Sequence record: PZ445444.1 | Source: a phage | DNA: 64,000 nucleotides | Direction: 5' to 3' (one strand) | Part shown: in pieces, positions 1 through 64,000 of the stretch | How the letters are laid out: every line of letters begins with the position of its first letter | Position numbering within the stretch: position 1 is the stretch's first letter | Notes under the pieces: model-generated | Told to the model about the DNA's origin: nothing | The model's database searches: none | Seen by the model: only the letters and a program-made list of their open reading frames with translations | Program-made: the position numbers and the translations under genes

Positions 1-14
1 TTCTGAGGTCAGTT

Positions 15-593
15 ATGAAATGCAAACGTTGTGGAGAGGACAAGGAGGCCTCCGACTTCTACACCAGTAACAAATCAACGTGCAAAGAGTGTTGCAAGAA
101 GGCCAGCAGGGAGGCTGACCAATTTGCTAGAGACTCTTCAGAAAAAGGTGTAATACGTGTGTTGTACAAGGCTCAAAAGTGCAACAGCAAGCAAAGAGGT
201 CACCCTCCTCCGACTTACACCAAAAAAGAGTTTAAGGAGTGGCTATACCTTAACGGTTACAAAGAGTTGTATGATCAGTGGGTAGCCAGCGGATACGACA
301 AAAGGAAAAAGCCTTCTTGTGACAGGATAGATGATTTCAAAGGGTACTCTTTTGATAATATCCGTTTAACGACTTGGGGAGAAAATAAAGACAAGCAGAC
401 AGAGGATATTCTGTTACATAGAAGCACCAGCGGTAGACGGTGCAAAAATGTAAGGAGGTTGGACATGAATGGTAACGTTCTTAAAGAATGGGTATCTCAC
501 AACTCTTGTAGCAGAGAAACCGGAATATATATTGGTTACTACATTCATGAAAAAATTCCAGCTCCAGATGGATACTTATACGAATACTTTTAA
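15..593 (+). CDS. putative HNH-type homing endonuclease with N-terminal CxxC zinc finger
   Basis: 192-aa ORF with GAGG RBS; N-terminal CxxC...CxxC resembling the zinc finger of ORF 63303-63893; nuclease-like core (CDRIDDF...DNIRL). Family assignment by eye only. Confidence 0.45.
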   Translation: MKCKRCGEDKEASDFYTSNKSTCKECCKKASREADQFARDSSEKGVIRVLYKAQKCNSKQRGHPPPTYTKKEFKEWLYLNGYKELYDQWVASGYDKRKKPSCDRIDDFKGYSFDNIRLTTWGENKDKQTEDILLHRSTSGRRCKNVRRLDMNGNVLKEWVSHNSCSRETGIYIGYYIHEKIPAPDGYLYEYF

Positions 594-655
594 CACATAA
601 CTAACATAGCCCTGCCCGAAAGGGTGGGGCATTTTTGTATAAGGAGATCTGAAAA

Positions 656-1072
656 ATGACATTAGAAGATATCATTGTTAAACCTGAGAACTATGACCAA
701 TACAACCTGTCAACTCAATCTGTAGACCTTGGATGCGCCACGGTCAGTGCGTGGCTGGTTAACGGAAAAGAGCTGGATAAATGCTTAGAAGCTCACATGT
801 CTATTAACAAGTTTCTGGATGAAAATACTCACTGGCTTGAGGGTGCAGGCGTATATGCTTCATGGTTGGAGAGTATGGGATTCGACTACCAATCTGAAGA
901 GGGGTGGTGGAGCTATTTAGCTATCTGTCCAGAGACGCTACAATGCTTCATGAAATATTCTGAAGATTTGGAGTACCGGGCGGTGGTTGATAGTGCTATT
1001 GCCCGTTATAGCCGTAAACCTTTTTCCCACGACATTAAAACTGTGGAAGAATTTGTTGAAGTTTTCTGTTGA
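656..1072 (+). CDS. hypothetical protein
   Basis: 138-aa ORF, AAGGAG RBS 8 nt upstream of ATG. Confidence 0.6.
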   Translation: MTLEDIIVKPENYDQYNLSTQSVDLGCATVSAWLVNGKELDKCLEAHMSINKFLDENTHWLEGAGVYASWLESMGFDYQSEEGWWSYLAICPETLQCFMKYSEDLEYRAVVDSAIARYSRKPFSHDIKTVEEFVEVFC

Positions 1073-1168
1073 CACAGATTGAAAGGTGTGCAATTATAAC
1101 TTCATAGAACGGGAGGACGTGATGAACGAAGAAAACTGGGATGTATAACTAACAGGAGGCCACTGCCC

Positions 1169-1366
1169 ATGATTTATCGAATCCGTGTAAGAGAAGATGC
1201 ACCAGGCTGTTACTTTGACTGGCGTGGGTGGTGGTTTATCCACCCAATGGATGGACTCACAGATAGAATGCTGGATGCTGCCCTTTATACAGATACCGAC
1301 ATAGAATATAATCTCTATCTGAAGGACGGTATAGATAACGGCCTGTTTGAAGCAATTCCTGTGTAA
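1169..1366 (+). CDS. hypothetical protein
   Basis: 65-aa ORF, AGGAGG RBS. Confidence 0.5.
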   Translation: MIYRIRVREDAPGCYFDWRGWWFIHPMDGLTDRMLDAALYTDTDIEYNLYLKDGIDNGLFEAIPV

Positions 1367-1434
1367 GAGACTGTGATAGCTATGTTTTATGATCTTCCTG
1401 TAGCACCACCACCTGTTGAACCCGGAGAACTAAG

Positions 1435-1860
1435 ATGATCTATGAAATGCCAAAACTGATTCGTGACGATGCCCAAAACGCCCACACCTTTATCATGGGC
1501 AAGCGCATGGATATTATTTGTCATAAAGATTTCTGGGAAGGTAGTTACTTCACAGAATATTTTGGTAAACTGGATAATGGTCTGCTGATCCAGTTCTACA
1601 CCGATGCGGAAAACAATATCTGCTGGGAGTTCGAAACTGAAGATATCCATAAACTTTTCACCTTCCTAGGTATTAAGGTTGAGGCCAAGTTTGAAGAAGG
1701 CGAGTGCGACGATTGTGGATTCTACGAGGTAACAGATTTCTATCTCCCAAGTGGTGAGAACCTTTACTATGAAAGCCACTTCGGCAACTCAAATATGCCA
1801 CAAGGTTGGGATGAGTTTTTTGAAATTGCGGAAGAGGAGCTGACATACCGTGATTATTGA
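1435..1860 (+). CDS. hypothetical protein
   Basis: 141-aa ORF, GGAG RBS; stop overlaps next start. Confidence 0.6.
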   Translation: MIYEMPKLIRDDAQNAHTFIMGKRMDIICHKDFWEGSYFTEYFGKLDNGLLIQFYTDAENNICWEFETEDIHKLFTFLGIKVEAKFEEGECDDCGFYEVTDFYLPSGENLYYESHFGNSNMPQGWDEFFEIAEEELTYRDY

Positions 1861-2308
1861 TACTGTAGCGGGAGATTTAATCTCCCTTTTTAAGAGCGGT
1901 GCTGGTCACCTGATCCACGGTTGTAACTGCTTTCATACAATGGGTGCAGGCATAGCGAAAGATATTGCCCGTGAGTTCCCTCAAGCACTGGCAGCCGACA
2001 AAGAGACTGCCTATGGTAATCTGGACAAGCTGGGTATGTTTTCTTGTTGGGAGCATTTTGCCAAGAACAGGGTCGTATATGGAATCAACCTGTATACCCA
2101 GTTCTACCCAGGGCCCAATGCTGAATACTTCTCAATAATGAAAGGTTTTGAGCGAGTCAACGAGGTATTCAAAGGTGTGTCATTGCCGTTCTACATTCCT
2201 AAAATTGGATGCGGTATTGGCGGTCTAAAGTGGGAACATGTAGAAGATGTAATTAATCTTGCAACCACAGATATTGATGTGGTTGTAGTAGAGTACAAAA
2301 AGTGTTGA
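1850..2308 (+). CDS. macrodomain protein, TARG1/OARD1/DarG-like ADP-ribosyl hydrolase
   Basis: 152-aa ORF (GTG start overlapping upstream stop); motifs GDL...HGCNCFHTMGAGIA...FP and IPKIGCGIGGLKWEHV match my recollection of human TARG1 (GDLF...HCISEDCRMGAGIA, PRIGCGLDRLQWENV) and the same length. Confidence 0.7.
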   Translation: MIIDTVAGDLISLFKSGAGHLIHGCNCFHTMGAGIAKDIAREFPQALAADKETAYGNLDKLGMFSCWEHFAKNRVVYGINLYTQFYPGPNAEYFSIMKGFERVNEVFKGVSLPFYIPKIGCGIGGLKWEHVEDVINLATTDIDVVVVEYKKC

Positions 2309-2559
2309 CGACCATCTTCTGAGGTGATATAGTTTCCACAACAACTAAGAGAGGAGAGCACTGTGGAGACTAAAATCTTAATTCTTGCTGTGGTAGATAC
2401 AACCGAAGGAGCTATATTCGAATCTGCAGGGGGGTATTTCTACCTACCATACGGAAAAAGAACTTCCGAGCCAAGTAAAGATTCAATCCTCAAGGTGTTC
2501 CCGTGTGCTTTCTGGCTGGAGATTTTGGTATAAGATTGCAGAGGATTTGGGAGAGAATT

Positions 2560-2754
2560 ATGAGAAACAAGAAAGAGCTTTACTCTGGTGAGTGGATCAA
2601 CGATCAACAGGTGGGAGAGGTAACCTGCTTCCGATGTTTTACCAGGTACAATCTTAAAACTGCACCAAAAAGTGTTCCAAAGACTGATGGTTATTACATA
2701 AAAGAACCTCATTGCCCAAAATGTAAATGCCGATTATACTGGAGTAACCTGTAA
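2560..2754 (+). CDS. small zinc-ribbon protein
   Basis: 64-aa ORF from internal ATG with GGGAGAG RBS; CxxC...CxxC pairs. Confidence 0.45.
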   Translation: MRNKKELYSGEWINDQQVGEVTCFRCFTRYNLKTAPKSVPKTDGYYIKEPHCPKCKCRLYWSNL

Positions 2755-2817
2755 AAGATTGACATCTGAAAACTGCAGTGTATAATATATGCATAAACTA
2801 ACAGAGAGTGATGTATT

Positions 2818-3009
2818 ATGGTAATTTTTAACCGGGATGGTATCATAGTTAGACAGCACCCCTTCCTTGAATACTATCAAATTGAGCAATGGTGCTACGG
2901 GGATTGCAGTCACTCCTATGGGCAAAGTTGGGGATATCGTACAGTTTTTGAATCCACAGACCTTGACAAAGTAAGACAGAAAGTTTTAGAACTTATTAAC
3001 AACAAGTGA
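2818..3009 (+). CDS. hypothetical protein
   Basis: 63-aa ORF. Confidence 0.4.
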   Translation: MVIFNRDGIIVRQHPFLEYYQIEQWCYGDCSHSYGQSWGYRTVFESTDLDKVRQKVLELINNK

Positions 3010-3019
3010 GCATCGTGCC

Positions 3020-3352
3020 ATGGTAACATTGGAAAGACGTAAAGCTATCGCCGCCACACTGGCAGACATCTTTTGGGATTGCAACTTAAAAGATACCCGA
3101 AATTGTGGCGCATCTGTAGATGTATTATTCCCACGGCCCACCATTGTTGCAATGGGCAACCTGCTCGATGTGGTATATGGAGCATGGGACAAGGAAGGTG
3201 GATTCTATATCTGGCAACCTGACTACGGGACCTGGAAAGAGGTTAGTGGTTCTGCGGACTTCACTCCTGCAGAGGCTAAAATGGATGGCTGGAAAATCTA
3301 TGTCGGTAACGACATGAAGCTGAAAGGCGAGATTGTTTACTGGTTACCTTAA
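3020..3352 (+). CDS. hypothetical protein
   Basis: 110-aa ORF. Confidence 0.5.
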   Translation: MVTLERRKAIAATLADIFWDCNLKDTRNCGASVDVLFPRPTIVAMGNLLDVVYGAWDKEGGFYIWQPDYGTWKEVSGSADFTPAEAKMDGWKIYVGNDMKLKGEIVYWLP

Positions 3353-3372
3353 GAGAATGCAGGAGATAAGGT

Positions 3373-3618
3373 ATGAACAAAGGGTGGACATTTGTAGACG
3401 GCGTTAAAAACATGCCTCTAGGAAAGTATATTGTAGCCATGGCAGATGAGAATGGCAAGGTGGATTTCGGAGTTTGCGAGGTTGTTCTTGCAGGATCTGG
3501 TGACTATGCTCACAAAACTGGGATAATTAACGGTCATTTCTACTTTGATTACAACCCTGTTGTGGCGTATATGGCTATGCCAGAGTTAGAGCTCCCAAAG
3601 GAGGGTGCAGATGTTTAA
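3373..3618 (+). CDS. hypothetical protein
   Basis: 81-aa ORF, AGGAG RBS. Confidence 0.55.
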   Translation: MNKGWTFVDGVKNMPLGKYIVAMADENGKVDFGVCEVVLAGSGDYAHKTGIINGHFYFDYNPVVAYMAMPELELPKEGADV

Positions 3619-3808
3619 GCTTAAATCTGCATGGAACATCGCTGTGGGGGACGAGATCCGTATCCCAGGTGGAAAGACCATTATGAAGATATCTCGTATC
3701 GAGTACGAAGGTGATCGTGTATTTCATATCTTTGCAGAGGATGGTCGAGAAATTTATATACAGGCAGGCTCTCACATCTATATTCGTAAGAAAGGGGACG
3801 ACAAATGA
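3605..3808 (+). CDS. hypothetical protein
   Basis: 67-aa ORF, AAGGAGG RBS, overlaps upstream stop. Confidence 0.5.
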   Translation: MQMFKLKSAWNIAVGDEIRIPGGKTIMKISRIEYEGDRVFHIFAEDGREIYIQAGSHIYIRKKGDDK

Positions 3809-4134
3809 CAGAGATCATCATTTCAACTGCAGGGTATGTGTTCCTGACAATCATTGCACTGACCATTCTGGTTGTGGTATATGGAATTGTTATTCTCCCT
3901 ATTCTTGAGACAATTAGTTTGTGTCGGTGTTGGAGAAAGGCTTACGGTCCACAGCCGTGGAAGGACTGGCCCCACCTTGTGCACATAGCGTTCTCTTATG
4001 CTTATGATCACGCCAGCAGTGCATGCATAACCGGGTATCACGCCCACAACTGGAGCTGGGAAGGGTTGAGGAAATGGAATGTTACAAAGACCATACCTCT
4101 GCGCATGTACAAACCTAAAAACAAAGACAGCTGA
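3805..4134 (+). CDS. hypothetical membrane protein
   Basis: 109-aa ORF, AGGGG RBS; hydrophobic segment VFLTIIALTILVVVYGIVILPIL. Confidence 0.5.
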   Translation: MTEIIISTAGYVFLTIIALTILVVVYGIVILPILETISLCRCWRKAYGPQPWKDWPHLVHIAFSYAYDHASSACITGYHAHNWSWEGLRKWNVTKTIPLRMYKPKNKDS

Positions 4135-4445
4135 TACTTGAAAATTTCTGGCATATCAAGTGTAAGGAGGATTTCTAAAATGGATTTCCTCCTTTTGATA
4201 TTTCACCGGGCTAGATATTTTAAAATTCTTAGAAAATCAGAAAATGGATCGAAAACTAAAATGGATTTTTCAGAGCAGGCACGACGAGATGAACCACTCA
4301 TCCTATCGTCTGCACCATATTCCAGACCACCATTACAGATTTCCCGCACATGCTCACATCCTTCTACTAGAACTTCCCCCACTTACCCTTGACCTTTTAT
4401 AGTAATAATCCAACCACTACCTTGAAGTTGTGGCGCAGCTTTCCA

Positions 4446-4640
4446 AGTACTCGATCTGTTTTTCGTTTCAAAGATTGAATTTTCTGAAAATTTTTCTCGA
4501 TAAATTTCTCAGTACTCGATCTGTTTTTCGTTTTCTGAATCGGATTTTCTGGAAATCGTTCCGGCTCTCGACCTGAAATTTTTGGGGACGAAATCGATTT
4601 TTCGTTTTCAGAAATGGATTTTTAAAATTTCTATATGGGA
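4446..4640. repeat. degenerate tandem direct repeats (about 65-bp unit, roughly 3 copies)
   Basis: CAGTACTCGATCTGTTTTTCGTTT occurs at 4446 and 4511; recurring TTTTCGTTTTC and GATTTTCTGGAAA-like motifs. Confidence 0.6.
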
Positions 4641-4736
4641 ATATTTTAGTGGATACTATTTTATAGGAAATTGTTACGGAGGGTAATTAGCGTGCTAATT
4701 AAATTTATTAAATGCGAGGAGTTCTCATTTAGAATT

Positions 4737-4950
4737 TTGAATGATAATCATTCTCGTTTGCAGAATAACGGGCAGGCCCGGTGATTGTCTCCCGGCCCCT
4801 ACTGCCCCGGCTTGTTATTATAGTAACACACAGGACAAAGAAAGCAAGAAGTTTTTGCATAAATTTTTAGACGATAATGATAATCGTTCTCATTTCATGC
4901 AGCGCCCATCCCCGGTGGTTGTCTCCCCCGTCACCGGTGCCTGCCGTCCT
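4737..4950. repeat. two diverged ~75-bp direct repeats, each starting with a Fur-box-like sequence and ending in a GC-rich hairpin
   Basis: aATGATAATCATTcTC near 4740 and GATAATGATAATCgTTcTC at 4873-4891 (17/19 to GATAATGATAATCATTATC), each followed by CCGGTG(A/G)TTGTCTCCC. Confidence 0.5.
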
Positions 4951-5157
4951 TTCGATAGGTATATTTTGCCACCTAGCGGGGCCGCTGTCAACACTTTTCA
5001 AAAAAAAAAAAAAATTTCTAACCTGATGCGCTGACCGCTGCAACCTGGCGGGGCCAGCCTGGCAGGGCCTAACTGACCAGGTAGGAGAGAATGAAGGCTT
5101 GCAAACCTGGTGGGCCTATGCTATAGGATAGATAACAATTGAAGAGGAGGTACAAAA

Positions 5158-5334
5158 ATGGAAGGTAATATGATCCCCCTGGAAAATGTAGCTATTAATG
5201 ACGCTGAGGCTATCGCCCTGGTTGAAAAGGCTATGGCGGGAGCGTTGGAACATAAAGAAGAGTACGAAAAAATGATGGTTAACCTGGCAGGGGCGGCGGC
5301 TGGAGAATTCTACCCAAAAAATAATTTTAACTAA
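5158..5334 (+). CDS. hypothetical small protein
   Basis: 58-aa ORF below the ORF-track cut-off; strong GAGGAGG RBS. Confidence 0.4.
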   Translation: MEGNMIPLENVAINDAEAIALVEKAMAGALEHKEEYEKMMVNLAGAAAGEFYPKNNFN

Positions 5335-5419
5335 TGGTTGACAGCTCGGACAGTTCTTGTTATTCTTATCCTCGCAAGGTGAACAACACCACACCAATTA
5401 ACAGAGAGGATAAAAAATC

Positions 5420-5617
5420 ATGAACGCCTACGGAATTAAAGTACGTCGCAACACTCGCCAGGTGGTCACCAATCAAGTGATTTGCCGGGTGGATGTAACC
5501 ATCAACAACGGGCAAGGCCTTTATAAATTTCGTCGCGGTCATAGCTATACCCTGCAACAGCTTAATCGTTGCGCCCTGACAAAAGGTCAGATCAACCACT
5601 GGTTTAATAAAAAATAA
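5420..5617 (+). CDS. hypothetical protein
   Basis: 65-aa ORF, GAGGA RBS. Confidence 0.5.
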   Translation: MNAYGIKVRRNTRQVVTNQVICRVDVTINNGQGLYKFRRGHSYTLQQLNRCALTKGQINHWFNKK

Positions 5618-5681
5618 GTATTGACATATAGTCCGACACCAAATACACTAAAAGCACAAAAGACACTAAGAGGATAAAATC

Positions 5682-6080
5682 ATGAAAACCACTACCTTTA
5701 ATTTTGATAATGCAGACTTTTCTTTTTCTGATGTCAAGAACTGCCGCCGTGATCGTGGATTTTACAAGGCTTATAATCTGGTGGGCCTGGACGATGACAA
5801 TAATTTGCACGAAGTAGCTGAGATCCGGTATTATGCCGCCGCCAGTGGTAACACTCACTACTGCGTGTTTTGGATTCACGACAACAAGAACAATAAGTAC
5901 GGTTATACTGGCGGCAAGGCGAGCGGTCACGGTTACGATAAAGCTAACGCAGCACTTGAGAGCGCATTAAATGCTATGGGGATCACTGCCGACGGCTGGA
6001 TCTACGAAGAAGAGTTTTTGTCGGCACTTGCTGACCACCTGGGCTATAAAAAGCACATTGTGACATGCGCCCACGAATAA
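5682..6080 (+). CDS. hypothetical protein
   Basis: 132-aa ORF, GAGGA RBS, promoter-like TTGACA upstream. Confidence 0.6.
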   Translation: MKTTTFNFDNADFSFSDVKNCRRDRGFYKAYNLVGLDDDNNLHEVAEIRYYAAASGNTHYCVFWIHDNKNNKYGYTGGKASGHGYDKANAALESALNAMGITADGWIYEEEFLSALADHLGYKKHIVTCAHE

Positions 6081-6163
6081 AAATCATTGACACGCTGCAA
6101 AATTTAAGTAAACTAGACACAAAAGGCGGGAATGTTTCCCGCCAGCACAAAGGAAAAAAGATC

Positions 6164-6559
6164 ATGAATAAGAACGTACGCCGCATCATGAACGAACTGG
6201 CAAACGATGAAAAAATTATTGACATGCATTTAGTCAACATTTGCCGCCGTTGTGTAACATATAACAACCGCGCCGCAAAAGCGCGTGAGATGAACGCAAA
6301 AGGCACCTTAAAGCCCTTTCAGGTGGTTGTAAAATCTATAACCAGTGCAGCAGGCCAGGCGCATGACCACAACAACGGGAGCACTAATATTGATCCGTCT
6401 TACGTAATGAAACGGATCCGGACTTGCAAGAATAAAGAGCAGGTGTATAATGTCATAGACTGGTTGGACTCTATGGGCGATGTGGTTTACAATAGGTTTT
6501 CTGCAGCTATCGAGATCCAGCTTGACAGGTTGGACGGTAAAGTACTGAAAACTTACTAA
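6164..6559 (+). CDS. hypothetical protein
   Basis: in-frame ATG with AAAGGA RBS chosen over the track start at 6065; preceded by promoter-like sequence and leader hairpin 6125-6143. Confidence 0.55.
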   Translation: MNKNVRRIMNELANDEKIIDMHLVNICRRCVTYNNRAAKAREMNAKGTLKPFQVVVKSITSAAGQAHDHNNGSTNIDPSYVMKRIRTCKNKEQVYNVIDWLDSMGDVVYNRFSAAIEIQLDRLDGKVLKTY

Positions 6560-6565
6560 GATTAT

Positions 6566-6606
6566 TTTTAGATGGCCTTGACTTCAGGGCCATCAATAAA
6601 GTAAAC
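6566..6606 (+). repeat. conserved intergenic hairpin/promoter-like element, copy 1
   Basis: TTTTTAGATGGCCTTGACTTCAGGGCCATCAATAAAGTAAAC; 7-bp stem GATGGCC/GGCCATC with TTGAC in the loop. Confidence 0.6.
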
Positions 6607-6759
6607 TAATCCCAGTTAAGCGAAAAAGGAGGCTTGAAGATGAGCACTACACGCCAACACACAAAGGTAACGATTATCGTTTGCATCATTGGTTACATCC
6701 TGGCGCAAATGTTGATGGGTAGCGCCAATGATTTCGCAAAATTTTTCTTAGACTTTTAA

Positions 6760-6787
6760 TTGACAAGCTAACTTAAATCAGTATAAT
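6760..6787 (+). promoter_or_regulatory. sigma70-like promoter
   Basis: TTGACA, 16-nt spacer, TATAAT upstream of ORF 6840. Confidence 0.5.
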
Positions 6788-6839
6788 ACTAAGCACATAA
6801 ACGGGAAAACTTCCCAGAACACCAAAAGGAGAAAACATT

Positions 6840-7190
6840 ATGAATACTTCCATCACTATGACCGCCGAAGAAAAAGCCCTGCAGATCGCCGCTCTGAAAA
6901 AACAGATTGCAGAACTTGAAGACAAGATCGACAATTTTGAAATCGACGAAGACAAGTACGACGATAAATATGATGAATGGTTAGACGAGATCTACGGCGA
7001 AATCATGATCGGAAACATTTCTTTTCTTCCGTCGCGTATCCTCAAGGAGCTAGATCCTATCGCTTACCGCTGCGGATTTAGCGACTACATCGACAGCCTG
7101 GATATTGAGGACGATGAAGAATACCAGGAATTACAGACAGAGCTCGAAGAAGTGAAAGAAGAGCTTGCAGAACTGGAAGAAAACGAGTAA
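6840..7190 (+). CDS. hypothetical acidic coiled-coil protein
   Basis: 116-aa ORF, AGGAGA RBS; D/E-rich. Confidence 0.6.
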   Translation: MNTSITMTAEEKALQIAALKKQIAELEDKIDNFEIDEDKYDDKYDEWLDEIYGEIMIGNISFLPSRILKELDPIAYRCGFSDYIDSLDIEDDEEYQELQTELEEVKEELAELEENE

Positions 7191-7195
7191 ATTTA

Positions 7196-7237
7196 TTTTT
7201 AGATGGCCTTGACCCCAGGGCCATCAATAAAGTAAAC
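7196..7237 (+). repeat. conserved intergenic hairpin/promoter-like element, copy 2
   Basis: near-identical to 6566-6606 (one or two substitutions in the loop). Confidence 0.6.
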
Positions 7238-7279
7238 TTTAGACTGTTAACACTTAACCAATACAGAGGAGTTAAAACC

Positions 7280-7525
7280 ATGGCAGCACTAATCACCAAA
7301 TATTATGCCCCTACCAACACCAAAAGCGCCCGTATCATGGTAAAAGGCTTCGGACGTAAAAAGGTGTACACCTGGGATTATGCCTTAGACACGGAAGACA
7401 ACTACACCAACGCAATGACCGATTTTATTAATGAACTAAATAAGCAGATCTTGACAAGTTATAAAGTGACCGATATTGCTTATATAGGTGAAGGCGGGAT
7501 CTGTTTTGTAGGCATTGTGAAATAG
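7280..7525 (+). CDS. hypothetical protein
   Basis: 81-aa ORF, GAGGAG RBS. Confidence 0.55.
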   Translation: MAALITKYYAPTNTKSARIMVKGFGRKKVYTWDYALDTEDNYTNAMTDFINELNKQILTSYKVTDIAYIGEGGICFVGIVK

Positions 7526-7575
7526 TTATTTTTTCGGTGGTCCTGGTTGCAGGGCCATCTATAAAGATAATTTAT
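7525..7575 (+). repeat. diverged variant of the intergenic hairpin element
   Basis: TTATTTTTTCGGTGGTCCTGGTTGCAGGGCCATCTATAAAG, same arrangement with a substituted stem. Confidence 0.4.
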
Positions 7576-7599
7576 TAACACCATGAAAGGAGAAAGTAC

Positions 7600-7953
7600 A
7601 TGATCAGCGGGGCAAGTTTTATTATTGGCGCTATTGCTACGGCTTTAATTGTAAATAAGATCCAGGATAAAAAGGAAAGAGGAAGTACCGCCCTTGCAGA
7701 ATATCCATTTTGGGCATTCAACGATAACGAAGATTATATTATAAAGTATAAAAATAAAGAAGGTGACCAAGTAACACCGCGACCGATCCCGGCTTACAAA
7801 ATGCAGGAAACACTATACCGCCTGGAGGCGGGAGGCGCAAAAATTGTAGACTTTTGGGGATACGACCACACAGATCAGGAAGTTATAAAGCGCCGTATCC
7901 GGGCTATTCAGGCCAATATTGAAGTTAGCAAGGGGGGAATATATGAAGATTAA
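7600..7953 (+). CDS. hypothetical protein with N-terminal membrane anchor
   Basis: 117-aa ORF, AGGAGA RBS; N-terminal hydrophobic helix. Confidence 0.6.
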   Translation: MISGASFIIGAIATALIVNKIQDKKERGSTALAEYPFWAFNDNEDYIIKYKNKEGDQVTPRPIPAYKMQETLYRLEAGGAKIVDFWGYDHTDQEVIKRRIRAIQANIEVSKGGIYED

Positions 7954-8140
7954 TTTTGAGAAGATTGTAAAGCGATCTCATGATTCCGAAGAGCTGCCGG
8001 AACGACGCCAGCGTAACAATAAACTGAATAAGCCAAAAAGATTTGGAAAGATCTGGCGAAATCATTATGATCGTAAATTGCCTGGCCTACTTTTGGAACG
8101 TGAACGACAGGCAGAACGATACCGCCATAAAGACAAATAA
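7943..8140 (+). CDS. hypothetical basic protein
   Basis: 65-aa ORF from ATG with GGGGGGA RBS, overlapping the upstream gene end. Confidence 0.45.
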   Translation: MKINFEKIVKRSHDSEELPERRQRNNKLNKPKRFGKIWRNHYDRKLPGLLLERERQAERYRHKDK

Positions 8141-8146
8141 CAACCA

Positions 8147-8176
8147 ACGCCCCGCCATTGTGCGGGGCTTTTTATT
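8147..8176 (+). terminator. rho-independent terminator
   Basis: GCCCCGC-cattg-GCGGGGC hairpin followed by TTTTTATTT. Confidence 0.7.
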
Positions 8177-8321
8177 TCTATCCTACAAATAGCGCCCCTG
8201 GTTGGCCCTGTAAGCGCCAAAAAGGCCCCACCTATGCAATCGCCCCCCTTTAACCTGAAAACATCGCTTAGGGCCGTTTTATGGCGTTAAAAATATCATT
8301 GACAGTGATTTTATTTAAAGC

Positions 8322-8349
8322 TTGACATCTTAAACAGGTTAGCTATACT
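8322..8349 (+). promoter_or_regulatory. sigma70-like promoter
   Basis: TTGACA, 16 nt, TATACT. Confidence 0.5.
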
Positions 8350-8381
8350 AACCACATCAAAGAGAGAAAGGAGTAAACGCC

Positions 8382-8642
8382 ATGCGTAAATTAAAAAATT
8401 TTGATAAAGTTGATGTTGTCCTGAATAATTTTTACTACTGCAACAACAAGGCCATTTGGTGGCGTGATAGTTCCACCGATAAAGTTAAAGCTCGCTTTCT
8501 CCAAGGGCACTGGCAAGGCCGTCCAGTGATTAAAATACTGGGGCAACTGGTAGCGTTTAAAAATTGCCGCCGTGTTGATGACGTTGAAGAGATCTTGAAC
8601 ATTTTACGCCACAATAATTTAAAAAATAGTGTTGACAAGTAA
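8382..8642 (+). CDS. hypothetical protein
   Basis: 86-aa ORF, AAGGAG RBS. Confidence 0.55.
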   Translation: MRKLKNFDKVDVVLNNFYYCNNKAIWWRDSSTDKVKARFLQGHWQGRPVIKILGQLVAFKNCRRVDDVEEILNILRHNNLKNSVDK

Positions 8643-8659
8643 ATCTCGATAAGTATACT
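8632..8659 (+). promoter_or_regulatory. sigma70-like promoter
   Basis: TTGACA, 16 nt, TATACT; followed by leader hairpin GGCGGGAAAACTTCCCGCC (8670-8688). Confidence 0.5.
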
Positions 8660-8716
8660 TAAACACACAGGCGGGAAAACTTCCCGCCACTAACAAAGAA
8701 AATAGGAGAAAATATC

Positions 8717-9340
8717 ATGACCACCGTTAACATTACCACAGGTTACAATTTATCTTTCGACGTGCTGACCGACGAACAAAAAGAAAAAGCTATTGAAATG
8801 GTCCGCGAAAGAGAAGAACACAGCGGGGATAATTTTTTTGCAGAAAGTGTAATTGAACACTATAAAGAATATGTCTTTCCAGAGTACGGCCTTGAAGATA
8901 CCGAAGTACGTTGGTCCGGCTTTTGGTGTCAAGGCGATGGCGCGTCAATCAGTGCTGAAAACGTGGATTTAGAAAAATTCTTGCGTAAAGTAAAGGCCCT
9001 GACCAAGTTCCGATCAATTCGTCACTTGTTCGGCACAATGCACGATGGCGAGTTATCAGCCAGTGTTGAACGTATCCCGTTTAGCCATTATCATCACGAA
9101 AACACAATAGGAGGGTGCATCGATACTAATTGGCTAGACCTGACCACCAAGCAAGAGGACAAAGTTGAAGAGCTGGAAGAGCTGATCACCGAGACGGTAC
9201 GGGAGCTATCCCGCAAGGTTTACGTAGACCTGGAGGAGGCCTATCTTGAACAGTTTACTACCGAAAACCTGATCGGCCTTATTGAAGCCAATGATTGGCG
9301 GTTTGATGTGGATGAATATGGGGAGATGAGTTTTTCATAA
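8717..9340 (+). CDS. hypothetical acidic protein
   Basis: 207-aa ORF, AGGAGA RBS. Confidence 0.65.
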   Translation: MTTVNITTGYNLSFDVLTDEQKEKAIEMVREREEHSGDNFFAESVIEHYKEYVFPEYGLEDTEVRWSGFWCQGDGASISAENVDLEKFLRKVKALTKFRSIRHLFGTMHDGELSASVERIPFSHYHHENTIGGCIDTNWLDLTTKQEDKVEELEELITETVRELSRKVYVDLEEAYLEQFTTENLIGLIEANDWRFDVDEYGEMSFS

Positions 9341-9429
9341 ATAAAGTGTTGCAATAATCTAAAAACCTGCTATATTAAAAACTCAAGGGGCGAGATGACT
9401 TGCCCCCACAAAACAAAGAGGAAAACATC

Positions 9430-9810
9430 ATGAAAAACACTACTAAAGCTATTGACACCGTTATGTTTAACCTGGTTACATTCCGTGAAGATATGAAAGA
9501 TCTTCCACGTGAAACAGTGTGCGACCATATCGAAAACTATCGCAAACTAATCAAAGAGTTGCCTTTAAAACGTGACCAGTACGCGGCTAACGCTATGCTT
9601 AACGCCATGATCAAAAAGATGATCCAGTGTGATTTAACTCTGGCCTATGATTATGCAGGCGGTCGTTTTGCAGTATACAATCAGCCCGTGCCCGGTATGA
9701 GCACCACCGAAGAATTGCACGCGTTAAATCTGAAACAAGATGTATGGGATAACATGCCCCGCGTGGTGGTGTGGGCAGAAAGCGGAAAGATTTACGGCGA
9801 TAATTTTTAA
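9430..9810 (+). CDS. hypothetical protein
   Basis: 126 aa from ATG with AGAGGAAAACATC leader, preferred over track start 9400. Confidence 0.6.
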   Translation: MKNTTKAIDTVMFNLVTFREDMKDLPRETVCDHIENYRKLIKELPLKRDQYAANAMLNAMIKKMIQCDLTLAYDYAGGRFAVYNQPVPGMSTTEELHALNLKQDVWDNMPRVVVWAESGKIYGDNF

Positions 9811-9874
9811 TCAGGTAACAGGCGGCATATTTGCCGCCTTATTGTTAAACAGAACTGCAAAAGAGGTACATAGA

Positions 9875-10246
9875 ATGGAATTTATTATTTTGGCTGTAGT
9901 AGTTGCCTTGTTCAACGCCTGGATCGCTGGCAAGATGGGTAGATCCGCTTTTTTATGGTTTATTATATCTATTTTCCTGGGGGTGGTTGCAACTATTGTA
10001 CTTGTTATCCTTGCAATTGTTGACAAGGGGAATAATAGAAAGGGTAAAGTATTTTCAGACCTGTACGACGCTCAAACATTTGTCAACGCCTACTACAGCG
10101 ATCTTCCAGTCTCCCTACGTTGCAGCCTTGCACAACAGGTTTTCGATGAAGCTAAAACCAGAGATCACGCCCATGAGATTTGTTTAACTGAGGCGGATCG
10201 CCTATTTGAGAGGAATAGAAAATATGTGGACCAGCCGTTTAAATAA
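9875..10246 (+). CDS. hypothetical membrane protein
   Basis: 123 aa from ATG with AGAGG RBS; two or three predicted TM helices at the N-terminus. Confidence 0.55.
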   Translation: MEFIILAVVVALFNAWIAGKMGRSAFLWFIISIFLGVVATIVLVILAIVDKGNNRKGKVFSDLYDAQTFVNAYYSDLPVSLRCSLAQQVFDEAKTRDHAHEICLTEADRLFERNRKYVDQPFK

Positions 10247-10465
10247 TGCCACGTTAATTAACCCCTTTAGTGAAGATTTGAAGCCAGCCGCCTGGCGGGA
10301 TGGATTCAATAACGAAAGCTTTATTTTCAGGCCTGATCTTAAGGAATTTTATAACAATGGATCGAACAACGACAGAGATAATTTTTCTTGTAATGTGCGT
10401 GGTGATAATACTCCTGGGGGCCATTGCAAACCACGTCACTGCTAACAGGAGGAAAGGGGGAGACG

Positions 10466-10585
10466 ATGACACCTAAGGATAAGCCCCGCACCGATAAGGC
10501 GCGCCGTGTTATGGTATGGCTTGAGATCATCGCCCTTGAAATATTGTTAGGCGTAGGGATGTATTTTATCGCTGTAAGTAATTGA
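10466..10585 (+). CDS. small membrane peptide
   Basis: 39-aa ORF with strong AGGAGGAAAGGGGGAG RBS; C-terminal hydrophobic helix. Confidence 0.35.
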   Translation: MTPKDKPRTDKARRVMVWLEIIALEILLGVGMYFIAVSN

Positions 10586-10588
10586 TAA

Positions 10589-10630
10589 CGGCCCCGATCC
10601 CTGGGGCCTAACTTTTCAAATTTTTTTCTC
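10589..10630 (+). terminator. rho-independent terminator
   Basis: GGCCCCGATCCCTGGGGCC hairpin followed by a T-rich tract. Confidence 0.55.
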
Positions 10631-10725
10631 CCTGAGTGTTGCAATCCGATCCAGAATATGGATAATAACAATCAACGGGGAGACACTCCCCACCGCATAG
10701 ACAAAGTTCCAAAAGGAGAAACAAA

Positions 10726-10927
10726 ATGAGCAACAATATCCGCGTTATTAACTTCAAAAAAGAAGAAAAAAATTGCCGTGCTGATTGACGGTCAAGAAAT
10801 CTTTAAAGGTGATTATGAAGATCATCAAACGGCGATTAGTATCACTCGCGTGATTGGTTACCATAATTTTTACCCTCAAGGCGCTGAGGCAGCAGTAAAA
10901 CGAATTAAAGAGATTGTAGGCCTGTAA
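10726..10927 (+). pseudogene. small ORF interrupted by a +1 frame break at an A7 tract (possible slippage site or homopolymer error)
   Basis: ATG with AAGGAGA RBS; frame 0 stops after 20 codons; removing one A from GAAAAAAATTG gives a continuous 65-codon ORF ending at 10927. Confidence 0.4.
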
Positions 10928-10934
10928 AATTTAT

Positions 10935-10975
10935 TTTTAGATGGCCTTGACTCCAGGGCCATCAATAAAGTAAAT
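10935..10975 (+). repeat. conserved intergenic hairpin/promoter-like element, copy 3
   Basis: TTTTTAGATGGCCTTGACTCCAGGGCCATCAATAAAGTAAA. Confidence 0.6.
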
Positions 10976-11018
10976 TTAAACCCTGTTAAAATAATCAGTG
11001 CAAAAAGGAGTAATGATC

Positions 11019-11318
11019 ATGTTTATCCAGGCTAATAATCTTTATTTCTTTGATGGTCAGATCGTAGACGGCGTGGAGGTGGAAATCACCGGGTGCCCTG
11101 GCGGTCAGGTTATGACTTTTCGGAATAATGCCTTTGATGATTCTCATATCGTTATGAGAATGGAAGTTAGTAAGCTGGATGACAAGAAAACACTCATTGA
11201 TTATTCCGTGAAAGATCATCCAGACTACCACATGATCTATGGTGATTTGTGCATTGTTGACCGTGACAAGGTGGGCGGCATTGTGATCGCTATTGTGAAC
11301 GATGTTTTCTCAAACTAA
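11019..11318 (+). CDS. hypothetical protein
   Basis: 99 aa from ATG 8 nt after AAGGAG. Confidence 0.55.
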   Translation: MFIQANNLYFFDGQIVDGVEVEITGCPGGQVMTFRNNAFDDSHIVMRMEVSKLDDKKTLIDYSVKDHPDYHMIYGDLCIVDRDKVGGIVIAIVNDVFSN

Positions 11319-11335
11319 TTTCAGCAGGTGATTTT

Positions 11336-11686
11336 ATGAAAGTAAAACTATATTACCTTAATGAGCTTAACCCCCTTGCCCAGGTCCGCGCCCTGGCTAA
11401 TACCTTGATTTGTGAGAAATCTGTATATTGTGTTGAGCTTAACTCCATGCGTGAACGTCTCAAAGGTGGTTACTTTGACATCCATGCTGCAATCAACGGC
11501 CTGAATATGGAATTTATCCGCTTACGTAACAGCCGCCAGAATCTGGCAAGAATGGAACAAGATCCGGCCCACCTTCGTAAGCTGGTTATTGAAAATCATC
11601 TAATGTTTAATGCCGATGGTGATTATTACCATTTTCACCGTAAACGCTGGTACCGTAGCGGCAATATAGGAAAGAATGCAAAATAA
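11336..11686 (+). CDS. hypothetical protein
   Basis: 116-aa ORF. Confidence 0.6.
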   Translation: MKVKLYYLNELNPLAQVRALANTLICEKSVYCVELNSMRERLKGGYFDIHAAINGLNMEFIRLRNSRQNLARMEQDPAHLRKLVIENHLMFNADGDYYHFHRKRWYRSGNIGKNAK

Positions 11687-11720
11687 GGCCCCTGGCAGGG
11701 CCTGCAGCGATATAATCACA

Positions 11721-11756
11721 TAAAGGCTATGCGGTTGCATAGCCTTTATTATTTTG
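11721..11756 (+). terminator. rho-independent terminator
   Basis: AAGGCTATGC-ggtt-GCATAGCCTT hairpin followed by TATTATTTT. Confidence 0.65.
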
Positions 11757-11891
11757 GCGTTACAGCGGCCCCCAAGGCGCTTAAAAAAATTTTTAAAGAA
11801 GTACTTGCATCAAGTCCTACAATATGGATAATAAAGGGTGTCGGGGGGGTGAGGCCTCCAATCATTAACCGGATAGATAGGAGTTAAAACC

Positions 11892-12176
11892 ATGGCTATT
11901 GTTACCGTTGGCGATGTAGTAGAAATGGAAGCCAAATACTTAAAAGCTGGTATGCATATCATACGGAATGATCAAGAATTGTTATTAACCATGGTTGAAT
12001 ATAATCCCGGTCAGGATTATCCAAGCACTGACTACTTTTTCCAGTATGTTGATGAAGAATTAAAAGAGGATGAGGCTTATCAGGGTGAATTTTGTAATTT
12101 CTTTTGCCCTGATGAGGTTGTAAAAGTTATCTATCAACCTGGCGTACCTTTCCCGCTGCACGCTATCAACAAATAA
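11892..12176 (+). CDS. hypothetical protein
   Basis: 94-aa ORF, AGGAG RBS. Confidence 0.6.
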   Translation: MAIVTVGDVVEMEAKYLKAGMHIIRNDQELLLTMVEYNPGQDYPSTDYFFQYVDEELKEDEAYQGEFCNFFCPDEVVKVIYQPGVPFPLHAINK

Positions 12177-12231
12177 ACCTGGCGGGGCCGAAAAGGCCCC
12201 CAATTATGAAAATAAAGAGAGGCAAATCATC

Positions 12232-12465
12232 ATGATGGAACAAATTAAACGCGCCGAGGCTATTAATGGCAACGTGATCTATTTTGTCAGCAAAAACGAA
12301 AAAGGCGTACCCTATGCGGCGGTAATAGTACAGCCTGACGGCGATTATTGGTGTACTGTGTACGGCGCTTATTCTTTTGGGCGTCCAGTGCATGATAAAA
12401 TTTTGAAAGTAGCGAACCCTACCGGGAAAAATATCACAGCAGAAAAATTTTTTGAAAATAGTTGA
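12232..12465 (+). CDS. hypothetical protein
   Basis: 77-aa ORF, AGAGAGG RBS. Confidence 0.55.
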   Translation: MMEQIKRAEAINGNVIYFVSKNEKGVPYAAVIVQPDGDYWCTVYGAYSFGRPVHDKILKVANPTGKNITAEKFFENS

Positions 12466-12489
12466 CATGACCATATAAGACTGTAGTAT
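12462..12489 (+). promoter_or_regulatory. sigma70-like promoter
   Basis: TTGACA, 16 nt, TAGTAT; then leader hairpin GGGGCAAGCCCC. Confidence 0.45.
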
Positions 12490-12536
12490 ATAAATCAAAG
12501 GGGCAAGCCCCACCAACCACAAAGAGGATAAAAATC

Positions 12537-12716
12537 ATGGCTATTATTGCAAAGACTGAGATCGTAGGCTTGGATTCTATTCTCCTCGCATATGAGGAAG
12601 CTATAGAAATGTATGTGGTTTCCTATGGTGAGTATATCCGTGAATATAAATCTATTGATCTGGCTTTTGAATGTTATATTCGCCAGGTTAATAAAGCGTA
12701 CGATGATTATCGTTAA
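12537..12716 (+). CDS. hypothetical small protein
   Basis: 59-aa ORF below track cut-off, AGAGGA RBS. Confidence 0.45.
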   Translation: MAIIAKTEIVGLDSILLAYEEAIEMYVVSYGEYIREYKSIDLAFECYIRQVNKAYDDYR

Positions 12717-12806
12717 AATAGTTTGAAAACAAACAACCATCTTACAAAGCATAATACATAAGGCGGTGGAATGGTCCGCCACCTGGAACAAGAAGAGGAA
12801 AACAAA

Positions 12807-12911
12807 ATGAAACAGAAATTAATTGATGCGGTGATCCTGGTTATTGCCCTGGGTATTGGCCTGATTGCAACCATGGCTAATGTGATCTTGTCTTCCAACG
12901 GTATCGGGTGA
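12807..12911 (+). CDS. small membrane peptide
   Basis: 34-aa ORF, AGAGGAAAAC leader; hydrophobic core. Confidence 0.35.
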   Translation: MKQKLIDAVILVIALGIGLIATMANVILSSNGIG

Positions 12912-12920
12912 GGTTGGCAA

Positions 12921-13136
12921 ATGATCACTAACAAAACAGGCAAAACGGAATTTTTACGCAACTTACAGATCGGCAAGCCTGAGATCTGGTATTGCACTAA
13001 AACACCACGTGACGAAATGAAAGACTTCACCGCCACGCTGCAACGGGTAAAGATATCCATCACGCAGAAAAAGGCCTTGATAGTGGTGGAAGGTGAGATC
13101 CCTCAAACCGTTGTTATAGTTGAGCGTACAGCATAG
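12921..13136 (+). CDS. hypothetical protein
   Basis: 71-aa ORF. Confidence 0.5.
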   Translation: MITNKTGKTEFLRNLQIGKPEIWYCTKTPRDEMKDFTATLQRVKISITQKKALIVVEGEIPQTVVIVERTA

Positions 13137-13227
13137 TTTAATTTATACCGATACCCGAAAATTAACCAACAAAGCATAAACAGGCGGTTACCGCCGCCTT
13201 AAACGTAGCAGAAAGAGGATAGACACA

Positions 13228-13512
13228 ATGAAAAAGATGATCGCAGTGGTTGCCCTGGTTGTTGGACTTAATGCGCCTGTAATGGCTAAAGAGCTGGCAA
13301 AAGAGGTTAATCTAACGGATATTCATGCCGTCAATCGAATCGGGGTTACTTATCGCTTATGCCTTGCCGCTAAAACTTTTAAGGACGGCACGACAGAGTA
13401 CTACGGATTCGAAGGTGTCCGGTGCGGTGAACTTGCTCGCGACCTTAAGGAAGATCCAGACCTGGAGGATCTGCCCATCACCGTAAACGGGAAAACTTAC
13501 GTAAACCGTTAA
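13228..13512 (+). CDS. hypothetical secreted/periplasmic protein
   Basis: 94-aa ORF, AGAGGA RBS; N-terminal signal-peptide-like MKKMIAVVALVVGLNAPVMA. Confidence 0.6.
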   Translation: MKKMIAVVALVVGLNAPVMAKELAKEVNLTDIHAVNRIGVTYRLCLAAKTFKDGTTEYYGFEGVRCGELARDLKEDPDLEDLPITVNGKTYVNR

Positions 13513-13514
13513 CC

Positions 13515-13649
13515 ATGATAAAGATAATCATCACCTTGGGGATTGTGGCGGGATCGCTGGCGCTCTTTCTCCTTATGGTTAGGTATGTGCTGATCGGTAT
13601 TGTCCTGGTAGTCAGTGATCTATTGGAAACGGTTGGCACCTTGTTTTAA
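13515..13649 (+). CDS. small membrane peptide
   Basis: 44-aa hydrophobic ORF starting 3 nt after the upstream stop. Confidence 0.3.
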   Translation: MIKIIITLGIVAGSLALFLLMVRYVLIGIVLVVSDLLETVGTLF

Positions 13650-13661
13650 AGAGCGGTAAAA

Positions 13662-13853
13662 ATGAATATCGAACAAGTTAGAAAGGTATTGGCGGTACTG
13701 CGTTATCATAATCATAGAAAGGTCATAGACGATCCTGATTATGTCGATTCAAGCCTGGAAGGGGATACACTACAAGCCATAAGTAACATGCAAGAATTGC
13801 TAAAGCGCATGACAGAGAAAAACCGACCGGACTACATAGGCGAAAAAATATAA
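13662..13853 (+). CDS. hypothetical protein
   Basis: 63-aa ORF. Confidence 0.5.
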   Translation: MNIEQVRKVLAVLRYHNHRKVIDDPDYVDSSLEGDTLQAISNMQELLKRMTEKNRPDYIGEKI

Positions 13854-14065
13854 TCCTTATAAACTACAAAACAGGGCTTGCAATGGTCCTGTTTTTTGTT
13901 ATACTTGTTTCACGGCAGGCACCTGGTGACGGGGGGAGACAATCACCGGGTGTGCCTGCTATATAAAAACTATAAAAACCGTTGACATCTGCCAGGTGGT
14001 GGGGTAGCATTTATCTCGAAGGGGGCAAAAGCGCCCACACAACAACCGGAAGAGAGGAAAACGCC

Positions 14066-14338
14066 ATGTTAAGCTGGATTAACCAAGAAGTTGAATCACG
14101 TTTCAATGCTATTTGGGATCTCATCGAAAAAGAGGACGGAACATCAAGCCCTTATCTCAATAATCTTGAATTCCATTTCGTGGAAGCGATGAACGCAGAA
14201 CATGATCACGAAGGTGGTGCGGATGAATTCGCTAAAGGATATGGCTTCAACAATGCCAACGAAATGATCGAGGCGGTTGTACTCCAGGCTGAGGAAGATT
14301 ATCAATTAAAAACGCTTGAATTCTGCCGCCGTAAGTAA
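14066..14338 (+). CDS. hypothetical acidic protein
   Basis: 90 aa from ATG with AGAGGAAAAC leader, preferred over track start 13982. Confidence 0.55.
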   Translation: MLSWINQEVESRFNAIWDLIEKEDGTSSPYLNNLEFHFVEAMNAEHDHEGGADEFAKGYGFNNANEMIEAVVLQAEEDYQLKTLEFCRRK

Positions 14339-14400
14339 TAAGATAATGACACAGGCCAAAAGGCCCACTAAACAAAAACCACATAAAGAGGAAAAACATC

Positions 14401-14664
14401 ATGAAACGCCTTGATCAGCTCAAATTAGTTCAATATATGGCTTATCGTGTTCTTGAAGTCCAGAAAGGTAGCAAAAAAGAGGTTTGCGAGAAAGCTTATA
14501 AGATCTTCACTCGCAAAAAAGATGATTGGATGTTACGCCAGACCAAAAAAGCCGATATCTTGGGGTACCTGGAAGAAGAGATCCGGCTTGAAGAGCAAGA
14601 AGAGATCCGCCGCAGTGAGGCAGATTATCAGGCAGCTTGGGAAAACTGGATGAATAACAAATAA
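14401..14664 (+). CDS. hypothetical protein
   Basis: 87-aa ORF, AGAGGAAAAACATC leader. Confidence 0.55.
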   Translation: MKRLDQLKLVQYMAYRVLEVQKGSKKEVCEKAYKIFTRKKDDWMLRQTKKADILGYLEEEIRLEEQEEIRRSEADYQAAWENWMNNK

Positions 14665-14730
14665 TACAACAAGTTACATGGTCAGGGGCAATAAAGCCCC
14701 TTGATCACATAAAAATTATGCCATCCTTGG

Positions 14731-14759
14731 TTGACAGGGATCGGCAGTTTTGCTATATT
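14731..14759 (+). promoter_or_regulatory. sigma70-like promoter
   Basis: TTGACA, 17 nt, TATATT upstream of ORF 14809. Confidence 0.5.
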
Positions 14760-14808
14760 CTTTTTTGAAGGGAAGTTGTAAGAAAATTAACTAAGAGGTA
14801 AAAACACC

Positions 14809-15228
14809 ATGAACATTAAATCTAATAATCCGGCATATAGCTTTGATAACGCTTTTTGTCACGGTCCGGCGGCGAAAGGATTCGAAATCGATGGTAAACT
14901 AGTTATTGTCAATGTTGACGGGGAAGAGGTTGCAGTATATCCGGTGGCAGACGTTAAAAGCCGTCTACAATGCCGCATCGATGTTACCGCCTACCAGCTT
15001 GATCCGGTCCGGGTAGTTGCCCTGGTCCTGGAAGAAGAAATTAAAGCAATGCACCACAGCAACAAGTTTATTGGTGACGCTCAAGATAATATGAAGGTGT
15101 GCCGCCATAAAGTTAATGAAGTGCTTAAAGAATATGGCTTTAAAGATCTGATGATCAAACGTGAGGAAAAATTCCGCTACCGTAACGACCTGGCAAATCG
15201 GATTTTTGAAATATACGAATCATTATAA
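14809..15228 (+). CDS. hypothetical protein
   Basis: 139-aa ORF, GAGG RBS; last gene of the rightward block. Confidence 0.6.
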   Translation: MNIKSNNPAYSFDNAFCHGPAAKGFEIDGKLVIVNVDGEEVAVYPVADVKSRLQCRIDVTAYQLDPVRVVALVLEEEIKAMHHSNKFIGDAQDNMKVCRHKVNEVLKEYGFKDLMIKREEKFRYRNDLANRIFEIYESL

Positions 15229-15246
15229 TTTCTTAACTGAATTATC

Positions 15247-15275
15247 AAGGGGCTTAAAGGCCCCTTTCTTTTTGT
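15247..15275 (+). terminator. rho-independent terminator
   Basis: AAGGGGC-ttaaa-GGCCCCTT hairpin followed by TCTTTTTG. Confidence 0.65.
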
Positions 15276-15879
15276 CTGCTCTTCTCCTACCATAAACGGC
15301 CCTACCTGGCAAGTGGAATAATTGACTAGCCATCAATCCCACATACTGTACAAATATACATTGAAAATAACTATTGCATAATTTTTCATTGTGTGGTAGC
15401 AGGGCCATTTTTACCCGTTTTCTCTCCCAAAAGTGCACGTAATGCCGCTATTGCACAAATTTTAACCTGATGCACATCTCCAATATCTTGTCAACAACTA
15501 AAAATCTTTATAAGTCATACACTTACACAGCATCGAAAGCGTGTTCTACGCGAAAAATAGAGTATAACTATAGCCGCCAGATCTCAGAATTCACGTACGC
15601 ACGCCATTCTATAGCCTGCAAAGTATTTATTCCAACCACAGAATAAAGGAATAGTCAATACCTGCATAAAATAATTATTCGTGTAAACTGCATAACATAA
15701 ATCAGCTCAGGTGTCAACATTTTTCGTAAACAGCCCGAAATTATCACGATGAGTTATCATAAACAGAGAAATCTTTAGTCGTCTAATGTTTACTGTACAT
15801 TACTATACTGACTGGAATCATTAGATGACTAAGAGAAAGATAAGAAATAATTAATAATGTAATTGTTTTACCTGTAACA

Positions 15880-16145
15880 ATAAGGCAACTATGCAAACGA
15901 ATGGCATGGCGCGACGGAGTCGCGACATAATATAAAAGCAGTAACCATCACCCCCGTGATAGTTTGTCTGCAAACTATTAATCAGATCATAGTTGCCTTG
16001 TATTTAGTTAATCATGACATAACAAGCAAGGCAACTATAGATCTTATAATAGTTGCCCTGCTTTTATATTATGTCATGCTAATTATAATCAGTGCGATTA
16101 TTGTCATGTATAATTATTGTCATGCAAACGAATGGCATGGCTGAT
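15880..16145. repeat. cluster of direct and inverted repeats
   Basis: GCAAACGAATGGCATGGC at about 15893 and 16125; CAAGGCAACTAT with inverted ATAGTTGCCTTG copies; ATTGTCATG repeated. Confidence 0.55.
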
Positions 16146-16153
16146 TATCGGTG

Positions 16154-16239
16154 TGTAAACAGTCAATCATGTAAATGGTTAGCATGTGAACAATCAGGAA
16201 TGTAAACAATCCAGTGTGTAAACTAATAGGTGTGTAAAA
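16154..16239 (+). repeat. iteron array: six TGT(A/G)AA(C/T/A) heptamers at a regular 15-16 bp spacing
   Basis: heptamers start at 16154, 16170, 16185, 16201, 16217, 16233. Confidence 0.65.
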
Positions 16240-17693
16240 GTGTCATGTTGTGTCAGTTAGGTCACATTATGTCAGACAAGTTTTTCTCCTCTTTGTCAAG
16301 TGCTGCATGAAAAATTTACAATCTTGTATGGTAGCATTTTTGCGGCCCTGTTTACATTCAGGAGTGTATGTATAATCCTTGGTGTGTGGGCGTTTAGACG
16401 TCTAGACGGTCAGAAGTCTGCAGGTCAATATCTAATCTATTGGCTGCTAACTATATCCCCCACAAATAATAAGAAATATAATTGTTATGTGCGTAAACAG
16501 TAACCCATGTTATCAATCCCTGTATGTATCGCCAGTGGTGCGCATAATGGGTATTATGTTAAATTGCCCGTAATGATAACTATTCTCACAATGATAGGTA
16601 TTCTCATTCACTCCCACAAGATAGGTTGCAAATGTTGTGCCATTGTGTGAACGGCCTCACCTATTAATTTGCCTCACTGCCTCGATATTTGAGAATTGTT
16701 ATAAGAATGAGAATGATTCCCATTTCGTCCGCCTAGCAGCACTCCTGTAGGACAAGCACAAAATCGTGGCATAGCTGGACCTGTTCAGATATTTCTGGCT
16801 GGCTCTTCAGGTCTGTGTGGGAAAAGCCAACCCCCTCCGGCGGCGGGGAGGGTGTCAATTAAAAAATTTACGGGGTATATGAAGCGCTCTTCAGGTAAGG
16901 CATGTACTATGGGATGAAACCCTCTTCGGGCAATGATATTTGTGGGTGTGATATTTGCTGGAAAGCCAGATATGACGGGACTCCCGGCGGGGCAGGGGTA
17001 GTACAGACAGGGAAAATATGGGGATGTAGTTGGGTGAATTGATCGGGCAGGTAGAGTATGGAATATGTTACAAGTATGTTAAATATGGAGGGTGAATATC
17101 TGCAGGATTTGTGTGTAAAATCAAAGACTTAAGTAGTGTTGTGGTATTTTCTATAAATAATTCAAGTTTAATAGGTAATATTTGTCTCTATCCACTTTGT
17201 GTGGTAAACAAATTCAAATGAGATTGGTTTACAAGTGTATACATAATATACAAATTAAAGATACAAGAAACCCCCCTCCCCCTTCGGCTACCATTCACCT
17301 TTTCCTCTGACTGGTACTTAAACACTTATTCAGACTCTTCAGGTTATCACCCATATACCATATGGCAGTGACTGGTGTCCTCCGGCCCCTCTTTCGTCAC
17401 CCGTCCGCTTCGCCATGCTAATGCCATAGCCAAATGTTCGGTTGTTCACCCTGTTCACTCAGGTGTATCTCCATACCCCTTCAAACCGAAGAGAACAGAA
17501 AACCCGAATTACTCGGTAAAAGAAAAGAGAAGAACTTAATTTTATCAGGATAGGCAAGAATGTCAAGGCATGACTGCTCACTAAACAAGCAAACAGTCAT
17601 GTGTGGGAGGTAAGTGATTGTGGTGGTAGGAAATTTAGTTGAAAGATGTGTTATAGGTGCTTCCAGCACTTTAGCCTGGCAGCTAATTGTGTG

Positions 17694-17909
17694 TCAGTCC
17701 AGCGGTTCATCCTCTACTTCACTGAAATCAATGTTCATGGTCTCTTCCCAACCATCGATCTCAGCACAAGAGTGGAGTTCTTTAGGGTTTACTCCCAAAG
17801 CCTCAGCAACAGAGTCTATATTTAACACCTCTGGCAGGTATGATTCATCGAATTCAAGGTAAATCAGGCCACGAGTGTTGTCAACTCCACCAAATATTTC
17901 TATCTTCAT
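17694..17909 (-). CDS. hypothetical acidic protein
   Basis: 71-aa ORF. Confidence 0.5.
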   Translation of the reverse strand: MKIEIFGGVDNTRGLIYLEFDESYLPEVLNIDSVAEALGVNPKELHSCAEIDGWEETMNIDFSEVEDEPLD

Positions 17910-18029
17910 GAAATCTCCTCTGGAAATGAGAGTGTGAACGGGTTTTATACGTCACAATGCACAGGAATTATGCACGTTTGCCTCTTCAGGCCATGCTTTA
18001 GCATGAGGAACCTGTGTGGGCTCGGTGCT

Positions 18030-18242
18030 TCATAGTCTACCACCCCTGAACTCTTCGTGCTCAGGCATAATAGAGAACCAGATATCTACGATGTCCTCCC
18101 ACGTCAGGTCATCAGCCTCAGGATCTGTCTGGGACGAAGATGAAGAGTCCTCAGAATCTAAGTTTTCCTCTTTAACTGGCTCATCCAAGGGACATATGGT
18201 CACTCCTTCGGATGTCTCTTCAGATGCATGTGTGTTGATCAT
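18030..18242 (-). CDS. hypothetical acidic protein
   Basis: 70-aa ORF; start overlaps stop of the upstream small ORF (ATGA). Confidence 0.45.
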   Translation of the reverse strand: MINTHASEETSEGVTICPLDEPVKEENLDSEDSSSSSQTDPEADDLTWEDIVDIWFSIMPEHEEFRGGRL

Positions 18243-18340
18243 GTTCCACCCGTGAGTATTCCGGCAACAGCCGCTATGGAAGTAATGATCATCAGGATCA
18301 CCACTAAAACTTCAGACAATGTTCTCATTGTGTATTCCAT
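18239..18340 (-). CDS. small membrane peptide
   Basis: 33-aa hydrophobic ORF (MEYTMRTLSEVLVVILMIITSIAAVAGILTGGT). Confidence 0.3.
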   Translation of the reverse strand: MEYTMRTLSEVLVVILMIITSIAAVAGILTGGT

Positions 18341-18545
18341 ATTCTCCAAACTGTGTGTGGATACTATCACGGGAGCGGTAATGTGTCAACAGCAACGCCG
18401 CGAGGGTTTGGTTAAAATCCGAGCGTATGGTGATTTGGGTCAAAACGGACGTGCGTTCTCGCTACGCTCGAAATATGGAGTTGTTTGTAGGGAGCTCTTA
18501 AACGCTCTGTAATGAGATTAACTACCCAAGGTATGCAATCGTGCA

Positions 18546-18579
18546 CCAGATAAAGAAAAGGACGCCACAGAGCGTCCTA
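18546..18579 (-). terminator. rho-independent terminator (leftward)
   Basis: on the minus strand AGGACGC-tctgtg-GCGTCCT hairpin followed by TTTTCTTTATCT. Confidence 0.55.
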
Positions 18580-18602
18580 GGTGTCTTAAATTTGATATTT
18601 TG

Positions 18603-18914
18603 CTATACCCACGAGGGCTTATCAAGGTTGGAGTAGCTGAAAGGTGTCAAAAGGTGACTGTCAAAATCTCTCAAACTATCCAAATCTTTTTCCTCGTCCT
18701 GACACCATCTGTGCCTACATTTGTTGTTGTAGTGCATGGAATGCATAGCGTTCTGCAACTTAACAGGCACAAGTGATTCAGGAGTAGATAGTATTGTTGG
18801 GTATGCCAGAACCACCTCAAACAGTGGAAACACATCGAAACTAAAGTCTACCTCTGCAGAGGTTGATGGCATATAGGAGTATTTAGCCGCCTTTGTAGAC
18901 ATAATCCACCTCAC
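18603..18914 (-). CDS. hypothetical protein
   Basis: 103-aa ORF. Confidence 0.55.
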   Translation of the reverse strand: MRWIMSTKAAKYSYMPSTSAEVDFSFDVFPLFEVVLAYPTILSTPESLVPVKLQNAMHSMHYNNKCRHRWCQDEEKDLDSLRDFDSHLLTPFSYSNLDKPSWV

Positions 18915-19288
18915 ACAGGTTTGATAATACCTTCACCGAATAACTCTTCATATCTAATCTTATCCGGATCCCACTCCTGGATAATTTCGAAGACAATATC
19001 CAACCCAGGAATAATCACTTCTCCAGTGTCAAGTTTGGCAAGAACAAAACCAGAAGGCTGAATGGTTTCCCAGTTGCGACGATTGGAATAGAAGACCTCG
19101 AAAATATCACCGACCTTGATCTGTTGATCAAGATGTTCAAGATTCTCTTTCATATAGACGCAGCGGATTTTTCGTGCAGGCCATAGACCACCTGCATCAC
19201 GTTCATTTAGCTCTTTCACAGTGATTGGCATTCTCATAGCTGGTTCCTTTTGCAAATAGTGAAAGAGGGGCCGTAGCCCCTCTGCCAT
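18911..19288 (-). CDS. hypothetical protein
   Basis: 125-aa ORF, overlapping stop/start. Confidence 0.6.
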   Translation of the reverse strand: MAEGLRPLFHYLQKEPAMRMPITVKELNERDAGGLWPARKIRCVYMKENLEHLDQQIKVGDIFEVFYSNRRNWETIQPSGFVLAKLDTGEVIIPGLDIVFEIIQEWDPDKIRYEELFGEGIIKPV

Positions 19289-19289
19289 A

Positions 19290-19595
19290 TTATTCTACAG
19301 AGCGTTTGAACAGAATGTCTGCCTCAGACATGTGCTCAACCTCTTCTTCAATCTTAGCGCGACGTTTTTCAGCTTCGTAGCGGATATCAAACTCTGTAGC
19401 CACCAAAGATTTGATGAATTTAGGAGAATACAGATGATCCTGCTTCTCAACAAGAATGATATCCTTGATGGCATCTTTCAAATCTTTAATCTGAAGCTGG
19501 AGTTCCACCAGTTCTTCAATTGTTTTGCGAAGGCGATCACGTTCTGCAGTGTCAGAAGGAAGAGAGGTGAACAGTTCAACTTTAGATTTAGCCAT
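19290..19595 (-). CDS. hypothetical coiled-coil protein
   Basis: 101-aa ORF. Confidence 0.6.
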   Translation of the reverse strand: MAKSKVELFTSLPSDTAERDRLRKTIEELVELQLQIKDLKDAIKDIILVEKQDHLYSPKFIKSLVATEFDIRYEAEKRRAKIEEEVEHMSEADILFKRSVE

Positions 19596-19623
19596 AGTAA
19601 GAGTCTCCTTATGTTGTTTTAAA

Positions 19624-19941
19624 TTAACGTTCTACAAAAATACCGTTCAGTTCAATAACCAGGAATTTCTGGTCTTCACTATCGTCACGAGCCAGCACCT
19701 CACAGACGTAACGGTCATCTCCGTCATCATCACAGTCAAATACAAGACTGAGGACTTTATCATGATAAACCTTCGCCACTACCGCCTCGTAAGTATTGCC
19801 GATTGTGAATCCAAGATAATCTCCAATGCATTTGACAACAACATGATCACCAGCATTCAAGTCAATCTTCGTCATTACTGCGCTCCTTGGGTAATAATAC
19901 TGTATGTAAAACTTTAACCAGAGATGTGAATAACGCCCCAA
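19624..19941 (-). CDS. hypothetical protein
   Basis: 105-aa ORF. Confidence 0.6.
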   Translation of the reverse strand: MGRYSHLWLKFYIQYYYPRSAVMTKIDLNAGDHVVVKCIGDYLGFTIGNTYEAVVAKVYHDKVLSLVFDCDDDGDDRYVCEVLARDDSEDQKFLVIELNGIFVER

Positions 19942-20030
19942 AACACACCGATAGCGCTAAAACAGACAAGGCCATCATTAAAGCTTCAGTAAAATCAGTC
20001 ACCCCTCACCTCTTGTTAGTCACTATACTG

Positions 20031-20294
20031 TCATTTATCCTTGCCGTCAAGAACTTTTTTAAATCTTTCAGGGATATCGCCTGTTCTTAGATAGCTCATG
20101 ACCTCACAAGGTTCCCACTTAAATTTCTTACAGAGCAGGGCGGCTGAGATTGTTTCATTGCGAAAAGAAAGGATATTAATATCCCACTCTGAGAACCCCA
20201 ACTTCCGAAGGGTAGCTACAGAAATCCTCACCGCAACCCAGCAGCAAAAACATGCAACAAACGCCACTGCTACAACCCACATCAGGATGTTCAT
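20031..20294 (-). CDS. hypothetical membrane protein
   Basis: 87-aa ORF; N-terminal TM helix with Cys cluster. Confidence 0.5.
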   Translation of the reverse strand: MNILMWVVAVAFVACFCCWVAVRISVATLRKLGFSEWDINILSFRNETISAALLCKKFKWEPCEVMSYLRTGDIPERFKKVLDGKDK

Positions 20295-20303
20295 ATAAGC
20301 ACC

Positions 20304-20387
20304 TTACTGAAATACAAGACACAGTGTTAAGGTTACTGACCAGCAAATAATTAACAGTGCCGTTGCAACCTTGGCAAGATTTATCAT
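20304..20387 (-). CDS. small membrane peptide
   Basis: 27-aa hydrophobic ORF; start overlaps upstream stop (ATGA). Confidence 0.3.
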   Translation of the reverse strand: MINLAKVATALLIICWSVTLTLCLVFQ

Positions 20388-20671
20388 AGTGCCTCTAAGA
20401 TTTCATATCCTTCGGGTCGGAATACAAGCCACTCCGTGGCTCCGTTTGGTCGATACGCTTTATACAGAACAACCTGATCTCGGCACATGCACATAGCTAC
20501 ATAGTTTTCATCCACACCTGCAGCCTGCATTGCAGCTTCTTCTCCGGCAACTGCTTTGCTTACAACTTCCTTGGTAGGCAGGTGTGCGATCAGCTCGTCA
20601 CCATCATTAATTCCAAAATGGCTGAGTTCGCCGTTGGTATCTTTAATCTTAATCTTAACCAGATCTTTCAT
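20384..20671 (-). CDS. hypothetical protein
   Basis: 95-aa ORF. Confidence 0.6.
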   Translation of the reverse strand: MKDLVKIKIKDTNGELSHFGINDGDELIAHLPTKEVVSKAVAGEEAAMQAAGVDENYVAMCMCRDQVVLYKAYRPNGATEWLVFRPEGYEILEAL

Positions 20672-21000
20672 TAGTCTTCCTCCAGGTTCAAAGGTCCTAA
20701 GATTTCATATGCCAGATTAGAAGTTACAAGAGGGTCTTCTGCGTCTTTAGTATTATACCACCCGTGAATAACCAGAGTCCCACTTTGTTTCATGTCCAAC
20801 TGGAACTCTTCTGCCGTTACCTCATCCAGCTCCAAGATTTCCATAAGGTATTTGATGTTAGGGAGGTATGCAGCTGTTACAGTCCCCTCTACCAGACCTT
20901 CAGGCCAACCTACATCTGGATGACAAGTAGGAACCAGGTTGGTCAGCTTAATGGTGTACGCTTTTTCTGCACGAGCCTTCAGTAACGGGTCAATCTTCAT
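20671..21000 (-). CDS. hypothetical acidic protein
   Basis: 109-aa ORF. Confidence 0.6.
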   Translation of the reverse strand: MKIDPLLKARAEKAYTIKLTNLVPTCHPDVGWPEGLVEGTVTAAYLPNIKYLMEILELDEVTAEEFQLDMKQSGTLVIHGWYNTKDAEDPLVTSNLAYEILGPLNLEED

Positions 21001-21350
21001 TATTCGTCCTCCTCTTCGGTACCTGCTTCCAGTAATAAGTTAAGAATATCTTCTGCACAAGGTTCATAGAACTCTTGGCCTTCATTATCGATGATTTTGT
21101 AGTCATCTCCACGAATAATCAGGGGATCACTATCAAAATTATCGAGACCTTTAACAACGACAACACGATCGATTGCCATCATTGTAAGAACTTTATCGAC
21201 ATCTTCCTCTGCTACACCATACTGCAGCAGAATGTCTTTGGTAGGAGGAACAGCATCCACCACAACGCCGTTACCAAAACCTTCTGGAAGTTTAGCTAAA
21301 ATATCTTCCGGAACCACATTCACATCAAAACCGGTAATTTCTACTTTCAT
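21000..21350 (-). CDS. hypothetical acidic protein
   Basis: 116-aa ORF. Confidence 0.6.
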   Translation of the reverse strand: MKVEITGFDVNVVPEDILAKLPEGFGNGVVVDAVPPTKDILLQYGVAEEDVDKVLTMMAIDRVVVVKGLDNFDSDPLIIRGDDYKIIDNEGQEFYEPCAEDILNLLLEAGTEEEDE

Positions 21351-21611
21351 TTACAGCACCTCTTCGTCAACTACTTCATAAAAATGGCCTGGGATTGCAA
21401 TAGCGTTATCACCTTCACCTACAAACACAGTTCCGTCAAGAATCAACATCATAAGAATTTCTGTAATATCCTCTTCCGGAACGTTGCCAAAACCTTTAAT
21501 CAGCTCGTAGGTTGGAATATTTACCTCTAAGATGTCACCATCTTTAGAACGGAAATCAACACCGTCCTGAATCTCTGCCGTTTCAAGGTTTTTCAATTTA
21601 ATCTTCATCAA
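21351..21611 (-). CDS. hypothetical acidic protein
   Basis: 86-aa ORF. Confidence 0.6.
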   Translation of the reverse strand: MMKIKLKNLETAEIQDGVDFRSKDGDILEVNIPTYELIKGFGNVPEEDITEILMMLILDGTVFVGEGDNAIAIPGHFYEVVDEEVL

Positions 21612-21687
21612 TCGGTCCCCTGTCTTGTTAAGATGAAGGTATTATTTCACACAGGGTTGGCGTTGTCAACACCTGTGTGCAAGAAAA

Positions 21688-22083
21688 TTACTGAAACAGT
21701 GCGGATAAATTACCTTCTGGTGGGAACTTATCTGCCAAAAACGGTGTTAGCACAGTAGCCTTCTGAAGATCTGGGGTCCACTCGTTGTTCAGAACATCCC
21801 AGTAGTACGCAATGTTGCTGTGTGGGTGCCGCATTACGAACTTTTTCCCTTCGTAGTCGTCTGAAACCTCTACAGAAGAAATAACAACAGAATCTTCAAG
21901 GGTTTCCTCGTAGAAAGATCCACCTTCAAATTTCCAACGAGATGCAAGAGCTCCTGCCTTGAACGCTGCAGATAACGGACTGTCGGCAAGAACATACATT
22001 TCTTGCACTCTGTCGCTGCGATCTTTGCTTCTTACATTGTATACAGTATCTGAGCTATACTCAACACGGTATAGGCTTACCAT
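21688..22083 (-). CDS. hypothetical protein, paralogue of 23890-24288
   Basis: 131 aa; shares a conserved ...HP.S....YW......WTP....AT.L... pattern with the 132-aa ORF at 23890. Confidence 0.6.
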   Translation of the reverse strand: MVSLYRVEYSSDTVYNVRSKDRSDRVQEMYVLADSPLSAAFKAGALASRWKFEGGSFYEETLEDSVVISSVEVSDDYEGKKFVMRHPHSNIAYYWDVLNNEWTPDLQKATVLTPFLADKFPPEGNLSALFQ

Positions 22084-22442
22084 TACCGCACCTCCTCAAT
22101 AACTTCCACATCTGAACCTACCACAAATGCAAAAGGACAGGTTTCATGAAAGATATCCGGATCGCCGCCAAGCTTGCTAACAATTTCTCCACCACTAATA
22201 AACACAAGCTCACCGATATTCATCAGATTGCTGAAATAGTACCCATAATGATTAAAGAATGCAGCAGGGTCAGGTAGACTAGTAGCCTCAAGCACTACAT
22301 CAGTTGAGGTTACTTTCTTATCATAACCTCTCGCCTTTTGAGATGCAAGATCTGCAGAATCCTCAGGCGACCGGAGATGCACAGGAATTGTTTCACCAAT
22401 AAAGCGTACTTTCATATTATCACCCAACAACCATAGCTTCAA
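22083..22442 (-). CDS. hypothetical protein, distant member of the MKVK small-protein family
   Basis: 119 aa; internal MKVRFIGE... and C-terminal VGSDVEVIEE resemble ORFs 24301, 24545, 28186. Confidence 0.55.
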   Translation of the reverse strand: MKLWLLGDNMKVRFIGETIPVHLRSPEDSADLASQKARGYDKKVTSTDVVLEATSLPDPAAFFNHYGYYFSNLMNIGELVFISGGEIVSKLGGDPDIFHETCPFAFVVGSDVEVIEEVR

Positions 22443-22683
22443 AAGGGGTCATGAACGAATAAACGGCATCATCATCTGCTTCAGGGAATGCTCCCAAAGA
22501 CTTCATGTCTGAGCCCTTGACAAATACAAGGTTTTGATCAAAAGCTTCTTGAGGATCAATCCGATACATATTTCGTAGAATATCGCCTACCTCCTCATCA
22601 AGAGGTGAGTATGCTGTGCACGTTTTTCCGATCAAGCTTTGAGAATCAGGGTATCCACCTGAAGTTTTAAAATAAACAATCAT
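22420..22683 (-). CDS. hypothetical protein
   Basis: 87-aa ORF. Confidence 0.55.
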   Translation of the reverse strand: MIVYFKTSGGYPDSQSLIGKTCTAYSPLDEEVGDILRNMYRIDPQEAFDQNLVFVKGSDMKSLGAFPEADDDAVYSFMTPFEAMVVG

Positions 22684-22774
22684 ATAGTATCACCTCTGGT
22701 AAGAGATTGGGATTCCTTTCCCACAAATAATTACAAACCTTCCTTATCGAGGAAGTATGCTAATCCAAGCAGGA

Positions 22775-23044
22775 TTATTCCTCTACAATCTCATACACAT
22801 CCGGAGTTACAATCAACTCTTCTCCGTTACCCGGTGCAACAAACACCACCATGCCTTCAGGTGTGTGCTTTTTAGCCATCTCGATAACATCTTCTCGCAG
22901 AGCTGGCTCCATCAGATCAAAACCTTCACCCAGGGCATCACGAACCACCTTCATATAGTCAACTGGTTGTGCTTCGACAATCATACCTTCAACCAGTCCA
23001 CAGTTTTTGTCTGCCAGCTCAGTTTTGAATAATTTAATTTTCAT
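22775..23044 (-). CDS. hypothetical acidic protein
   Basis: 89-aa ORF. Confidence 0.6.
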   Translation of the reverse strand: MKIKLFKTELADKNCGLVEGMIVEAQPVDYMKVVRDALGEGFDLMEPALREDVIEMAKKHTPEGMVVFVAPGNGEELIVTPDVYEIVEE

Positions 23045-23070
23045 TTAGAGGTCTCCTCAATTATTTGATA

Positions 23071-23172
23071 TTAATAGCCGTAACCTAACACATTAACTAC
23101 AACTGCGATTGCAAACATAATTTCAAAGCATGCAATCTCTACATTTGGGACTAATTTCTTGATCACACCCAT
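23071..23172 (-). CDS. small membrane peptide
   Basis: 33-aa ORF with GAGGTG RBS; hydrophobic. Confidence 0.35.
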   Translation of the reverse strand: MGVIKKLVPNVEIACFEIMFAIAVVVNVLGYGY

Positions 23173-23181
23173 TGTAGCACC

Positions 23182-23499
23182 TCATTCTCTAAAGTCAATC
23201 TTTACTTTGCCTTTCCCCTTACCTTTCTTTCCACCGCATTTAGCCAGTTGACGTGCTGCAACATCTACCATACGGTCAGTTGCCTCGTAAGCATCACTGC
23301 CTTTAGCTTTGGCAATAACTTCTTTTCCAGAATTGTCAAAAATGAACGCCATAACTTCCTGGTGATCATTTTCAACTTTTACACTCACACGTGCATAGTT
23401 GGCAGAGGGATGCAAACGCTCCAGCTTAGACATTTTGTGGGAAATGAAAGACACCATACCTTCAGTGATTTCTACGTTGCCAGTGATTTCAATTTGCAT
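23182..23499 (-). CDS. hpf: ribosome hibernation-promoting factor / RaiA-family homologue
   Basis: 105 aa; N-terminus MQIEITGNVEITEGM...KLE...VSVKVE...AKAKGSDAYEATD...ARQLAK aligns along its length with my recollection of E. coli HPF (MQLNITGNNVEITEAL...KLEQY...VVLKVE...ASAEGQDMYAAIDGLIDKLARQLTK); lysine/glycine-rich tail. Confidence 0.75.
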   Translation of the reverse strand: MQIEITGNVEITEGMVSFISHKMSKLERLHPSANYARVSVKVENDHQEVMAFIFDNSGKEVIAKAKGSDAYEATDRMVDVAARQLAKCGGKKGKGKGKVKIDFRE

Positions 23500-23581
23500 A
23501 ACGTGTTCCTTTTAAAGAAGAGGGAACCAAACCCTCTTTGAAAACAATGATACTAAATCTGAAGCGTTGTGTCAACAGTTT

Positions 23582-23872
23582 TTACAGATTGTTGTCGATA
23601 GTTTTTAAAATATCCACAGCAAGATCTGCCATTTTTCGAACATACTCTGCAAACTCAACAGGATCCTTGATCAAAGAATTCACAGGGTCGTACCCTAGAG
23701 CGTTCAAAATGGCTGCAGCATCTACAACCTTCTCATCATTTGCGAAGATCTCTCCATCAAACTTGTAGGTCCATTTTGAGTCAATCTTGGCAGGGAATGA
23801 TTGGTCAACGCTTGTTACACCATCCTTTTTAAACGCTCCGGTGTTATCAGTGTCTAGAACTAAATCCATCAT
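23582..23872 (-). CDS. hypothetical protein
   Basis: 96-aa ORF. Confidence 0.55.
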   Translation of the reverse strand: MMDLVLDTDNTGAFKKDGVTSVDQSFPAKIDSKWTYKFDGEIFANDEKVVDAAAILNALGYDPVNSLIKDPVEFAEYVRKMADLAVDILKTIDNNL

Positions 23873-23889
23873 GTTAGTACCTCACCGTT

Positions 23890-24288
23890 TCAGTTTAGCT
23901 TTTCTTCAACAACCCCATAGCTCGGGACAGAGTCAAGAGCTTTCTGGTTTAAAAGTGGTGTAGCAGAATCTGCAAACGGTGTCCAAGTTTTTGTTCTGGC
24001 GTTCCAGTAATGCTTCACTCTGGAATCTGGATGCACTATAACAAAAACTTTTTCACTTGTCAACACATTAATTTCTTCCACACCCCTGCTGATAATTTCT
24101 CCGTCATATCCCCCGGTCTGGTATCCTTCGTACCAGGTTCTTGCATAGGCATAGCCAGCCTGCCAGCATGCAGCCTCCTCCGAGGTGGAGACTACGTAGA
24201 AGTCTTTCTCAAATTCTGGGATACGCCCTTGCTTTACGCTCCAAGCTCCGCGAATTTTCATTGTAACTTTGAATAGTTTATTTTTCAC
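23890..24288 (-). CDS. hypothetical protein, paralogue of 21688-22083
   Basis: 132-aa ORF. Confidence 0.6.
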   Translation of the reverse strand: MKNKLFKVTMKIRGAWSVKQGRIPEFEKDFYVVSTSEEAACWQAGYAYARTWYEGYQTGGYDGEIISRGVEEINVLTSEKVFVIVHPDSRVKHYWNARTKTWTPFADSATPLLNQKALDSVPSYGVVEEKLN

Positions 24289-24300
24289 AACGGTTACCCA

Positions 24301-24555
24301 TCACAGTTCTACAATATCTGCATCTGACCCTGCCCCAAAGGCATAATAGGACTCTTCCCCGAAATAATATTCCGGTGCACCAGCAGCGATCAGGTCTGAT
24401 CCCAAAATGAATACCACGTTGTGGCCTACATAGCTGTGATTTTGCCGCACAGGATCATCCCACGGCAACCCTTCGAAGTATACCGCAGGGACGACCTTTC
24501 CTTTCAGGAAGGATTGCCCCAAGTAGACGTTAGAATCAAGAATTTTAACCTTCAT
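24301..24555 (-). CDS. hypothetical protein, MKVK small-protein family
   Basis: 84 aa, MKVKILDSNVYLGQ...GKVV...DLIAAGA. Confidence 0.6.
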   Translation of the reverse strand: MKVKILDSNVYLGQSFLKGKVVPAVYFEGLPWDDPVRQNHSYVGHNVVFILGSDLIAAGAPEYYFGEESYYAFGAGSDADIVEL

Positions 24556-24772
24556 GATCGTCCTCCACTATCTCTACATCCTCACCTAGGGCAAAGTTGT
24601 AGGTCCACTGACTGTCAAAGCATTCCTGAGATGCACCAGCGGCAATAAGATCTGCCCCTTTTATTTTTAAAAGGTCAGGGTAATCTTCGTTAGGGACAGC
24701 AGTAAACACTTTCCCTACTAAAGGCTCCTGACCAATATAGAAGCTTGAATCTAAAACTTTAACTTTCATCAA
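24545..24772 (-). CDS. hypothetical protein, MKVK small-protein family
   Basis: 75 aa, MMKVKVLDSSFYIGQ...GKVF...DLIAAGA. Confidence 0.6.
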   Translation of the reverse strand: MMKVKVLDSSFYIGQEPLVGKVFTAVPNEDYPDLLKIKGADLIAAGASQECFDSQWTYNFALGEDVEIVEDDHEG

Positions 24773-25056
24773 CGGTCTCCATCAGGTGGTTGTGGGACGT
24801 AAACACTGTTACGAATATCGTCCGCAGTATAGTAATAAGTGTCTCCAACCCTATCTCTGGCTGCAATGTACTCTGCTATACCAATAAGTGCCATTGATTT
24901 GGTGGCGTATCTTCCCCACTCGTTAGCTCCCCAGTAGAATTTAGACCAGTAGGGAATAATACCGAACAAATATACCTTTTGACGAACTTCCCAGTAAGTG
25001 CCTTTTCCGACAAGTTTAAACTCTACTTCACTACTGTTAATCTTTTTCATTATCAA
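24769..25056 (-). CDS. hypothetical protein
   Basis: 95-aa ORF. Confidence 0.6.
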   Translation of the reverse strand: MIMKKINSSEVEFKLVGKGTYWEVRQKVYLFGIIPYWSKFYWGANEWGRYATKSMALIGIAEYIAARDRVGDTYYYTADDIRNSVYVPQPPDGDR

Positions 25057-25349
25057 TCTCCCTCTACCGTGGTCGGATTGTCAGTAAGAAATTGAGCATT
25101 GGCTGGAGGCACGCCTGACATTTTCCACACAACCATAAGTTTGTAACCAGGAACTCTATTAAGTGCAGATCGAGTAGAGTTTGTGCACGTATACTTTCGC
25201 TTTCCAAACCCGTTCTCCATCATAATCCAGTACCCAGTATCTTTGTCACCAGGTATCGGTAGACCACCTTCATCAACCCACTGAATGGACCACGGCACGA
25301 TGGCTACAGCTTTATATTTAAACTTTTTAAACCACTCAAAAAGTTTCAT
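25053..25349 (-). CDS. hypothetical protein
   Basis: 98-aa ORF. Confidence 0.6.
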   Translation of the reverse strand: MKLFEWFKKFKYKAVAIVPWSIQWVDEGGLPIPGDKDTGYWIMMENGFGKRKYTCTNSTRSALNRVPGYKLMVVWKMSGVPPANAQFLTDNPTTVEGD

Positions 25350-25352
25350 AAT

Positions 25353-25442
25353 TCAGCCTCGCATAGACATAATCACTATAAACAGGCAAACAATGAATCC
25401 GAATGCCACGCCACCCATAAACGTTAATATTGATGCAATCAT
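25353..25442 (-). CDS. small membrane peptide
   Basis: 29-aa hydrophobic ORF, GAGG RBS, ATGA overlap with upstream stop. Confidence 0.3.
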   Translation of the reverse strand: MIASILTFMGGVAFGFIVCLFIVIMSMRG

Positions 25443-25444
25443 AG

Positions 25445-25642
25445 TCAATCAGCCTCGCTTGGCAACTCTTCTACCTTAACATGCCGAAAAGTGTTACCGT
25501 AATGGTTGATCCATGACATCAGCTCGCTTTCTTGCTCTTCCTCTGGGATGAACTCTCGAATGCTGACAAGTTTTAAGAAAACCCAATCACAATCTGCACC
25601 CATTCTACCAGACAGGCAATAGTGCTTCATAAAACCCCCCAC
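25445..25642 (-). CDS. hypothetical protein
   Basis: 65-aa ORF. Confidence 0.5.
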   Translation of the reverse strand: MGGFMKHYCLSGRMGADCDWVFLKLVSIREFIPEEEQESELMSWINHYGNTFRHVKVEELPSEAD

Positions 25643-25647
25643 CTGGT

Positions 25648-25842
25648 TTAGAATATTGCTTCTTCCATTGCACCTGAGAGCAACAAAGAGGTGATCTGGC
25701 TAACATTCATCTCAGACTCTACTTCCTCCCCTTTGAAAGGTTCGCGGCAGAATAGGACTGTTTCAGGACTTTTACTTCGAACAATATAATACAAATCATT
25801 CAATGTGTTGTAGTAATAAGTGTTAAAACGTAAGTTTTTCAT
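25648..25842 (-). CDS. hypothetical protein
   Basis: 64-aa ORF. Confidence 0.5.
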   Translation of the reverse strand: MKNLRFNTYYYNTLNDLYYIVRSKSPETVLFCREPFKGEEVESEMNVSQITSLLLSGAMEEAIF

Positions 25843-26126
25843 TTTCTAGTCCCCTTCTTAGATTTTTGTGTAGAAACGCTTTCTGCAATACGAGACAAAC
25901 GTTCTTCTGAAGCCTTGCCTATTCCAGGTTTTTTGAGTGGGTTATCTTTATGACCACAATCCAATTGGATATTGGATACCTCTCCAACCTTGTAAGTCAA
26001 TTCTAGCAAAAGGTTGTCGTCCTTGTCAAATGTTCTTACGATAAATTTTTTATCGTTCTCCTGAACTTCGTATCGGGTACCCGCAGTATACAGCATGGTG
26101 CCATCCGCATAGGATATCCAGATCAT
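25839..26126 (-). CDS. hypothetical protein
   Basis: 95-aa ORF. Confidence 0.55.
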   Translation of the reverse strand: MIWISYADGTMLYTAGTRYEVQENDKKFIVRTFDKDDNLLLELTYKVGEVSNIQLDCGHKDNPLKKPGIGKASEERLSRIAESVSTQKSKKGTRK

Positions 26127-26470
26127 TGAACCTCCTTCTGCTGCAACAGCATTAACTCTTTGTTGGAGATTTTTACTGCTGTTTTTATTGTTCCATCTTC
26201 ACGAAACCACGACCAGAACTCTACAGTGTCCCCACTGTCAAGCAAAGCATACCCGTGGTAGAAGTCTTTGTCCTTAGACAGTTTCTCATCTATGTCTGCA
26301 TCGACACATTCGTGATCCATAGCATTTTGCCTGAATGCATCGGTTATACCAATGCACGCCTTGCTCTCAAGACTGGTATATCCGATATCTTTTAATTCAG
26401 TTTCCCAAGTCCAGTACCCTATAAAAGCTAAAACAGCTACCCACATTAATAACGTTTTAATCTTTGGCAT
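26123..26470 (-). CDS. hypothetical protein with N-terminal signal/anchor
   Basis: 115 aa; N-terminal hydrophobic segment LLMWVAVLAFIGYWTW. Confidence 0.55.
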   Translation of the reverse strand: MPKIKTLLMWVAVLAFIGYWTWETELKDIGYTSLESKACIGITDAFRQNAMDHECVDADIDEKLSKDKDFYHGYALLDSGDTVEFWSWFREDGTIKTAVKISNKELMLLQQKEVQ

Positions 26471-26532
26471 TCTCTCTACCTCTTTCTTAGTTTATTTCAC
26501 TATGGCACATCCTTTGTGCCATATCTCAACCA

Positions 26533-26940
26533 CTACTTAAATAGTAGTCCAAAATAGTGCAAAATTAACAGAAGTTGAACTACACCTAGTGCAACGGCGA
26601 GTATGTTAATCTTAGAATCGAAAAACTTCTTAACTTTTACTCTAAAAGGTTCCTTAATGTCCTTTACGATCCTATTTATAGATGATTTCATATCCCTGAT
26701 TACCATCCTAAACATTAGAGACGGATCTTCCTTCTCTGTAATAGAATCGAAAACATACTCTCTTCGGTCATAAGGACCTCCAGATCTGCGTATTAACCTC
26801 TCCACAGAGACCTCGTACGACACACCTGTAACGTAATCATCTATGATAAGTAGTGACGGGTCTTTATCGTCCAAGGGTATTAAAGTTATCTTTCCAGATT
26901 TTGTTAAAATTTCTCCTTTTTCAAGCAAGGTGTACCCCAA
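26533..26940 (-). CDS. hypothetical protein with C-terminal TM helix
   Basis: 135 aa; C-terminal ILAVALGVVQLLLILHYFGLLF. Confidence 0.55.
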   Translation of the reverse strand: MGYTLLEKGEILTKSGKITLIPLDDKDPSLLIIDDYVTGVSYEVSVERLIRRSGGPYDRREYVFDSITEKEDPSLMFRMVIRDMKSSINRIVKDIKEPFRVKVKKFFDSKINILAVALGVVQLLLILHYFGLLFK

Positions 26941-26992
26941 TGCTCTCTACCAAGATTGTTGAGGCACGTTTTTACATATTTAACAAACATCG

Positions 26993-27178
26993 TCACCCCT
27001 CATCGCACGTCTGATATAACCACTCTATGAAATCTTGATACCATTCGCCCTCTGAGCGCTCCGTAGGCCAATAATCTTCACCCTCTCGTGCATTAAAATC
27101 TGAGTATTCAACTTTCCACTCCTTTACCAGCTCGTGGAGAAGGTTTTCAGCCTGCTCTAAAGATTTATTTTTTGCCAT
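26993..27178 (-). CDS. hypothetical acidic protein
   Basis: 61 aa from internal ATG with AAGGAGA RBS (track start at 27196 is TTG). Confidence 0.5.
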   Translation of the reverse strand: MAKNKSLEQAENLLHELVKEWKVEYSDFNAREGEDYWPTERSEGEWYQDFIEWLYQTCDEG

Positions 27179-27272
27179 TGCTGTCTCCTTTTTCAAGATA
27201 GTTATACATCAGAACTGCACCACCTAAGATGGCTACCAGTAACAATATCCCAGATAGCATCTCAATAAACAT
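27165..27272 (-). CDS. small membrane peptide
   Basis: 35-aa ORF MFIEMLSGILLLVAILGGAVLMYNYLEKGDSNGKK. Confidence 0.3.
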   Translation of the reverse strand: MFIEMLSGILLLVAILGGAVLMYNYLEKGDSNGKK

Positions 27273-27414
27273 GGCTTGAAACACTGTAAGGTCTCCCTAA
27301 ATTAACGCACCATTTTAAATACATGCTCTTTTCCCATAAAGGTGCCTGGCTAAGATCTGCGTAGAACGCAATCTCTTTAAGAACAGTATAGATAGTTTTA
27401 GGTGCGGTCTCCAT
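27262..27414 (-). CDS. hypothetical small protein
   Basis: 50 aa from internal ATG with GAAGGAGAG RBS. Confidence 0.3.
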   Translation of the reverse strand: METAPKTIYTVLKEIAFYADLSQAPLWEKSMYLKWCVNLGRPYSVSSHVY

Positions 27415-27625
27415 CCCTACTCTCCTTCCTGATATTCTTGTAGTAATCAACTAGGCACATTATTACGATGAAGATAACAACAGGCCAAAAAGGTGCAGCA
27501 GTGATGATGGTGATAAAATCATCAAACTTCACCCTTCGTCTGGACACGATGCATACACCTGTCAAGAATACCGCTGTTATAACGGACATTACCAGGTAAC
27601 CTATTAGCACAACATTTATACTCAT
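27398..27625 (-). CDS. hypothetical membrane protein
   Basis: 75 aa, two predicted TM helices. Confidence 0.5.
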   Translation of the reverse strand: MSINVVLIGYLVMSVITAVFLTGVCIVSRRRVKFDDFITIITAAPFWPVVIFIVIMCLVDYYKNIRKESRDGDRT

Positions 27626-27655
27626 TGGTCCTCCCTTTGTAGGTTAAATTGTATA

Positions 27656-28189
27656 CTACAAATGGTCGCTGAGGGTGTCAAGAAAATTATCCCGTTCTTT
27701 CTCAGAGTTTTCATGTGTGTAGCTGAAAAACATATCGAGAATAACCTTATTGATATATTCCAGCTCCTCTGTGTTCAGATGCTTAGCAGGATCTACAATG
27801 ACATCCCAAATATCATACAGACCACACTCATGATACCCATAACGCCACTCAATTGTCAAGCTGAGCGGCAAATCTTTACCTTCACAAACAACCTTCCATC
27901 TACATATGTTGGTATCTGGTCGTACCTGTGCACGGTAAACCTGCACAAAATCCAATTTGAATTTGAGGTACTCGTCATACAATTTAAGCACAAAGCTCTC
28001 GATTTGTGGAGACACTTTTGCAGCAAACTGTGCGTATTTGTACTTGCACTGGATGATCTTTCTACGTTTTGCAGTTAAATTTTTTGCCGCCAGTTGTTCT
28101 TCAGTGTATCTCCACCTACGATCAACAAACGCAACAGGGTCTTTGTCCCCATAGAGGTCTTCCCAGTTAATCAGAAGCATACCTGTCAC
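27656..28189 (-). CDS. hypothetical protein
   Basis: 177-aa ORF. Confidence 0.6.
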   Translation of the reverse strand: MTGMLLINWEDLYGDKDPVAFVDRRWRYTEEQLAAKNLTAKRRKIIQCKYKYAQFAAKVSPQIESFVLKLYDEYLKFKLDFVQVYRAQVRPDTNICRWKVVCEGKDLPLSLTIEWRYGYHECGLYDIWDVIVDPAKHLNTEELEYINKVILDMFFSYTHENSEKERDNFLDTLSDHL

Positions 28190-28419
28190 TCCTCCACAAC
28201 TTCAAGGCCTTTACCGCCTCGCTCTGGCAGATTACTTAAAGATAGGTAATACATATAATCAGGAGAGATCCTGCCAGACTCTGCACCTGCAGCTAGTAAA
28301 TCCTTCCCTTTAACCAGGACAACATTCTCGTTTGCAGATAGCCGTTTTGCTTCCACAATTTTACCAACACAGTCAACCAAGGAAGGGTACCCTAAATCTG
28401 TAAGAAATTTAACTTTCAT
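28186..28419 (-). CDS. hypothetical protein, MKVK small-protein family
   Basis: 77 aa, MKVKFLTDLGY...GKIV...DLLAAGA. Confidence 0.6.
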   Translation of the reverse strand: MKVKFLTDLGYPSLVDCVGKIVEAKRLSANENVVLVKGKDLLAAGAESGRISPDYMYYLSLSNLPERGGKGLEVVEE

Positions 28420-28456
28420 GCTACCTCCTACCTACCGTCCCTGGTAAGATAAATTA

Positions 28457-28855
28457 TTACTGAACAGAGCGCGGTGCTGGGAAGGATAACTCTTCTAAAG
28501 AGAAGATTTCATTTCCTACCACCCAAGTTGCTGGGTCATCTGGATCAATAGGTTGGATAATCATTACCTCATCCGCCTCGCACACACGTTTCCCACCCAT
28601 AGTAGCGTCAGCCACTAACATACGCGGCTCTTCAGAAATGCACAGGTAGCCACCTCGGCCCACTGTTCCTTCCACGGGATCCTGCCCTTTGACCACAATG
28701 AATACCTTCTCTCCTGTGGCGATATTACTTTTCACACTAACAGTTTGACCAACTTTAGATGTACCGACCTTGGTGGCTTCAAACATTAAATCCCGAATTA
28801 CTGTTGCATAGTTGCCGGACACTTTCTTACCTTCTTTAGTAATCTCAATCTTCAT
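28457..28855 (-). CDS. hypothetical protein
   Basis: 132-aa ORF. Confidence 0.6.
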   Translation of the reverse strand: MKIEITKEGKKVSGNYATVIRDLMFEATKVGTSKVGQTVSVKSNIATGEKVFIVVKGQDPVEGTVGRGGYLCISEEPRMLVADATMGGKRVCEADEVMIIQPIDPDDPATWVVGNEIFSLEELSFPAPRSVQ

Positions 28856-29124
28856 AATCTAGGCTCCTTAAATGAATCTATGTAATCAATTAAATCCCAA
28901 GCATCCCTATGACCTGTCAGAGGGTATACTTCTCCAAGAGGGATCATAGCAATAAGTCTATCAAAAACCCAATCTGGACGCAACATTTTATGGTGATACT
29001 CCCACTCACCTTCTACAGACTTTTTCTGAGTGATCAGGATCTCTGTGTAGTGTTTCGCCTGTCTTGAGTAGATTGAGAATGACTTGTACATAAATGGCCC
29101 CCTCTTGTTGAAAACAAAATACAC
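28852..29124 (-). CDS. hypothetical protein
   Basis: 90-aa ORF. Confidence 0.55.
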   Translation of the reverse strand: MYFVFNKRGPFMYKSFSIYSRQAKHYTEILITQKKSVEGEWEYHHKMLRPDWVFDRLIAMIPLGEVYPLTGHRDAWDLIDYIDSFKEPRL

Positions 29125-29126
29125 TA

Positions 29127-29411
29127 CTACCAGGTCACTGTCAAGTAGGCAACTGTGTTATTTTTCTCCGGAGAGATGCCAACAACATCCACCTGCAGAC
29201 CTCCTGCCCTCAAATCCCCAACAATGTGTGGGAAGTAGTCTGAGAGGTGTGATGGGAGATTTATCGAAAATCCACATCCCAGAAAGCCTGCTAACGCTTT
29301 ATTTTGTATCTCCCCAACAATCGCATCATAAATAGAGTTAAGCTCGTCAGGAAGCGTTACAGGACGTTTTAGCGCTAACTGGTGCAACTTGTCCTTAGCA
29401 CTCATTTTCAT
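29127..29411 (-). CDS. hypothetical protein
   Basis: 94 aa from ATG overlapping the methyltransferase stop (ATGA); the longer track ORF would overlap the upstream gene by 73 nt. Confidence 0.45.
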   Translation of the reverse strand: MKMSAKDKLHQLALKRPVTLPDELNSIYDAIVGEIQNKALAGFLGCGFSINLPSHLSDYFPHIVGDLRAGGLQVDVVGISPEKNNTVAYLTVTW

Positions 29412-29941
29412 TTCAAGTCTGCCTCTGGTGGTGCCAACCACATAAATGGCGGCAAGTCTAGACGGTTTTTCTTGTCCCATACAAAATATGCATATGCCTG
29501 CCCATCCGTTCTACCATTAGATTGGAATGACGGACGCTTAGATATTGTGATCACAGTGGTAGGTGCATTATCAAGCCACCATTCAAATCTGGCCTTGCTT
29601 TCCAGAAAATTAAGACGCAAAAGCATAATAACTACGTCGGCATCTTTCAACGCCTTGTCCACAAACTCACGAGCCAGGCTGTACGGCGGGTTGGTGATAA
29701 TACAGTCAACATGGTTGTATTCTGTATTCAGATAGTCAACACCTTCTTGGATTTCTCCCCATGCAGATCCTAACGGCATACGGGAGTAGAACACACCTGA
29801 GGCACTATTCCTGCAAGGCTCTAAGTAGGTCCAGTCTTCTGGGAACGGAATAAGGTCATACAGTCCTTCTGCACACCACTCCGGTGTCACATACTCATCG
29901 TAGGCGTTACGTTGTTCATCAGGTTTTCTAGCACAAGTCAT
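29408..29941 (-). CDS. small DNA methyltransferase-like protein (NPPY motif)
   Basis: 177 aa; catalytic-type motif IITNPPY. Confidence 0.55.
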   Translation of the reverse strand: MTCARKPDEQRNAYDEYVTPEWCAEGLYDLIPFPEDWTYLEPCRNSASGVFYSRMPLGSAWGEIQEGVDYLNTEYNHVDCIITNPPYSLAREFVDKALKDADVVIMLLRLNFLESKARFEWWLDNAPTTVITISKRPSFQSNGRTDGQAYAYFVWDKKNRLDLPPFMWLAPPEADLK

Positions 29942-29992
29942 GCAAATCTCCAGATCATAAAAGCCCTCCGAAGAGGGCTTTAGAATTAATGT

Positions 29993-31042
29993 TTAAGCTT
30001 CTTCGACAATTCCTGCACCCAGGATTTTTTCATTGAGCTCTTTTGCTGTTTTAATAATATTGTCCACAAGACGCTTGCGAGTCTTATCTTTCACCTTAAC
30101 CTCTTCACCGCCGTTCAGAGTAGTCTTCAATTGAGACAGAATATCCTGAAGTTCAACGACAGAGAATCTCTGCAGATCTTCTGAAGTAATCTCACCCAGG
30201 GCAATTCGGACGGTCTCGCCACTTTCCATCTGCAGATTCAGGAACACAGTGTGAACATCACCTTTCGAACCACCCGCTTTTGCAGATTCAACAGCATGAA
30301 CTAACTCATCTAAAGATGTGCACTGATGAATCTCCGGAAGACCTGCTTCACCTAACACGCCTTCTTCATCACCTTTTGCCAGAAGCTTTTTCGGTTTTTG
30401 TCCGTTCTGGATGCGTTGTATGTTGCCTTCATCCAGAATAATAGCTCCAGTGCGTGCTGCCAACTCTTCTCCGTCCAACCACACTTCGCCACCAGCTGTG
30501 ATGGATGCGATCTCATCTTCTGTCAGCACCCCACCGTAGTATTTTTCGATCAGGTGTTCAAAATGTTTTTTCCAGTAGCTGACCTGAGTATTCATGTTAA
30601 CACCGTTACCATAAGTGCCACCTTGATAGTAGTGGAACATAAATTCTGTGTCCGGAGCCACAGTACGTTCTTTGCAACCAAGCCATAAGATTGTTCCAGC
30701 AGAGCAGCACATCCCTTCAGCATGTGCAACAACGCTTGCCTGAGACTCGCGGAATGCCTGCAGATAGGCCATTGCAATGTGCACGCAACCACCAGGGCTA
30801 TTGATGATCACACGAATGCTTTCTTCCGGCTGAGCCATACGGATCGTCTGCAGACGAGACATATGATCCTGCAGGTCCTCCAAATCGTCGATATAAAGAA
30901 CGTGGTCAACAACAGGTGTTGGGTAGCTGTATGTTTCCATGATACCGCCCGGCATACCAAACATTTTATTACTCATAGGTTCGAAACCGTTCTGTTTTTC
31001 TTTCATGCCGTGTACCATGGTGCTGCGAGGTGTTAAATTCAT
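29993..31042 (-). CDS. ClpP-like (S14 family) serine protease with C-terminal extension
   Basis: 349 aa; INSPGG oxyanion-hole motif, GMCCSAG serine motif, downstream His; AAGGA RBS. Confidence 0.7.
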   Translation of the reverse strand: MNLTPRSTMVHGMKEKQNGFEPMSNKMFGMPGGIMETYSYPTPVVDHVLYIDDLEDLQDHMSRLQTIRMAQPEESIRVIINSPGGCVHIAMAYLQAFRESQASVVAHAEGMCCSAGTILWLGCKERTVAPDTEFMFHYYQGGTYGNGVNMNTQVSYWKKHFEHLIEKYYGGVLTEDEIASITAGGEVWLDGEELAARTGAIILDEGNIQRIQNGQKPKKLLAKGDEEGVLGEAGLPEIHQCTSLDELVHAVESAKAGGSKGDVHTVFLNLQMESGETVRIALGEITSEDLQRFSVVELQDILSQLKTTLNGGEEVKVKDKTRKRLVDNIIKTAKELNEKILGAGIVEEA

Positions 31043-31102
31043 GAGAAATCCTTAATATTGGAAGTTGAAAGCTATTTATTTAAACCTGATTCACATTTAC
31101 CT

Positions 31103-31414
31103 TTATTTAGCAATCACTATGGAGTACTTACGATTGTCAGAAGCATCACAACTCAATGATTGCCAATCTACCACATACCACGTATCATTGTCAACAATTA
31201 CTTTATCGCCTGTTCTGTAGCAAGTGCTGCTTTCAATAATTCGAGACTCGATAAAGAATCTGTGTCGGCGCTCACGTAGCAACGCTAAGTTGATTATATT
31301 ACCACCGCTGTCCTTGATCCACACATTCTTGGATCCTTTATTTGCCAAAATTGTCTCGCCGTTATAGACAAACAGGCAGTATATTTTATTCAGTCTCTCT
31401 TGTATTGTAGCCAT
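31103..31414 (-). CDS. hypothetical protein
   Basis: 103-aa ORF. Confidence 0.5.
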   Translation of the reverse strand: MATIQERLNKIYCLFVYNGETILANKGSKNVWIKDSGGNIINLALLRERRHRFFIESRIIESSTCYRTGDKVIVDNDTWYVVDWQSLSCDASDNRKYSIVIAK

Positions 31415-31517
31415 ACTATCTCCTTCTCCTTGTCTTGTCCGATAATAATATCTAAAGCTTACCTGTTTGTCAACAACTGTTTTAGATATTTAAGGGTGGA
31501 ATAACCACCCTTCTGTA

Positions 31518-32306
31518 TTACTCGGAAACAGGGGTCCAAATATGATTTGCACGATCCTCAATAAGATTGAGTGCGATTTGACGACCCAACCCGGAACGAA
31601 CGACATCGTCTGGACTATCAAAGCTGATCATTCCAACCTCAGGATCTGGATGACGAGTAAAGAAATCCGTCACCCATGCAAGGCCAGATTTACCAGGGAT
31701 GTCACGTTGGCTATTATCACCCATAATTACAAGGGTGGCTTGATCAGAGATCCTTGTGATAATTGACAACATTTCTTCAGGGTTAGTTTGCTGTGCCTCG
31801 TCAATCAGGACAAAGCATCGCTCATCGAAACTACGACCACGAATGCTTTCAACTTCACAAATCTCGATACGACTGTTCTGACCGTCTCCCAGCATTGCGG
31901 CAAAAGCACCTTTGCCAACACGACGACAAATCGTGTCCATCATGCTTCGAAGATAGGGCCACAGTTTCTGCATTGCATTTCCGGGTTTAAATCCTGAAGT
32001 CTTTCCTGTCTGGACGTAAGGACGTGCAACAATGATCTTATCAATCTCGTTCTTACGCAGAAGATCACCTGCATATGCAGATGCCATAAATGTCTTACCG
32101 GATCCAAACACACCGTTTACAATAATAATCTTACGTGACCCTAGATAATCAAGATACTTTTGCTGCTTCTTATTCATTGGTCGGAGAGCTGGAGCGGTGT
32201 GCTCTCTTTCGTCAGCAAATTTCTCAGCAGCCTTACGCAGGCGATCAGATTTGCGAGCCTCTCTAGCTTCATCACGCATGCGTTTTGTTTCTTTAGCTCG
32301 ACCCAT
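31518..32306 (-). CDS. phoH: PhoH-family ATPase
   Basis: 262 aa; Walker A GVFGSGKTF, PhoH-like layout. Confidence 0.85.
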   Translation of the reverse strand: MGRAKETKRMRDEAREARKSDRLRKAAEKFADEREHTAPALRPMNKKQQKYLDYLGSRKIIIVNGVFGSGKTFMASAYAGDLLRKNEIDKIIVARPYVQTGKTSGFKPGNAMQKLWPYLRSMMDTICRRVGKGAFAAMLGDGQNSRIEICEVESIRGRSFDERCFVLIDEAQQTNPEEMLSIITRISDQATLVIMGDNSQRDIPGKSGLAWVTDFFTRHPDPEVGMISFDSPDDVVRSGLGRQIALNLIEDRANHIWTPVSE

Positions 32307-32344
32307 GTTGGGACTCCTTTCAGATTGAGATGTGCCAAGTACTT

Positions 32345-32695
32345 TTACTGCAACAGTTTTTCAATAGCCGCTTCCATGCTGCTTGCAACAGCCTGAACTC
32401 GGATATTCATCTCTTCTTGGTGGATCAGCTCCTTAAGCTCTTTAATGGTAAATTCTTTAGAGAAACCTTCCACCATAATCTTGTGTAAGTCTTCTTGCGT
32501 ATCTACTTGCAAGAACTTTTCCAGTTTGTTGGCAGAGGCTTCTAAATCAGCTCGAATACGAGGATCATCTGTGCGATTCAGCATTAGGCGTAAGCCATCA
32601 AGATTAGTAGAAATAGCGTCTGCATGTTGAGTAACTAACCGTGGCAAAATGAGATCTACAAACTTATTAGCCAAATCGATACGTTCTTGTGTCAC
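32345..32695 (-). CDS. hypothetical protein
   Basis: 116-aa ORF, GTG start overlapping upstream stop. Confidence 0.5.
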   Translation of the reverse strand: MTQERIDLANKFVDLILPRLVTQHADAISTNLDGLRLMLNRTDDPRIRADLEASANKLEKFLQVDTQEDLHKIMVEGFSKEFTIKELKELIHQEEMNIRVQAVASSMEAAIEKLLQ

Positions 32696-32805
32696 TGTTG
32701 CACCCCCTCTTCATCTTCATGATGTTTCTTTTCACGCTTGTGTTTTTTCTTAAGCTCAAGCGCAATCTCTTTCTTGTACGCCTTCTTCAAGGCTTTTTTA
32801 GCCAT
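32692..32805 (-). CDS. small lysine-rich basic protein
   Basis: 37-aa ORF MAKKALKKAYKKEIALELKKKHKREKKHHEDEEGVQQ with strong GAGGAGGTG RBS. Confidence 0.35.
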   Translation of the reverse strand: MAKKALKKAYKKEIALELKKKHKREKKHHEDEEGVQQ

Positions 32806-32867
32806 TTGGCACCTCCTCTGCTTTCATTACGACAATTATAACCGACTTAACAAAGCTTTGTCAACGA

Positions 32868-33341
32868 TTAGTCAACCTGAACCCAACCATCTGCTACCTT
32901 TTTAAACATTCTTTGGTTATCACTGCCTCTAAAGGGTTTTTTGGTGGGGTTATCTTTTTCGTACTTACCGTCCATAATGTAATCAACACTATCTTTAATG
33001 TAATCGGGGACTTCTTCAAACAAATACCCTGTGTACACCCAGATAGTTTTTGTGTTGCCGAAGCGTTCACGGATAGCGCAAATGATTGAATACATACCAT
33101 CAATATTGTAAGGCGCTAAAGGCTCTCCACCGCATAATGTAACGCCGGTAATATGGTTTGGTTCTATAGAGCTAAGTATGCTCTCGATTGTGTCATTTGT
33201 TAACGGTTCCCCTTTAGCGGGTGACCAAACACTTTTGTTTTGGCAACCAACGCAGTGATGTGGACAACCAGAACAGAACACCGTTGTCCTAATGCCTGGG
33301 CCGTCAACCATACTACACTCTATAATATTAACAACATTCAT
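32868..33341 (-). CDS. nrdG: anaerobic ribonucleotide reductase activating protein (radical SAM)
   Basis: 157 aa; N-terminal Cys cluster CSGCPHHCVGC and GGEP motif. Confidence 0.8.
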   Translation of the reverse strand: MNVVNIIECSMVDGPGIRTTVFCSGCPHHCVGCQNKSVWSPAKGEPLTNDTIESILSSIEPNHITGVTLCGGEPLAPYNIDGMYSIICAIRERFGNTKTIWVYTGYLFEEVPDYIKDSVDYIMDGKYEKDNPTKKPFRGSDNQRMFKKVADGWVQVD

Positions 33342-33573
33342 TCCTTATCCTCTTTGAGGTAGGGATATTCAGGCCACAATAAGCTCGATCTAAGAAAACA
33401 GCTTCTTCCCCTCTGGAATCGGTAGATCTATAATACCCATCACCATGGTAACTAACGAACCAGTAGCACCCATCATCGCTTTCCACTGTTGTGGCTCTGT
33501 CCGAATGAAAGATAATTTCGTAATCCTTACCGAGTGTAAACCATCTGTTAGCTTTTACACAGACACCTATCAT
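33328..33573 (-). CDS. hypothetical protein
   Basis: 81-aa ORF. Confidence 0.45.
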   Translation of the reverse strand: MIGVCVKANRWFTLGKDYEIIFHSDRATTVESDDGCYWFVSYHGDGYYRSTDSRGEEAVFLDRAYCGLNIPTSKRIRNECC

Positions 33574-33724
33574 AAGTAACCTCTCTTCTGTGGTGCGCTT
33601 CTATTCAAGATAGACCTATAAAAGTCCATTTGATGAAGCCGTATAACTTTTTATACTTACACTTCAGTGCTAACAATTTTATCTTGATTTTCTTGATAGA
33701 TTTCCGCATTTCGACCCCTTATGC

Positions 33725-33841
33725 TTATAAGTACTCCGCGTCGCATTCAGGACAATGCCAAATAAAATCGTCCAGTGCCTTGCACCAACGAAGATTGCAA
33801 CGACAACCACACTTGCAAATTTTATAAATGCCTGATGACAT
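33725..33841 (-). CDS. small Cys-rich zinc-ribbon protein
   Basis: 38-aa ORF with AAGGAGGTG RBS; CKCGCRC...CPEC. Confidence 0.4.
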   Translation of the reverse strand: MSSGIYKICKCGCRCNLRWCKALDDFIWHCPECDAEYL

Positions 33842-33889
33842 GCTGCACCTCCTTTAGTTTATACCATGTTTAAAGGTTGATATATGGCT

Positions 33890-34882
33890 CTACAGGCTAT
33901 TACCTGTCCTATGTTTACAACAAATCTCTCTATGCGCTGATTCTACCATACTGAACACTTCAGGTCTGTAGTTAAAGAATTCGGTACTACCATCAAATTT
34001 TACAGGGAAGTTTATTTTATATTTACTGAAGGCTTTGTGCACAGATTTTTCTACAGCCAGCATGTTTTCAGTTGATCCTTCCAACGTTTTCACTATGTGA
34101 AGATCGCGGATACTAGCTCCAGATCTTTGTGCACTTTTAAGTATCTGGTCTCTTCGCTTACTTTCATTATGACTGACCCCTATTTTCATAAATGTAGGCA
34201 CTTCTGGATCATCAACCATAATGTAGAGTTTTCCGTTATCGTGTGATAAAAATCCTGTTTTAGCACATCTAGGGCAAGCATGTCCCTGCTTAAGACTGCT
34301 TGGTACGGTTAACCATGTGTGGCTACAATTTTTACAGCAGCACAGGACTTTCTTATCCCACCTAATAATTTCTTCCAATATCTCAACATAAGGATTTCTA
34401 CTTCTTATGGACTCAACCCACTTTTCGTGTGGTGATGTTTTACTTTGTGAGATTCTTGACCCCTTACAAACTGGACAACCTCTTTTCAAATTTATATGGT
34501 TATCAGGTGTCTGTGTAAAGTGATTTCCACAAGTGTTGCAGATTATTTCTACCCTGTCTTTGCAAGTCTTGTAGTATACGAGAGAGTAGTCATATTTATC
34601 TCCATGGATTTCTTTGGCCCTTTCTACAAATTTAAGACCTTTATTACACTTTGCAGCACGAGAAAGTTTTGCACAAAAAGGACAACCACGACCTTGCAAG
34701 TGTTTACAAGGTGCTTGCATAAAATCCCCATGGATTTGGCAGGTAATGCAAACCTTCGCATAGCAATCCACGTACACTGTTTTCGTGTAATCGTATTTAT
34801 AACCGTGAATGATTTTCGCCTTCTCTATAAACTCTTCTGTTGATAATTTAGCCATTTCTTGTTTCCTAACTTCTCTAAACAT
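33890..34882 (-). CDS. T5orf172-domain (GIY-YIG-like) protein with tandem N-terminal zinc-ribbon repeats; putative homing endonuclease
   Basis: 330 aa; two repeats of HG-KYDYS...C..C...GCP.C; C-terminal GKLYIMVDDPEVPTFMKIGVSHN...R matches my recollection of the T5orf172 domain. Confidence 0.6.
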   Translation of the reverse strand: MFREVRKQEMAKLSTEEFIEKAKIIHGYKYDYTKTVYVDCYAKVCITCQIHGDFMQAPCKHLQGRGCPFCAKLSRAAKCNKGLKFVERAKEIHGDKYDYSLVYYKTCKDRVEIICNTCGNHFTQTPDNHINLKRGCPVCKGSRISQSKTSPHEKWVESIRSRNPYVEILEEIIRWDKKVLCCCKNCSHTWLTVPSSLKQGHACPRCAKTGFLSHDNGKLYIMVDDPEVPTFMKIGVSHNESKRRDQILKSAQRSGASIRDLHIVKTLEGSTENMLAVEKSVHKAFSKYKINFPVKFDGSTEFFNYRPEVFSMVESAHREICCKHRTGNSL

Positions 34883-34919
34883 CTGTATAGTGCCACATCC
34901 TTGTGGCTTTTGTCAAGTA

Positions 34920-36164
34920 TCAGCAACTACAACTTCCATAGTGCTTAACTCGCTCGATAACTTCCGCTTGCTTACCTTTATTGTAAGGACGGGAGTTAGG
35001 ACTGGAAAGGTATCCAGACACACGTCGAATTACACTGATCGTTCCCTCTTCATGGTTTCCACACTCTGGGCATACAAAGCCTTTAGCTGTTGCACTGAAC
35101 TCACCAGAGAAACCACACTTGAGACATTTATCCACAGGTTGGTTAATACCAAAATACATAATGTGTTTATACCCGAAGTCAACAAGAGCCTCTAAAGCAT
35201 CCAGGTTGTTTTTCAGGTTGGGTGTTTCTACGTATCCGATGTTGCCACCAGAGGAGATCATAGCAAAACCTTCCTCATACTCCCACTTATCAAAAGGAGA
35301 GCTATTTATCCATACTGGCTGATGGAAACTGTTGGTGAGATATTCATGCTCGTGCTTCAACACTTCCGGATATTCACGATCCAGACAGGTTGCAGCTTTA
35401 TAGCATAGACTCTCAGAAGGAGTGCCGTACAAGCTAAATGCTAGTCTACTTTCCTTCTTGTATCGCTCACAAGCATCTCTCATGTGCTGAAGGATTCCAA
35501 GAGCTAAAGCCTTGTCACCCTCTCTGCCCAAAATCTGACAGGTTTCATACACACCGATATACCCAATACTGATGGAAGCGTACCCGTCATAGAAGAGTTT
35601 ATCAATACTCTCTTCAGGATCCAGGCGAGCAAGAGCGCCTTCACACCACATGATGGGGTTCTGCCCTGCCTTTGTTCCTTTTAGACGATTAACCCTTACA
35701 AGGTGAGCCTCGTATGCAAGATCCAAGTATTCGTCAAGAACTGCAAAGAAATCAACACCTTCAGTCTTGGCTTTTGCCGCAATCATTGGCAGGTTAAGGC
35801 TAACAACGCCTAAGTTAAATCTGCCAAGGTATTTCTCCTCGCCTGTTTCCAAGTCATTGTATTTGCTAAGAAAACTCCTGCAACCCATGCTAGTTACTTT
35901 GCCATCTGTCGAGCCTGTCACTTTTCTATTTAGTGGTACAGATACGAAGTCAGGATAGATACGTTCTGCACAGCATTCCAGAGCTAATCGTTTCAAATCA
36001 TAGTTAGGATCCCCAGGGTTCATGTTGACACCCTCTTCCAGGAAGAACAGCACTTTAGGGAACACAGGTGTGATACGTTCTTCACCAAGACCCATTTTGT
36101 GGACTTTCAGGTAGTTTTTGGTAATCATTCTACCAAAGACCGAGGTATCCAGTCCTAAACTCAA
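34920..36164 (-). CDS. nrdD: anaerobic ribonucleoside-triphosphate reductase, C-terminal part
   Basis: 414 aa; NLGVVSLNLP motif, C-terminal zinc site CLKCG...CPECG and glycyl-radical motif RRVSGYL. Confidence 0.8.
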   Translation of the reverse strand: MSLGLDTSVFGRMITKNYLKVHKMGLGEERITPVFPKVLFFLEEGVNMNPGDPNYDLKRLALECCAERIYPDFVSVPLNRKVTGSTDGKVTSMGCRSFLSKYNDLETGEEKYLGRFNLGVVSLNLPMIAAKAKTEGVDFFAVLDEYLDLAYEAHLVRVNRLKGTKAGQNPIMWCEGALARLDPEESIDKLFYDGYASISIGYIGVYETCQILGREGDKALALGILQHMRDACERYKKESRLAFSLYGTPSESLCYKAATCLDREYPEVLKHEHEYLTNSFHQPVWINSSPFDKWEYEEGFAMISSGGNIGYVETPNLKNNLDALEALVDFGYKHIMYFGINQPVDKCLKCGFSGEFSATAKGFVCPECGNHEEGTISVIRRVSGYLSSPNSRPYNKGKQAEVIERVKHYGSCSC

Positions 36165-36976
36165 TGTGATGAATGGAGTCTGCTGTCTCCTCCCTGTGTT
36201 TCCACAGGGCCAGACTATCTCTTACTCTACTTCAATAAGATAATAACCCTTTATTGTGAGATGCTTACCTTCGGCATTTCCTTCGATAGCCCTATGAACG
36301 TTACCTACGTTCAAATTTAAGGCTTTTGCACAGGCATAGAGTGAAGGATATTCACCCACCAAGGTTTTCCCTTTGTATGCCTGCACTTTCCTATAGCACT
36401 TACCTGGACAAAGTCCTGTTCGGAAAGCATGTCTCTTATTATCTTCCGGCAAAACCCACTCTAGGTTAGACGGATGATCATTCAATGTATTGCCATCTTT
36501 ATGATTCACTTCCCAGTTTTCAGGGTCTTCTGGGACATCCGGCAAACAATACAAGGCAACAATCCTTGAGGTTTGGATTCGAATCTTTTTACCTTTGTGG
36601 TTGAAAGAGTACATATAACGGCGTTTAACATGCTTGTTACCTTTTCCATAACCTCCCCACAATATTGGGTGTAGCATTCCACGTTTTCCGTATACGTTTC
36701 CAACCTCATCAATCACATAGTTTGATTCTTCACCATTAAGAATGATCTTTTTCATAGAGCCTCTCCATTTCGAAGTTAGTATTTCAACTAACCCCTACAC
36801 TACTTGGTTCAGAAATGTTTGTCAAGCATCTCTGCCTTTCGTTAGTCGTTACAACCGTTCCAACTCCTGTAAGAACTAGTCACGGGATTGGCATAGCTTT
36901 CGCCTTAGCGTTCCCCGTTAGCCGGATTTACCGACCCCTCTTATGAGGTTAGGAGAGTTTTACAACGGCCAGTTTG
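36165..36976 (-). mobile_element. insertion splitting nrdD: probable group I intron carrying an HNH homing-endonuclease ORF
   Basis: about 810 bp between the two nrdD ORFs; flanks are non-AT-rich and non-coding. Confidence 0.5.
36222..36755 (-). CDS. HNH homing endonuclease
   Basis: 177 aa; HNH motif region NHKDGNTLNDHPSNLEW. Confidence 0.75.
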   Translation of the reverse strand: MKKIILNGEESNYVIDEVGNVYGKRGMLHPILWGGYGKGNKHVKRRYMYSFNHKGKKIRIQTSRIVALYCLPDVPEDPENWEVNHKDGNTLNDHPSNLEWVLPEDNKRHAFRTGLCPGKCYRKVQAYKGKTLVGEYPSLYACAKALNLNVGNVHRAIEGNAEGKHLTIKGYYLIEVE

Positions 36977-37840
36977 TTAACCGTTGACAGAAGTTAACGT
37001 ATTGATTTGATAGAGCAAAGTCTGCATGCTGTCAAATACGTCTTTATCTGTCATTTGCATTGCAACAGTCTCAGCATCTGGCAACCAATGTTCCTGGCAA
37101 AATTTAAGGTTCTTCTCATAGGTCGCTTCAGCATACTGTGCCAGATAATGATCAATATGGCTCATAGTCTGACCCCCATATTGAGCACTAGCTACTGCAC
37201 TAGAGATTTGGCTAAGGATTGTTGTTGCAACCCCTATTGACTTAGGCTTACTGACATGGGCGTTACCAATGTTGAATCCGTTTTCCAACATATCTGGATA
37301 ATTTACCAAACAACAGTTTGTTAACGGACTGATCAAGTAGTCAAGATCATGCACATGGATGAAGCCTCTATTGTGCTCTTCTGAGACACGGTCTGGCAGG
37401 ATCTGTGTTGATGCAAGGTGTTTGCTAAGAATGCCTGCAAGCAGGTCACGATGAGTGTGTACATGATTGGTAGGCTTATTTGCGTTTTCTTTTGTAAATT
37501 CATCACAAGTGCGATCCAAGAAGCCACTAATATCTGCAAGCAGTTTTCCACCTGCCTCTCTGTTATTATCTCTTGTCTGCCTATACTGGATGTATTCTCT
37601 GGCTGCACATTTTAAACCCATATCCATAAGAGCGTCTTCAACAAGGATATGGATATTTTTTACAGAGATCGTGCACTGGTCGGTTGGTAGATTGTTAGCA
37701 ACAACTTCATTAACCGCGCAGGCGATCCGGTAAGCTTCTTCTTCAGTATGTCCAGACTCAAGTAAGGCGGACTCTGCCGCCTTGATCACCTTAATTCCGT
37801 TATAGACCTCTTCTCTACCGTCCCGTTTTACAACTTTCAC
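36977..37840 (-). CDS. nrdD: anaerobic ribonucleoside-triphosphate reductase, N-terminal part (ATP-cone)
   Basis: 287 aa; N-terminal ATP-cone-like VVKRDGREEVYNGIKVIKA. Confidence 0.75.
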   Translation of the reverse strand: MKVVKRDGREEVYNGIKVIKAAESALLESGHTEEEAYRIACAVNEVVANNLPTDQCTISVKNIHILVEDALMDMGLKCAAREYIQYRQTRDNNREAGGKLLADISGFLDRTCDEFTKENANKPTNHVHTHRDLLAGILSKHLASTQILPDRVSEEHNRGFIHVHDLDYLISPLTNCCLVNYPDMLENGFNIGNAHVSKPKSIGVATTILSQISSAVASAQYGGQTMSHIDHYLAQYAEATYEKNLKFCQEHWLPDAETVAMQMTDKDVFDSMQTLLYQINTLTSVNG

Positions 37841-38115
37841 TTTTTCTCTCCAAAACCATTCTTAACAAAAGAGATGAAATCGTCGGCACCGCCTATATGG
37901 ACACTTTCAAGATTACTTTCTAAGAAGATCTGCGGCAACGTTCTGGGTACGATTGGACTGCACTTCTCAATAAGCTCTTCTTTTGTGTAACCCTCGCCAA
38001 GTGTCTTATATACAAAAGGCAGACCCTTACTGACTGCAAATTCTTTTGCTCTTACACAATGTGGGCAGTTATCTTTACCGTAAATAATAAAGAAAAAAGA
38101 TTTTTCACAGCTCAT
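37837..38115 (-). CDS. glutaredoxin-like protein
   Basis: 92 aa; CPHC active-site motif near N-terminus. Confidence 0.7.
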   Translation of the reverse strand: MSCEKSFFFIIYGKDNCPHCVRAKEFAVSKGLPFVYKTLGEGYTKEELIEKCSPIVPRTLPQIFLESNLESVHIGGADDFISFVKNGFGEKK

Positions 38116-38118
38116 GTA

Positions 38119-39207
38119 TTAAAACTCCCAAATTTCTTCTTCAGCGTCGTTAACAGTTGTGTTGACGCGGTAGTCAGTGTTCGACATTTCTTGGTTCGCC
38201 GTCTGTTGCAATGAAGGTTTCATCCACACCTGCATAAACGGTAGCGGGTCCTTTGTTGGCGGCACAAAGTCTTTGTCGATATCGTAGTAATCATAAATCG
38301 GTGAGCAGTTATAGTCAACCCATTCTTTAAGCAACGGTGAGTTAAGGCCTATAATCGCTCTTCCTTCGCTGAAAATATAGTCGCTCCAACCGTACTCCTT
38401 GGTTCGTACTTCATCAAGAATCTCTTTTAACTCCCCTTTTATCTCCAGGAAGCTTTTCTCCCATGCTGGATCGTTAAGCAGGATATCAATGATGGCAAAA
38501 TCACCTTTCGAATGTAGCATTTCGTCAAGCATGATTTTTTGAACAAGCTGTGCCACCTGAACAAAAATACCCTGTTCAGCTACTGCGAAAGTGCATGCAA
38601 AACTTGCAATAAACTCAATACTTTCCAGAGCTAAAAGTGCAAAAAGCGCTCTAAGAATGCATTTCCGCACAACATCTTCTTCAACACTAGAAGGATCCAG
38701 TCGGTATTTTGCACCAATAACCTCAAGCTCTTGCATGTATTTGACAATAACGCCGGATCTGCTCAGAACGTTTTGGTTTTCCTGAATCTCTTCTATAATC
38801 TCACGGGCATTGGGGAGGCATTGTCTAACAATCTCTGAGTAAGTTAGTGCGTGAAGAACTTCAATCTCTGACTGTTTCATCAATAGAGTGAAAAGCTCAC
38901 TATTGGTGATAAATGGTGAAAACAGACAAATGATAGATCTTGCCGCAACGCTATCAGCCTCCCATTGCCACATCAAGGTCTGCACCATCACGTCATAAGT
39001 TGACTTTGAGCATGTTACAAAATCTGAAATAGATTGCGACAAATCCACTTCATCCTCTGCCCAGTCTTGTTCTTTTTGTTTTTTGTATAGTTCAAACAGT
39101 TGTGGATATTTTTTGTTGATAGAGTCGTACATACCCATTTGCTGTCCTAGAAACAGCGGATAGTCACCAGTTTTATGAGCGGTGTTCTCAGCATTAAATA
39201 CAGCCAT
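38119..39207 (-). CDS. nrdB: ribonucleotide reductase class I beta subunit
   Basis: 362 aa; adjacent to nrdA; NrdB-like sequence, size and position. Confidence 0.9.
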   Translation of the reverse strand: MAVFNAENTAHKTGDYPLFLGQQMGMYDSINKKYPQLFELYKKQKEQDWAEDEVDLSQSISDFVTCSKSTYDVMVQTLMWQWEADSVAARSIICLFSPFITNSELFTLLMKQSEIEVLHALTYSEIVRQCLPNAREIIEEIQENQNVLSRSGVIVKYMQELEVIGAKYRLDPSSVEEDVVRKCILRALFALLALESIEFIASFACTFAVAEQGIFVQVAQLVQKIMLDEMLHSKGDFAIIDILLNDPAWEKSFLEIKGELKEILDEVRTKEYGWSDYIFSEGRAIIGLNSPLLKEWVDYNCSPIYDYYDIDKDFVPPTKDPLPFMQVWMKPSLQQTANQEMSNTDYRVNTTVNDAEEEIWEF

Positions 39208-39246
39208 TATTCTAACCTCTAAAATGGGGCCGAAGCCCCTTTAAAA

Positions 39247-41562
39247 TTATAGTGCACAACTTTCACAATACTGATCTTCAACTGAACTATCTGCATTCAA
39301 AGGATAGTTCTTTCTGGTTTCATCTTCAGCCTGTTTCTTGGCATGAAGTTCCTCTGCCAAGGAGTCGCCAGCACCAACCCTAGAGTTTAAATAATACCAT
39401 GTCTTCATTCCGAATTTAGTGGCACGGATAAGGTACCCTAGCTGCTCCTTCATTGAAATTTTACCATCTTTCAACTTGGTGTAGTCTATGTACAAATCCG
39501 CGCTGATTGCCTGACCTGTGAATTTTTGAATCACAGCATACATATCGATCATGTCGTTAGTATCAACGTCCCAAGCCGAAGTGTAATACTCTTTCAACTC
39601 ATCATAGTCAGGAACGATAAACAGCACCTGCCCTTGTGGCGACTTTTTAAAGATAATGTGCTCACGGACAGGATAGACCCCGTTAGTGGTGTTTGTTGCC
39701 AGCGAAGAGCTTTCATTAGGCATATATGCTTCAAGAACGCTATTACGTAGCCCACCATTTTCAATGATTTCTTTACGTAACCCTTCCCAATCCTGTTTAA
39801 GAGAAGGATCTTTCACCACGCTATCGACCTCTTTGTTATAGGTGTCGATTGGTAACCAACCTTCTGGATATTTTGTCTTATGCATCCACTCGCAGACACC
39901 ACGCTCTTTTGCCAACCGTAAACTTGCCTTATGCAAGCTGTAGCTGTGAAGTTCTGCAAGATCGTGAACAAGCTGTTTACTTTCAGGAGATCCGTAAGTA
40001 ACCTTGTGGCTGGCAATAAAATGTGCAACATTGGTAAGGCCAACCCCGATGGATCTGCGTTTTTTAACAGTACTCTCCATATTTTCATACGGATATGTCA
40101 TGATTTCCATAACATTGTCAATCATAAGCACCGTGTAGTATGCAACATCCTCATACTCCTCTGGGGTAACCCTTCCAGCTACAAGGGATGACAGGAAGCA
40201 CAATGCAACCTCACCATCATCAACATCGTACTTGAAGATATTACGCATATCTGAATAGCCTTTTGTCGGGAGAGCTATTTCTGCACACAGGTTACTTGAA
40301 TAGATCACATCTTTAAAAGGTGTATGTCTATTCATCTCATCTGTCCAGTATACGTACAGTCTTCCCACCTCGGTACGCTGCGTGATCAGCTCAACAGCAA
40401 GATCTCTAGCTCGGATCCATGTTTTAGGAATACTGTCATCTTTAGCGATACGATCAACCTCTGCATCAAACTCCTCCATAGACATGGTGAAGATACCTTC
40501 ATGCAGTTGAGGCGCGTGCTTATAAGAAACAAGCATCCAATCTAAATTCTTAGCCACACGGTTGATAAACGACCTATTAATACCTATGGAGTAGTCCATG
40601 GTGTTGATTCTTTTTGAAGCAACAGTCATAGGGTTTCTCAAACGGATTAGCTCATCAATCTGCGGGTCTAGTGCAAGGAATGATACTGTTGCAGAACCGC
40701 CACGTGATTGTTGTCTGTTCTCCTTAACCCCAGCATCAATACCTCGATAATATGGAATCTTACCCATATGTTTAATAGTGTTACCACGAACACCATCGCC
40801 TGCAGATCTTGAGGATAAGTAGTAGCCGATACCTGCTTGGTTAACCGTCATTGTGTACGCAACTTCACGTGCCACACCAATCGATTTTGCTGTATCATCA
40901 GCTTTTATTACACAACAAGATGCATACCCTGTCTTACCTGTGCGCAGCCCGTTTAAGTATGGTGTCGGGGCATTGATCTTTAAGTCGGACAGATAAGTGT
41001 ATAATTTTACAACATCGTTGATACGACGTTCTTTCGGCATATTCTTCATGACAGCCATTGCTATCCCCATAAACATCATCTGGGGAGATTCAAACAGGGT
41101 GTCTTTAAGAGTATCCTTGATCCCGTATTTGTCGCGAAACTGTTTAAGGACTGCATAGCCATAACCGAGATCTTTACTGTGGTCAATAACAGCGTCTAAA
41201 GTGTTTAGCTCGGTAAAGCTATAACCCATATCCTCCCAATAACCTTTCTCAACCATGGTATTGTAAAAGGATGGTAAGGAAGGGATCTTTGTAAACCCTC
41301 CAAAAGCCTCTTTATAAATCTGACCAATAAGAACACGACCAGCCATACGGGAATGTGCTTCGTCTTTACGGCTAACACAGGAGTCTATGATAGCTTGGTT
41401 AACTTCTTTGGTTGTACATCTATCATACAGTCGTTTGTATGCATCCAGTGCAATGTGTGACCAATTGCCGTTACCGTCGTCACCGAAAATAGCTGCCTTA
41501 TTTAAACGTTCTGGATCGAATGCCACTTCACATCCGTTGCTTTTAATTACCTTGGTGATCAA
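39247..41562 (-). CDS. nrdA: ribonucleotide reductase class I alpha subunit
   Basis: 771 aa; N-terminal ATP cone, active-site NLCAEI motif; TTG start with GGAGG RBS. Confidence 0.9.
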   Translation of the reverse strand: MITKVIKSNGCEVAFDPERLNKAAIFGDDGNGNWSHIALDAYKRLYDRCTTKEVNQAIIDSCVSRKDEAHSRMAGRVLIGQIYKEAFGGFTKIPSLPSFYNTMVEKGYWEDMGYSFTELNTLDAVIDHSKDLGYGYAVLKQFRDKYGIKDTLKDTLFESPQMMFMGIAMAVMKNMPKERRINDVVKLYTYLSDLKINAPTPYLNGLRTGKTGYASCCVIKADDTAKSIGVAREVAYTMTVNQAGIGYYLSSRSAGDGVRGNTIKHMGKIPYYRGIDAGVKENRQQSRGGSATVSFLALDPQIDELIRLRNPMTVASKRINTMDYSIGINRSFINRVAKNLDWMLVSYKHAPQLHEGIFTMSMEEFDAEVDRIAKDDSIPKTWIRARDLAVELITQRTEVGRLYVYWTDEMNRHTPFKDVIYSSNLCAEIALPTKGYSDMRNIFKYDVDDGEVALCFLSSLVAGRVTPEEYEDVAYYTVLMIDNVMEIMTYPYENMESTVKKRRSIGVGLTNVAHFIASHKVTYGSPESKQLVHDLAELHSYSLHKASLRLAKERGVCEWMHKTKYPEGWLPIDTYNKEVDSVVKDPSLKQDWEGLRKEIIENGGLRNSVLEAYMPNESSSLATNTTNGVYPVREHIIFKKSPQGQVLFIVPDYDELKEYYTSAWDVDTNDMIDMYAVIQKFTGQAISADLYIDYTKLKDGKISMKEQLGYLIRATKFGMKTWYYLNSRVGAGDSLAEELHAKKQAEDETRKNYPLNADSSVEDQYCESCAL

Positions 41563-41810
41563 TTTGCTTCCTCCACTTCATTAACGTATTTATCAAGGCA
41601 GGTATCAGTATCTTGCTGGACAAAGGTATCCTCTTCTACAGAGATATTTATAATTTTACCTGTATACTCGTCATAATAAACATCATCATACATTTTAATA
41701 TCGTTTGTCAGGCCGTTGAACCAAAGCCAGCCAACATATTCTGCCCGACTTGCAAAACCAAGATCCTTCCACTTGGAGTTATGACTCATCTTCACCACCT
41801 TAGCTTTCAA
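41559..41810 (-). CDS. hypothetical protein
   Basis: 83-aa ORF. Confidence 0.5.
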   Translation of the reverse strand: MKAKVVKMSHNSKWKDLGFASRAEYVGWLWFNGLTNDIKMYDDVYYDEYTGKIINISVEEDTFVQQDTDTCLDKYVNEVEEAN

Positions 41811-42300
41811 TACCGAATAATTTTTCTAGGCGATGCAGATCTTCAAAATTGAAAGGTTCATCAACAATATGAATATCTTCAGCCTTTTCAGATTGTTTTG
41901 TATACTTTCTTACATTAACACGATCCTCTACAGGGATATCATACGGAAGATCTTGAACAAGCATTGCCTCACCAGGTGCTTTATCTACATCTAAAATATC
42001 TACACCGTTATACATTTGTGGGTATCTAAAGTCTGCACGCATGACACCAGCAAATACATCTGCCTTTCGATAATGGGTTGGCTTATTTTTGCATCTAACG
42101 TTTTTTCCACGAAGAACATCAATATTTTTTAAATCAAACCCTACGGCGAAGAGTGCAGCTCGGAGACCGTTTCGTGTGCGAACGTTAAACCCAGGGACGG
42201 TAGCTAGGAAATCTAAAGTAACTGAAATAAATGTCTTTTTAGGAATCATAACATTACTCATATCTGTCTCCATTTCTGGCTCACCAACAAAGTGAGCCAT
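41800..42300 (-). CDS. hypothetical protein, possibly dUTPase/dCTP-deaminase-like
   Basis: 166 aa; weak motif resemblance (AVGFDL, RTRNG, GVMRADFRY); sits in the nucleotide-metabolism cluster. Confidence 0.3.
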   Translation of the reverse strand: MAHFVGEPEMETDMSNVMIPKKTFISVTLDFLATVPGFNVRTRNGLRAALFAVGFDLKNIDVLRGKNVRCKNKPTHYRKADVFAGVMRADFRYPQMYNGVDILDVDKAPGEAMLVQDLPYDIPVEDRVNVRKYTKQSEKAEDIHIVDEPFNFEDLHRLEKLFGIES

Positions 42301-42359
42301 TATTATAGATTATCTGATACTATTAGTCAACACAAAAGTTACCTATCGCTGTGATAGGA

Positions 42360-43343
42360 TTAACCTTTCACGAAGTGGTTATTAAGCAGTTGTCTGTGCT
42401 GAACCCACCCACAAAAGTTGGCAGACCAGAATTTACCATCACGGTCTTGATGGGTTACACCTTCCTGCCAAGTACTAATGTCTTGTGTGATTTCACATGA
42501 AGACAGGTAGTAGTTTAAACGTTCCATTGCGTTATCATGATCCATAGGTGTTGCCTGGTGTTCGTAAGGGCTTGCATGAATACGATCCCCACCAATCAAT
42601 TTTTTAGCCACACTGTCTGCCTTTTCAAACGTACTGTCAATATTTCGATAAGATACTTGTGCACAGCAACTAGCACTAATAGACAGAGCTTCTTTAGTAT
42701 CAAGAATGCAGAGCTTTCCTTCTGTGTCACGTACAGCGTAGTTAAACTCTCCGTCCAAATAAACGTGCTCTACATATGGAGTGTGCCATTGACCAGGTTT
42801 AAGGATTTCAGGAGTGCTATTAGTCATAGCCTCCCACATACAATTAGCCAACATATGAATCGTAGGATCTGCATCGTGCCAGCAACGGAGGTGGAAAAAA
42901 TTATTCCACTCGGTGCTTGTTACAACTGTTTTCATGCGCTGAAACGGCTCTACTAAGCGGTTACACACCTGCTTATGGTATCCAGCAAGAGCAAACTTCT
43001 CAGCGTGCCAGGCTGCATTTTTGGCAGCTTCTTTCCAGAACTCTTCAGGAGAGAACTCAAGATCAGTATACTCTACACGGATCTTCTGATCGTGATCGCC
43101 ACCATCCTCCATACCTCGCTGGTTTACACCAAAACGAACTGGCATTGCAGGATTTTCCATAACCTGCTGCAGCATTTTGTTAACAGGTACTGCACGAGAG
43201 GACATGGCGTTTCTGCTGAAAACTCGGTGTGTCATGAGTTCAGAGTGAATGATTCTAGGATACTCTAGCTCAAAAGTGGTTATACGCTTACCTTTCTCGG
43301 AAATGCTGTCAGCAATAATCTTTGCAGTGCACAGTTTTAGCAT
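42360..43343 (-). CDS. thyX: flavin-dependent thymidylate synthase ThyX-like
   Basis: 327 aa; THR-x7-S-x-R signature (ThyX RHR-x7-S with first Arg replaced by Thr). Confidence 0.6.
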   Translation of the reverse strand: MLKLCTAKIIADSISEKGKRITTFELEYPRIIHSELMTHRVFSRNAMSSRAVPVNKMLQQVMENPAMPVRFGVNQRGMEDGGDHDQKIRVEYTDLEFSPEEFWKEAAKNAAWHAEKFALAGYHKQVCNRLVEPFQRMKTVVTSTEWNNFFHLRCWHDADPTIHMLANCMWEAMTNSTPEILKPGQWHTPYVEHVYLDGEFNYAVRDTEGKLCILDTKEALSISASCCAQVSYRNIDSTFEKADSVAKKLIGGDRIHASPYEHQATPMDHDNAMERLNYYLSSCEITQDISTWQEGVTHQDRDGKFWSANFCGWVQHRQLLNNHFVKG

Positions 43344-43543
43344 TATTTAGCTCTCCTTGTTTTAATTTTGGAAATTTCGTCTGGGTTTATGTTGGCCTTA
43401 AATGCAAGGTACCTGTTAAACATGTCAGAGCACATATCCTGGGTGATCCTGGAAGCATACACTAGCTTTCCCTCCAGATTATATACCTCTAGCCAGTCTC
43501 CGTATCTGACTACAGGATCGCCACCTTTAGAACATCTGCCCAT
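43343..43543 (-). CDS. hypothetical protein
   Basis: 66-aa ORF. Confidence 0.45.
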   Translation of the reverse strand: MGRCSKGGDPVVRYGDWLEVYNLEGKLVYASRITQDMCSDMFNRYLAFKANINPDEISKIKTRRAK

Positions 43544-43544
43544 T

Positions 43545-44138
43545 TCAAATACCTTCTAAAAACTTTCCTATTTTATACCAGCTATTAGCGGTATAGTCAA
43601 TACTGACCTTTAACTCCTCGAATTGCTCATAAGGCGTATCTTTTAGGATTTTAATAACTTCAGGTCGTGAAGCGAATTGGTTCAGGTATTCATGCCTGTC
43701 GTCAATTATAACATCTACAGCCACATTTCCTTTGAAATGTGTGGCGTAGAAGCCGTGGCCCTGGGTGTGATCGTCCAGATCCATAAAATCACTGGTCCAA
43801 CGCTTTAAGAACCTTGATTTAGATGCAAGGTGGCCTTTCTTGCATACCGAGATAAATGCAAGCTTGTGACCACGAGCCACCAAATCTTTCATAACCTCAA
43901 TAGCCCCCTCTTCAGGCTTAAGGAAGTCGTAGAGGAACGGGTCACTCCAGAAATCAAAAGGCCCTATGATGTTTTCTTTGGGGCGATCAGGCCAATACTT
44001 CGACAGATCGTAATACATTAGCCCATTAGAAGGTTTAGCGACTGTCTTACTGGCTGGACCATACAAACGCTCCAACCACTCCCACCATGCTGTTCCTGAA
44101 TCTACCAGTGTCAAATCTACATCAATTCCGATTAACAT
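43545..44138 (-). CDS. HAD-family 5'(3')-deoxyribonucleotidase-like hydrolase
   Basis: 197 aa; N-terminal DxDxT motif (GIDVDLTL) and VIIDDR motif. Confidence 0.65.
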   Translation of the reverse strand: MLIGIDVDLTLVDSGTAWWEWLERLYGPASKTVAKPSNGLMYYDLSKYWPDRPKENIIGPFDFWSDPFLYDFLKPEEGAIEVMKDLVARGHKLAFISVCKKGHLASKSRFLKRWTSDFMDLDDHTQGHGFYATHFKGNVAVDVIIDDRHEYLNQFASRPEVIKILKDTPYEQFEELKVSIDYTANSWYKIGKFLEGI

Positions 44139-44746
44139 TCTTCTTGGGCCTCTTTAGCATCAATATACTTGCACACAATCTCCGATGCACACTCCCAAGG
44201 TGCACCTTCAGGGTTTACAACATCAAACTCAACCCCTTTTATTCCGTTCTTTTCCAGACTTAGATAGGTTCTGGAATCATTTCCCCAGCCATATCCTACA
44301 CGGTGAATACGGAACAACAACAGATCTCCACCTGTGCTGTATGCGTACTCGCTAAGGCATGCCAGCTCCTCTTTGAATCCACCATCGGAGTAAACAATAA
44401 CCCCTTTACTTTCAGGAAAATCTTTCTTCAAAGATGCGACTGCGGCTTTACCGAAAGCATCTTCACCAAAGATAGGTTTAATCAGATTTTCACTACAATG
44501 GATCATCCATTCTCGCGGAGAAACATGCTTGCCGTCTATCATTAAGAAAGGGCAAGGCCCTTCTTTGTAGTGGCGGTCATAAAGTGCATTCCAGAGTTGA
44601 GGAGTTACACCAGCTGCCTTAATTGCCACACTGAAGAGCATTTCCTTAACCTCACGGTGGTGTGAGTTAGGAATAGCTTCCAACAAGAGATCTGCAATGT
44701 GATCCTTACCACTGCTGGGTGGGGCGTTAAGAACAATAATATCCAT
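44132..44746 (-). CDS. P-loop nucleotide kinase, dNMP-kinase-like
   Basis: 204 aa; N-terminal P-loop-like PPSSGKD resembling the SGKD signature I recall for T4 gp1. Confidence 0.5.
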   Translation of the reverse strand: MDIIVLNAPPSSGKDHIADLLLEAIPNSHHREVKEMLFSVAIKAAGVTPQLWNALYDRHYKEGPCPFLMIDGKHVSPREWMIHCSENLIKPIFGEDAFGKAAVASLKKDFPESKGVIVYSDGGFKEELACLSEYAYSTGGDLLLFRIHRVGYGWGNDSRTYLSLEKNGIKGVEFDVVNPEGAPWECASEIVCKYIDAKEAQEEC

Positions 44747-44949
44747 TAAAAACCTCCGTGGTATTCTTCAACTGCATCAATAATACTTTTACACTTATCT
44801 ACCAGCTCGTTAGCCACTACAGCATCGTCTTCCCAAACAGCCTCCTCAATCTGATCAAGCAATGATCGCATCTTACTCATCATTTCTGGGATAAAGTTTT
44901 CTGAAAAGCTGTCTGGAATTGTTAACTCTAGTGTCATTTCGGTCTCCAA
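44746..44949 (-). CDS. hypothetical acidic protein
   Basis: 67-aa ORF. Confidence 0.45.
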   Translation of the reverse strand: METEMTLELTIPDSFSENFIPEMMSKMRSLLDQIEEAVWEDDAVVANELVDKCKSIIDAVEEYHGGF

Positions 44950-44964
44950 TCATACTATGCGTTA

Positions 44965-45423
44965 TTAGAAGTTTGTTTTTACACGTCCCTTCTCATCAAC
45001 CTCGTTGTTAGCTAAAAGCGTTACAAAGTCTGTGAAACGAACATGAAGAACCCTTTTCTTATCAAGGTATCCTAAAGCCACCCCTGAGAAATTTAGCATC
45101 AAAGGGGCTAAAGAAGCTCTGGCACTGAAATGCTGTTGTTCTACCCTTCCAACACCCTTAGTGTAGGATGGGTTAAGATTGTAAGTTCTGAATCCCAGTT
45201 TTGTTGGAGCTTTAGAATTAAAAACGACTTTATAGCGTTTCTTACTCAACTTATGCTCCAGGATAAGCATTCCCTTATCACCTTTGATAAGTTGAAAATC
45301 TGTAAAGTGCTCTTTTAAGACGAAAGGTAGTGCCAGTCCCATCGCCTGTCCTCTTTGTACCGCTGTCTCACCAAAAGCTTTTGCATCAGTAAGTTCTTTG
45401 GTCAAGTCTATGCTTTTGATCAT
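44965..45423 (-). CDS. hypothetical protein
   Basis: 152-aa ORF. Confidence 0.5.
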   Translation of the reverse strand: MIKSIDLTKELTDAKAFGETAVQRGQAMGLALPFVLKEHFTDFQLIKGDKGMLILEHKLSKKRYKVVFNSKAPTKLGFRTYNLNPSYTKGVGRVEQQHFSARASLAPLMLNFSGVALGYLDKKRVLHVRFTDFVTLLANNEVDEKGRVKTNF

Positions 45424-46234
45424 ACCTGGTCTCCAAAATGTATTGTAGTTCTTTCTTACCTATACTCTTCATTCCAGCAGTCTTACCTGCTTCTTCTTGA
45501 AAAGAAGAATAGCATTCAGCAAACACTCTGTCAACACCGTCAACTAAAGATTTTATGAAATATGTTGATTCTTCAGATTTTGGGTCATCATCCCCCAATA
45601 CTTTTCCAGCATTATACCCAACACGTCTTACACAGAAGTCGTAGTCATCTGGTGTGCTAAAAGAAAATAACTTATTCTCTCCAATCTCTACAGGATCCCT
45701 ATTGCACACCTTTTTCTCCCAAATTTGGAAAACACATGGCACGTCATAAGGTTTGCCATTAAGTAAAAACGAATTCTTAGGGCACCTTTCGCTGTAGACA
45801 AGGTGCATCGACATGTCCAGTTTGTTTGCAAAAAATATTTTTTCAAATGTCCGTGGCAAGATGAAGGCTATAGCCCCTCCAAGCTCTAGCAATGATGCAC
45901 AATGGTTAAAGAATTTGCAAGCTAAGGATGAATTCTTGCCAAATGGTGGGTTACCTATGAAGACATCTGCCTTGGGATGCACCTCCAAGAAGTTTGCCTG
46001 AATGCACGGTGTTGGTCCTTCAAATTCAGGATCTGGTACTAAATCGTACGACAGTATCTCTGAAAATAGTTTTGAAAAAGAACCCCTTCCAGCAGAAGGC
46101 TCAACGTATGCACAATTCCCATACTTATCTTTTACTTTACCAACAAGATATTCTGCATACTCAGGGTTTGTGTAGTATTTGTCGTTGGACTCTTTCTTGC
46201 TCAAAGTGCCTCCAAAAGGAAAAGGGAGGCGCAA
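45386..46234 (-). CDS. DNA N6-adenine methyltransferase-like
   Basis: 282 aa; AdoMet-binding-like EPSAGRGSF then catalytic GNPPF. Confidence 0.7.
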   Translation of the reverse strand: MRLPFPFGGTLSKKESNDKYYTNPEYAEYLVGKVKDKYGNCAYVEPSAGRGSFSKLFSEILSYDLVPDPEFEGPTPCIQANFLEVHPKADVFIGNPPFGKNSSLACKFFNHCASLLELGGAIAFILPRTFEKIFFANKLDMSMHLVYSERCPKNSFLLNGKPYDVPCVFQIWEKKVCNRDPVEIGENKLFSFSTPDDYDFCVRRVGYNAGKVLGDDDPKSEESTYFIKSLVDGVDRVFAECYSSFQEEAGKTAGMKSIGKKELQYILETRYDQKHRLDQRTY

Positions 46235-46249
46235 GCCTCCCTATAATTG

Positions 46250-47233
46250 TTAGATTATCTGAATCAGGGTATTTTTCATTTCTTCTCTGGTGCGGATGTT
46301 GTTACGGTCACGAACAACAGATCCACAACCTTCGCAGCGGTATGTTTTAAATGCACTCAGTTGAGTATACGCCAAAGCTTCTTCCTCGTGAAGGTGTTCT
46401 CCACCACAGCGTGGGCAACGAACTTTTGGCTCCTCATCCTGGTAGTACAATGACATGTTGGGGTGCTGCTTAGCAAACGGGCGAGCCAGCAAATACAGGC
46501 CTTCCAGAGATAGGATATCGCCAACATTGTACTCCCGCATCTGTTTAAACGCCTCAAGATCACCGTGAACACACTTGATCCACATTTCAAATGTGTGGTC
46601 AATCAGTTTCTGTCGGGCAAGTTGGAAGTATTTGCATGCATACTCCAAAGTGTTTGCATTCAAACGGAATGCCTTCTTGATCATTTTAAGGGTGTCAACC
46701 TCTTTGTAGGGGCTTGTTGGAGGCAATCCGTGAAATGCAAATCGTTGGTTGGCCCACCCACAGTCAAAACCTGAATTGTGGGCTACTGCGACATCACATT
46801 TATCCAGATAATACCACAAATCCTGAATCAATTCGAGATCATTGTGAATATCCTCATCCCACATTTTGTAATCAGGAAGAGCGCAGTCAACCACACTAGG
46901 ACTGTCTAACCACTTACCTGCGAAAGTTAGCATGTAGGGCATAATTTCAATACCGCAGGTTTGAATGTTGGTCTTATAGTGCCCAAAGAACCAGCCGTTT
47001 GTTGGAGATGTCTCTGTATCATACACCCAAACTTTAGCACCTTTGTGCTCTTCAAGGAAGCGCTCCGTTGCTTCTCCTACAATCTCTGACATATTCTCTT
47101 GTGCACGTTTAAGCTGTAGTCGGATCCAGCTCTCACGTGACTCACGGCCTAAAAATTCACGAGCAATTTGTCTATTAGTGTATCCCTGTTGCTTTAGTGT
47201 TAAAATTTGCTCAAGAGTTAACTTTGTCATCAT
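46250..47233 (-). CDS. DEDD-family 3'-5' exonuclease with N-terminal HTH-like region and C-terminal zinc ribbon
   Basis: 327 aa; Exo I VYDTET, Exo II HNSGFD, C-terminal CPRCGG...CEGCG. Confidence 0.65.
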   Translation of the reverse strand: MMTKLTLEQILTLKQQGYTNRQIAREFLGRESRESWIRLQLKRAQENMSEIVGEATERFLEEHKGAKVWVYDTETSPTNGWFFGHYKTNIQTCGIEIMPYMLTFAGKWLDSPSVVDCALPDYKMWDEDIHNDLELIQDLWYYLDKCDVAVAHNSGFDCGWANQRFAFHGLPPTSPYKEVDTLKMIKKAFRLNANTLEYACKYFQLARQKLIDHTFEMWIKCVHGDLEAFKQMREYNVGDILSLEGLYLLARPFAKQHPNMSLYYQDEEPKVRCPRCGGEHLHEEEALAYTQLSAFKTYRCEGCGSVVRDRNNIRTREEMKNTLIQII

Positions 47234-47245
47234 CGTTAAGATTCC

Positions 47246-47467
47246 TTAGTAAAACTGAAGAATGTCTTTTAAAGCGAAGTCACGATATTCGCCCTTGTCT
47301 ACATCGAAGGCACGCATCAACCACTGCTCTTCTTTATGATACTCTGTAGAGCCAAACCATAAATTAGGCTCAGTAACGCAGCGATCTGCAACAACACCTT
47401 TCCAGTTACGGTATTTCATCCTGATCAGAACTGAATCGCAAGGATTGAATACCTTTTTCATCCCCAT
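47246..47467 (-). CDS. hypothetical protein
   Basis: 73-aa ORF. Confidence 0.45.
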   Translation of the reverse strand: MGMKKVFNPCDSVLIRMKYRNWKGVVADRCVTEPNLWFGSTEYHKEEQWLMRAFDVDKGEYRDFALKDILQFY

Positions 47468-48011
47468 AGAAATCTCTCTCCTCAGTTTTCTTTATAAACT
47501 CCTGCATGTAGAACTCAATAGCCTCATGCTTGGTGCACTCCGGATTAATGACAAGATTGAGATCTGATTCTGCTCGTGCAATGATCGTAGCTTTAGAGCA
47601 TCTCCTCAAGAACTTTGTCATATCATCTCTGTAGTTTTTGTGGAGCGGGAAGTCGCTGTAGTCTTTCTCCAAATAGTCAGCCATCCGGCGCAACGCCTCT
47701 GATAAACTGCAATCTGTATACTCGTTACAGTATTTCATCCAGTATTTAAGCACATACCCCTCAAAGGTATTAGTGCATTGGGACAAAACACCCCTGCAAC
47801 GACCAGTCAGATGGTCATGATCCAAACAAGGCTTACGAAGTGGCTCGCACAAGATAGGATCAAGACCATCCTGCTCCTCTGACAATTCTTTTCGAAAGTT
47901 GGCTATGTCCTTAGAATCTTTTAACCACCCGTTATGAACGGGGGCTTTGACAGCTTTCTTTCTTATTTTACGCTTTGCGATAATCCCTCCAGATGCGCCC
48001 TGCCTATCCAA
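47406..48011 (-). CDS. recombination endonuclease VII-like nuclease
   Basis: 201 aa; Endo VII signature CLDHDHLTGRCRGVLSQCTN. Confidence 0.7.
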   Translation of the reverse strand: MDRQGASGGIIAKRKIRKKAVKAPVHNGWLKDSKDIANFRKELSEEQDGLDPILCEPLRKPCLDHDHLTGRCRGVLSQCTNTFEGYVLKYWMKYCNEYTDCSLSEALRRMADYLEKDYSDFPLHKNYRDDMTKFLRRCSKATIIARAESDLNLVINPECTKHEAIEFYMQEFIKKTEERDFYGDEKGIQSLRFSSDQDEIP

Positions 48012-48592
48012 TAAGCATCTGCGAGATCGGCCTTACCTTGTACCAAATTGATCCCATCTAGGAACCCAGGTTCAGATACTTCGCAGGCCTTAACCATCAA
48101 CTTTTTATCCATCGTAACAGGTTTCTTCACAGTATGCTCTTTACCTGTCTTTTTGTCAAGCTTTTTCTTCTCCTCGAAAGCAAGTTCCTCAGGAAGATGA
48201 CCACGAGCAAACTTTTTGGCAGTTGTTGGTGTCACTGTGTGGACCTTAAACAGGCCGTCATTTTCACAATCAGCTAAGGCATCCCAAAGCATAACTTCAA
48301 GACCGTAAAACAACCCAGCCAGTTCACGTGTGGCATCCCCGCGTGATCCAAAGGAAAGCCCTTCCATAACTACAGTGTCAACGCCGTGCGTGTGGATATA
48401 ATATCTGACCTGTTTGCAGATCCAGTCAATACGCTCAGCAGCTGTTGCAAAAGAAACCGTCCCTGGTTTCTTCTCTTTTGCAGATGAGCTTTGAGTTCGT
48501 AACACAACCTTATGAACAGGCTTTCCATCGTCCCATACAACGCAAGCTGTGTGTGTCAACGACTGGTCTATGGATAATAGACGCTCTCTCAT
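47963..48592 (-). CDS. RuvC-like Holliday junction resolvase
   Basis: 209 aa; N-terminal LSIDQSLTHTAC and C-terminal DAYWIGRAH patterns typical of RuvC-fold resolvases. Confidence 0.55.
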   Translation of the reverse strand: MRERLLSIDQSLTHTACVVWDDGKPVHKVVLRTQSSSAKEKKPGTVSFATAAERIDWICKQVRYYIHTHGVDTVVMEGLSFGSRGDATRELAGLFYGLEVMLWDALADCENDGLFKVHTVTPTTAKKFARGHLPEELAFEEKKKLDKKTGKEHTVKKPVTMDKKLMVKACEVSEPGFLDGINLVQGKADLADAYWIGRAHLEGLSQSVK

Positions 48593-48924
48593 GCTTCCTC
48601 ATCCTCCTCTCCTTCATCAGGAGCATAAGCCTTATCTTTGAACAATACGAGAGAGCAAAGCTTAACATCTGTTTCCACACTGGTGAACATGCATAACCGC
48701 TCGCCCTCAATCAGCTCACAATCCTCTTTTAAAACAGCAGACCATACACGGTCATCTGCGTAATCATCCGTGTACAGGATGTATGAAATGGTGTCATCTT
48801 CATACAACCGCCACATACCTGTGGCAACAACGAATGTATTTTTTGTTTTAAGTGTCCCTGTTGTGTGATCATCCTCAAAAACAGCTTCCATAATTGCGTT
48901 ATCTACAGAATTTTTAGTCATCAA
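48589..48924 (-). CDS. hypothetical protein
   Basis: 111-aa ORF. Confidence 0.5.
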   Translation of the reverse strand: MMTKNSVDNAIMEAVFEDDHTTGTLKTKNTFVVATGMWRLYEDDTISYILYTDDYADDRVWSAVLKEDCELIEGERLCMFTSVETDVKLCSLVLFKDKAYAPDEGEEDEEA

Positions 48925-50060
48925 ATTGCTCCAACATTTCTAAGAACGTTAACAAGTTTTGTTTGATCATTGAATGTTCGCTTCATATACAAACAGTCAA
49001 AAATTATACTCATCCATTGACCTACGGAGATTCTACGATCAATACCATTGAAGTCAGTATACTTAACAACACCTTTCGGGAACCACTTCTTGTACTGATC
49101 AATAATAGCCACCCACATCTCCTTTGGAGTGCTGCACTGAGACAGTAGGTAGAATGCTGAGGCATCTCCGAACTTACCCTTACCGATAAGTCCTTGATAC
49201 GGCTTGATGTTGTCAGCAGAGTCACCACACAGCATTTGGTATCCGAAGAACAGCATTCCGTAACCACCAACCTCTCCATTAGGCTTCATGAAGATGTTCC
49301 CCATACCGTTATCGATCAGCATAGGGGTTTCCCTTACAAAATCTCCCTTATCGTTTCGCATGGGATCGAACACAAGCCCCGGTAGTGTTCTTTGGTCCTT
49401 ATCAATAGAGATAATAAACTTGTTGAACTTACCTGTTTTTTGGTAGTGGTTCCAACCTTCAAATTGCTGGATAGCTAACCAGTCATCAGCCTCGATACCG
49501 TTGATCACTTGAGCATTATACTGCTTTTGGAGATACTGTCTTGCATCTCCAAGCAGCAGTGGTCGAAGAGTATTGTTACGGTTGGCTTTGTATCTTTCCG
49601 GCATTGGAAGATCTAGTCTGAAGTTACCTGTGCCTCCCAACACCCCGACACATCGCTCTTCCGGAATACCAAGATAGTTAAGAACTGCATTTGCCTTACA
49701 TTTTATTGTGTGCAAGCAGTTCTCTACAGGGTCAGGTGTTTGGATATCCAAGACATCAAAATCTTCACGTGTCCACGGAATAAACTCCTTACCAGACTTT
49801 TTACATGCGGCTTCACGGTTGGTATTCTCAGCTTTTAGCCAACCACCAACGGTGTTCTTCTGCCGCCCCCAGAACTCTGTTCGTGTTTTAAACATCTTCT
49901 TACGTCCGGAGGCTTTGTGTGTTACCTCAATTGTCCTTTTTTCACAACTTGCTGCAGCTTGATATGCAACCTGATCGAAGTCATAATAAACTATAGCGTC
50001 AGGTTCAAGAAGATCAGCCAGACAATCTATGGACTCAATAAGTGGATATTCTCTACTCAA
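48921..50060 (-). CDS. 5'-3' exonuclease / flap endonuclease (RNase H-like)
   Basis: 379 aa; GIEADDWLA motif and H3TH-like GDSADNIKPYQG. Confidence 0.75.
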   Translation of the reverse strand: MSREYPLIESIDCLADLLEPDAIVYYDFDQVAYQAAASCEKRTIEVTHKASGRKKMFKTRTEFWGRQKNTVGGWLKAENTNREAACKKSGKEFIPWTREDFDVLDIQTPDPVENCLHTIKCKANAVLNYLGIPEERCVGVLGGTGNFRLDLPMPERYKANRNNTLRPLLLGDARQYLQKQYNAQVINGIEADDWLAIQQFEGWNHYQKTGKFNKFIISIDKDQRTLPGLVFDPMRNDKGDFVRETPMLIDNGMGNIFMKPNGEVGGYGMLFFGYQMLCGDSADNIKPYQGLIGKGKFGDASAFYLLSQCSTPKEMWVAIIDQYKKWFPKGVVKYTDFNGIDRRISVGQWMSIIFDCLYMKRTFNDQTKLVNVLRNVGAI

Positions 50061-50361
50061 AGACCCTCCTGTTAGTTATTCTGCAAGATGGTTGGATGCT
50101 GTAATGGAATGCATCATCACTCTCTGCAATAAGTGACTCAACATCCCAATACTTTTCAAAAAGGAACGGATTAGACCCCCAGTGGTGGGTTATTTTCATC
50201 AAGGAGTCTGGTATCATATAACCACAGATCTTAATTACATCGCCAGGTTGAATTGTGTTTTCATGAAGGTTGCTTGCCTTCTTCAGAATCATACCTTTAT
50301 GATTCTCGTTTGCATACAACTGGACAATATCTTTATCTTCAACAATAAAAATTTTAAGCAT
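50053..50361 (-). CDS. hypothetical protein
   Basis: 102-aa ORF. Confidence 0.5.
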   Translation of the reverse strand: MLKIFIVEDKDIVQLYANENHKGMILKKASNLHENTIQPGDVIKICGYMIPDSLMKITHHWGSNPFLFEKYWDVESLIAESDDAFHYSIQPSCRITNRRVFE

Positions 50362-50420
50362 ACCTAGTTCTCCTAGTTTATAGATATCTGACCGATAATA
50401 TCAGATTAATAACACTTTTG

Positions 50421-50714
50421 TCAAGACTTTTTAGTCTTTCTTGGAGAGCTTTTTGTTGATCTTTTCCTTTTGTGGTAGATTCCAAGTGCAGCGTTTTCTT
50501 GGGCGCACGTTTTAACAGTTCTCAGACAAGAGCTTTCAGCTTTAGGCAGGTTTAACTCCCACCAACCAAGCCAGTAAAGTTCTGATTCAGACAACTGCTC
50601 AGATTCAGCCTTCCGATACAAGGCTTGCATACCCCTGATGATATCGTCCAGAGGTGTATCGAATACAAAAGCTGTCTTATCGAATTTCTCTTTTACAGAT
50701 CTCTTAGCCATCAA
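50421..50714 (-). CDS. hypothetical protein with basic C-terminus
   Basis: 97-aa ORF. Confidence 0.45.
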   Translation of the reverse strand: MMAKRSVKEKFDKTAFVFDTPLDDIIRGMQALYRKAESEQLSESELYWLGWWELNLPKAESSCLRTVKTCAQENAALGIYHKRKRSTKSSPRKTKKS

Positions 50715-51168
50715 GGTAACCCTCTATCCACGAAAAGTCAGTCTTCCATTCTGGAACTTTACTAAGCTCGCGCCACTCTGCAAAGCAGTCTCGGTAATAC
50801 GCCTCTGCCATACCTCTGGTGATCTTATTCACCTTAGCCAACTGATTAACTGCCTGAGCATACTTTCCACGGATATTTGCTAATCCAGGATGTACCGATG
50901 TGTGACAATCTGGGCACAACGCTATCAGTCCGACAAGCCGGATCACTCCCTCTTCGAAAGTGTAAAGTTCATGACACTCCACTGGATGTTTGCTGCCTTT
51001 ACCGCCGCACACCTCGCAAGTGTAGTTTGCCTCTCTGTAGCACTTCTTACGGATCTTATCCCACTCACTCTTCTTCACAGCGTTTCGGAGGTTATTATAC
51101 CAAGCTGTTTCTGGGATCAGTTGCACAATAAGCCTGCGTTCAGACCTCATTAAACGTCCGTCTTCCAC
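50704..51168 (-). CDS. putative HNH endonuclease
   Basis: 154 aa; Cys/His pattern CEVCGG...HPVECHE...CPDCH. Confidence 0.5.
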   Translation of the reverse strand: MEDGRLMRSERRLIVQLIPETAWYNNLRNAVKKSEWDKIRKKCYREANYTCEVCGGKGSKHPVECHELYTFEEGVIRLVGLIALCPDCHTSVHPGLANIRGKYAQAVNQLAKVNKITRGMAEAYYRDCFAEWRELSKVPEWKTDFSWIEGYLDG

Positions 51169-51177
51169 GTATCCCCC

Positions 51178-51384
51178 TTATTCAAAGAAATGGGTGCGAG
51201 GGCAGGAACCTGCCTCGCCTTGTTTCACAAGCTCGTAGAGCTCACCTTGGCTTGTCTCATAAAGGCAAATACGTTTACCATTGTCCCGATATACATCGAC
51301 AAGATACGCTGTTTCACCTGCAAACACTACACCACAGGCCAGACATGCCGCCATGAACAAAATTGCCAACAGAAAATCTTTCAT
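51178..51384 (-). CDS. small putative lipoprotein
   Basis: 68 aa; signal peptide with lipobox-like ...FMAACLAC; two further Cys in the mature part. Confidence 0.5.
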   Translation of the reverse strand: MKDFLLAILFMAACLACGVVFAGETAYLVDVYRDNGKRICLYETSQGELYELVKQGEAGSCPRTHFFE

Positions 51385-51447
51385 GGTTAAACCCTCTCAA
51401 ACATTTTATGAGGTGACAATACCACGTCCGTGTGGTTATGTCAATGA

Positions 51448-51918
51448 TCAATCCAGGGCAACACCGCCTGCCTTTTTAAACACCTCGATCAACTTCTCGA
51501 TCTTCTGTTCATGCTGACCATATCCAGCGCCGGGTAACGAAGCCCAGCGGGAACGGCATTTGCGGATAGCTTCGTGGATACGCCCTTCGTCAATGTCGGC
51601 GAGAGCCTTGCACTCACGGATCAGTTGCAACGCAATCTTGTCCTGACTGGCAGGGCCAAAATCTGGTAATCCTAACTGTTTCATGTAGTGTTTAGCAAAC
51701 TTCTCCAAAACCTGGTAACGACCAGCAGCGGAGGAGGTAAGTTTAGCATTTAGCTTAACGTAAACACCTGGATGCTTGCTGTAATCGCTGAACAGCTTGC
51801 CGCCGACTATGACATCGTACCCCCGATCCTTGGTAGGTTGTCTACCATTATCTGTTCCTTCCGAATATGCGATCATATCCAAGAAAGCTTTTCGTTGAAC
51901 ATTTTTATCAAGTTTCAT
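51448..51918 (-). CDS. lysozyme (lambda R-type lytic transglycosylase endolysin)
   Basis: 156 aa; QRKAFLDMIAYSEGTDNGRQ...GYDVIVGG...RWASLPGAGYGQHE closely parallels my recollection of lambda R. Confidence 0.85.
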   Translation of the reverse strand: MKLDKNVQRKAFLDMIAYSEGTDNGRQPTKDRGYDVIVGGKLFSDYSKHPGVYVKLNAKLTSSAAGRYQVLEKFAKHYMKQLGLPDFGPASQDKIALQLIRECKALADIDEGRIHEAIRKCRSRWASLPGAGYGQHEQKIEKLIEVFKKAGGVALD

Positions 51919-52042
51919 TTTTCATACTCTCCAGTTTGCTCATAACTAACCCGATCAACAACACTGCATAGTGTGGTTATGTAGGTGCCAATTGAAAAAC
52001 CATCATTCAATTGGCTACCGTTACCTACTAAACCATCCTACA

Positions 52043-53326
52043 TCATTCCAGAACCTCCCAAGTGTCTGGGTTAACATTTCGGACGCAGATACCGACAGGG
52101 AATTGGTAGTTGTTGTCTTCTGTCCTTGCTTGATATTTGAAGGTGACAAACTTGCCGATCATTTCCTGCATCCTGTCATAGCTACGCTCCTCGTGCGTGC
52201 CTTTCATCTTCATTTTAACAACAACACCTTCCTTGTCAACACAGATAAGAACACCTTCATCATTCTTATCTTTCTCAACGTCAATAACTTTCACCTCTGC
52301 GTCGTTGAACTTTTTCCATTTCAATGCTTCAGATGTTCGCTGACCATACTCATATTTACCGCAGAAGTTACGCATAATGGTACCTTCATATCCTTCAGAC
52401 ATAAATATACCAACAGACTCTTCGCACCGATCAACCGTATATGCAAGCTCTGCATCAACAACCTTAATATGATCAAGCATCAAAGAAGTAATAGCACCGT
52501 TTGCCTCCATAAGATCCTTACAGCGACCAGACTCTGTTTCAGGATCCCACCACACCTTATCGCTAGGGATATCGAAAATATGATACTCTAGGTCGTAGCT
52601 GCAGTACCCTCCGTAACGCAAATCATCACGAACAGGATCAACATCAACAGGAATATCCATCTTGTTGAAGTTTTTGTATGTTGCTAAACCTGCCTTAATC
52701 GCAGCCTGACGGCGTTTTTTATCTGCCTCGTAGTCTTTATCGATCTCGGCCTGAATTTCTTCCTGTGTGCGCCACCGTTTAGCAAGAGACACTATTTTCT
52801 GCAGAGGCAGACCATGAATATAGAGCTCTCCGTCGAGCTGTTTAATCCCGGTGGTTAGGTGGAAAGAGCGAAGTTGCTCCAGAAGCTTTCCTTGAATAGG
52901 GTAGGATTTATTACCACGGGAAATAAATTTAGGCTCACCATTCTGGAAAACAACAAGTAGACGAAGGCCATCTAACTTACGCAAGATCCAGCAAGGTAAT
53001 TTAAGTGCCTTGCCACGCTTCAGGTAGTCATGCACTAACATTGGTAAAAGATCAACACCTTGCTCACAATCTTCCATACTCTCCACGTACCCTAGTCGGA
53101 CCTGTTTTTCCCACTTACTGATCGCTTCCAGCTCGGCCTGTTGCTCAGCTGTAGTCTCATTGGCGCGACCCACGTTCTTAGGTGTGCAGATCGTCTCTTT
53201 GTATTGCAGTTTACCATCAAGCTTGCCAAACTCTACGATAACCTTATCACCATCCGTGAATACTTTCCACTGTTGGTAGCTGCCATCTTTGTTCAGTGCG
53301 TACAGTGTTGTTTTGATTTGATGCAT
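52043..53326 (-). CDS. ATP-dependent DNA ligase
   Basis: 427 aa; motif I KLDGLR, LDGELYIHG (cf. T7 ligase LDGELMVKG as I recall it), EGYEGTIMR, LKWKKF. Confidence 0.75.
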   Translation of the reverse strand: MHQIKTTLYALNKDGSYQQWKVFTDGDKVIVEFGKLDGKLQYKETICTPKNVGRANETTAEQQAELEAISKWEKQVRLGYVESMEDCEQGVDLLPMLVHDYLKRGKALKLPCWILRKLDGLRLLVVFQNGEPKFISRGNKSYPIQGKLLEQLRSFHLTTGIKQLDGELYIHGLPLQKIVSLAKRWRTQEEIQAEIDKDYEADKKRRQAAIKAGLATYKNFNKMDIPVDVDPVRDDLRYGGYCSYDLEYHIFDIPSDKVWWDPETESGRCKDLMEANGAITSLMLDHIKVVDAELAYTVDRCEESVGIFMSEGYEGTIMRNFCGKYEYGQRTSEALKWKKFNDAEVKVIDVEKDKNDEGVLICVDKEGVVVKMKMKGTHEERSYDRMQEMIGKFVTFKYQARTEDNNYQFPVGICVRNVNPDTWEVLE

Positions 53327-53595
53327 TACTCTACCTCTTCCTTAAAAATTTTAAACATCTCTTCTTTACTCATTACCAACCAGTCCCCCATAAAATCAAC
53401 AAGCCAATCACCCTGGTGCAAGACTAGGTTACCAAACGGCTCTACAAGCTCACACATACGACGAAGATCTCTGGTCCGAACAGGTGACGATGTAAACACA
53501 CCTGTATCAATCCACCGTTGCAGATCAGATACTGATGAAGAGCTTCCGTCAAACTGGTGTGCTTCTACAGGTTTAGCAAGATTAAATAACGGCAT
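53326..53595 (-). CDS. hypothetical protein
   Basis: 89-aa ORF. Confidence 0.5.
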   Translation of the reverse strand: MPLFNLAKPVEAHQFDGSSSSVSDLQRWIDTGVFTSSPVRTRDLRRMCELVEPFGNLVLHQGDWLVDFMGDWLVMSKEEMFKIFKEEVE

Positions 53596-53920
53596 TGCAG
53601 TCCTCCTTATCTAATAGGTCTTTTATCGGGTAAACAAGCAGATGTGGATCGTAATAATTTATAGTTTTATTCTGCCACACTATGAACTTAATTACAACTA
53701 AATTTACCACATCTTTATCTCCATGTAGTCCAACACACAGATTTGTCCATATTTTGTGGTTGAATACTTTGCTGTCGATGTAGATCTTAGTGTCAAACTT
53801 ATCCTCTATCCTGCCTATGAGTTTAACCAACTCTTTCATCTGATCCCCAAACACAGCATCGTTTTCAAGATCTCTAGAGTGCTTGTACATAACTATCTGC
53901 CTCACTTGCATACTTTCCAC
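53582..53920 (-). CDS. hypothetical protein
   Basis: 112-aa ORF. Confidence 0.5.
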   Translation of the reverse strand: MESMQVRQIVMYKHSRDLENDAVFGDQMKELVKLIGRIEDKFDTKIYIDSKVFNHKIWTNLCVGLHGDKDVVNLVVIKFIVWQNKTINYYDPHLLVYPIKDLLDKEDCNAVI

Positions 53921-53953
53921 AACAAGTAAAGCCGGGTAATCCCGGCTATGTTG

Positions 53954-54667
53954 TTAAATATACTCTGTTACATCCTTGAAGCTCGAAGGCTTCATGATCT
54001 TACCTTTACTGTCAAGGAATATGATAACTTTATTACCGTTGTAGAATTCTTCCTTAGCAACAAAACCTTCATATCGACCATCAAAGCGTCGCTCAAGATC
54101 TTTAATCTCCAACTCGATGAGTTGTTCAGCAGGCATATCTGCACTGGCACCGTGTGAATACCGTAGATGGTTGACCCGTGCAAACTTGCTGTCATTCGAT
54201 TTGAGAACCTTACGCATCATCCCGCACACATCGCCGCGAAGCTGGAACAGCAAAGCTGTTGACAACTCTGCTAAGCGGTAAGCGGATGCTCTTTGCCTAG
54301 AGGTGTTTTTCGCAGCGATCAGTGTATCATAGAACTCACCGATCTTGAACTTAAGACCTCGTGGATTATCAAACAGGTTTGACCACTTTTCGTGATTGTC
54401 ATTAACAAGATAAGCGGCATAACTTGTGACAACGTGAAGATCGCAGGCCTCTTTTAGCAGGTGATCTCCACCATCCCCTTTTTCCAGCTCTTCCAAAACT
54501 TCATTGAACTCTTCCTCAATGAAGCTAAGCTGTAATTCGAACGGTGTGTATGATTTTTTCACTTTAGCTGCCACACGGTTCCAGTTTTCCACCCAGTTGG
54601 CAGACCAAAGGTAGTTTTCAGGTTGGGACAGTTTTTCCAGGTTGTCAATTAATTTAGTATTCAGCAT
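53954..54667 (-). CDS. hypothetical protein, possibly MazG-like NTP pyrophosphohydrolase domain
   Basis: 237 aa; E-rich helix IEEEFNEVLEELEKGD...LLKEACDLHVV; weak. Confidence 0.3.
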   Translation of the reverse strand: MLNTKLIDNLEKLSQPENYLWSANWVENWNRVAAKVKKSYTPFELQLSFIEEEFNEVLEELEKGDGGDHLLKEACDLHVVTSYAAYLVNDNHEKWSNLFDNPRGLKFKIGEFYDTLIAAKNTSRQRASAYRLAELSTALLFQLRGDVCGMMRKVLKSNDSKFARVNHLRYSHGASADMPAEQLIELEIKDLERRFDGRYEGFVAKEEFYNGNKVIIFLDSKGKIMKPSSFKDVTEYI

Positions 54668-54680
54668 TAAAGGTCTCCTT

Positions 54681-55442
54681 TTAAAGTTCCATAAAGTTTT
54701 CTACGGTCTCAATGAATGTTTTATCAGAGAAGGCATCAACCGCACCGTTAAACCAAACTGGGATGCCGCGATCCTCATACTGGTAAATATCACTACGTGA
54801 AATGCCATTCTCCTCTAGATGCTGTGAGTCGTATTTATTAACGATCAGTAGTTTGGTTCCCTTATTGCAGGCAGGGAATAGCTCCCAGTTAAAATTGATA
54901 ACTGTGTTGGAACACCCTACAAGGATAACCATATCATTGCTTGTAAGAGAAGTCAACAGGTCATACATGTCTGTATACTTCGGAGCTACTTCTCCGAAGA
55001 ACACCACATTAGGTTTAACCCAGGTATACTTTCCTGCATCTACCTCAGAGTATCCAATGTCCTTAATGACGTCACTTCCTTCATCGTCCTCATAGACTAT
55101 TTCTGGCAAATACCCGTGAACATGTAAAATATCTTCATGTTTTACACCCGCACGCTCCAGCAAATCATCTACATTGGTGGTAAGGTTGATCACACGACCA
55201 GACCAGCGGGAATACCACTCAGCGATCCGAAGATGTGCAAGGTTAGGCTCAACACCGCCTAGAGCTACACGACGTGCATTGTAAAAGTCATGCACCTTGT
55301 AGTAGTTCTTGGCAAAGGTGTGGATGTTGCACACCTCATCGATGCTGAAATTCTCCCACATTGCAGTGCTACCAGATCGGAAAGTGGGAATACCAGATTC
55401 AGCGCTCAAACCAGCACCGGAGATAATAATCAGTCGTCGCAT
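54681..55442 (-). CDS. Sir2-family NAD-dependent deacylase / ADP-ribosyltransferase-like
   Basis: 253 aa; GAGLSAESGIPTFR NAD-binding motif, catalytic HG. Confidence 0.8.
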   Translation of the reverse strand: MRRLIIISGAGLSAESGIPTFRSGSTAMWENFSIDEVCNIHTFAKNYYKVHDFYNARRVALGGVEPNLAHLRIAEWYSRWSGRVINLTTNVDDLLERAGVKHEDILHVHGYLPEIVYEDDEGSDVIKDIGYSEVDAGKYTWVKPNVVFFGEVAPKYTDMYDLLTSLTSNDMVILVGCSNTVINFNWELFPACNKGTKLLIVNKYDSQHLEENGISRSDIYQYEDRGIPVWFNGAVDAFSDKTFIETVENFMEL

Positions 55443-55450
55443 AAGTGTCC

Positions 55451-55801
55451 TCAGTAGATGTTTTGTTTAATCTCTATTCCAAACTTTTTAAACGAGTCAG
55501 CTGCAAGCATGAATTTACGAGCCGCTGATGGGTTAGAAGTATGCACGAAAATCTTCACGTTGTCAACTACAGGGGGCTTACCAAATACAAATTTTTCCTC
55601 CAACATAGATAGGCAATCGTACCCTTCGAACACCTCTCCAAGGTCGTTGTCCATGTGCCACTCAGAAACGCGTCTGTAGAGCTTTCCCCTATCGTTAATA
55701 AAATCTATAAACTCGGAGGAATTCTTTAGCCAAATAGCGTCTGGGAGCCCATAATTTGACGGATCTCTCAAGTCATCCAGCCACACAATCAACTTCTTCA
55801 T
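55451..55801 (-). CDS. hypothetical protein
   Basis: 116-aa ORF between Sir2 and RNA ligase. Confidence 0.5.
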   Translation of the reverse strand: MKKLIVWLDDLRDPSNYGLPDAIWLKNSSEFIDFINDRGKLYRRVSEWHMDNDLGEVFEGYDCLSMLEEKFVFGKPPVVDNVKIFVHTSNPSAARKFMLAADSFKKFGIEIKQNIY

Positions 55802-56712
55802 TGCATATAGTTCTCGTTGTGGAAATAGTAATCAAGTATCTCACGGCGTTCCTGCTCCAGGAGGCAGTTCCACACATCTTCTGTGTAATTGTTACTAATG
55901 AAGTTTACCATGCCGTAAAACTCTTCGTCAACACGTTTAAAGATATCATCATCCCAAATCTTCCAAGCTTTACCCCTCATTACGGCCTTCCGTGCCAGGT
56001 AGTATGGAGACTTGATCTTCAGCTGCAGGTCATAAGGGTAGTAAGGCTTACGGATCATATACCCTTCGCCCCTTGTTTCTGCGGCTAATTCTTTTGCATA
56101 GCTGAACGGGATTTCACGCACAGTGTGAGGACGTTTTGCACCAAGGTATTTGGCAATCCCATCTAAAGCTGCTTCTGGTAGCATTATTCCAGAATCATTA
56201 TATCTGCAACCTATCAAATATGCGCCATGGTCTTCTTGAACAATATGCGGATCTGAAGGGTGACAAATTTCAAACATGAATGTCATGTTTTCATTGCCCA
56301 TAACCTTCTTGATAAGATCTAAATTACCACATTGCTCTTGGATGGTTTCCTTTGCAAGGTTACAATATGGAGAATCAAGAGACCCGGTTGTTGAGAACAA
56401 TAGGTCACCTTTATGAGATGATACCACACCAAGGAATCCGTTCTTTTTCTCTACCGCAGTCACAAGCTTATTGTCAGGCAGGTTGGTGGAGTTTTCTCCC
56501 AAGTTAAACACTTTTGTGAAGGGCCATGCCACAACATTTCCTTCATTACCTACAACAATGCCTCGGCACTCCAGTAAACGAGGGGACAAATGCCATAAAT
56601 TGTTGTAAAATACTTTTCTAGCATATTTATAGATCTTTAACCCGAGATCTGGGTAATACCTACTGGTTACAAGACCTTTGTCAACTAGGTCGTCTGCATT
56701 AAAATACTTCAT
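55798..56712 (-). CDS. RNA ligase-like nucleotidyltransferase
   Basis: about 304 aa from ATG with GAGG RBS (track start 56733 also possible); motif I-like KKNGF, motif IV EGYMIRK, motif V LKIKSP. Confidence 0.65.
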   Translation of the reverse strand: MKYFNADDLVDKGLVTSRYYPDLGLKIYKYARKVFYNNLWHLSPRLLECRGIVVGNEGNVVAWPFTKVFNLGENSTNLPDNKLVTAVEKKNGFLGVVSSHKGDLLFSTTGSLDSPYCNLAKETIQEQCGNLDLIKKVMGNENMTFMFEICHPSDPHIVQEDHGAYLIGCRYNDSGIMLPEAALDGIAKYLGAKRPHTVREIPFSYAKELAAETRGEGYMIRKPYYPYDLQLKIKSPYYLARKAVMRGKAWKIWDDDIFKRVDEEFYGMVNFISNNYTEDVWNCLLEQERREILDYYFHNENYMQ

Positions 56713-56776
56713 TATATGTTCCTCATTTATCATTTTGTCAGTCTATCCTGCCACACAAATAACCTAGTGTCAACAC

Positions 56777-56805
56777 TTGAAATTAACAAAACAGTTAGGT
56801 ATACT
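56777..56805 (+). promoter_or_regulatory. sigma70-like promoter in divergent intergenic region
   Basis: TTGAAA, 17 nt, TATACT upstream of the kinase gene. Confidence 0.45.
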
Positions 56806-56833
56806 ACCGTTGAAATTAAAACGGAGGGTCACT

Positions 56834-57244
56834 ATGTCTAAAATGCTATATATCGTGCGTGGTCTACCAGGGTCTGGCAAATCAACACTGGCAAATGCGC
56901 TATCTTTAGAGGGTCTGTATCCACATTTTGAGAACGACATGTTCTGGTATGACGATGACGGCAATTACAACTGGGATGCAAGTAAAGTAACACTCGCAGC
57001 AAAATGGTGCAAAGATAACGTAGAAGATATGATGCGTATGGGATACGACCGTATCGTGGTAAGTAATACGTTTACAAAAGAAAAACATGTGCAGGAATAT
57101 GTTGACATGGCAATCAGTCATGGGTATAGTTATACCGTGATCGTGGTTGAAAACCGCCACGGTAATAAAAGCATTCATGATGTTCCAGACAAGGTTGTGG
57201 ATCGTATGGAACGCCAGCTTAAAAACTGCATTAAACTTAAATGA
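56834..57244 (+). CDS. P-loop kinase (polynucleotide-kinase-like)
   Basis: 136 aa from ATG with GGAGGG RBS; Walker A GLPGSGKST near N-terminus. Confidence 0.65.
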   Translation: MSKMLYIVRGLPGSGKSTLANALSLEGLYPHFENDMFWYDDDGNYNWDASKVTLAAKWCKDNVEDMMRMGYDRIVVSNTFTKEKHVQEYVDMAISHGYSYTVIVVENRHGNKSIHDVPDKVVDRMERQLKNCIKLK

Positions 57245-57251
57245 GGAATGT

Positions 57252-57806
57252 ATGAAATACTTTGTAACAAGCGACACACACTTTCTCCACCAGCGGGTCA
57301 TGGAGTTTGATTCATGTCAAAAACACAGATCTCAGTATGATCACAATCTTGACAGTATGAATGCGGGAATCATCGCCGAGTGGAACTCTGTTGTGTCACC
57401 TGCAGACACTGTGTTCCACTTGGGAGATATTGCGTGCACTAATGATAAGAATATCAACAACTTACTTCCAGATATTCTAAATATGTTGAACGGACATATT
57501 ATTCTTGTTCGTGGCAACCATGACACAAGGACGACTGTCAGAATTATGAAAGAGTTCGGTCATGAGGTTGTAGATTATTACGAGCTTCGCCACAACAAGA
57601 ATTTGATCTGTATGAGCCATTACCAGTTTGCAAAGTGGAACAGAAAGCCTCACGGATCAGTCCAACTGTTCGGTCATGCTCACGGAACCACACAACAGTT
57701 GTTTGGCAGGCAGCTTGATGTCGGTTGGGATGTGTGGGGGAGACTCTTACCATTAGAAGAGGCATACCGTATTGCAATGAGTTTTGATATTGACAGCAGG
57801 GAGTAA
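57252..57806 (+). CDS. calcineurin-like metallophosphoesterase
   Basis: 184 aa from ATG with GAGGAA RBS; motifs SDTHF, GDIA, GNHD. Confidence 0.75.
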   Translation: MKYFVTSDTHFLHQRVMEFDSCQKHRSQYDHNLDSMNAGIIAEWNSVVSPADTVFHLGDIACTNDKNINNLLPDILNMLNGHIILVRGNHDTRTTVRIMKEFGHEVVDYYELRHNKNLICMSHYQFAKWNRKPHGSVQLFGHAHGTTQQLFGRQLDVGWDVWGRLLPLEEAYRIAMSFDIDSRE

Positions 57807-57853
57807 TCCCTGCTATTTTAAAGAAAATTGCCACACAAGGAGAATCAGGAGAT

Positions 57854-58204
57854 ATGAAAGATGGGGATAAGCTGCTATATCTTAAAGTCCCCCTTGAAAT
57901 ACTATCTATGTCAAAAGTTTTGAATGACACAACTGGGGAGGTTGTTGTTCTTGACTTGTATGACAAGATCGTATACTGCTACCTGCACAACTGGTATAAG
58001 CTTGGAGGAAATTCACGCTTCACACCAAGCACAAGGAAAATTGCAGCAGATGTTGGGATAAAGAAAACAAAAGCAGCAGCGTGCGTTAAAACTTTAGAAT
58101 GTGCAGGAGTGGTTGAAACATCCACACAAGGGAGAGGTAAAAGATGCACATTTTCCAAAGTTTTGCCACCAGAAGAAGTTATTCGGATGTCAACAACTGG
58201 TTAG
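57854..58204 (+). CDS. hypothetical protein, possible HTH DNA-binding
   Basis: 116 aa; helix-turn-helix-like segment STRKIAADVGIKKTKAAACVKTLECAGVV. Confidence 0.5.
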   Translation: MKDGDKLLYLKVPLEILSMSKVLNDTTGEVVVLDLYDKIVYCYLHNWYKLGGNSRFTPSTRKIAADVGIKKTKAAACVKTLECAGVVETSTQGRGKRCTFSKVLPPEEVIRMSTTG

Positions 58205-58278
58205 ACCAGTAAAAACTTAAATATCTGTACTATAAGGATTCGTATGTTTTATGTTCGTCATGGAACGGATACTATTAA

Positions 58279-58361
58279 CTGTCCGTGATACGGACACTAC
58301 TGTCCGTCACGCGGACACATCTGCCCGTAATACGGACACTAACTGTCCGTGATACGGACAC
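58279..58361 (+). repeat. four tandem ~21-bp repeats, each an inverted repeat TGTCCGT-nnn-ACGGACA
   Basis: CTGTCCGTGATACGGACACT / ACTGTCCGTCACGCGGACACAT / CTGCCCGTAATACGGACACT / CTGTCCGTGATACGGACAC. Confidence 0.7.
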
Positions 58362-58494
58362 ATAAAGAATATAACTAAAATAACTAAATAATAAAAAATA
58401 AAAGATCTAGTACTTATGGTACTAAGTACATATACTTAACTTATGTAGAATATACTAGATCCTAAGTACCATGTTTTAAATTTATTACTTACTA

Positions 58495-58745
58495 TGGGCA
58501 GTGTCGGCCCTTCATTGGCACTCGCCTACGAGGGGCGAGATGCCGGGCCTCCTTGGTGCACACAATAACAGAAGTTCATACATGCAGGTCTGTTAACATG
58601 TGTGGGAGCGAAGCGATAGCGCAGGCCAAAGGCCGAGCACTGATGTGGACCACCGACGAAAGCTTGCCAGCGCCGTAAGGAGTCGGTTGAGAGTCTCCCG
58701 CGCGAGCTTGGATGAAGTTTATGTGTGGAAACTGACAAGAAGGCC
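58495..58745 (+). ncRNA. GC-rich structured non-coding island (unassigned candidate RNA)
   Basis: local GC well above the window average; nested complementary stems such as GGCACTCGCC/GGCGAGATGCC; the only ORF here (minus, 70 aa) has a non-protein-like translation. Confidence 0.3.
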
Positions 58746-58864
58746 CCTAAATCGCTCCACAGCTATATAAACTATACCAGGTAATGCAATCGCACCAGTT
58801 TGATAGAAAAGCTCGTTACAAAGCGATACAGTGAGTTTTTCTATAACTTGAAGAGGAGGCAGCT

Positions 58865-59443
58865 ATGGGTTCACGCAAAGATGACCGTGAAAAGATTGCA
58901 AAACGTTATCAGAATGAAGAACAGATGGAGAAAACTTTCAAGTGGAAGCCCGGTTTCCAGCGTAATCATTCTAACGCTCGTGATCGTAAGCATCCGGATA
59001 AGTGGCTAACACCGCCAAATGATGGCATGCAGGTTGGGGATGAGAAGGAGATGTCGCCTGGAAAAGATGGCAACTACATTCGCACTAAGGACGCTGGTCC
59101 AAAGGATGACAGCTATCTTGTAGATAAGGTTCTTGATGGTATCAATGTAGATGTTGACACTGCACGAAACCTTTTTCTTGGGTGGTATCGCACAGGTTTT
59201 TTCGACATCAAGGCTATTCGTCGTGTTTGTGATATTAAAAAGTCTGCCTATGATGATGACTCTCTACATCGCACTCTGAGACAATACTCAGAGAGATACG
59301 GTCATCCAGTTATCACTCTTGACGATATTAACGAAGTGATGTATCATGCAGAGGTTGTTGCAGGTAGATTCGGTGATGCATATCTCGGTATTCTTTCTGC
59401 AAAAGATGAGGTAATGTTAAATAAAGTTTACTATGAACGCTGA
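58865..59443 (+). CDS. hypothetical protein
   Basis: 192-aa ORF, GAGGAGG RBS. Confidence 0.6.
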   Translation: MGSRKDDREKIAKRYQNEEQMEKTFKWKPGFQRNHSNARDRKHPDKWLTPPNDGMQVGDEKEMSPGKDGNYIRTKDAGPKDDSYLVDKVLDGINVDVDTARNLFLGWYRTGFFDIKAIRRVCDIKKSAYDDDSLHRTLRQYSERYGHPVITLDDINEVMYHAEVVAGRFGDAYLGILSAKDEVMLNKVYYER

Positions 59444-59453
59444 GGAGCGCTTA

Positions 59454-59642
59454 ATGAACAACCCGGTAGCAAAGAACTGTAATAAGTTCAACAAGTCTGC
59501 AATTCACACTGACAGGAAAAAGAGCTGGTCTCCTGACATTGACGAGGAGCTTGAGAGTTACTTTGAAGACCTGGTCACTAATGCAGATGAGGTTGCGATT
59601 AAAGAATACGCAGACAGGAAGGATAAGGCCGGAATCTGTTGA
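59454..59642 (+). CDS. hypothetical protein
   Basis: 62 aa from ATG with GAGGAG RBS. Confidence 0.45.
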   Translation: MNNPVAKNCNKFNKSAIHTDRKKSWSPDIDEELESYFEDLVTNADEVAIKEYADRKDKAGIC

Positions 59643-59718
59643 CAAAAATAGTGTTACCTGATAAGATCTGCAATATGATGTGATGCAATTTTAACTTACG
59701 AGGTCTACAGGTAATGCC

Positions 59719-59961
59719 ATGTTTAAGGTCAAGCTCGTTTTTCGTTCCATGAATGAGGATTATTTAGAAGATGAAGGTGAATTTCGTGCACTGGATGATG
59801 CAATAGATTTTGCCAACGACTTAGCTTGTATGAATACAGGTTATGGGCTATGTTGTTGGGATGGTGGTGTTCAGATCGGTGATAGCAAGATCTTCTACTT
59901 CTACCCTGAGCCTGATAACAAACAAATTAAGTATGTTTTATTTATTTGTGCTTTACAATGA
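59719..59961 (+). CDS. hypothetical protein
   Basis: 80-aa ORF. Confidence 0.45.
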   Translation: MFKVKLVFRSMNEDYLEDEGEFRALDDAIDFANDLACMNTGYGLCCWDGGVQIGDSKIFYFYPEPDNKQIKYVLFICALQ

Positions 59962-60019
59962 GGTTGTTTTCGTGTATCATGATGAATATCCAATTTAAAG
60001 ATGAATTTGATGGCTTTAT

Positions 60020-60250
60020 CTCTGGATGCTTTGAAACAGGGTTCGGAGAAGACTGAGTTCCCCTTAGAGGGCTTGATAGTGCACCACACTTAAAATGGTA
60101 GGGGCAGCCAGCACATGACGATGTGACCCCAGCCAACCTGTAACAAGGTCGAGCCGAAGCGCGGGTAATAGGCCTCTGGTAACCCACTTGTTGGGTCTTG
60201 CTGGTCCAGGACGCTGGACAAGTCGCAGGGAACACCACCCTGCGGCGAAC
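60020..60250 (+). ncRNA. GC-rich structured non-coding island (unassigned candidate RNA)
   Basis: GC-rich non-coding stretch upstream of promoter 60251-60279; overlapping minus ORF translation is low-complexity. Confidence 0.3.
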
Positions 60251-60279
60251 TTGACAATCAGTATTTGCTATGATAAAAT
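60251..60279 (+). promoter_or_regulatory. sigma70-like promoter
   Basis: TTGACA, 17 nt, TAAAAT upstream of ORF 60308. Confidence 0.5.
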
Positions 60280-60307
60280 CCACCTATCACGTGATAATGG
60301 AGGAAAC

Positions 60308-60646
60308 ATGGCGGATACAACTAAAAAGCGTCGCCGTAGAGGCAGACCTCTGAAAGAGGAGTCCAACGCCATTCAGCTAGAGAAGAACATCCTTGATATG
60401 AAGGAATCTTTTATAGCGATGGTTCCAGAAGCTCACAAAGTTTTAAGAGAGCTGATGTTGGACCCGAAAACCAAACAAAATATTCGTCAAAGCATTGCAG
60501 AGTATGTTCTTGATAAGGCAGACCGAATGCAGGAAGAATATGATGAGATGTTTGGTGAAGAGGAAGAGGTGGTAGTAGAAGAGGCTGAAAAACCAGCACC
60601 TTTTATGCCATTCACCACAGAAATACAGCCTGTTGGCAATAGTTAA
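60308..60646 (+). CDS. hypothetical protein with basic N-terminus and acidic C-terminus
   Basis: 112 aa from ATG with GGAGG RBS; N-terminal KKRRRRGRPLK. Confidence 0.55.
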   Translation: MADTTKKRRRRGRPLKEESNAIQLEKNILDMKESFIAMVPEAHKVLRELMLDPKTKQNIRQSIAEYVLDKADRMQEEYDEMFGEEEEVVVEEAEKPAPFMPFTTEIQPVGNS

Positions 60647-60742
60647 AATATTTTCTTGACAAACTTTGCTTAACAGTGTAATATTGTAAACATGGTCTCC
60701 CACCTTTTCTGGCGGCTAAGGTGTAAAAGAAAGCCACCCAGT

Positions 60743-60817
60743 GCCCTGTTAGCTTAGTGGATAAAGCAGCGGCCTTCTAAGCCGTTGACACTGGTTCGAG
60801 TCCAGTACGGGGTGCCA
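60743..60817 (+). tRNA. tRNA-Arg (anticodon TCT)
   Basis: hand-folded cloverleaf: 7-bp acceptor GCCCTGT/ACGGGGT, D stem GCTT/AAGC, anticodon loop CTTCTAA, T loop TTCGAGT, encoded CCA. Confidence 0.75.
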
Positions 60818-60821
60818 AATT

Positions 60822-60908
60822 GGGGAGTTATCCCGTAGAGGTAGCGGTGTAGACTGTAAATCTATTGTCATTGCGACTCGGGTGGTTCGACTCCACCACT
60901 CCCCACCA
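60822..60908 (+). tRNA. tRNA-Tyr (anticodon GTA), long variable arm
   Basis: acceptor GGGGAGT/ACTCCCC, anticodon stem-loop GTAGA-CTGTAAA-TCTAT, T arm GGTGG-TTCGACT-CCACC, CCA. Confidence 0.7.
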
Positions 60909-61022
60909 AATTTATATTTTTAGATGCATAAATAATACAGATAATGGCATTGATATTTATCGTCGTTTATACTAGTCACTAACTGCTCGAAAATCAGTGT
61001 CATTATCAGTATAATTTATAAA

Positions 61023-61113
61023 GGAGGGTAGGGAGCAATGGTGCTCAAGCGGTCTTGAAAACCGTCCCGTTGAGGATGACTCGATGATGGTTCGATTCCA
61101 TTACTCTCCGCCA
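61023..61113 (+). tRNA. tRNA-Ser (anticodon TGA), type II
   Basis: acceptor GGAGGGT/ACTCTCC, anticodon loop CTTGAAA, long variable arm, T loop TTCGATT, CCA. Confidence 0.6.
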
Positions 61114-61211
61114 CATTGTTGACCTTGTAATTAAGCGAAAGCCGGAAGCAGAACCGGATTATCAAATGTTACAGTCGTCATCGCCGACTAGCAACATGGT
61201 CAACATACTGA

Positions 61212-61310
61212 GCTAGGTAAGCCCTTTGGCAAGGGCGAGGATTTTTAATCCTGAAAATAGACGAGGTAGTCGTTGAATACATAGGTGGTTCGATTCCATC
61301 ACCTAGCACC
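61212..61310 (+). tRNA. tRNA-like gene, atypical (99 nt; anticodon loop TTTTTAA suggests TTT/Lys; ~28-nt variable region)
   Basis: acceptor GCTAGGT/ACCTAGC, D arm GCCC-TTTGGCAA-GGGC, 4-bp anticodon stem AGGA/TCCT, T arm GGTGG-TTCGATT-CCATC; CCA not fully encoded. Confidence 0.4.
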
Positions 61311-61315
61311 TTTTT

Positions 61316-61391
61316 GCTGATGTAGCACAATCGGTAGTGCAATTGATTTGTAATCAATAGGTTGTAGGTTCAAGTCCTGCCATCAGCACCA
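61316..61391 (+). tRNA. tRNA-Thr (anticodon TGT)
   Basis: acceptor GCTGATG/CATCAGC, D stem GCAC/GTGC, anticodon arm ATTGA-TTTGTAA-TCAAT, T loop TTCAAGT, CCA. Confidence 0.8.
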
Positions 61392-61392
61392 A

Positions 61393-61467
61393 GGCCCTGT
61401 AGCTGGAAGGTTCAAGCAAGCGACTCATAATCGCCAGACGGTGGTTCAATTCCACCCAGGGCCACCA
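61393..61467 (+). tRNA. tRNA-Met (anticodon CAT; initiator, elongator or Ile-lysidine type not resolved)
   Basis: acceptor GGCCCTG/CAGGGCC, anticodon loop CTCATAA, T arm GGTGG-TTCAATT-CCACC, CCA. Confidence 0.75.
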
Positions 61468-61478
61468 AATAATAAATA

Positions 61479-61555
61479 CTCCGCGTAGCTCAGCTTGGTA
61501 GAGCGCCTGATTTGGGATCAGGAGGTCGAGTGTTCGAATCACTCCGTGGAGACCA
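61479..61555 (+). tRNA. tRNA-Pro (anticodon TGG)
   Basis: acceptor CTCCGCG/CGTGGAG, D arm TAGCTCAGCTTGGTAGAGC, anticodon arm CCTGA-TTTGGGA-TCAGG, T arm GAGTG-TTCGAAT-CACTC, CCA. Confidence 0.8.
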
Positions 61556-61601
61556 CTTTCAGTTATACTTTAAACATATACAAACAAAAGGAACCTTTAA
61601 A

Positions 61602-61871
61602 ATGTATACACTTAAAATTGTAGAGCGTGTAAATACAACCTATACCGTAGATTTTCGTGACGATTTCAATCCTCTGGCTGTAAATCTTCGAGAGTCATAT
61701 CATGAACTCAGCTGCGATGCAGTGGTGGTCTTTTTTGAAGACAACTCTGAAGGGGCAGTAGCTTGTGTTGTTGATAGTGAGCAGAAGTTTTATATTTACA
61801 GAGATGTAGATGCATACTTGATGAATGAAAATGCAGTTACTGTTAGAATCATCCACCGAGTGCCTCGATAA
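61602..61871 (+). CDS. hypothetical protein
   Basis: 89 aa from ATG downstream of tRNA-Pro (the track start at 61512 lies inside the tRNA). Confidence 0.5.
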   Translation: MYTLKIVERVNTTYTVDFRDDFNPLAVNLRESYHELSCDAVVVFFEDNSEGAVACVVDSEQKFYIYRDVDAYLMNENAVTVRIIHRVPR

Positions 61872-61976
61872 GTATTAGTCTCCTTTTAGTTAGTTTCGAT
61901 CTATTTAGGTTACTCAATTTTAACCCGCCCCGTTAGCTGTATAGCTGCGGGGTTTTTTCGTTTCTGGAGCCTTAAA

Positions 61977-62375
61977 ATGATTTCAGGTTTAACATGGCTG
62001 AGTAGGTATAGAGGGATCATAAAAGGTTTAGTTTTTGCAGCGGCTATAGGTACAGCTTATCTTGGGGCCGTGTATTGGTTTAACTCTAAGCTTAATGAAG
62101 CCTACCAAAAAGGTGTGTTAGCAACAGAGTTGAAGTGGGAACGGATCCTTGATCAGCAACAAAAGCAGGCCGACAAAATTAAAATGGGCCACGCGGAGGA
62201 GGTTAAAAACCTTGAAAAATCCCTTTCTGATCTACAGGATAAATTAAATATAGCTGAGAGGGCAGGTAGAGAAAAGCAGATTATCTACCTCCAATCACCT
62301 GAAGGTAAGAAGTCAACACTTCCTGATCAGCTTATAGATATTTATAATGAGAGTATCAATCAGGAGGATCGATGA
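61977..62375 (+). CDS. putative i-spanin (Rz-like)
   Basis: 132 aa; N-terminal TM helix then charged coiled-coil region; immediately followed by a lipoprotein ORF. Confidence 0.55.
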   Translation: MISGLTWLSRYRGIIKGLVFAAAIGTAYLGAVYWFNSKLNEAYQKGVLATELKWERILDQQQKQADKIKMGHAEEVKNLEKSLSDLQDKLNIAERAGREKQIIYLQSPEGKKSTLPDQLIDIYNESINQEDR

Positions 62376-62659
62376 GAGTTGCCACACTGTTTATTGCGTG
62401 CTTGTTATTATGTGGGTGTGCAACCAGCGTTGAGAGAGAATACAAGATTGACCCTCCGGATGTAGGAAGGTTGATTGTTAAACCCCCAGAAGGTGCCATG
62501 AAACCACCTGCTAAAGCTATGCCTTTGAAGAAAGGTGCGCCAGATGCAGTGAATTCTGGCATTATGAGGGATAATAATCTGTCTTGTAGCAATGATAGAG
62601 CTAAATTGATCATTTTGCAAGACTATATTAGAACACTGTTTCCAAAGGAGAGAGGTTAA
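62372..62659 (+). CDS. putative o-spanin (Rz1-like lipoprotein)
   Basis: 95 aa; signal peptide with Cys-containing lipobox-like LLLCGC; proline-rich mature region; overlaps upstream stop by 4 nt. Confidence 0.55.
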   Translation: MRVATLFIACLLLCGCATSVEREYKIDPPDVGRLIVKPPEGAMKPPAKAMPLKKGAPDAVNSGIMRDNNLSCSNDRAKLIILQDYIRTLFPKERG

Positions 62660-63087
62660 TGTCTAAGATTTACGGACCGTGTTCTGAAAAGCAGAAGATG
62701 ATCCTCGAAAACGATGCAGATATCTTGGTAATCGGCGGTGCCGCAGGGTCTGGCAAGTCGTTCCTCTTGCAGTTGATGCCACTTAAAATTATTGATGACC
62801 CCCACAGCTCTGTGGTTATGTTCCGAAGAACAACCCCACAGTTGGAAGGTGAGGGTGGATTATGGCCTAAAGCAGTAGCTATTTATAGTGATCTGCCTGA
62901 AAACATTAAGCCAAAGTTTAGAGAGAAGGATCATAAGTTCATTTTTCCACGGTTTGATCCGAACACTGGCAAGTGGGATAGAAGCAAAAAGGGAGCTGTT
63001 GTAAAATACTGCCACATGGAGTATGTACAAGATAAGCTTAACCATCAGGGGCTTGAGTACACCATGGTTTGCTTCGATGAGGGTTAA
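62659..63087 (+). CDS. terminase large subunit, N-terminal ATPase part (exon 1 or split-gene fragment)
   Basis: 142 aa; Walker A VIGGAAGSGKSF, ORF ends right after Walker-B-like MVCFDEG. Confidence 0.65.
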   Translation: MSKIYGPCSEKQKMILENDADILVIGGAAGSGKSFLLQLMPLKIIDDPHSSVVMFRRTTPQLEGEGGLWPKAVAIYSDLPENIKPKFREKDHKFIFPRFDPNTGKWDRSKKGAVVKYCHMEYVQDKLNHQGLEYTMVCFDEG

Positions 63088-64000
63088 TTTGTAGCTCTCG
63101 TAAAACCTCCCTAATTGCGGGGAAATCTTTATTATTGACACCACCAACCTGTCATGGTAACATGACAGAGGCTTCGAAGAGAGATCGAAGGTATGGTAAC
63201 AGTGTGTTAATTTAGATAATCCGCAGCGAAGCATCCGAGAGGATGAACGTTCAACGACTAGTCGAAAGACGTAGAATCAAGCGATTCGAAACGGGAGGGT
63301 GAATGTGTAATACTAAAAAATGTATGGATTGCCAAAGAGTTCTACCTATTGATGATTTCTTTTTATCATCTAAGAGCAAGGATGGATACTCAGGTACATG
63401 CAAGGAATGCTATATGTACTACAGGAAGGGTGGATCTCGTAAAAACAAAAATATGGTTAAGAGAGATGATGCAGCATTGTTTATTCAAGACTTGCTGAAG
63501 AAAGGTGAACTTTTTGAATGCAAATCTTGTCATGAAAGTATGCTCGCTGATAGTTTTTACACAAAACGTGACTATGGTAAAGTATATCTGGTTACGAACA
63601 GGTGTAAGATGTGTGAAAAGTTTTATCAGATTGAGAAGAAATTTCACATAACAAAAGATGAATACTATCGTCTACTCTCAGATCAAGATCATAAGTGTGC
63701 CATTTGTAGAATATCCCTTGATGAGTATAGGACGCAAGGGTATAGAGATTTCTTTTGTGTTGATCATGACCATAAAACTGGTGCTGTAAGAGGGTTGCTT
63801 TGTGATAAATGCAACAGAGCTTTAGGTTTCTTCCAAGAGGATGAGGAAACTATTCTTAGAGCGGCAGAGTATTTACACATTCATAAGATATAGTCTGGTC
63901 TGCATGGAGACATGCAGCTGCCTGAAAATGGCGGGGCAAGACTAGCGACCTTGCCCGAACATAAACGACACAATTCGAATGGGAGCAGATAGACTACCTG
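63088..64000 (+). mobile_element. probable group I intron (partial, continues past window) with an Endo VII-type nuclease ORF
   Basis: 215-nt non-coding stretch after the truncated terminase ORF, then the nuclease ORF, then further non-coding sequence to the window end. Confidence 0.45.
63303..63893 (+). CDS. Endo VII-type (HNH-like) homing endonuclease with N-terminal zinc fingers
   Basis: 196 aa, GGGAGGG RBS; CMDCQ...CKEC and CKSC zinc-finger motifs; Endo VII signature VDHDHKTGAVRGLLCDKCN. Confidence 0.7.
   Translation: MCNTKKCMDCQRVLPIDDFFLSSKSKDGYSGTCKECYMYYRKGGSRKNKNMVKRDDAALFIQDLLKKGELFECKSCHESMLADSFYTKRDYGKVYLVTNRCKMCEKFYQIEKKFHITKDEYYRLLSDQDHKCAICRISLDEYRTQGYRDFFCVDHDHKTGAVRGLLCDKCNRALGFFQEDEETILRAAEYLHIHKI

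What the first reader, a model, noticed from the sequence alone, without database searches (positions are those of the whole stretch)
1850..2308. TARG1/DarG-like macrodomain in the early gene block
Length and both signature segments match TARG1-type macrodomains as I recall them; these remove ADP-ribose from proteins and, in DarG, from DNA. An early-expressed phage macrodomain is a strong candidate for reversing ADP-ribosylation by host toxins such as DarT, or for processing ADP-ribose derivatives generated by the Sir2/RNA-repair genes elsewhere in the window.
Basis: partly seen in the sequence, partly recalled or inferred. Interest (0 to 1): 0.7.

Follow-up and report, generated by a model that had tools for sequence, protein, structure and literature searches.

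The report
Phage macrodomain, likely anti-DarT2 eraser
This early gene of an rV5-like E. coli phage encodes a small ADP-ribose-removing enzyme of the same family as phage T4 Tk.4/AdfM, which lets T4 escape the bacterial DarTG2 defence, so it is a new member of a recently recognised kind, not a new system.

The parts
1850..2308 (+). Macrodomain gene, 152 aa plus stop; member of the T4 Tk.4/AdfM family (PHROG 335)
1834..1839 (+). Shine-Dalgarno GAGGAG, 10 nt upstream of the GTG start, inside the 3' end of the upstream ORF
   Evidence: Sequence; the same RBS and start are annotated in phage Murica
1916..1957 (+). Loop 1 / ADP-ribose-binding motif H23-G-C-N26-C-F-H-T-M-G-A-G-I-A36. Asn26 corresponds to SCO6735 Asn27, to the conserved DarG Asn, and to the PhiKZ AdfM N23 that was mutated experimentally
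   Evidence: Asn26 is N in 259/259 and His23 is H in 253/259 family members; alignments; role of the Asn from PMC9411070 and PMC13309987
2087..2101 (+). Catalytic-centre motif N80-L-Y-T-Q84. Gln84 occupies the position of TARG1 Lys84, DarG Lys80 and SCO6735 Gln85
   Evidence: Gln in 256/258 aligned family members; equivalence shown by phmmer, profile hmmsearch, MAFFT and hhalign
2198..2233 (+). Loop 2 / diphosphate-binding motif P117-K-I-G-C-G-I-G124-G-L-K-W128. Gly124 sits where TARG1 has catalytic Asp125
   Evidence: P117, G120 and G122 are invariant; alignment to TARG1 PRIGCGLDRLQW, DarG PPLGVGNGGLDW and SCO6735 PRIGCGLAGGTW
1435..1860 (+). Upstream ORF (141 aa, PHROG 8157, function unknown) overlapping the macro gene by 11 nt; probably co-transcribed and translationally coupled. 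Context only, not shown to be a partner
   Evidence: no similarity to T4 Vs, which sits upstream of tk.4
1284..1312 (+). Sigma-70-like promoter match (TTTATA-17-TATAAT, 10/12) upstream of the 1435 ORF; candidate promoter for the two-gene unit
   Evidence: consensus match only; promoter-like sites in 1..6000 are 25 against 12.3 +/- 3.7 expected

Best explanation
The gene encodes a stand-alone, orphan-antitoxin-like macrodomain ADP-ribosylglycohydrolase of the T4 Tk.4/AdfM family. It is probably made early from host-type promoters. It binds ADP-ribose attached to thymidine in single-stranded phage DNA, the mark written by the host DarT2 toxin at TNTC motifs, and hydrolyses the N-glycosidic link. 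This releases ADP-ribose and restores a replicable template, so the phage escapes DarTG2 abortive defence. Its chemistry is lysine-independent, like SCO6735. Asn26 locks the invariant Gln84, which holds the ring oxygen of the distal ribose, and an activated water does the catalysis. There is no Lys Schiff base as in TARG1 and no Lys80 as in DarG. The protein has no DarT-binding domain, so it is expected to act on the modification and not mainly by sequestering the toxin. Shown here: the ORF, the fold, the class, the residue equivalences, homology and synteny with Tk.4, and the NADAR fusions. Inferred: the substrate, the mechanism, the timing, and the anti-DarTG2 phenotype in this phage.
Against: There is no experiment on this protein or on any Vequintavirinae homologue. 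The T4 evidence is genetic and comes from a preprint; no biochemistry exists for any Tk.4-type (Gln) phage macrodomain. Identity to T4 Tk.4 is only 39%, and to SCO6735 about 25%, so the Gln may be convergent. The window protein lacks SCO6735's longer, Lys-bearing mobile loop, which was proposed to aid DNA binding. ALC1-class macrodomains are promiscuous and act on protein Glu/Asp-ADPr, OAADPr, RNA-phosphate ADPr and Appr1p, so substrate cannot be read from sequence. The family has an invariant Asp50 with no counterpart in SCO6735, DarG or TARG1, which hints at a family-specific feature. Early expression is inferred only from consensus promoter matches.
Confidence: 0.68

Rival explanations
1. 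It is a de-ADP-ribosylase aimed at a different target than DarT2-modified DNA. Candidates are protein mono-ADP-ribosylation (host toxin ARTs, or a balance to phage ARTs) or RNA ADP-ribosylation (CmdTAC-type defence). DNA thymidine would then be at most a side substrate.
For: TARG1 is among the closest structures and acts on Glu/Asp-linked protein ADPr. SCO6735 also removes ADPr from auto-modified PARP1. The invariant, family-specific Asp50 suggests chemistry or recognition not shared with the DNA-specific DarG. Johannesman et al. note that phage counter-defences may also detoxify RNA ADP-ribosylating systems.
Against: The TARG1 Lys/Asp dyad needed for ester-linked protein ADPr hydrolysis is absent. 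In T4 the homologue gave a specific DarTG2 phenotype. Recurrent fusion to NADAR, a DNA-base ADPr hydrolase, points to nucleic-acid base adducts.
Confidence: 0.15
2. It is a metabolic Poa1p-like ADP-ribose 1''-phosphate phosphatase or O-acetyl-ADP-ribose deacetylase that clears by-products of the phage's Sir2 or of RNA repair. This is the database label and the reader's second idea.
Against: The Sir2 and RNA-repair genes lie about 52 kb away on the opposite strand, so there is no operon link. In the sampled hit lists, Sir2 homologues (1,006 phage records) are mainly in T5-like phages and the macrodomain (2,741 records) mainly in T4-like phages, which do not appear in the Sir2 sample. No Tpt1/KptA-like gene was seen among the scanned ORFs, and an Rnl1-type pathway leaves no 2'-phosphate, so Appr>p/Appr1p should not arise (inference from textbook knowledge). 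Poa1p Phe152 corresponds to Gly124 here. The labels are transferred from CDD, not from tests.
Confidence: 0.1
3. It acts mainly without catalysis, either as a binder or sponge for ADP-ribose-derived immune signals (Thoeris-type) or as a direct inhibitor of DarT.
Against: The Gln84/Asn26 pair, which is catalytically essential in SCO6735, is strictly invariant, which argues for selection on enzymatic activity. There is no DarG-like C-terminal DarT-binding domain. There is no evidence for oligomeric sponge features.
Confidence: 0.05

Closest known systems
T4 Tk.4 = AdfM (anti-DarT factor Macrodomain), HIDEN-SEQ preprint, bioRxiv 10.1101/2025.11.20.689424
   Same: Same length class (155 vs 152 aa) and alignable end to end at 39% identity. 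All three motifs are shared, including NLYTQF. Same PHROG 335. Both are stand-alone macrodomains in a block of small early-type genes of a large virulent E. coli myovirus. A Krischvirus carries a 69%-identical copy at the tk.4 locus.
   Different: Different phage subfamily (Vequintavirinae vs Tevenvirinae) and different neighbours; the upstream ORF is not vs. The anti-DarTG2 phenotype is shown only for T4.
Streptomyces coelicolor SCO6735 and Bacteroides BT1257 (Gln-type ALC1-class macrodomains; PDB 5E3B, 2FG1/2AFC)
   Different: Only about 22-26% identity (38-39 bits), so this is a separate subfamily. The window protein has a shorter loop after the Gln, lacking the Lys-bearing mobile loop. It has GCNCFHTMGAG where SCO6735 has VCNDLGGWGKG, and it has an invariant Asp50 where they have Tyr. 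SCO6735 is a bacterial housekeeping or stress gene; this one is a phage gene.
DarG (DarG2) antitoxin macrodomain (PDB 5M3I, 5M31/5M3E, 7OMU) and PhiKZ gp104 AdfM (PMC13309987)
   Different: The catalytic Lys (FPTK) is replaced by Gln. There is no C-terminal DarT-binding domain and no DarT partner gene. Similarity to DarG is only 37 bits and to PhiKZ AdfM only 26 bits, whereas PhiKZ AdfM scores 87 bits against DarG. The two phage proteins both named AdfM therefore belong to different subfamilies.
Human TARG1/OARD1 (PDB 4J5R/4J5S)
   Same: Same length, the top Foldseek hit (E 7.5e-10, TM 0.75-0.81), and shared H...MGAGIA and PRIGCG motifs.
   Different: The Lys84-Asp125 catalytic dyad is absent (Gln84 and Gly124 here). 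TARG1's main substrates are Glu/Asp-linked protein ADPr and OAADPr.
Yeast Poa1p (PDB 6LFQ-6LFU), ADP-ribose 1''-phosphate phosphatase
   Different: Poa1p has TSS where this family has YTQ (my recollection of the Poa1p sequence, not checked here) and Phe152 where this protein has Gly124. Poa1p is 25 aa longer. No pathway that would generate its substrate is evident in the phage.

Membership tests
Macrodomain superfamily (Pfam PF01661) | Sequence match above the curated threshold, and a three-layer alpha/beta/alpha macro fold with two glycine-rich ADP-ribose-binding loops | tested here: met
ALC1/TARG1-like macrodomain class (TARG1, DarG, SCO6735, BT1257, Poa1p) | Closer in structure and sequence to this class than to MacroD, viral, PARG or macroH2A classes | tested here: met
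T4 Tk.4 / AdfM family (Gln-type phage macrodomain) | Full-length homology with the shared invariant signature HGCNCFHTMG-G, D50, N-x-Y-T-Q and P-x-I-G-x-G | tested here: met
   39% identity, E 2e-33, 99% coverage. Invariant columns. Same PHROG 335. Syntenic 69%-identical copy in a T4-like phage.
T4 Tk.4 / AdfM family (Gln-type phage macrodomain) | Confers resistance to DarTG2 (the functional definition of Adf) | not testable with these tools
   Shown only for T4. Needs plaque assays with a deletion mutant.
TARG1/OARD1 | Catalytic Lys84-Asp125 dyad | tested here: not met
   Gln84 and Gly124 occupy these positions in the profile, MAFFT and hmmsearch alignments. The dyad is defined in PMC9411070.
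DarG (DarG2) antitoxin | Catalytic Lys80 in the FPTK motif | tested here: not met
   LYTQ aligns with FPTK of Mtb DarG and PhiKZ AdfM.
DarG (DarG2) antitoxin | C-terminal DarT-binding domain and an adjacent darT gene | tested here: not met
   The protein is 152 aa and matches only positions 9-143 of the 329-position PADLOC DarG model. The neighbours are small ORFs of unknown function, none with an ART hit.
DarG (DarG2) antitoxin | Conserved active-site Asn in loop 1 (mutated in DarG and as N23A in PhiKZ AdfM) | tested here: met
   Asn26 is invariant, 259/259, and aligns with the DarG and PhiKZ Asn. Its role is described.
SCO6735/BT1257-type lysine-less dT-ADPr hydrolases | Gln at the catalytic-Lys position, held by the loop-1 Asn (Gln85/Asn27) | tested here: met
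   NLYTQ aligns with NMIGQ, and HGCN aligns with HVCN/HICN.
SCO6735/BT1257-type lysine-less dT-ADPr hydrolases | Extended mobile loop after the Gln carrying Lys89, and close sequence kinship | tested here: not met
   The loop is about 5-6 residues shorter (QFYPGPNAEY vs QHGMKTGSKGAPVRY). Only 38-39 bits to the window protein, against 171 bits between SCO6735 and BT1257.
Poa1p-type ADP-ribose 1''-phosphate phosphatase | Residues probed in the Poa1p structures (His23, Ser30, Phe152) and phosphatase activity on Appr1p | tested here: inconclusive
   His23 is present, Thr30 replaces Ser30 and Gly124 replaces Phe152 (alignment; mutant names). The primary paper is not in the library and the activity cannot be tested here.

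The most novel reading that the evidence does not exclude
Tk.4-type macrodomains would be a third, mechanistically distinct branch of the ALC1 class. They are lysine-less, with an invariant Gln84/Asn26 pair plus a family-specific invariant Asp50 that is absent from SCO6735, DarG and TARG1. Their substrate range could extend beyond DarT2-modified thymidine, for example to other base-linked DNA or RNA ADP-ribose adducts. One small early protein, and its natural Macro-NADAR fusions, would then act as a broad eraser against several ADP-ribosyltransferase defences.
Probability: 0.15. Interest if true: 0.55.

Novelty: new member of a known kind. Interest (0 to 1): 0.3.

Why it matters
If confirmed, this extends macrodomain-based counter-defence against DarTG2 from T4 and PhiKZ to the Vequintavirinae, a broad-host-range group used in phage-therapy collections. 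It would also explain one of the many unknown genes in their early region. Some relatives (Bas60-62) carry a NADAR AdfN, so this subfamily may hold erasers for both DarT chemistries (thymidine and guanine), the same pairing that nature has fused into single Macro-NADAR proteins. The practical corrections are two. The database labels 'phosphatase' and 'Poa1p-like' are probably misleading. The name AdfM currently covers two catalytically different subtypes: Lys-type in PhiKZ and Gln-type in T4 and this phage. The Gln-type subtype has no published biochemistry for any phage member, and this very large family (18,156 representatives at 50% identity) would be a good place to test the proposed water-mediated mechanism.

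Tried and rejected
1) Paper searches with terms under three characters failed. The AdfM literature was reached through other terms.

It was rerun without T4.

3) I looked for a NADAR (AdfN) partner in the window. About 40 ORFs of 110 aa or more were scanned with Pfam and the PMBT16 annotation was checked. None was found. Smaller ORFs, and the rest of the genome outside the window, were not covered.

4) I tested whether the translationally coupled upstream ORF is a T4 Vs homologue or has a known function. It does not: BLASTP E 36 and PHROG 8157 of unknown function.

5) I tested whether a bacterial family member is a DarT-linked antitoxin. P0057 in Pelagimonas is a stand-alone gene among housekeeping genes.

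6) The in-ORF 'terminator' at 1870-1886, flagged by the scan and annotated in Murica, has a fold z-score of only -1.6, with 12 of 200 shuffles folding as well. It overlaps the conserved GDL codons, so I treat it as chance.

8) The Poa1p structure paper is not in the library.

Full report
OBSERVATION. The ORF listing finds an ORF at exactly 1850..2308 on the + strand (152 aa, GTG start). A GAGGAG Shine-Dalgarno lies at 1834-1839, and an in-frame TGA at 1841-1843 excludes a longer N-terminus. The annotators of phage Murica chose the same GTG and RBS and noted 'contains Macro domain'. The ORF overlaps the upstream 141-aa ORF (1435..1860) by 11 nt, so the two are probably co-transcribed and translationally coupled.

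WHAT GENOME AND WHAT FAMILY. The first 6 kb of the window are 94-96% identical to more than 100 rV5-like E. coli myoviruses (Vequintavirinae). The protein is 99.3% identical to the homologue in phage Murica and 95% to bas59_0089 of BASEL phage Bas59. tblastn finds homologues in 2,741 of 50,697 phage records, including T4 (39% identity, E 2e-33, 99% coverage). The T4 gene is tk.4, annotated 'contains A1pp phosphatase motif', between vs and tk. The window protein and Tk.4 share all motifs nearly letter for letter and fall in the same PHROG. In the T4-like Krischvirus G2494, a copy 69% identical to the window protein occupies the syntenic position: regB, two ORFs, macro, three small ORFs, tk. The two versions therefore behave as exchangeable alleles of one gene. 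An exhaustive profile search of 1.84 billion cluster representatives finds 18,156 relatives at E<=1e-3 and 1,336 at E<=1e-30, so this is a very large family.

WHAT IS KNOWN ABOUT THAT FAMILY. The HIDEN-SEQ preprint (bioRxiv 10.1101/2025.11.20.689424) reports that tk.4 was the single significant T4 gene depleted on a DarTG2-expressing host. A clean knockout sensitised T4 to DarTG2, and the gene was renamed adfM, for anti-DarT factor Macrodomain. Enzymatic removal of ADP-ribose from DNA was proposed but not assayed. Independently, a Cell Reports 2026 paper (PMC13309987) gave the name AdfM to PhiKZ gp104. It showed in vitro removal of DarT2-installed ADP-ribose from a TNTC oligonucleotide, reduced activity in an Asn mutant (N23A construct), and rescue of DarT2 toxicity. 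Johannesman et al. (PMC11825919) showed that T4 30.3/AdfN, a NADAR, counters DarTG1 (guanine) but not DarTG2 (thymidine). They also showed that the Vequintavirinae Bas60-62 encode their own NADAR AdfN.

THE CATALYTIC CENTRE IS NOT TARG1- OR DarG-TYPE. Four independent alignments place window Gln84 (motif N80-L-Y-T-Q84) on the catalytic lysine of the Lys-type enzymes. They are phmmer against DarG, profile hmmsearch against TARG1, SCO6735 and BT1257, MAFFT, and hhalign against PhiKZ gp104. They match Gln84 to TARG1 LITK84, DarG FPTK80 and PhiKZ FPTK, and they place Gly124 on TARG1 Asp125. The same column holds Gln85 in SCO6735 and BT1257 (NMIGQ). Across 263 aligned family domains the position is Gln in 256 of 258 non-gap cases. 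Asn26 is invariant (259/259), as are Asn80, Tyr82, Pro117, Gly120 and Gly122. According to PMC9411070, SCO6735 lacks both TARG1 catalytic residues yet is a highly active hydrolase of thymidine-linked ADP-ribose on DNA. Q85A and Q85E abolish its activity. N27S nearly abolishes it, because Asn27 locks the Gln85 rotamer that hydrogen-bonds the distal-ribose ring oxygen. A backbone-positioned water is proposed as the catalyst. SCO6735 also protects Streptomyces from DarT. The window protein has both the Gln and the Asn. The better reading is that the protein belongs to a lysine-less catalytic variant of the same class, one already proven competent on the DarT2 product.

THREE SUBFAMILIES. Pairwise BLAST gives window-T4 129 bits, SCO6735-BT1257 171 bits and PhiKZ gp104-DarG 87 bits, while all cross-pairs score 16-47 bits. 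PhiKZ AdfM is thus a true DarG-like (Lys) enzyme, and T4 AdfM and the window protein form their own Gln-type subfamily. That subfamily is roughly equidistant from SCO6735/BT1257, DarG and TARG1. Scores do not resolve whether the Gln is shared by descent with SCO6735 or is convergent. The Tk.4 subfamily differs from SCO6735 in having a shorter loop after the Gln and an invariant Asp50, where SCO6735 and BT1257 have Tyr. The role of Asp50 is unexplained.

INDEPENDENT SUPPORT FROM DOMAIN FUSIONS. Of the ten longest family representatives scanned, five are Macro-NADAR fusions (P0145, P0202, P0256, P0188, P0213) and two carry DUF4326. Two of the fusion proteins (P0213 and P0145) were looked up and lie in virus-like metagenomic contigs; P0213 sits near a NUDIX gene. 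NADAR is the fold of DarG1 and AdfN, which remove ADP-ribose from guanine in DNA. Fusing it to this macrodomain is what one would expect if the macrodomain handles the other DarT product, thymidine-ADPr. A bacterial member (Pelagimonas) is a stand-alone chromosomal gene with no DarT nearby, like SCO6735.

CONTEXT AND THE SECOND HYPOTHESIS. The gene sits in a + strand block of small ORFs running to about 17 kb. All its neighbours belong to lineage-specific PHROGs of unknown function. Sigma-70-like promoter matches are enriched about twofold, almost all on the + strand (25 against 12.3 +/- 3.7), which fits host-polymerase early transcription but does not prove it. The window does encode Sir2 (54681..55442, -), an Rnl1-type RNA ligase (55798..56733, -), a kinase (56777..57244, +) and a metallophosphoesterase (57147..57806, +). 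These lie about 52 kb away and mostly on the other strand. Sir2 homologues occur in 1,006 phage records and, in the sampled listing, mostly in T5-like phages of about 110 kb. The macrodomain is listed mostly in T4-like phages of about 168 kb, which do not appear in the Sir2 sample. Only sampled rows were compared, so this is suggestive and not a full co-occurrence test. An Rnl1/Pnkp-type pathway leaves no 2'-phosphate, so no Appr>p or Appr1p should arise (textbook knowledge), and no Tpt1-like gene was seen among the scanned ORFs. The 'Poa1p-like' and 'phosphatase' labels in GenBank and PHROGs are transferred from a conserved-domain name, not from assays. This rival is weak but cannot be excluded without enzymology.

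MECHANISM, WITH STATUS OF EACH STEP. (1) The protein is made early as part of a two-gene unit (inferred). (2) It binds ADP-ribose through the two glycine-rich loops (shown at sequence and fold level). (3) It recognises ADP-ribosyl-thymidine in ssDNA made by DarT2 (inferred from T4 AdfM genetics, SCO6735 biochemistry and the NADAR fusions). (4) Asn26 positions Gln84 on the distal ribose and an activated water cleaves the N-glycosidic bond without a covalent Lys intermediate (inferred by analogy with SCO6735; the residues are shown to be present and invariant). (5) It releases ADP-ribose and an intact thymine, which allows replication to resume (inferred). (6) It does not sequester DarT through a DarG-like C-terminal domain, because that domain is absent (shown).

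VERDICT. The clade and the anti-DarT idea are right. The protein is not TARG1-like or DarG-like in its catalytic residues, and the Sir2/RNA-repair link is unsupported. This is a new, untested member of a family whose T4 representative was recognised as an anti-DarTG2 factor in late 2025, and the gene is already annotated as a macrodomain in several GenBank records. Interest is modest. It comes from the invariant lysine-less active site, which has no published biochemistry in any phage member, from the recurrent Macro-NADAR fusions, and from the fact that 'AdfM' currently names two catalytically different subtypes.

Noticed in passing
Family-wide; window residue Asp50 (nt 1997-1999): Asp50 is invariant in the Tk.4-type family (257 of 258). 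It has no counterpart in SCO6735 or BT1257 (Tyr there), TARG1 or DarG.
   Followed up: partly
Relatives P0145, P0202, P0256, P0188, P0213, P0171; loci L007, L008: Five of the ten longest family representatives are natural fusions of this Gln-type macrodomain to a NADAR domain, and two carry DUF4326. The two fusion proteins looked up (P0213, P0145) lie in virus-like metagenomic contigs; P0213 is near a NUDIX gene. They look like single-chain erasers for both DarT1 and DarT2 products.
   Followed up: partly
Literature: PhiKZ gp104 vs T4 Tk.4: Two groups independently used the name AdfM for phage macrodomains of different subfamilies. PhiKZ gp104 keeps the DarG catalytic Lys (FPTK; 87 bits to Mtb DarG), while T4 Tk.4 and this window's protein have Gln (26 and 20 bits to gp104).
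   Followed up: yes
window 34920..37840 (-): The anaerobic ribonucleotide reductase NrdD is split into two ORFs (36977..37840 for the N-terminal part and 34920..36164 for the C-terminal part). An HNH homing-endonuclease ORF (36222..36755) lies between them. In phage PMBT16 NrdD is a single 2,139-nt gene. A T5orf172/zinc-finger endonuclease-like ORF (33890..34882) lies just downstream. This suggests an intron or a free-standing homing-endonuclease insertion.
   Followed up: no
window 54681..57806: An RNA-repair-like cluster next to a Sir2 gene: Sir2 (54681..55442, -), a 116-aa ORF, Rnl1-type RNA ligase (55798..56733, -), then divergently an AAA_33 kinase (56777..57244, +) overlapping a calcineurin-like phosphoesterase (57147..57806, +). 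A 237-aa ORF (53954..54667, -) beside Sir2 has no Pfam hit.
   Followed up: partly
window 1870..1886 (+), inside the macro ORF: A hairpin GGGAGATTTAATCTCCC followed by TTTTT lies 20 nt into the coding sequence, and phage Murica annotates it as a terminator. Its folding z-score is only -1.6 and it overlaps the conserved GDL codons, so it is probably chance. An attenuator role was not excluded.
   Followed up: partly
Database records MG065646, MG065647, MG065662 and others: Sixteen records named 'Campylobacter phage', 15 of them with host listed as Campylobacter jejuni, are 94-96% identical over 6 kb to E. coli rV5-like phages. The host labels look doubtful, or the propagation stocks may have been contaminated.
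   Followed up: no
window 15..593 (+) and 63303..63893 (+): Endonuclease VII-type ORFs lie near both ends of the window. The first matches PHROG 1035 and the second Pfam Endonuclease_7 (E 2e-21). With several HNH/homing endonucleases they indicate a high load of mobile nucleases.
   Followed up: no
window 2759..2786 (+): A perfect 12/12 sigma-70 consensus promoter (TTGACA-16-TATAAT) lies about 450 nt downstream of the macro gene, ahead of the 2818 ORF. Other strong + strand matches are at 1069, 2305, 5338 and 5621, suggesting many independent early promoters in this block.
   Followed up: no

Follow-up and report, generated by a model that had tools for sequence, protein, structure and literature searches.

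A conserved non-coding module of promoters, invariant-loop hairpins, Fur-box-like palindromes and iterons in Vequintavirinae and Pseudomonas phages as a candidate replication origin or control element

What is roughly a kilobase of gene-free DNA doing inside a block of small open reading frames (ORFs) in a phage genome? The window analyzed here, a stretch of 64,000 nucleotides from phage sequence record PZ445444.1, poses this question: its last convincing plus-strand ORF stops at 4134, the next conserved ribosome-binding site and ATG mark position 5158, and no convincing or conserved gene was identified in between, in agreement with an original prediction of a non-coding gap at 4440-5130. All of the features that the prediction listed are present in the sequence, but its orientation has to be reversed, as the units run on the minus strand. 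Over the ~1.1-kb island region, identity to Escherichia phage RudolfGeigy (Vequintavirus, rV5-like) was 99%, and about 120 further records matched at 80-97%. In RudolfGeigy, the island occupies 80.7-81.8 kb, within a long plus-strand block of small ORFs, and the genes for primase/helicase and DNA polymerase lie ~8 kb upstream of it; in Pseudomonas phage PAK_P3, too, the module lies downstream of such genes and is surrounded by small ORFs. The immediate flanking genes vary between genera (NADAR, HNH endonuclease, and proteins of no known function), and comparison of the flanking proteins with Pfam and PHROGs identified no initiator and no regulator, none of them being a known initiator. We tentatively take the island, at slightly less than even chances, for an origin of replication or a control module, which would be transcribed or primed from leftward promoters.

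The right-hand part of the island holds two diverged units, each with a candidate promoter, a hairpin, and a Fur-box-like palindrome; because the promoter lies upstream of the hairpin and the palindrome downstream of it, the units run leftward in the order promoter, hairpin, palindrome. Candidate promoter P2(-) (4963-4991, minus strand) matches the consensus at 10 of 12 positions (TTGACA, a 17-nt spacer, and the extended -10 TG-CAAAAT). Candidate P1(-) (4820-4847, minus strand) was read from the sequence (TTGCTT at 4847-4842, a 16-nt spacer, and TGT-TACTAT, also an extended -10, at 4825-4820); its weak -35 (3/6) leaves it under the promoter-scan threshold, and its homologues in other genera score 9-10/12. 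Like every promoter named here, these are consensus matches only. Of 18 copies of the hairpin's core sequence, drawn from widely differing phages, 15 have a sigma70-type promoter (8-11/12) on the strand of the core and 25-37 nt upstream of it, whereas promoters on the opposite strand were weak and sporadic. The uninterrupted run of about 15 A that had been placed at about 5000-5015 is exactly 15 A long (5000-5014). On the promoter strand it reads as T15 at about -58 to -44 of P2(-). The uninterrupted form is particular to this phage, and eight related Vequintavirus phages have A/T runs of 10-17 nt there (for example, A6T5 or A10-A14), as would suit a flexible UP-like tract and not a coding or length-critical element; the run fits an A/T-rich, UP-element-like upstream tract of P2(-) that varies in length.

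Hairpin unit A (4761-4810, minus strand) carries the loop core GAGACAATCACC at 4780-4791, followed by CTGCCCG and a U-rich tail, UUAUUCU; hairpin unit B (4896-4962, minus strand) carries the core GAGACAACCACC at 4914-4925. On the minus strand the core reads GAGACAAWCACC, then 5 nt, then TGCC, and the GC-rich segments next to both Fur-like sites contain CCCGGTG(A/G)TTGTCTCC. A GC-rich, hairpin-capable segment in each of two diverged units had thus been called correctly, but the units are not ~75 bp long: they are spaced by ~135 bp, as given by repeats D4 (20 nt, 90% identity, 136-nt spacing) and D5 (17 nt, 94% identity, 134-nt spacing). Downstream of the hairpins, and not at the head of each unit as had been proposed, are palindrome A (4737-4756), which matches the Fur-box consensus at 15 of 19 positions (4737-4755) and has the 7-1-7 core TGATAATCATTCTCG, and palindrome B (4873-4891), for which the predicted match of 17/19 to GATAATGATAATCATTATC was recovered.

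To the left of palindrome A, an A/T-rich spacer (4641-4736, GC 0.28) leads into three tandem units on the plus strand (4437-4640, families D1 and D2), which we interpret as iterons. The three direct repeats (4437-4483, 4502-4548, and 4576-4622) are spaced by 65 and 74 nt and are 74-77% identical to the reference copy, much as the original prediction of about three degenerate 65-bp tandem repeats had it; Tandem Repeats Finder did not call them because the copies are too diverged. Their heads, GTACTCGATC at 4447 and 4512 and a degenerate GCTCTCGACC at 4564, belong to the form GTACTCGATC...TTTTTCG, and within the whole 137-kb RudolfGeigy genome the head GTACTCGATC is confined to this island. Farther left, a predicted intrinsic terminator (4164-4205, plus strand; AAGGAGGA...TCCTCCTT followed by TTGATATTT, fold of -17.6 kcal/mol, z = -2.33) probably ends the upstream plus-strand genes. 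Two GATATTT(C/T) motifs follow (4197-4221, plus strand), a motif present in 2-4 copies at the left edge of the island in other genera too, and then come a block with repeated AAAATGGAT(C/T) motifs (4228-4272, plus strand, family D3) and a variable spacer (4273-4440) that is C-rich and G-poor on the plus strand (skew to -0.7) and could, judging from this composition, be a Rho-loading stretch for rightward transcripts. The right-hand end comprises a conserved block (5016-5057, identity 0.96) with TGCAACCTGGCGGGGCC repeats (family D6, 4967-4983). A second and larger non-coding region of the window (~15650-17690) contains repeats and the same palindromes, with two pairs of the motif 18 bp apart at 16574-16722.

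Nucleotide-level constraint is strongest in the small elements. When nine Vequintavirus islands were aligned, the mean identity between pairs was highest in block 4228-4272 (1.00, that is, 100% across the nine), followed by palindrome A (0.995), hairpin B (0.984), palindrome B (0.978), hairpin A (0.956), P1(-) (0.954), and the iterons (0.93), and fell to 0.90 in the left flanking gene, 0.84 in the right one, and 0.63-0.73 in the spacers and A tract (0.73 in spacer 4273-4440). Palindromes and hairpins are therefore 96-99.5% identical within the genus, as against 84-90% for the flanking genes. Distant BLAST matches in other genera (Certrevirus, Seunavirus, Mydovirus, Phapecoctavirus, and Serratia and Klebsiella phages) were limited to ~60-145 nt around the first palindrome and hairpin, at 71-88% identity, and a pattern scan of IMG/VR recovered further copies in very different contigs. 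The five related loci that were read had their parts in the same order, in every genus.

The succession of promoter, hairpin, A/T-rich stretch, and iterons recurs in other genera of Vequintavirinae and in the Pseudomonas genera Pakpunavirus and Nankokuvirus (PAK_P3). It was found in metagenomic contig L010, whose adjoining protein is 51% identical to Pakpunavirus proteins, and in Pseudomonas phage EM (Pakpunavirus), the EM version being present in 141 Pseudomonas phage records. In PAK_P3, the promoter TTGACA-17-CATTCT and GAGACAAACACC are accompanied by GGTACTCGACAGATTTTCAC repeats 210-280 nt downstream, and in locus L024 two tandem repeats of 74 bp come after the core. Homologues of the iteron with the form GGTACTCGAY...TTTT were identified in phiTE, SSE121, Mydo, ChuuTotoro, L010, EM, and PAK_P3; the first four of these have 3-6 such heads (GGTACTCGATCG, GGTCTCGATCG, and GGTTCTCGATCG), each with a T-run after it. 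In the window, phiTE, SSE121, ChuuTotoro, L010, EM, and PAK_P3, the core is followed at a distance of 160-450 nt by sites of the general pattern (G/T)(T/A/G)(A/C/T)CT(C/G)GA(C/T), usually with a T-run next. Phapecoctavirus phiWec179 has kept the promoter, hairpin core, and palindromes but has different repeats, and no iteron of the GGTACTCGA type was found in it.

Conservation of the core sequence is certain; the structure around it is plausible. In single-sequence folds of 18 copies (mean z = -1.5), core positions 1-9, predicted to be part of an apical loop, were mostly unpaired (p 0.5-0.95) between an inner and an outer stem, and in nine alignable sequences the outer stem was 86% paired, with one pair passing from AU to GC via GU. 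The outer stem contains 7 G-U cells versus 2 A-C cells, an imbalance that speaks for an RNA with the same sense as the core. Covariation among the nine sequences was not significant (the observed score was reached by 261 of 500 shuffles), and RNAalifold on the MAFFT alignment returned no consensus structure. Nor did Rfam contain a relevant family for the window or the five related loci, at gathering or E-value thresholds: in the window only tRNAs reached the gathering score, and the best island matches (E = 0.16-5.7) fell far below the cut-offs. A host origin of the core was considered and rejected, as its 48 matches in 185,579 species genomes all sat in unrelated and mostly coding surroundings and came close to the number estimated for chance, with no match in E. 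coli, Salmonella, or Klebsiella.

The complete 137-kb genome contains three cores, two in the island and one on the plus strand. The latter belongs to a third promoter-hairpin unit (13878-13960, plus strand), with TTGCAA at 13878, a 16-nt spacer, TATACT at 13900, and the core GAGACAATCACC at 13936-13947, next to which come a second promoter and a gene (ATG at 14067) but no iterons. The copy in locus L017 is likewise a promoter-hairpin unit without iterons, and both copies are oriented like the genes. Given these two copies, the hairpin unit must have a function that is independent of iterons. On its template strand, the loop core contains 5'-TTGTC-3'. T7-type primase-helicases start primers at sequences such as 5'-TTGTC-3'. 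The rV5 enzyme has been described as related to podovirus primase/helicases (PMC3606486); that the invariant loop is a primase-type primer start site is speculation.

From this anatomy and its conserved geometry, we infer the following course of events. Rightward transcription from the upstream genes would halt at the terminator (4164-4205), and the tandem host-type promoters P2 (4991-4963, with its T15 upstream A/T element) and P1 (4847-4820) would fire leftward on the minus strand, against the flanking genes. Each leftward transcript would open with a GC-rich hairpin displaying the loop GAGACAAWCACC and then cross a Fur-box-like palindrome and the A/T-rich stretch into the three iterons. The iterons would be the binding sites of a phage replication protein, DNA synthesis would be activated or primed at them by the leftward transcripts in the manner of T4 oriF/oriG, ColE1, or lambda, and the palindromes may serve as operator or roadblock sites at which host Fur or a phage protein gates leftward transcription. 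A deeply conserved linkage and spacing, together with variable neighbours and a site downstream of replication genes, is the pattern expected of a cis-acting replication element. Two hallmarks of iteron origins, namely at least three tandem direct repeats with a conserved head and an adjoining A/T-rich region, are present, and two others are absent: no initiator gene adjoins or overlaps the module among the flanking proteins of the genera compared, and cumulative GC and AT skew has no extremum at the module, its extremes tracking changes in gene orientation, although a strand-composition switch is a weak test for phages. The skew analysis in the rV5 genome paper also did not reveal an origin, and one box there is labelled "non-coding" (PMC3606486). 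As an origin site, the second non-coding region (~15650-17690) would be an equally good candidate. The iteron-free copies of the hairpin unit, the different repeats of phiWec179, the non-significant covariation, and the weak -35 of P1(-) also speak against an origin.

Among known designs, the island comes closest to transcription-activated iteron origins and to RNA-primed origins (T4 oriF/oriG, ColE1). With the lambda origin (transcription from pR, leftward oop RNA) and iteron plasmids it shares tandem direct repeats adjoining an A/T-rich stretch, transcription aimed at the repeats or passing through them, and a short leftward RNA running against the flanking genes, the last two being predictions here. 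It differs from them in having no overlapping or adjoining initiator gene and in its units of 65-95 bp with only a short conserved head. With T4 oriF/oriG, where a promoter is combined with a downstream unwinding element, and with ColE1 it shares a promoter, a structured G-rich transcript (again predicted), and A/T-rich DNA, and a weak convergent promoter in some lineages could yield an RNA antisense to the 5' hairpin, as ColE1 RNA I is; the invariant loop, however, is something that those systems need not have. Short promoter-proximal hairpin RNAs, as predicted here, in gaps of an early region also recall lambda oop, P22 sar, P4 CI RNA, and the noncoding RNA (ncRNA) candidates of PAK_P3. Unlike lambda oop, P22 sar, and P4 CI RNA, the island units have neither a classical terminator nor an identified target.

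What, then, might bind the palindromes? With sites scored by consensus matching (no weight matrix), a site with at most three mismatches to the 19-bp Fur consensus GATAATGATAATCATTATC is expected 0.03 times per window by chance. The two island sites (17/19 and 15/19) are palindromic and show the 6-bp hexamer phasing of E. coli Fur boxes (7-1-7 form TGATAATnATTATCA), and all Vequintavirinae genera examined, as well as phiWec179, have at least one site of 14-16/19 at the same place. In phiTE, phiWec179, Mydo, and SSE121, two sites of at least 14/19 overlap with a 6-bp offset; the 6-bp-shifted site of the window reaches only 13/19 by hand count. Such overlapping, shifted sites are typical of footprinted E. 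coli Fur sites (PMC2189734). Against this, the right half-site is nearly always ATTCTCATT, with ATTCTC where the Fur optimum is ATTATC, and so regular a departure may point to some other binding protein; no Fur-like box was found in the Pseudomonas modules examined, among them that of EM, the one Pakpunavirus island examined; and the island boxes lie ~50-70 nt downstream of strong leftward promoters and not over them. Taken together, these observations make Fur binding to the palindromes plausible, at about even chances.

That the palindromes are operators of a rightward early promoter, so that the downstream genes are switched on only under iron limitation, is in our view unlikely. The prediction of an iron-responsive early promoter was right about the likeness to Fur boxes and their conservation, and palindrome A lies exactly within the spacer of a rightward candidate, TTGAAT-18-CAGAAT (4738-4767); a second such candidate is TTGCAT-18-GATAAT (4856-4885). 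Furthermore, several relatives have lost the candidate promoter (5098-5126) that adjoins the downstream gene, and this gene thus needs another one. Yet the only rightward candidates that a box overlaps are weak (8/12) and were found in just 6 of 18 copies; their -10 reads CGGAAT, CTGAAT, or GGGGAT in phiTE, L011, Mydo, and L013 and lacks the essential A2 in several lineages, and distant copies have no such promoter at all. The recurring ATTCTC and the boxless Pseudomonas modules count against such an operator too, and it would leave the iterons, the strong leftward promoters, and the conserved loop unexplained. A more serious contender, though still a doubtful one, is that the island encodes stand-alone regulatory small RNAs of ~50-80 nt, made from P1(-), P2(-), and the plus-strand copy at 13.9 kb, whose loop would pair with a target: either the rightward transcript across the island, in cis and antisense, or a target in trans. 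The island would then be a convergent-promoter/antisense switch between two gene blocks, with the iterons and palindromes as transcription factor sites. Such RNAs would have a promoter, a hairpin, and a tail with a fair share of U, and all three are present (the tail is UUAUUCU in copy A, GUCUUUUGAGCUUUU in L024, and GCGCUUUUC in PAK_P3); the invariant 12-nt loop resembles a seed, copies without iterons exist (the third copy in the window and that of L017), a weak rightward promoter opposes P1(-) in 6 of 18 copies, and related Pseudomonas phages make many antisense and small RNAs (PMC4933390, PMC10914365). However, most copies are not followed by a canonical terminator (on the minus strand of the island none was called, the U-rich tails following imperfect hairpins), no Rfam family matches, the loop has no complementary site in the window besides the three copies themselves, the core has no homologue in host chromosomes, and a deep, position-conserved linkage to iterons is unexpected for a trans-acting RNA. 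The small RNA pair of the original prediction is hence plausible as such, but on the minus strand and with no obvious Fur-controlled promoter: a RyhB-like RNA would have its own promoter, for which the minus strand offers a consensus match, and a Fur box over it, where here the palindromes stand 3' of the hairpin. The RNA-seq-annotated PAK_P3 record shows no RNA at the homologous spot, and RNAs under about 80 nt were missed in the ONT-cappable-seq study, as the study itself states. The pseudo-ToxI RNA of phiTE was considered and set aside, as it maps to a different locus (106.7 kb).

Three further explanations are less probable still. Could the hairpin be a promoter-proximal RNA element that modifies host RNA polymerase for read-through of terminators, like lambda nut or HK022 put? 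Its constrained distance from the predicted start (+20 to +45), its mere three copies per genome, every one behind a promoter, and a loop conserved across Pseudomonas and Enterobacterales phages, as would fit a conserved host target, are compatible with such a role; but both island copies face non-coding DNA, against the genes, neither a boxA-like sequence nor a match to a known element is present, and hairpin registers vary among lineages; we consider it improbable. Recognition of the island by the small terminase as a pac site seems very improbable: repeated motifs and A-tracts do resemble known pac sites, and phiTE is circularly permuted and transduces (PMC3475682), but the terminase gene is ~80 kb away and GATC (the Dam site) is not enriched in the island. 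PaP1-like Pakpunaviruses are reported to have fixed terminal repeats, a packaging mode unlike that of phiTE, and the module is nevertheless common to phiTE and Pakpunaviruses. Least credible of all is that the gap encodes small proteins as annotated (rV5 gp193/gp194; RudolfGeigy bas52_0099-0101). An ORF of 92-109 codons from 4741 is open in nine Vequintavirus phages, but it is open because the DNA barely changes: the ORF at 4741-5034 lacks a ribosome-binding site and starts inside a palindrome, most substitutions in it fall at codon positions 1 and 2 and are non-synonymous, where a conserved frame would show mainly synonymous change, and in SSE121 and Mydo the frame is truncated to just 26 and 7 codons, respectively. 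Premature stops or loss of the start codon disrupt the other candidate ORFs, and the annotations conflict among records. An origin or control module served by leftward promoters stays our preferred, if tentative, reading of the island.

Host Fur may have been built into a module that controls phage replication or transcription, although we regard this as a rather long shot. Fur would either gate the leftward transcripts by iron or be titrated by the boxes. If the former is true, Fur at the palindromes would tie the leftward transcripts, and hence phage DNA synthesis, to iron supply; if the latter, replicating boxes would sequester Fur and de-repress host iron uptake, feeding the iron-dependent ribonucleotide reductases of the phage. 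For the distant Pseudomonas phage PAK_P4, operons for siderophores and heme uptake have been described as de-repressed, with no explanation so far (PMC5563952). A link between that iron phenotype and the module was considered and rejected, as the island of phage EM has no Fur-like site.

In the literature searched, we found no description of the module, its hairpin motif, or its Fur-like sites, and nothing on transcriptomes, origins, or ncRNAs of Vequintavirinae. The module is common to phages of Escherichia, Salmonella, Klebsiella, Pectobacterium, Serratia, and Pseudomonas, and rV5-like, phAPEC8-like, and PAK_P1-like myoviruses are in wide therapeutic and biocontrol use. A compact module of fixed geometry is a concrete target for origin mapping and for a search for the iteron-binding protein, and would be useful in engineering such phages (replicons, copy-number control, and safe deletion sites). 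It also offers a specific way to test whether the development of the phage is tied to the iron status of its host.

The promoter-hairpin units of the island, the non-coding gap that carries iterons, Fur-like palindromes and two copies of the invariant hairpin-loop core, are joined by a third such unit on the + strand at 13854-14066, with its core at 13936-13947. The -35 element of this third unit lies inside the loop of the terminator of the upstream gene (terminator z = -3.6), and a second predicted promoter, TTGACA-17-TAGCAT, falls between the core and the gene at 14067. Also on the + strand, a six-gene tRNA cluster occupies 60743-61552.

To the left of the island's iterons, 120 to 170 nt within 4273-4440 are C-rich and nearly devoid of G on the + strand, with skew down to -0.7; this stretch could serve as a Rho-loading site for rightward transcripts. 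Its sequence is poorly conserved, and similar C-rich stretches occupy the equivalent position in the other genera. To the right, conservation of the ribosome-binding site and ATG is perfect at the first ORF (5158-5334), whose reading frame is disrupted in five of nine related phages, chiefly by changes in the length of a C run directly 3' of codon 7. Either this ORF is no genuine gene, or it is subject to phase variation, or sequencing errors in homopolymers have affected it.

In the other genera, represented by the loci of phiTE, phiWec179, Mydo, SSE121 and ChuuTotoro (L002 to L006), a block of roughly 100 highly conserved nucleotides (CGCCACCCCACGGCGAAAAGGCGGGGCTAAC...GGAAGGTGGATCGCCGG, about 1640-1760) stands where Vequintavirus has hairpin unit B; the block is preceded by a strong predicted minus-strand promoter and had no match in Rfam. 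RNAalifold predicts a structure for this block with one compensatory pair change, GC to AU, placed in the variable inner hairpin. Other genera also have a small minus-strand ORF on the right-hand side of the island (L002 1776-2207, L003 1817-2083, L004 1826-2011 and L006 1782-1991); in Mydo it encodes DUF7170, and Vequintavirus lacks an equivalent.

Host siderophore and heme-uptake operons of the Fur regulon are strongly up-regulated during infection by Pseudomonas phage PAK_P4 (PMC5563952). The island-type module of the PAK_P4-related phage EM lacks the Fur-like box, so this comparison did not connect that iron response with the module.

The element was also present in one record titled "Acinetobacter phage," and 16 to 17 records titled "Campylobacter phage" (host C. 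jejuni; e.g., MG065658) were 95 to 97% identical to this E. coli Vequintavirus; mislabelling or contamination of the assemblies is the probable explanation for both sets.

A second, larger non-coding region spans 15650-17690 (RudolfGeigy 91.8-94.3 kb), at the junction of a + strand block with a - strand block. It contains the same Fur-like palindromes as the island, arranged in two pairs 18 bp apart (16574/16592 and 16690/16708), together with ATAGTTGCC repeats (15990-16060), TGTAAAC repeats (16150-16240) and two copies of GATATTTG (16935-16957). This region may correspond to the box labelled "non-coding" in the rV5 paper and is a candidate replication origin alternative to the island.

Follow-up and report, generated by a model that had tools for sequence, protein, structure and literature searches.

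The Early Region and Its Promoter–Hairpin Units

The window, by which we mean the whole 64,000-nucleotide stretch of sequence record PZ445444.1 that was analyzed, belongs to a Vequintavirus, an rV5-like coliphage with 98.6% identity to phage nom. It holds at least eight strong sigma-70-type early promoters, each with a short GC-rich hairpin 10–12 bases further on, and the eight promoters lie on the + strand from 6087 to 14010. The order is the same in each unit: promoter, hairpin, an A/C-rich tract poor in G and U, a GAGG or AGGAG ribosome-binding site and ATG. The stems are GC-rich and 4–9 bp long with loops of 3–6 nt, and the leaders measure 41–53 nt, of which 20–35 nt separate hairpin and ATG.

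Six of the eight promoter-bearing units have a gap of 10 nt between the end of the −10 box and the first stem base. In unit A, the promoter at 6087–6114 (TTGACA, 16 nt spacer, TAAACT) is followed by the 8 bp hairpin GGCGGGAAtgtTTCCCGCC at 6125–6143 (ATG at 6164), which folds at −14.6 kcal/mol with a z-score of −5.1 and keeps its stem in the variants of relatives. Unit C has TTGACA and TATACT, 16 nt apart, at 8632–8659 and the hairpin GGCGGGAAaacTTCCCGCC at 8670–8688 (folding z-score −5.5; ATG at 8717). In unit D, TTGCAA, a 16 nt spacer and TATATT, with a TG ahead of the −10 box, lie at 9349–9376, and the hairpin GGGGCGAGatgaCTTGCCCC, with one G·U pair, at 9387–9406 (ATG at 9430). The unit E promoter at 10639–10666 (TTGCAA, 16 nt spacer, GATAAT) precedes GGGGAGacaCTCCCC at 10677–10691 (ATG at 10726), and a canonical terminator at 10590–10608 is found 70 nt upstream of this hairpin. 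Unit G combines a promoter at 12462–12489 (TTGACA, 16 nt spacer, TAGTAT) with GGGGcaagCCCC at 12500–12511 (ATG at 12537). Unit J, with a terminator upstream at 13868–13895, has its promoter at 13982–14010 (TTGACA, 17 nt spacer, TAGCAT) and a hairpin with one internal mismatch, GGGGGCaaaaGCGCCC, at 14021–14036 (ATG at 14066), which takes the form GGGCAaaagTGCCC in relatives.

The two remaining promoters have longer gaps. Unit B, at 6760–6787 (TTGACA, 16 nt spacer, TATAAT), lies 15 nt from the hairpin GGGAAaacTTCCC at 6803–6815 (ATG at 6840), a distance that is 12 nt in most relatives. In unit F, downstream of a terminator at 11720–11749, the promoter at 11805–11832 (TTGCAT, 16 nt spacer, GATAAT) stands 11–12 nt from GGGGGtgaggCCTCC at 11845–11859, which has one G·U pair (ATG at 11892); this promoter was read directly, since its −35 box matches only three of six positions and was therefore not on the promoter-scan list. 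Three further + strand leaders have a hairpin and no canonical promoter, with only −10-like boxes 2–6 nt upstream and no acceptable −35: unit H at 12762–12780 (CATAAT 6 nt upstream; ATG at 12807), unit I with AGGCGGttaccgCCGCCT at 13182–13199 (CATAAA; ATG at 13228) and unit K with GGCCaaaaGGCC at 14354–14365 (GATAAT 6 nt upstream; ATG at 14401), which reads GGGCC..GGCCC in relatives. Beyond the early array, the sole comparable unit in the window is on the − strand, where TTGACA, a 17 nt spacer and TATCAT (from 23575) are followed after 8 nt by the hairpin AAGAGGGtttggttCCCTCTT at 23518–23538, and then by a Shine-Dalgarno sequence (SD) and ATG.

The hairpins of units A, C, D, G, H, I and K lie where the initial annotation had placed them. 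The one given as 10676–10690 is real, its sequence GGGGAGACACTCCCC sitting one base on at 10677–10691, and the one "near 14013" exists at 14021–14036. The hairpins at 6803–6815 and 11845–11859 had been left off that list and fit the layout. A constant hairpin position, as claimed, holds for the eight leaders with promoters and not for all eleven, as 12762, 13182 and 14354 deviate. The "CA-rich tract" is more exactly dominated by A (56%), with 24% C and little G (11%) or T (9%), and the proposed ribosome-binding string AAAGAGGAAAACATCATG occurs only once, at 9415, the remaining units carrying variants (GAGGA(A/T)A in seven units, AGGAG in four, always 12–13 nt ahead of the ATG). The hairpin is the sole stable structure predicted in each leader, and the SD is unpaired in most units; the stems of units G and K are weak at 4 bp, and folding z-scores are near 0 for F and G.

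Spacing and Conservation

The spacing was assessed over 112 promoter-like + strand sites in the whole window, where a perfect GC hairpin exactly 10 nt past the −10 box was observed five times against 0.21 expected (Poisson, 2.8 × 10⁻⁶). Limiting the null to the intergenic DNA of the early region left the result unchanged. In eight other vequintavirus loci, the gap was 10 nt in 22 cases, 11 nt in 12 and 12 nt in 3, with no other values between −30 and +40 and no comparable peak on the opposite strand. The layout reaches well past this phage: it is shared by Seunavirus PVP-SE1 (gap 8–10), Avunavirus 24-2-1 (gap 11–12) and the jumbo phage Asteriusvirus 121Q (gap 12–14).

The proposal that structure rather than sequence is conserved was borne out against 12 related genomes, in which the stems persist although their sequences and the loops vary. 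Variable columns make up 61% of loops, 24% of stems, 26% of the SD–ATG interval and 15% of the −10 hexamer. One stem pair of unit F is GC in three relatives, GU in four and AU in two; the inner stem of unit A changes from GGAA/TTCC to TTGA/TCAG in MiataMamis; and unit D has three stem versions, one with a two-sided insertion (GGCGGGC..GCCCGCC). The hairpins of units A and I have also been inverted in place, that of unit I being replaced by its reverse complement in phage SYGMH1. G·U pairs outnumber A·C pairs by 13 to 4, or by 12 to 2 once false hits in coding regions are removed (binomial P 0.006–0.02), an excess that favors folding as plus-strand RNA. With transcription assumed to start 7–9 nt past the −10 box, promoter geometry places the hairpin from about +3 to +5 onward, with 2–4 nt between it and the predicted transcript start. 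Together with the wobble bias, this makes a 5′ stem-loop on early mRNAs the best-supported predicted anatomy.

Relation to PeSL Cassettes

In its layout the unit is a variant of the PeSL promoter/stem-loop cassettes, altered in position; published descriptions of PeSLs are limited to T4-like phages. PeSLs of RB49/phi1, PST and nt-1 are likewise intergenic modules of about 100 bp in ORFan-rich hyperplastic regions (PMC2839356; PMC4122927). Like the units here, they have an AT-rich part upstream, an early promoter close to the sigma-70 consensus, a stem-loop of the Gn-loop-Cn type and a leader rich in A and C that ends in SD and ATG, and they too are linked to gene indels between close relatives. 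The window even holds four PeSL-like copies of the classical type, whose hairpin loop contains the −35 (6571, 7202, 7536 and 10940). The difference is one of place. The RB49 stem-loop starts at −24 to −22 or −16 to −13, counted from where the −10 box ends, inside the promoter, and the stem-loops of PST and nt-1 immediately precede the promoter, so that the local transcript is without the stem-loop, which is read as a terminator. In the units here, by contrast, the hairpin starts at +10 from the −10 box, belongs to the local transcript and lacks a U-tract. The units behave like T4-type PeSL cassettes, with the stem-loop shifted out of the promoter and into the transcript.

A Candidate 5′-Terminal Stabilizer

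As the best explanation, to which we would give an even chance, the hairpin is a 5′-terminal stabilizer of early mRNAs that acts with a strong ribosome-binding site in the manner of ompA; the mRNA stabilization raised in the initial annotation is in itself plausible. Each unit would then be a compact early-expression cassette, in which a near-consensus sigma-70 promoter and a short A-rich start region lead into a transcribed 4–9 bp GC-rich stem-loop some 2–4 nt from the mRNA 5′ end, followed by an unstructured A/C-rich leader of 20–35 nt and a strong SD 12–13 nt before the ATG. By base-pairing the 5′ end, the hairpin would leave RppH and the 5′-monophosphate sensor of RNase E unable to engage, and a ribosome at the strong, structure-free site would shield the remaining leader. 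The hairpin may be seen as added on at the 5′ end: hairpin-less promoters of this phage give leaders of 25–26 nt, against 41–53 nt in the hairpin units, and the 5′ end of these shorter leaders would sit beneath the initiating ribosome.

RNase E cleaves RNA over ten times faster when its 5′-monophosphate is accessible than when the 5′ end is base-paired, and the ompA and papA mRNAs are stabilized by 5′ stem-loops and strong SDs (PMC3997798; PMC7509114). As in the units here, these stem-loops lie a few nucleotides from the 5′ end ahead of an unstructured leader and a strong SD, and it is the structure of the hairpin that matters and not its sequence (PMC3997798; PMC7509114). The protective elements of the ompA leader are the 5′-terminal stem-loop and the ribosome-binding site; that leader is unrelated in sequence, and has 133 nt and two hairpins versus 41–53 nt and one in the units, for which we infer the function. 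RNase E scans past stem-loops, whether orthogonal or simple, unless they stand at the very 5′ end (PMC9943677), and a simple stem-loop would therefore protect practically only at that end. The rV5 protein gp11 is a probable homologue of Srd (PMC3606486), which in T4 boosts RNase E activity on host mRNA (PMC4980113). With RNase E so boosted, a 5′ shield on early mRNAs would be useful.

The leader of phage T7 gene 10 (phi10), with its 5′ stem-loop GGGAGACCACAACGGTTTCCC, A/U-rich enhancer and strong SD, is likewise a phage three-part solution of 5′ hairpin, unstructured enhancer leader and strong SD. It differs in serving a late promoter of T7 RNA polymerase, in having its hairpin from +1 and in occurring only once, whereas the units form a family of some ten per genome. 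Several points speak against a stabilizer. RNase E can pass simple stem-loops away from the extreme 5′ end, RppH requires only 2–3 unpaired nucleotides, some of the stems are weak, and other strong promoters in the window do without a hairpin. In phage 121Q, moreover, the gap of 12–14 nt implies 5–7 unpaired nucleotides, above the limit of 2–4 unpaired 5′ nucleotides that Emory et al. reportedly set for the ompA hairpin in 1992.

Alternative Explanations

An unlikely alternative is that the stem-loop is a PeSL-type attenuator or insulator that stops read-through from upstream early promoters and prevents expression from building up along the array, its place downstream of the local promoter being tolerated or incidental. 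Fifteen promoters point the same way within about 9 kb, and hairpins also occur at promoterless junctions (12184, 12762 and 13182). Terminator features are annotated in the region in the EdH4, HdK5 and Alma records; the EdH4 record, on inspection, labels two of these hairpins as terminators, while the features of HdK5 and Alma are matched at the level of the region only. The RB49/phi1 PeSL stem-loops are described as effective terminators or attenuators, and one without an obvious U-run, tested with lacZ, cut downstream expression about as strongly as rrnB T1 does (PMC2839356), which leaves room for some attenuation by these hairpins. However, the RB49 stem-loops lie at −24 to −13 and not at +10, and termination at +5 to +23 would just as surely cut off RNA from the local consensus promoter, which is 10 nt upstream. 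The hairpins resemble Rho-independent terminators in their GC-rich stems of 4–9 bp and loops of 3–6 nt, but they lie 10 nt downstream of a promoter, and none has a + strand U-tract, A/C-rich sequence following instead. Where the phage ends transcription in this early region it uses canonical U-tract terminators (8149, 9820, 10590, 11720, 13868 and 15247), one of which already lies 50–120 nt upstream of the promoter in units E, F and J. Nor would attenuation require the hairpin to keep a set distance to the −10 box.

That distance, kept across four genera of Vequintavirinae and 121Q, would suit a device for early elongation or promoter escape, in which the nascent hairpin folds behind the polymerase at about +30 and blocks backtracking, aids sigma release or raises the output of a strong promoter. 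The hairpins do go with near-consensus promoters, where escape should be the limiting step. We nevertheless consider this improbable, as other promoters of this genome are just as strong and have no hairpin, the gap ranges from 8 to 14 nt across genera and no precedent was retrieved.

We give similarly little credence to the hairpins being palindromes at the DNA level only, GC-rich inverted repeats without RNA function that are kept as recombination substrates for shuffling ORFan cassettes by the PeSL mini-circle mechanism. PeSL loops have been reported to recombine (PMC2839356), some hairpins here are inverted in place, and gene-content breakpoints fall in or beside the cassettes, at 12766 (within hairpin H), 12467 (at the −35 box of unit G), 14367–14394 (leader K) and 12791–12822 (leader H). 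Viable breakpoints would, however, be expected in intergenic DNA regardless, recombination alone leaves the fixed −10 box distance unexplained, and the excess of G·U over A·C and the GC/GU/AU series point to selection on the folding of one strand.

A site for a single protein, whether an early-gene repressor at +5 to +23, an antiterminator like lambda N/boxB or the translational regulator envisaged in the initial annotation, is very improbable. Perfect palindromes at a classical roadblock position, loops resembling boxB (GAAAA at 12190, AAAA at 14358) and a (G)CGGGAA-NNN-TTCCCG(C) sub-family in units A, B and C, 121Q, PVP-SE1 and Avunavirus speak for it. Against it, the sequences of stems and loops vary from unit to unit, with none in common, and drift within a unit, the loops evolve fastest, a boxA-like element is absent and no Rfam family matches the hairpins. 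It is just as doubtful that the hairpins are minus-strand intrinsic terminators halting antisense transcription from the convergent 18–56 kb block: the A-rich start region does put T-rich sequence after the reverse complement of several, and the scan made − strand terminator-like calls at 6143–6125, 8688–8670, 10695–10673, 13199–13182 and 6816–6802, but the wobble asymmetry favors the + strand (12–13 versus 2–4), the T-runs of most units are poor (GTTGATTG, TGTGTGTT, TTCGAGAT), the convergence point already has terminators (15247 and 16852–16833) and the array has no strong − strand promoter.

Hairpins and the ORFan Region

Protection of mRNA from decay by a hairpin is a known principle; the arrangement itself was previously undescribed. 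The units are modular, lie in an ORFan-rich region and have indel breakpoints inside them. Roughly a dozen further strong promoters in the window, most of them − strand promoters at 18–56 kb, have no hairpin. The hairpin thus goes with the hyperplastic ORFan region, a distribution that a mobile PeSL-type cassette would show irrespective of its function as RNA.

Early Promoters with a Hairpin at a Fixed Distance

The pairing of an early promoter with a downstream hairpin in eight units of the window is a genuine feature, with strong statistical support and maintained by evolution. When the leaders of all annotated genes were read, they could be sorted into four kinds. In the first, on the + strand, an intergenic, strong sigma-70-like early promoter is followed by a GC hairpin and then by the SD and start codon of a small gene, in most cases an ORFan (promoter/hairpin positions 6087/6125 for unit A, 6760/6803 for B, 8632/8670 for C, 9349/9387 for D, 10639/10677 for E, 11805/11845 for F, 12462/12500 for G and 13982/14021 for J). 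Three further leaders have a hairpin with only a −10-like box at a different distance (H, 12762; I, 13182; K, 14354), four sites carry a 24-nt palindrome with the −35 in its loop (6571, 7202, 7536 and 10940), and the fourth kind consists of promoters without a hairpin (5621, 8322, 14731 and 2759), as is the case for most other strong promoters of the window. All of the hairpins quoted in the initial annotation were found, with one shifted by a single base (10677–10691) and another lying 8 nt from the position first assigned to it (14021–14036).

Six of the eight promoter units have a gap of exactly 10 nt from the end of the −10 box to the start of the stem. When the entire window was scanned blind, five perfect cases with this gap were returned against 0.21 expected, among 112 promoter-like sites (P = 2.8e-6), and the excess was unchanged under an intergenic-only null. 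Folded from the canonical start 7 nt past the −10 box, the eight transcripts are predicted to begin with 4 unpaired nt, followed by a hairpin of −5.5 to −14.6 kcal/mol and an open leader, with the SD unpaired in most. Relative to dinucleotide shuffles, z-scores run from −3.8 to −5.5 for units A, C, D and E; folding energy alone does not separate units F and G from such shuffles, and several stems are weak. The tract between hairpin and SD is 56% A, 24% C, 11% G and 9% T, and the SD core (GAGG or AGGAG) begins 12–13 nt 5′ of the ATG in all 11 hairpin leaders. Leaders H and I also have a common motif, ACAAAGCATAA, directly 5′ of their hairpins and no −35 (12715–12760 and 13150–13180), which may mark either a promoter of another class or a site of processing.

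Escherichia phage nom matches the region from 6000 to 14500 at 98.6% identity, and rV5 and many further Vequintavirus members match it at 92–97%. This region belongs to an array of small genes on the + strand, from 1 to ~16000. Nearly all of them carry the label of hypothetical protein in those related records that were inspected, and this is so in every record inspected for the genes behind the eight promoter units; the − strand carries the genes between 18000 and 56000. Other elements were seen along the way. An unbroken run of 15 A lies in non-coding DNA upstream of the early array (4998–5012). The gene after unit E (10726–10790) has a frameshift relative to phage nom, caused by one extra A in a homopolymer (A7 versus A6, ~10766–10772), that shortens the product from 66 to 20 aa and reflects a sequencing error or else a pseudogene. 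A hairpin, GGGGCCgaaaaGGCCCC, at 12184–12200 lies 8 nt past a stop codon with neither promoter nor U-tract, is kept in all relatives, and may be a 3′ stabiliser or a processing barrier within an operon. Non-coding DNA at 58275–58360 holds four tandem copies of the inverted repeat TGTCCGTnAnnCGGACA, spaced by ~21 nt and with one copy degenerate (TGCCCGT), which look like iterons or operator sites.

Conservation of Pairing and Spread to Other Phages

The orthologous region was taken from 12 other vequintaviruses (83–99% identity) and every leader was aligned. These relatives were drawn from GenBank phage records, as searching IMG/VR with the adjacent 207-aa protein yielded only two close loci. 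The place of each hairpin is constant and its sequence varies, and the initial proposal that structure rather than sequence is conserved was borne out by stem replacements, by a G-C/G.U/A-U series and by variation biased to the loops. In unit A, phage MiataMamis has GGCGGTTGAtacTCAGCCGCC in place of GGCGGGAAtgtTTCCCGCC, so that four inner pairs are swapped, and another locus, L012, carries the reverse complement of the hairpin, as does SYGMH1 in unit I. The stems of unit D come in three versions (GGGGCGAG..CTTGCCCC, GGGGCAA..TTGCCCC and GGCGGGCGA..TTGCCCGCC), and one pair of unit F is G-C in three sequences, G.U in four and A-U in two. Only a few changes break a pair (C.A in MiataMamis unit C, G.A in locus L011). 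Over ten units, variable alignment columns make up 61% of the loops, 24% of the stems, 36% of the gap and tract that flank the hairpin, 26% of the SD–ATG segment and 15% of the −10 hexamer. A palindrome of similar look, GGTTAGCTATACTAACC, across the −10 box of the promoter at 8322 is not kept in relatives; it was therefore treated as chance and serves as a negative control.

The folded strand could be addressed with a strand-symmetric hairpin search that allowed G.T and A.C alike. Among 44 distinct promoter-proximal hairpins there were 13 G.T against 4 A.C, or 12 against 2 once coding-sequence matches were left out (binomial 0.006–0.02), and this excess indicates that the + strand, the mRNA sense, is the one that folds.

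The same layout extends well beyond this phage. In eight other vequintavirus loci, gaps of 10, 11 and 12 nt were counted 22, 12 and 3 times; the range from −30 to +40 was otherwise empty, and the opposite strand showed no peak. The layout is abundant in Avunavirus 24-2-1, with gaps of 11–12, and in Seunavirus PVP-SE1 (119–127 kb), with gaps of 8–10 (e.g., TTGCAA..TTACAT-tattaatcaa-GGCGGGAGAGGTTCCCGCC). In the unrelated jumbo phage 121Q (137–146 kb), 11 of ~25 leaders have gaps of 12–14, and at its hairpin-less promoters the same promoter and start region are fused straight to the leader, which gives the hairpin the look of an optional ~20-nt module. A stem sub-family, (G)CGGGAA-NNN-TTCCCG(C), and an ACTAAC motif after the hairpin recur in 121Q, Avunavirus 24-2-1 and PVP-SE1, which suggests cassette exchange among unrelated enterobacterial phages. 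The 207-aa early protein encoded 3′ of unit C (8717–9340) has homologues that are 58–60% identical in 121Q-like jumbo phages and 33–46% identical in RaK2, GAP32 and Erwinia jumbo phages; judged by these matches, its gene has been exchanged between phage groups, along with or into similar cassettes.

Relationship to PeSL Cassettes

The closest precedent is the promoter-early stem-loop (PeSL) cassette of T4-type phages, in which a strong sigma-70-like promoter is combined with a Gn-loop-Cn stem-loop in ORFan-rich hyperplastic regions, and which has been proposed to end transcription coming from upstream and to bring about modular shuffling (PMC2839356, PMC4122927). The eight units share with it the early promoter, the SD and ATG of the small, largely ORFan gene that follows, and a stable G-rich/C-rich stem-loop inside the cassette. 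They also lie where relatives differ in gene content, with breakpoints at 12766 (hairpin H), 12467 (the −35 of unit G), 12791–12822 (leader H), 14367–14394 (leader K), 13210 and 8299–8304, although intergenic breakpoints are expected anyway. The difference is one of position. The PeSL stem-loop occupies the −35/−10 interval, covers the −10 box or immediately precedes the promoter, and is thus absent from the local transcript. In the 30 kb of RB49 that was tested, hairpin starts cluster at −24 to −22 and −16 to −13 from the end of the −10 box, i.e., inside the promoter, with no peak at +10, in contrast to the +10 peak of the units studied here. The eight units differ from the classical PeSL type in that the transcript of their own promoter includes the stem-loop.

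Within the window, the PeSL position is found only in four GATGGCC..TTGAC..GGCCATC elements, copies of a ~45-bp repeat (ATTTATTTTTA-GATGGCCTTGACnnCAGGGCCATC-AATAAAGTAAACT; 6565–6610, 7196–7241, 7530–7575 and 10934–10979). Each is a palindrome with a 10-bp stem, a loop holding the TTGAC −35 and a TAAACT −10 box 18 nt further, and no copy has a U-tract on either strand. By their sequence, these four are the classical arrangement, with the stem-loop overlapping the promoter. A third placement was seen in Avunavirus 24-2-1 (5790–5850, 8870–8930 and 10040–10100), where some promoters have the −10 box in the hairpin loop (ATGCCGTGatagaatgCACGGCAT, TGCCGCtttataatagGCGGCA).

The principles of a 5′ hairpin with a strong ribosome-binding site, and of promoter/stem-loop cassettes, are already known. 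The fixed hairpin near the predicted mRNA 5′ end (the +5 hairpin) and its spread over Vequintavirinae and Asteriusvirus are new, in that neither is described in the literature searched. Promoters and terminators are catalogued in the rV5 genome paper, and these hairpins are absent from its lists (PMC3606486); no transcription-start or transcriptome data were found in the literature on rV5-like phages and Vequintavirus.

Possible Roles of the Hairpins

The E. coli ompA mRNA has a two-element stabiliser, in which a 5′-terminal stem-loop that hinders 5′-end-dependent attack is paired with a strong ribosome-binding site (PMC3997798, PMC7509114). The layout of the units matches this combination, and the conservation of structure rather than sequence is also ompA/papA-like. 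There is about an even chance that the hairpins are stabilisers of this kind, a reading drawn by analogy. Leaders of 25–26 nt at hairpin-less promoters versus 41–53 nt in hairpin units (20–35 nt from hairpin to ATG) fit it, and from the 10-nt gap and a C-A start motif at positions 7–8 the hairpin is predicted to begin some 2–4 nt from the 5′ end. A hairpin so placed would hinder decay that depends on the 5′ end (RppH/RNase E) and lengthen the half-life. Phage rV5 codes for a probable homologue of T4 Srd (PMC3606486), a protein that stimulates RNase E on host mRNA (PMC4980113), and we infer that the shield would protect early mRNAs while the Srd-like protein boosts RNase E. There are caveats to this reading: simple stem-loops away from the extreme terminus do not stop RNase E, which scans past them (PMC9943677), and the gaps in 121Q are predicted to leave 5–7 free 5′ nt. 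Under a rule ascribed to Emory et al. (1992), an ompA-type hairpin reportedly lies '2–4 nt' from the 5′ end.

Several other readings compete with 5′-end stabilisation. The hairpins could act as attenuators or insulators, as a PeSL stem-loop of RB49 without an obvious U-run lowered downstream expression (PMC2839356), but at the sequence level they have no U-tract on the + strand. Roles in promoter escape, in recombination as DNA only, or as protein sites are likewise rivals. A minus-strand terminator is disfavoured by the asymmetry between G.T and A.C wobbles, even though a terminator scan calls some unit hairpins, on the − strand only. That the +5 hairpins terminate transcription on the + strand is unlikely, despite two of them being labelled terminators in the EdH4 record: their + strand tails (AGCACAAA, ACTAACAA, CACAAAAC, ACCGCATA, ACCAACCA, ACACAACA) lack the U-tract of an intrinsic terminator, a consensus promoter 10 nt upstream would have its own transcripts aborted, and a canonical U-tract terminator is already in place 50–120 nt 5′ of the promoter in each of units E, F and J.

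Three further candidates fell away. A lambda-type nut site (boxA and boxB) for N-antitermination was rejected since the loops are heterogeneous and fast-evolving, and there was no Rfam match (in E-value mode, 5000–16000 gave one sub-threshold chance match only). An RNA thermometer or SD sequestration was set aside, as the predicted folds leave the SD unpaired in most units, and stems of 4–9 bp fall short of the length required for an RNase III site.

A broader and decidedly speculative proposal, which we think improbable, is that the +5 hairpin forms a distinct regulatory class of large virulent enterobacterial myoviruses (four Vequintavirinae genera and the jumbo Asteriusvirus group). It would be a 'self' mark on early mRNAs, shielding them from the RNase E that the phage would stimulate through its Srd-like protein for the destruction of host mRNA, and/or would let local polymerases pass while attenuating those reading through.

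Implications

The habit of depositing such hairpins as terminators, as in EdH4, is corrected by this analysis, and the concept of PeSLs as mobile promoter cassettes by which ORFans are shuffled is extended past T4-like phages, with a stem-loop that here must do another job. If the hairpins are 5′-terminal shields, each genome would offer a natural set of ~10 short, portable 5′ stabilisers. They would also amount to a simple sequence-level rule for keeping the first mRNAs alive during the destruction of host mRNA, and the rule, if true, would cover a big group of therapeutic-candidate coliphages, namely those like rV5, PVP-SE1 and 121Q.
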